Below are positions 1 to 64,000 of a DNA stretch of 64,000 nt, piece after piece. The stretch lies in assembly GCF_000002075.1 (NCBI RefSeq), contig NW_004798157.1:218433-282432 (forward strand), in the 5' to 3' direction. Position 1 is the stretch's first letter. Each line of letters begins with the position of its first letter. The notes beneath the pieces are model-generated. The model had not been told where the DNA came from. It worked only from the letters and a program-made list of their open reading frames with translations, and did not search any database. Made by a program: the position numbers and the translations under genes. Source of the DNA: Aplysia californica (lineage: Eukaryota).

Positions 1-36091: not shown

Positions 36092-38931
36092 TTAATGGTA
36101 CAGGTTGTAATATCTGTTGTATGGGCGGTAACCATTGTAACCATTGTGATAACTGGGCCTGTAATAGTTGTAGCCATAGCTGGGCACTTGGTAAGTGCTT
36201 TGGTGGCCATAGCTGGGCACTTGGTAAGTGCTTTGGTAGCCGTAGGAGGCGTCGTACCTCTTGTGTGCGTCCTCAGCGTAACCATAGCGACGGTACTGGG
36301 CTTGGCTGTAGTACCCTGGAGCATAAGCAGCGCCTCTCTTGTGTCTGTAAGAATGGGCGGGGGCGGGGACGTATTGGTGGACGTTTCCGTAAGTGACGTC
36401 ACTGTGGCCGGGGTACTGTCCGTAATGCCCTCTGGCGGCGGCGGCCAGATAGAGGTGTTGCTTAGTGCTGTAGGAGTTGTCTTTGTTGTAGCTTGAATCA
36501 TAACCGTGGACGTAGTTCTTTCCATAGCCGTGCTGGTTGTTGTAGTCGTTGTAACCGTACCTGGACGATAGAATAGGCCAACACTAACAATATCATCTTA
36601 GCACAGACTGAGCCCACCATTTCGGAACTTCACGGTGACATTTAACCTTATCCGTAAGCCCTATATGCTGTATTCTTCACATTTTTAGAATACATTGTAC
36701 TTCTTTTGCGAAGATCTCTTCGAAATTTTCTGTATTTCTCAAAAAATCATTTTCACAGACTGCTATGCAAAGTGTACTGATCGGACTAACGAGTAAATTT
36801 CCTCTTTGGAAAGTGGGGGGACAGAGTTCCCCACATCATATGGATGCGATAGTAAAACACGACGTACGGATAGGGTTAAGATGGTTCCAGTGGGGAACGG
36901 GATAGAGGGTGCCCACGTCCCTCGTGACTCATTGGAGCAGAGAAAGATTGGACTAGTGTTAACTTTACTAAAAAACTAAAACACAATCCCACTTCATCAC
37001 TCGTCACCACCGTTATTTCTAAAATCATCTTTGCTCTCAGATCCTTGACTTACATCTCTATAATCCCTGAATCTCTATCTGTAACAGTTACATGTTATAT
37101 TAAGTATACATAATACGCTATTGGACACTATCATACGCATTTTTTTCGACTAATCAGATGGCGTCAACCTCATATAAATCTGTCCCCGTCGTTTTATGCA
37201 AAAATAAACACTTCTGAAATTAAGCAAAATGACCCCAAAAATGTGAAATTATGCGATTCTGTTAATTTTTACTAAGAATGGTAAAGGAAAATAATCAGAA
37301 ATAATGCAAAAAATGATCAAATTTTGCTAAATTATGCGGGGTGCATAAAACCATGGGGACAGATAAATTGGCATTGGATAAAACAAAAAATTATTTTAAA
37401 AATCGTACCTGGCTGGGTGTCCGTAAGAGTACACGTCATGGCTCTGCTCCTGGCCGTACACGTGGCCGTTGTAGGAACCTTTCCTGCTGTAGTCAAAGTA
37501 CTTGTCGGCGTAGTAGTTACGTCTGGGAGCGTAGCCGTAGTCGTTGTGTCCGTCGTAAGCGTAGCCGTCTCGGACGTATCCGTGGGCCTGGTCAGAGTAA
37601 TGTCCAGATCGGTCGTAGCCGTAGGAGCGGGACCTGCAAGGGGAGATAACAACTGGTTCTCTTATTCTCAGTTCACACCGAAGAACGCTTTGTTAAATCT
37701 GTATTAGATTGTGTTATTTATATATATTTGACTCCACTTGAGTTGTTGTTTTTTAACGCAGACTGCTTCATAATTCATATCTTTGAATAGGATTTGGAAG
37801 ACCAGAGATATCTCCCTTTCAACAAAGCTGAGGATTTTCAATTCAAATGTGAAATCAGTCCTATTGTATGGATGGGAGACCTGGAACATATCAATATCAC
37901 AGACTTGCATAAAGAGGATCCAGGTTTTCTTGAACAAGTGTCTAAGAAAGTTACTGAGGATCAGATGGACAGACAGGGTTCATCAACGAGGAAGTGTTAC
38001 GGAAAACAAGACAGATCACAGCCAGAGATGAGGTAGGAAGAAGGCGGTGGCGATGGATTGGACATACTTTCACTATTCTCAGGAAGTCAGACAACTGCAT
38101 AACAATGAAAGTGTTGAATTGGAATCCACTGGGTAAAAGATCAAGGGGAAGATCGTGTGGAACTTGGAAAAGAATCACAGAAATGGATGTACAGAAAAGT
38201 GGGAAGACATGGAACAACATCAAGAGGCTAGCCCAGGATAGAGAAAGGTGGAAAGTGTTTGTCCGTCGCCTATCCCCTGATCCAGAGTGAGAAAGGCGAC
38301 GATGATGACGATGAAGGATGGGGCAATACTGGCCAGGGCACACTATATCAATGTAAACTGTATTTACTTCATCACATTTGTTCCATAGGCCCATAACAAT
38401 CTAACCCAGGAATGCATAGTAACCTTTTGGTGTCTTGTTTTCATTATACTGAGCTCAATGGGGACGAGAAGATTAATTGTGTTTCGGTTCAGATGTATAT
38501 ACATAATATGTAGCTTCTATTATATATAAAAGGAAGTCCTGAAGATGTTAATAACGACTAAGAGTGAGAACAACAATAAAGACAGCATAAAAAAACAATA
38601 TTGATAACGTCAATAACCACAACAGCAAGAAAAACAGCAACAAAAGTACCAACAGTAGCCGTAAAGAAAAATTATGCCTTCCCGCAACGATACTAAAACT
38701 AAAACTAGCATAACACAACAGCACTATCCTCACAACAACGTCAGCATCTACAACAACAACACCACCACCTCCAACAACAACAATAACAATTAATCATTAC
38801 AACAACAATATCAACAACTACAATTATAACAACATCAACTTACAACAACAACAACGATAATAATTATCATAACAGTAGCTACCATAATAACAATATCAAC
38901 TACAACAATAATAATAGTAACAACGACGATG

Positions 38932-38994
<63 letters not shown>

Positions 38995-40863
38995 GTAATA
39001 ACAACGACATCTATAAAATGACAACAGTATAAGCAGCCGCACCAGCACAACAGACGACTCACCTGTCTGCCTGTCTGTACGCCACAGGGTAGCTGGCCGA
39101 CACGCAGCATGCCACAATGGCGAGGACTGCAAAGGTCAGGGTCGTCTGGGGGGACAGAAAAGGTCAAAGGTGAAGGGGAAGTCACAGAAAGGTGAAGAGG
39201 AAGTCAAAGAAAGATCAAAGGTGAAGAGGAAGCTACAGAAAGGACAAAGGTGAAGAGGAAGTCACAGAAAGGTCAAAAGTGAAAAGGAAGCCACAGAAAG
39301 GTCAAAGGTGAACGGGAAGTCACAGAAAGGACAAAGGTGAAGAGGAAGTCAAAGAAAGATCAAAGGTGAAGAGGAAGCCGCAGAAAGGTCAAAGGTGAAT
39401 GGGAAGTCACAGAAAGGACAAAGGTGAAGAGGAAGTCAAAGAAAGGTCAAAGGTGAAGAGGAAGTCACAGAAAGGTCAAAGGTGAATGGGAAGTCACAGA
39501 AAGGTCAAAAGTGAAGAGGAAGTCACAGAAAGGTCAAAAGTGAAAAGGAAGCCTCAGAATCAGGGAGAAGACACACGAGGAACNNNNNNNNNNNNNNNNN
39601 NNNNNNNNNNNNNNNNNNNNNNNNNNNNNNNNNNNNNNNNNNNNNNNNNNNNNNNNNNNNNNNNNNNNNNNNNNNNNNNNNNNNNNNNNNNNNNNNNNNN
39701 NNNNNNNNNNNNNNNNNNNNNNNNNNNNNNNNNNNNNNNNNAGCGTGAAGGTACTTGGTCAGATCAGTTCCAAATAAGGGGCTGAAGTTTTAAGTTGCAC
39801 AACAATCACCGGTCTATCAAATTCATTACCATGGAAACGCTCTTATAATATCATAGTGGAGGTCGTATGATACAAAACAAAACAACACTCTGCTTTGGGA
39901 TTTTTTGTTTTGTTTTGTTTTGTTTATGTATTTTGAAATATAACCGGATTATACCTATTATCAATTATTAGCCAATGAACAAAAAGTGTGATGAAAAGTA
40001 ACCTCCCAAAAAAATAATTATCGGTGTATAGAGAATAAACGATGATGCTTTTGTCAATACTGCGGTTTTTTGCGGCTTTTCCCCTAAGATTCAGAAAGCA
40101 ATATTTTTCCCACAATATTCTAACCAGTATCTCATATTTGTCAAATATCAGAAAGTGCTTACTTGATTTCTTTTCTTAAAAGCGCGTTCCGTAACTCATT
40201 TTCAAATGAACATTCTCAAAATAAAATTGTCTTTGGAATCAATCAATACAATCTGCGGAAAAGTGAATAGGTTTAACGCCCCTTGCAACATTGTCCTGTT
40301 ATAGTATAAGAAGATGCAGAACACGCGAATTTAACGTCCATCTCCGATTGTACGTAGCCAAATTAAAAAAATTGTGTTAAGGGACTGTCCTACTATTCCC
40401 AGGGGCACAATGTTGGACTGGGCTGAGCCTCGAACCCTCGAATCGACAATCTCACGAATACGAGTCTGGTAGACCAACCACTCGACTACCACGATGACCA
40501 ACGCGACCGGAATACGCTTTGGTTATTGAACAGTAATAATACTTTTTTTTTTTAACCCACAACATCAACGCTTGTCTTTTTTATGAACTGAAGAGTATCA
40601 AATACAACGGCTGTCATTTGAAAGAACACTTTGAATTAATGTAAATCAATTTTTGTGGATAGTTGGTGGGTTGTCTCGTATCGTGTACTCCTTCTTTTCT
40701 ATCAAACTTCTATTGTCGTTAGCTCTCCTCCTTGTTTTCTTTGTATGTTACTCCCATATTTATGGTTCCTCTAACCTTCAGCACTTAAATTACCCATTAG
40801 CTTTACAACTGTCTGTAAAACAAGAGAAATAAAGATGAGTTATTTTCCGAGCATATTTACCAT
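36092..40863 (-). CDS. Secreted Tyr/Gly/His-rich protein, 259 aa; coding exons 40861-40863 (ATG only), 39063-39145, 37409-37633, 36092-36560
   Basis: GT-AG introns with phases 0,2,2; 780 nt without internal stop; signal peptide MTTLTFAVLAIVACCVSA; mature SYPVAYRQADRSRSYGYDRSGHY..YNRYYNLYH. Confidence 0.9.
37760..38312 (+). mobile_element. RTE-clade LINE 3' fragment in intron 2 of the Tyr-rich gene
   Basis: TKLRIFNSNVKSVLLYG.ETW, RRRWRWIGH, LNWNPLGKRSRGR; (GAT)-like tail. Confidence 0.9.
39152..39560. repeat. 29-bp minisatellite, about 14 units (GTCACAGAAAGGTCAAAGGTGAAGAGGAA)
   Basis: Visible tandem array abutting the exon 2 acceptor. Confidence 0.95.
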
Positions 40864-40996
40864 TTTGGGCAGTTTGTTTCGTCTCTGGCAGCAGCAGAAG
40901 TGAAGAAGACTGTGTGGGAACGTCAAGTTAGTTCTGAGCAGTCCACTCCAGACTTTCCTTCAGAGCAAGCGAACGACTTCTCCTTGCAGCAGCGGG

Positions 40997-41004
40997 CTTA
41001 TATA
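40997..41004 (-). promoter_or_regulatory. TATA box of the Tyr-rich gene
   Basis: TATATAAG on the minus strand about 135 nt upstream of AAAATG|GTAAAT. Confidence 0.7.
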
Positions 41005-42301
41005 CTCATCCCATCCCATTTCTTTTTCAAAAGTAATGTATAAGAGATCAAGGACGGTGGTCAAATCAGTTCTTCTGGTTAAAAAAAAAGGGGGAAAGTA
41101 TTGTTTGACCTCTTTACAAATACGGTATTTACTTTTGACATACTTTTTTCTTCGACAAAAATGGGGTTTTCTCAAGTTGCAGCGCAGTCTGTAGACAGGA
41201 TATTCCGTTGCGTTGTGGGTAAATGTTAAAGGAGCTGAGAGAAAAGGAGCGCAAGAACAAAAGATGCCAAATAGCGCGGGGTGGCAAATTGAACACACCC
41301 CCGCACCTCGGCAAACGATGATGCGTCTGGCGTCTACAGGTCACGGTTGCTGTATGAATTAGACACCTAGTTAGGGGGCTCACTGTCTCTCGTCAGTGTG
41401 GGAAGCTGAAATGTCAGACGGATTAGCACACGGTCTTAACTATACAACAAGAAAAGTCAATCTGATCCCACCTTTCGGAACTCGCTTGACCCAGTGCGCA
41501 TGTACGGGGTTCTTTCTCTTTCTCTCTCTCTCTCTCNNNNNNNNNNNNNNNNNNNNNNNNNNNNNNNNNNNNNNNNNNNNNNNNNNNNNNNNNNNNNNNN
41601 NNNNNNNNNNNNNNNNNNNNNNNNNNNNNNNNNNNNNNNNNNNNNNNNNNNNNNNNNNNNNNNNNNNNNNNNNNNNNNNNNNNNNNNNNNNNNNNNNNNN
41701 NNNNNNNNNNNNNNNNNNNNNNNNNNNNNNNNNNNTCTCTCTCTCTCTCTCTCTCTATGCCCACTTGTAAATTCGCACTTACAGCTCACATGTACTCGAC
41801 AACTGTGGACAGTTTTGAGGGCCCGTGGAACGACTGCTCTCTGCTTTGGTATCTTTTGATTCTTTTTAAATTTTGGTAAATGTAAACGAAGACCTTGAAT
41901 CCTTAACAAAAGTGTAAAAGAGTTTTTCTCGAATGACGTCAGAGCGTGTCAAATATGGCTCTACAGAGAGTGGAGACCGGAGACCCCAGATATTCTAGAA
42001 GTTCAAGTAAATTTCGAAAAAGCGAATGGAACGGACTTTCAACTCCGTGTCAGCCCAAGGAATGACGGCCATACGCAGCACTCGCATTTCCGCCAAACCC
42101 AGGAGTCTTGCCCCCAGCAGTTTATATTTCCATCGGGAAAAAGATTTCACTTCATACTTTTCGAGCACATACATGTTACTGATTTTATAGACAGTCGCCT
42201 ATTTCATGTGTTTAGGTGCTGTCAAAGTCTATTTCTCATTTACTTCACTTTCTAGATTTTGCGTTAACACGTCTTGTCTCTGTGATTTTTACCAGGCATT
42301 T

Positions 42302-42549
42302 CGCTACCTCAGAATTACAAAGTTCTATCTGACATTTTTTGGCAATTTTGAGTTTCTGAGACCATGAGATCAAAATCCAAACGTTTTATCCGCTCTATCA
42401 AAATCGTAAGATCACTCGGAATCGTTATCAAGATATTCAAAGAATTGCATTCGAAAAAGCTTGATGTACTTTGAAGCTCAAAATTTTGACGTCAAATTTC
42501 TCAAAACTAGGTACTGGAGCAGATAGAACTGTGTAAATCTGAGGTAACG
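42302..42549. mobile_element. About 250-bp MITE; opposite-orientation copy at 44370-44596
   Basis: TIR CGCTACCTCAGAATTACAAAGTTCTATCTG / CAGATAGAACTGTGTAAATCTGAGGTAACG. Confidence 0.75.
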
Positions 42550-43239
42550 ATTTGTCTATACTTCTCCTATCACGGTATTGTAACCACAGCGATTGTATTA
42601 AATAGCACGCACTTATTCCAGAACAATGTTCAAGACGACTACCTTATACTGTGGCGTCCAAAAGAAACTTGAAAATTTAATCACTCAGTCATCGTATTAA
42701 AGCCCTGCACAACCCACTCATGCAACATACTAATTTAAAGCTAAATAAATTCTGCATCATCTGACACATTGATAATTCATCAACGTTAAGAGACCCCGAG
42801 AAAGGGTCGCTCAAAACTTACCTTTAAAACATCAGGCTTGGCAAAAGGGTGCGAAATCAAAGAAACGTAAGCATTGTCTTCGCGCATGTATTGAGGGGCA
42901 TCAAAAATATAGTTAGAATAGACATACATTGCATACACAATGAAAGGAGAATTTGATCCCTGAAGTAACACTTTTTTATTACGATAGTTTCAAACAAAAT
43001 GGAAAACAGCAATCGCAAATACCAAGCAAAACTTGAGCTTAACATTAAATATACCCAGTGCTATTTTTGCTCAGGCGACATCGGTTTTGAGTAGAGCATG
43101 AGCCCTTTTGGCCTCGACTCTATTAAATTTTGGGCATAATAATTATCTGTCGTTTCATCCCATATATGTCACTGAGAGTTGCAAATAAAGATTCTGAATT
43201 GGGAGAAAAGTCGTTTTTCTTCAGCTGTCGTTTCATGGG

Positions 43240-43455
43240 ACTTCTCACACCTCTAGGATTCAAATCGTGCTAATTACTGGAAAATCTAACCACTTCAAAG
43301 TTGATTTGATTTGGTCTTCCAAGAATTGTATAGCGGTATTGGCCCTGTGAGAAAGTGCTTTTCTATGCTTGGAAATGTCTTCTCGAATGACAGCATGGTA
43401 AAAAAAAAATAAGGGCAAGACATGACGTTTCAGCACTTGGGCGATGAAGTCCACT
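43240..43455 (-). mobile_element. Highly decayed Tc1 transposase fragment
   Basis: HRANTAIQFLE..WLDFP resembles the Tc1 H.A..T..FL..LDWP segment. Confidence 0.45.
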
Positions 43456-45257
43456 ACATCAAGACATCCGGTGATTCTTATGAAGGCCGTTTAGTTCACT
43501 TCACCCCCGACCCCCCCGACCCCCCAAAACCATGGCAGTTTCGTGGCCCCTGTTCCTCACTGACAGATGATTATGTCCAAAATTTAACTAACACAGAGCA
43601 TATATGCAACAACACAAAAAAAGGTTTCGTGCTCTACATAAAATCAATAGCTCCAAAAACAAAAACAAAATGATACTAGTGAGCACATGTACGGTTGAGT
43701 CCAGGTTTTGCTCGATATTATTTTAAAAAAATTATTTTCTCACTATTTTTTTCCTCAAGACTTTGTAGAATAAAACTGTAATATCTTTTTACAAATAAAG
43801 AAGTAGATTAAGATCACCTCGGGCTTCAATAAATTCCAGAAATCTGCTGATCTCAGCTGAATTTGGTGTATTGACAATTTCTCCCGTACCATTTGAGTCG
43901 GTCTGAATCAAAAGAAGTGGGCGGGGCGGAGTGAACTCGGCTATAGTGAGTCTGCGGTACTTTGCCCTTGATTTGAGCAGAATTAATGGTGCAGCCCCAA
44001 CGTTGTGCGGCCCACGAAGTGAACGCATGGCGTAATTCCTCTTTGATGTCTTGGGTTTTTGAACCTGGATTGTCATAAGAGGTTTTTCGTTTTTCTTTTT
44101 CTTTTCTTTTCTTTTTTTTTTTTGGTTTCCTGGTTTGGGTTGAAGATAGCTTGTCAGTCGCCGTCAATCAAAGTTAGGGCCTAATTGGCTCCTTAACGCC
44201 AAGAAAGTACATATGCACGGATTAGTCACTTGTGATGAGCCCTTAGTAAATGTGTGTGCGGAGGTTTTTTTAAAGGGTTTTCTTTTCGTGTATGAGCGGG
44301 GGGGGGGGGGGGGGAGGTGTATTGAGGATAGGATGGTGTACAGGAATGTAAACTGCCATTTGTCAAAGTGCTACCCTAGAATTACAACGTTCTATCTGCT
44401 CAGTGTCTAGTTTTGAGAAATTTTACGTCAAACATTTTTTCGAATGCAATTCTTTGTATATCTTGATAACGACTATGTATAATCTTACGATTTTGATAAG
44501 GCAAATAGAACATTTGATCTCTGACCTCGTACGTGGTCTTAGTAACTCATATTGGCCAAAAATGTCAGATAGAACTTTCTAATTCTGAGATAGCGTAATA
44601 TTGAGCCTTCTCTGAAACACATTGACAGCATTGCTGACCCCTAACATGTTCTTTTTTTAATGAGCCACAATGTTGAAACAGATTGTTATATATAACGAAT
44701 ACAGGGCCTACATTAAAGTAATATTTATCAGAGCCAAAAGTCAGGTGGTGACACAAAACTCGACTTTGAAATCCGCCCACAGACATAATCGCACTCTTGG
44801 CTAAGGTCACAAGAAACGGGCCCGGTTTTTGGAGCCGTGGCGAACAAATTTAATGACGACAGAGACGTCAGAATGCCCTTACGCGTCTGTCAAATATTGA
44901 AGCGTCCGTGCGCATGATTCACCGCAAAGGCCATAAGTTTTAATGAGATGTTTCATGAGCGCTGATGCTACTGAGTCAAAATTTCGCCATCAAAAGTTAG
45001 TTTTTATACTGTGTAACATTAAGAGATCGCGTGACACTGAATCTAAGCTATGTCTTCTTTTTTTTTCTTTTTTAAAGTAAAGCCGACCTACAGAACTTGC
45101 TTAACAAATATGTCGTAAAAGTAGTTGTCTTAAGGCAAAGATGGAGGCTTTGCAACCTCATCTCGGCGATAGGCGATGTTTGCAACTCAGTTTCTTTGGA
45201 TATTCCCCAAAATGTAATGGCGGGCAAAGTGTTAAAACAATAAGCGTTCAAAAGATA

Positions 45258-45692
45258 TGTGAGGCAGCGTGGTGGAATCAGGCTCTCGTCAATTTTGGGG
45301 CATATGGAGTTATTGGTATCATCTTAAAGCTTGTTCATTTGTCTTGTTTTCAATGAAAAAATTACCCATCCATCTTCAATAGAAGTGGAGATATTTTGGA
45401 TGGAAGGAGATGGGGGTCACCTAATTTAAGAGGTAAAATTAGCAAGAAAATGGCCGCCAGAGCTTGGTAAATTCCAAAGCTGGAGAGTCCATGGAAACTG
45501 TAAATTTATATTTTTGTGCCTTTAATCAACGTTTTCGGTGAAATCCTCAAAGGAATGTGTTTGTAAATGGACATAAAAGGTGTTGAGCCAAAATTCAAAG
45601 ATTTGATAAAAATTGCTAAGCAGGAAGAAAACTGCTGTTTTCTTCGAATTCATTATTTTGACGAGAGCCTGATTCCACCACGCTGCCTCACA
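45258..45692. mobile_element. TGTGAGGCAG-family MITE, reverse orientation, TA flanks
   Basis: TIR TGTGAGGCAGCGTGGTGGAATCAGGCTCTCGTCAA at both ends. Confidence 0.9.
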
Positions 45693-46110
45693 TATAGAAA
45701 AACAACCAAAATCAAACTAGGATTAACAGCTTAACGACAGTTCTTTTAAAAGTATTTGGTAATAATACAATTATGAAGAGAATGGCTTTTGATCAGATTC
45801 AGAGCTGGAAATTATGTCGGTGCTGGATTAGAAACCTTCACTTTTATAGTTTTGGTATCTTTGTGCTCTTCTGTGAACGCATTTGAGAGACGAAAAAGTT
45901 CGGTTAAAGAGGCTGCTTATTTTTCCTGTATTATCAGAAACAGGTAGTCTTCCTCGAAGAAAAAGAACAAAACTTTGACCTCAAGTACTGCAAAAATGGT
46001 ACCCATAAGAATATCTAAATAATTTTGAAATGTCAGAATTTAAAAAAAACATTGGTTTCTGTACGTATACTAAATAAATGCGGGGATTAAAAAAAAACCA
46101 TGATATTATC

Positions 46111-46157
46111 ATCGCGTCTCGGCCCTTTGGCTAAGATCAAATGGCAGTATATATTCT
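46111..46157 (+). pseudogene. U2 snRNA 5' fragment
   Basis: ATCGCGTCTCGGCCCTTTGGCTAAGATCAAATGGCAGTATATATTCT versus U2 ATCGCTTCTCGGCCTTTTGGCTAAGATCAAGTGTAGTATCTGTTCT. Confidence 0.85.
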
Positions 46158-47047
46158 CGACTTTTGGTCCTTGTGCTGAGTCCAAAGCGGGGCAGATACG
46201 ACCTGAAGCTGAAGCCTTGGCTTCTATAATATCTAGTGGATAGCAACATCCTCTTTAATACAAAAAGGACATAATATCATTCCTTTGATTGTATTAGAGT
46301 TAGACCACATTGTAGTTCAGATTACACTATTTCAATATAGCGTGCACATCTGGGAAGCATCATAAAAAGAGCTATGAAAGAGATGCTTTGCGAATATGAA
46401 ATCTAATTATTCTTAAATATAGAAAAGATAAAGGATTGGGAACCATTTCAAAACAAATTCCTATTCTTCTTGAATCATGTTTGAGACAGCATATTCTGTC
46501 ATCGGCTAAACACTTCGCCATCGCACGCAAATGACTTGAGTTCAATTCCCTTGTGGATAGAAGTTATATCGAGTATCTCGTGTAAAATATATACAATCAG
46601 AAAATCCTTTCCTGTTAATATCACGCACACAGAATAATTACAATTAACTTAACCCTTTAGTACCTACATTTAGAAAAAGAATACAGAAAAATTATGAAAC
46701 TGCACAATGTGGTCGAAATTACGCTGAATAACACAGTACAATATTTTTTTTCTTTTTTAAAATACTTTTTAAAATACTTTTTCTAATATTTTAAAAGATT
46801 TTTTCCCCCTGCAAAAGAAACTCGTTCGAATCTCGACCTCAGGGCTTCCAAAGTTCTGAAATCTACAAAGATATGTACAAAAGCTTAAAACAGTTTTGAC
46901 TACACGGGCAAATCAGCTGTACAGGCAGGAGAAGGTTACAGCAACTATAAGCTGACACACAGACAAAACAAACGGGTAAAAAATCAACTAAAGATAAAGA
47001 TTACATTTGTTAGAAAGAATGATTAGGCGTTACCTTATAGTACTGTC

Positions 47048-47105
<58 letters not shown>

Positions 47106-48609
47106 GCAGATTTGATAAGTGAATCTTTCTTAAAGTTTTAGATTACGATAGTCTTCTTCTTTGGTTTTTTCCTCTGCTGCACATGGTTCTTCAACCTTTA
47201 GTGCAACTAATTGCAATACTTTATGTAACGGTTTTTCCTACTTTGAAGGGTCTCTTAATTTCAAGCAGCCTCATTCCAATTTCGAAGATACTCTTGTTTT
47301 AGAGGGGTGGGGGTGTTGCTTGTTTTTGTTTGTTTTGTTCTAATAAGAGTTTTACTGCTATTTCAGCGCAATTAAATCATGTAAGTGCCGAAGATTAGAG
47401 GTGTTACAAGAGAGTAACAAGCACTAAAAAGAAGAAGAAAAGGTAAGGACGATAGATGTTTGATAGGAAAGAAGGAGCAAACCACCCCAGAGCACCCGCG
47501 AACCACCCATGAAAGTTCTCTATTACGTATTATATTGAGAAGAGTATTTATGGTAGTGAAGTAACACATTTTACAGATGCAGTAGGTAGACACAATCTAT
47601 TCAATTTTACCAACACCATACACGGCTCATCGTTTGACTGTACAGCTCTCCTTCGTGCCTGCTATGTGCCGCATCATAATAATGGGAAGAAATCAGAATA
47701 TGATTGTATTTTCAGTGTTGAAACAGCGTGTGGAGACAATAAATATACTTGGACAAAAGATAGCTTTATCGTGCGTTTAATTCTGATTGTAAATTGATAG
47801 ATCTAATATATAAAGGCTTAGAGTCCTTCTCTAATAAAAATCCGGGATGACTGGATCGGAAAACCTGTAAAACAAGAGGAGAAACAATATTATATTAGTT
47901 AATGGTATTAGATAATGGTAAAGACTATTAGTGTTTGATAAAAGCNNNNNNNNNNNNNNNNNNNNNNNNNNNNNNNNNNNNNNNNNNNNNNNNNNNNNNN
48001 NNNNNNNNNNNNNNNNNNNNNNNNNNNNNNNNNNNNNNNNNNNNNNNNNNNNNNNNNNNNNNNNNNNNNNNNNNNNNNNNNNNNNNNNNNNNNNNNNNNN
48101 NNNNNNNNNNNNNNNNNNNNNNNNNNNNNNNNNNNTGAAAGAGAAAGAGAGAGACGCACAGACATGGAGAGAAAGAGAGACGGTCAGAGACAGACAGAGA
48201 GAGAGAGATGGGGGGGGGGGGGCGCCAGGCTGCACAGCTTTTAATAATTACTACTGCCAAACGAAGGTTTTCTAACACAGGTAACGAGCAGAAAGCTGGA
48301 TGGTGCACCCATGTTTTAATGTCAGAATAACCTTGAAAAGATGTTCTATCAAAAAGCAAAGAGGGTGGGGGAGGGGGGGGGGGCAATATGACTTTTGGTA
48401 AAGGTGTTCATCCACTAGGATGTGTCTGTGAGCATCGTTTATTTCGGGGGCACCAAATGAGTGGCCGGGCTCTTACAAACACAATAAGTTTCTTCTTGTA
48501 GTCGTCCCTCTCGAGTTCACCTGAACTGTCACACGCCTCACAAAAAGTGAACAAGTTGACTTTTCATCCACTCACGCGGTTCTTGTTACCGCTGTGTCGT
48601 ACCGTCCTT

Positions 48610-61794: not shown

Positions 61795-62350
61795 GCACGT
61801 TAGGCCGTACGGTGTTCGCCTCTCTTTCAATGACAGGTTAGGTATTATACGGGTTCGAAACCCGAGAAAGCGACTGACTGAAAATTTCCTTCTCTAAAAT
61901 GTTCTCCTTTCACCTCATTTCCTGCCCTCTAGACATAGGCTTTCTGCCCCCCCCCCCCCCCCCCCCCCCCAACAAAAAAAAAAACCTTAAAGGGGGCCCT
62001 TGCTCTGAGGGGCCCTTTCTGCTGCTCTCATGGCTCCTTCTTACTGTTGTTTTTCATCCACACCCTTGATCTTATGGTATGTAAGATCTACACCTACTAG
62101 CCTTCTTGGATAAAGGCGAAATTCCCCGTTGCGCACTTGCTGATCCTAAAATCGATAAGAATAGGCCACTACACGCCTGAGAATTCTTATAAAAGAGTAG
62201 AATTCTGTGGAGTAAAAGTAAAATAGGCCTTGGCTTCGGCCGCCACCATGGCAAAATTTATAAAACTTCTACCAAACTGATGTATAATGTGTCCTGCACG
62301 CTCATATGACCCTATCTTACGCACTATGCAGCTGCGAGCGCCGTAAAAGG
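61795..62350 (+). mobile_element. Diverged tRNA-SINE family 1 copy
   Basis: GGGTTCGAAACC B box, AAGATCTACACCTA core, shared hairpin tail. Confidence 0.75.
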
Positions 62351-62962
62351 TTAAAGGAAAAAAATCTAGCCTACATGTATCTTGGAGTGGGGCCGGGAAG
62401 GGTTCCCTCTTCCGGCCATCTAAAAATAGTTTCATTGACGCTTTTTCCGATTTCTCGGAAGTGTTTGTATCTGGGCCACCACGCTAAAAGTTCAAGTTCG
62501 GGGTAACGTGTCGCTGTGTTCTTTCAATTTCGGTTGTGGGTTATCTCTTATAGCGGGTTCATTCAATAGATTATTCAGTTGCCAACAAGGACTCACAGTC
62601 AACGTTACGAGAGAAGTAGGAATGTCGAGCACAGGAGGATTTCAGTGAATTTCACACTCGACCTGCAGTTTATTAGTGGCCTAACTAATTAGATCTAGAC
62701 TAGACTCTAGACCTAGGCCTACTGTGCTAGATAATCTAGAGCTACTCTCACTAAAAAAGTAGAAGCCGGACAAGAGCATTTCACTTCATCAACTTGCCCA
62801 CTTATCAACCCTTGGCTGTAGGGCCTATCTTGTCACGAATTGTCACAGCTAGAAAGATCTAGATCTATTCTAAATTTGATTTTCTTACAAGTTGGCCTAC
62901 TTACTTGTTCAGTTCTTACATCGAGCTGCGATTGTCAGACTGGGTGAACCGAGGCGAGACTC

Positions 62963-62992
62963 ATGACCATGGAGGCAGCAAGGTTTCGCAAA
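62963..62992 (+). CDS. Probable first coding exon of a downstream gene (MTMEAARFRK)
   Basis: ACCATGG Kozak context at the second ATG, donor AA|GTAAGT, upstream acceptor TTGTTCAG, ETS-like GGAAG motifs at 62390-62465. Confidence 0.45.
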
Positions 62993-64000
62993 GTAAGTGC
63001 CTAGTGATTTATTAGCCTAGGTGTAGATCTAATACAAGTTTGCTGATCTGCTTTTACTTGTCAATTGTAGAGACTCGGCCTATTAACGTTTGAATTTGTA
63101 GGCTAATAATTGTTCAACAAGTCACCTTCTCTGTTTAAGTCGCCGTAACTCAGATCCTGCTCATAGCAACTTGTTCATTACAGTCACTTTTCTCTAGGCC
63201 TATAATCTTCAGTGACCATTAGATAATTATAATATGGACCAGTTCGATGGTATAATGTTTGTAATAACCTATAGAATCTACTTGGAAAATAGATCTAACT
63301 AAGAATTATTTTTTTATGTTGAGTGAGGAGCCTCACAAATTTTGTTAGCCTTTAAATTGTTCTAGGCTGAAAAGAAAATTCTTCACTTTGTGTCCTTATA
63401 GTCTAGATTCTAGTTTTTTTAATCACATGAGTTTTCTTTAGTGCATCAGAAGAGTCAGAAGAGAGACATGTTTTGTATGTAACAGCACTGGTATTTTAAG
63501 ATAAAGGACACAAAATGAAGGTACATTTCTATGAGAAGTAGATCTAGTATCATGTTTTAACTAACTATTCTATATTGCTTCTCGTTTACATGTCAGGTAC
63601 AACCTACGGTTAATAATACTGAATAAGTGTCTTGACTTTAAAGCAGTTTTATGTAGGGTTGTGAGAGCTGGAGATGTGATGAAATTGTAAAGTTTTGAGG
63701 TTAGGGGAGACGCAAACTAAATCAACAATATAACAGACACAAGTCTTGGTTTGGTGTATAGTTGGACTCCAACATTTGAACAAAATCCTTTATTCAGTAC
63801 AGACGCATGGTTGGTTTAGGAAGAGGAAAATGTGATTAAGTATGTGCGATGTGGGCACTTAGATTTAATGGGAGTATTAGTAGGCCTACATATGCCTAGA
63901 GAGTAATTGAGTGTGCTAATAGTGATTACATTACAGGCTTGCTAATTGCTGCTTGGATTGAAGGATCGCGCCCTCATATGACCTTATGCAGTTGGAAGCA

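Follow-up and report, generated by a model that had tools for sequence, protein, structure and literature searches.

What does the locus at positions 36092 to 41004 of this stretch of Aplysia californica DNA encode? A sequence-only reading of the window (the whole 64,000-nt stretch that was analysed) had proposed a hidden four-exon gene for a secreted, Tyr-rich protein where a mechanical list of open reading frames suggested a Thr-rich mucin. We reproduced this four-exon, GT-AG model with its coordinates, its phases and an open CDS of 780 nt, and it agrees with the NCBI record. The gene lies on the minus strand, has three introns and no internal stops, and encodes 259 aa. All donors are GT and all acceptors are CAG, each preceded by a pyrimidine-rich tract. 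The GC3 of the exons (0.66-0.74) exceeds the GC content of the introns (0.37-0.38) and, in a second copy of the gene described below, conservation is limited to the exons; the gene structure is therefore more than chance would give. We conclude that the locus is a real Aplysia gene that looks expressed (putative expression).

Table 1. Features of the Tyr-rich gene, in positions of the window
Feature	Position	Strand	Remarks
TATA box, TATATAA	40998..41004	(-)	Consensus match; ~140 nt 5' of ATG
Exon 1	40861..40975	(-)	5' UTR and initiator ATG (40863-40861), donor GTAAAT; predicted, 5' end estimated from TATA box
Intron 1	39146..40860	(-)	Phase 0; contains assembly gap 39584-39741
Exon 2	39063..39145	(-)	83 nt; residues 2-28: signal-peptide-like leader and first mature residues
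Intron 2	37634..39062	(-)	Phase 2, 1429 nt
Exon 3	37409..37633	(-)	225 nt; residues 30-103; Tyr 16/74 aa
Intron 3	36561..37408	(-)	Phase 2, 848 nt
Exon 4, coding part	36092..36560	(-)	469 nt including TAA; residues 105-259; Tyr 37/155 aa
RHKR, furin-type R-x-K-R	36335..36346	(-)	Residues 176-179; in both copies; predicted cut site
AHKR, dibasic	36257..36268	(-)	Residues 202-205; AQKR in copy 2; predicted cut site
33-nt tandem repeat	36170..36245	(-)	2.3 copies; encodes 11-residue unit, core STYQVPS
Probable 3' UTR	35257..36091	(-)	Canonical AATAAA first occurs at 35262; signal variants lie at 36053 and 35877; 3' end predicted

The junction that joins exon 1 to exon 2 across the assembly gap is predicted. 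Because the gap is wholly intronic (it lies 3' of exon 1) and exon 1 supplies only the ATG, in phase 0, residues 2-259 keep their frame regardless of the gap. The translations of exons 2, 3 and 4 map to residues 2-28, 30-103 and 105-259 of the NCBI protein, in which M directly precedes the exon 2 peptide. The exon 1 sequence is single copy in the assembly, and the stretch upstream of the gap gave no match to the second gene copy when paralog coordinates were compared. Alternatively, a weaker ATG/GT site at 39832 may be used, or the gap may contain an exon. Two introns carry repeats: a 29-nt tandem repeat in intron 1 (39188-39559) and a trinucleotide microsatellite in intron 2 (38732-39009).

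Residues 1-18 form a signal-like leader, with a hydrophobic core (Kyte-Doolittle 11-mer mean of 3.1) and small residues at -3/-1. The remaining 241 residues (19-259) contain 55 Tyr (22.8%), 26 Gly and 18 His and are devoid of Cys, Trp, Met and Ile; for Tyr, Gly, His and Cys this recount matched the earlier hand count exactly. Gly makes up 10.8%, Arg 7.5% and His 7.5%, and aliphatic residues are almost missing (Leu 3); Thr and Lys number 4 and 7. The protein has a pI of 9.1, a mass of 28.4 kDa and a GRAVY of -1.4 to -1.6, and hydrophobic stretches are absent beyond the leader. Tyr adjoins Gly 24 times against 11.3 expected, a count reached by 0 of 20,000 shuffles; Tyr-x-Tyr was not enriched (9 observed, 11.7 expected). 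Dibasic sites occur at residues 66, 79, 178, 194 and 204, and the furin motif co-occurs with two KR in 1% of shuffles in a post-hoc test. The predicted cleavage pieces are each basic (pI 8.8-9.2), and the C-terminal piece beyond AHKR is 54 aa long and 31% Tyr. No match was obtained in Pfam (exons at E<=1, and the precomputed result for the NCBI record) or in PDB. The predicted leader, the biased composition and the lack of a Pfam domain bear out the earlier description of a secreted low-complexity protein.

The gene is not hidden, nor was it missed by automated annotation, as had been supposed: RefSeq and UniRef already contain the 259-aa protein as XP_012944636.1, 'putative eggshell protein', from A. 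californica; the proposed gastropod origin is supported. A second copy, ~97% identical, is found on scaffold C1513 (XP_005113025.1, 'hornerin, partial', A. californica). It shares exons 2-4 and the intron positions; its exon 2 acceptor is replaced and its exon 1 is absent from the assembly, the scaffold ending ~900 nt upstream. The first label is automatic, and neither 'eggshell protein' nor 'hornerin' carries functional information. Hornerin has an N-terminal S100/EF-hand domain, long Gly/Ser repeats and no leader, whereas the Aplysia protein is 259 aa long with a hydrophobic leader and no Pfam domain. In the literature library searched, no paper cites either accession or mentions Aplysia together with 'hornerin' or 'putative eggshell protein'.

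Comparison of the copies revealed 8 substitutions in 764 exon positions (1.0%) and 99 in 1904 intron positions (5.2%; p 8e-8), exon 3 accounting for 2. The proteins differ by 4 residue changes (in ~604 sites) and a 3-residue deletion, which corresponds to the sole coding indel (9 nt). A direct comparison of dN with dS gave p 0.06, and the likeness of the exons could also be explained by gene conversion. The new elements here are this second copy with exon-limited constraint and the two KR sites, one of which is a furin consensus. We considered whether copy 2 is an allelic haplotig and rejected this, as only the gene block (~3.8 kb) matches between the scaffolds and the other matches are repeats. 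The assembly yielded no paralogs beyond the two copies. A local cluster is likewise rejected: 96 kb of C1513 and 136 kb of C887 contained no other Tyr-rich gene.

Relatives outside Aplysia were sought by exon-wise word searches (exon 4 against candidates of 85-271 aa; words of exons 3 and 4 against candidates of 142-453 aa, E<=10). These returned only the protein's own cluster; no characterised relative was found, in support of the earlier reading of a possibly undescribed protein. As far as word-based searches see, the protein appears to be lineage-restricted. No ortholog was found, so that conservation of Tyr, His or the cut sites over longer distances cannot be cited. The nearest Atlas clusters were arthropod cuticle-like and prisilkin-like, with scores (0.76-0.81) at chance level. 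With its predicted leader, biased composition, apparent lineage restriction and lack of a folded domain, the protein probably belongs among the secreted low-complexity structural proteins of molluscs, which are a kind and not a homologous family.

The likeness to mussel foot, suckerin and beak proteins that had been suggested holds for composition only; the defining motifs are absent. The squid beak proteins DgHBP-1/2, which serve as the model of how pH triggers condensation and how His-catechol cross-links form (PMC6884462, PMC9999432), are likewise molluscan, secreted, disordered and rich in His, Tyr and Gly, but the Aplysia protein is non-repetitive, lacks GHGxY and GAGFA repeats (GHGxY: 0 in exons 3 and 4), is far richer in Tyr, Arg, Asn and Asp, and showed no homology. 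It resembles mfp-3, mfp-5 and mfp-6 in being basic, disordered, non-repetitive and rich in Gly and Arg/Asn, with ~20-30% Tyr/DOPA in these proteins (PMC9999432). It differs in mass (28 kDa against 6-12 kDa) and in having no Cys; Tyr-Lys pairs are few because there are only 7 Lys, and no homology was found. By size and Tyr share, its 54-aa C-terminal piece comes closest to mfp-3. Suckerins, shematrin/prismalin-type shell proteins and Gly/Tyr-rich arthropod cuticle proteins share Gly-Tyr dipeptides and His, but here Gly is 11% and there are no Pro-bounded modules and no chitin-binding domain; GGY and YGG both number 0. In suckerins, by definition, Pro-bounded Ala/Thr/His modules alternate with modules rich in GGY/GGL (PMC9999432). 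Trematode vitelline (eggshell) proteins are also ~29 kDa, secreted, cysteine-free and Tyr-rich (12-15% in flukes; PMC11727788), but the Aplysia protein has 23% Tyr and no sequence similarity to them, and the TES domain (PF08034 / IPR012615) was found neither in the protein (Pfam, E<=1) nor in the genome.

The structural role proposed earlier is plausible. The best reading, to which we give a probability of about 0.6, is that the protein is a disordered, lineage-restricted precursor: once cut, it would condense by contacts between Tyr, His and Arg, and oxidative cross-linking would turn it into an extracellular material. From the observed gene structure, composition, leader, KR sites and exon constraint in the two copies we infer the following course. 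The leader would be removed and the protein would enter secretory granules, where a furin-type convertase may cut RHKR and perhaps the second KR, giving pieces of ~161, 26 and 54 aa. At acidic granule pH, protonated His together with Arg would maintain solubility; at seawater pH, by analogy with the squid beak proteins (PMC6884462), the pieces may condense via Tyr-His, Tyr-Tyr and Arg-Tyr contacts. A tyrosinase or peroxidase could then convert part of the Tyr to DOPA-quinone or dityrosine, and His-catechol or Tyr-Tyr cross-links would replace disulfides. Tyrosinase-family loci are present in the genome, unlinked to the Tyr-rich gene; the large C231 array among them is, we presume, haemocyanin. 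The material would most likely be found in a part made of chitin and protein (jaw, radula, gizzard plates, organic shell layer) or in the egg string; the sequence cannot choose between these.

In favour of this reading, known DOPA/His materials have basic pI, disorder and Tyr/Gly/His richness in common (PMC9999432). Composition alone can mislead, since rumen-fluke eggshell proteins contain Tyr yet no DOPA (PMC11727788). Against the cross-linked precursor, GHGxY, GGY and Tyr-x-Tyr are not enriched, and Gly is far below its level in suckerins, beak and jaw proteins. A more specific version, which we hold to be doubtful, is that convertase cleavage yields a set of three Tyr-rich pieces (~161, 26 and 54 aa) which together make up a sea-hare DOPA wet adhesive or tanned coat; this system would have evolved apart from those of mussels and squid, with the 31% Tyr, mfp-3-sized C-terminal peptide as surface binder.

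Gastropod adhesives and tanned parts are much less known by sequence than mussel byssus or squid beak. If the protein proves to be the precursor of a DOPA or coacervating material, its non-repetitive sequence would be a new design, one short piece of it could be made synthetically and tested with ease, and the animal is one bred in the laboratory. It would open no new class, since molluscs are expected to have secreted, lineage-specific proteins rich in Tyr, Gly and His, and annotation of this gene already exists.

The protein could instead be structural with no tanning: hydrogen bonds, amyloid-like assembly or the coordination of metal by His might hold it together, as happens in suckerins or polychaete jaw proteins. 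It could also be a soft mucus or gel component. Low-complexity chains that self-associate are typically rich in Tyr, Asn, Gln, Ser and Gly, as is this protein, which also has 18 His. The Tyr/Gly/His-rich suckerins form a thermoplastic supramolecular network (PMC9999432). We nevertheless consider this unlikely, as both the Pro-flanked Ala/Thr/His beta-module and GGY are absent and His is dispersed, at 7.5% compared with 27% in the Nereis jaw protein.

Leader, KR sites and basic pieces would also fit a defence or antimicrobial precursor, released by convertase into mucus, egg mass or haemolymph. Invertebrates have Gly/His/Tyr-rich antimicrobial proteins, and the recent duplication counts in the same direction. 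Yet the net charge is modest, an amphipathic or Cys-knotted part is absent and the copies are conserved, not diversifying, which makes this reading quite improbable. Very improbable is a neuropeptide, hormone or pheromone precursor. Aplysia has many peptide precursors, among which an exon 1 ending at the ATG is common, and a leader with dibasic sites suits them; but the protein has no G-K/R-K/R amidation site, no repeated peptide between cut sites and no acidic spacers, and its Tyr are distributed evenly over the chain.

That the product is the Thr-rich mucin frame (ORFs 36525-36067 and 37652-37332 of the mechanical list; +1 frame open in both large exons, 33-42% Thr), or that the locus is not a gene, is close to refuted. 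When codons of the Tyr frame were shuffled, the +1 frame stayed open, at an equal Thr share, in 77% of trials for exon 3 and in 34% for exon 4. The Thr ORF lacks a leader (its hydropathy peaks at 0.4), a Thr-frame residue is altered by 5 of the 7 differences between the copies, and the Tyr frame is the only one that the splice phases connect to the leader. The Thr-rich frame is a codon by-product, and the NCBI protein uses the Tyr frame, as the sequence-only reading had preferred.

The four-exon minus-strand gene at 36092–41004 is real, and the sequence-only reading had modelled it correctly. A script run on the window sequence reproduced every coordinate of the proposed GT–AG model, including its TATA box and ATG-ending exon, and the spliced Tyr frame comprised 780 nt (phases 0, 2, 2; zero internal stops) encoding 259 aa. 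The computed composition of residues 19–259, which follow an 18-residue signal-like leader, matched the earlier hand counts of 55 Tyr (22.8%), 26 Gly, 18 His and no Cys; there are also 22 Ser, 20 Ala and 18 Arg, and no Trp, Met or Ile.

Features of the gene and its surroundings, and tyrosinase-family loci (window positions unless a scaffold is named; C887 is the scaffold of the window, L015 a stretch of it)
Feature	Position	Strand	Basis
TATA box TATATAA	41004	−	script on window sequence
Putative exon 1, ATG then GT donor	40863–40861	−	script on window sequence
Exon 2	39145–39063	−	script; GT donor, CAG acceptor
Exon 3	37633–37409	−	script; GT donor, CAG acceptor
Exon 4, coding part	36560–36092	−	script; CAG acceptor
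Assembly gap, inside intron 1	39584–39741
tRNA-derived SINE-like stretch with B-box-like motif, intron 1	about 40510–40290	−	by eye
Rhodopsin-type 7TM gene pair, intronless	11329–12393 and 23438–24541	+	Pfam 7TM_GPCR_Srw, 7tm_1
Sulfotransferase exons, broken by assembly gaps	3227–3364 and 5784–5975	+	PF00685
LINE-type reverse transcriptase fragment, two frames	about 32227–33386	−
575-aa stop-free frame, just past the window	L015:583–2307 (C887:283015 onward)	+	IRF and IRF-3 domains
Tyrosinase-family dense array	C231:778899–919759		PF00264
Tyrosinase-family locus, 499-aa open frame	C305:735516–746865		PF00264
Tyrosinase-family locus	C862:140995–212151		PF00264

Because exon 1 supplies just the ATG, in phase 0, residues 2–259 are in frame for any gap length. 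This putative exon, which would be joined to exon 2 across the gap, has circumstantial support. The candidate combines a TATA box, a short UTR without an upstream ATG and a good donor; a scan between the gap and exon 2 found no in-frame ATG, and M immediately precedes the exon 2 peptide in the NCBI protein. Neither exon 1 nor the stretch upstream of the gap had a counterpart in the second copy described below. Alternatively, the gene may use a weaker ATG-GT at 39832 or an exon within the gap.

The gene had been thought hidden and easily missed by annotation, which proved wrong. Exon 4 queried alone matched one protein among 5.8 billion, the 259-aa NCBI record 'putative eggshell protein [Aplysia californica]' (XP_012944636.1), in which the exon translations were located at residues 2–28, 30–103 and 105–259. 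This label gives no function, because the trematode eggshell (TES) domain, though typical of fluke vitelline proteins (PMC11727788), was absent in domain searches of the exons, the NCBI record and the genome. A literature search found no publications citing this accession or that of the second copy (XP_005113025.1), and the gene is functionally uncharacterised. While the annotation was thus already known, the apparently constrained duplicate and the probable convertase sites are new.

Exons 2–4 of the second copy lie at 92913–95848 of scaffold C1513 and are annotated as 'hornerin, partial'. We regard this copy as a duplicate and not an allelic scaffold, because the two scaffolds match only over about 3.8 kb around the gene; mis-assembly keeps some residual probability. 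Between the two copies, substitutions occupy 8 of 764 coding-exon sites (1.0%), compared with 99 of 1904 intron sites (5.2%; Fisher p = 8 × 10−8). Four of the eight substitutions are silent and four change a residue, and the sole coding indel is of 9 nt. Non-synonymous sites differed from introns with p = 2 × 10−8, but from synonymous sites only with p = 0.06. The pattern of substitutions suggests either that purifying selection acts on both copies or that gene conversion has taken place. Two of the changes (window 36205 and 36211) exchange Tyr and His between adjacent positions of a 33-nt repeat and leave the composition unaltered. In the second copy, ∼ 50 nt of different sequence (C1513:95849–95900) replaces the end of intron 1 and the first four bases of exon 2. 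It offers three possible AG acceptors, the first of which would put a phase-0 exon 1 out of frame; the two later ones keep the frame. Exon 1 of this copy is missing from the assembly, and the repeat 5' of exon 2 is shorter than in the window copy. No further paralogs were found, nor any Tyr-rich neighbour genes in 96 kb of C1513 and 136 kb of C887.

The protein has a computed pI of 9.1 and a mass of 28.4 kDa. The hydrophobic core of the leader averages 3.1 over 11 residues, and no hydrophobic stretch occurs beyond the leader. Tyrosines are evenly distributed and adjoin Gly 24 times against 11.3 expected, twice chance. A furin consensus, RHKR (residues 176–179), and a second KR ending at residue 205 are present in both copies and are probable convertase sites as judged by motif; the combination occurs in 1% of shuffles, in a test chosen post hoc with the motif already seen. 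Predicted cuts at both sites yield pieces of ∼ 161, 26 and 54 aa, the C-terminal one being 31% Tyr and containing an 11-residue repeat.

The protein is most likely (probability about 0.6) a secreted precursor of cross-linked extracellular material. It would be secreted via the leader and cleaved by convertases at RHKR and KR. The pieces might then condense like squid beak proteins, whose phase separation is driven by His deprotonation and Tyr contacts (PMC6884462), and be cross-linked by chemistry similar to that of beak, byssus and fluke eggshell (PMC9999432, PMC11727788). There is no Cys; therefore, covalent curing would need Tyr and His. Tyrosinase-family loci are present in the genome, unlinked to the gene. 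The C231 array presumably encodes haemocyanin units.

A material held non-covalently or by metal is an unlikely but the best-placed alternative to cross-linking. That the pieces act as defence peptides is less likely again, and signalling peptides are slightly less likely still; the convertase sites would serve either. A motif scan found no amidation sites, N-glycosylation sequons, GHGxY or GGY. The least credible proposal, that the Thr-rich mucin frame is the product or that there is no gene, we consider very nearly untenable. The mechanical ORF list, which the earlier reading saw as mis-framing the gene as a mucin, has Thr-rich frames spanning both large exons. They are a by-product of Tyr-frame codons, because C-ending Tyr, His, Asn and Asp codons shifted by one read ACN. 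When Tyr-frame codons were shuffled, 77% of trials for exon 3 and 34% for exon 4 still gave an open +1 frame, in which Thr made up 42% and 33% of residues. A hydrophobic leader is missing from the Thr ORF, and GC3 of the Tyr frame is 0.66–0.74 versus an intron GC of 0.37–0.38; GC3 is 0.58 in the two neighbouring receptor genes.

Returning to the proposed cross-linked precursor, we infer that the protein works like beak histidine-rich proteins, mussel foot proteins mfp-3/5 and vitelline proteins, although it belongs to none of them: it lacks the GHGxY of the first, has the wrong size and few Lys for the second and is without the TES domain of the third. It belongs to a broad, non-homologous kind, the lineage-restricted secreted low-complexity proteins of molluscs. 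Exon-wise searches found no relatives outside its own cluster among candidates of 85–271 aa, or of 142–453 aa at E ≤ 10. Pfam and PDB searches gave no match, and Atlas neighbours were arthropod cuticle-like with scores at chance level. The exon-wise searches require common 5-residue words and miss diverged low-complexity kin, so a restriction to Aplysia gives the minimum range and is no proof of it.

Elsewhere in the window, the two 7TM genes, identical at 331 of 353 residues, stand in tandem and are likely chemoreceptors. ARAGORN found no tRNA in the SINE-like stretch of intron 1, and the LINE-type fragment has many genomic copies, 89–94% identical. The IRF frame just past the window seems to be an interferon regulatory factor gene that lacks introns, and it may be a retrocopy.
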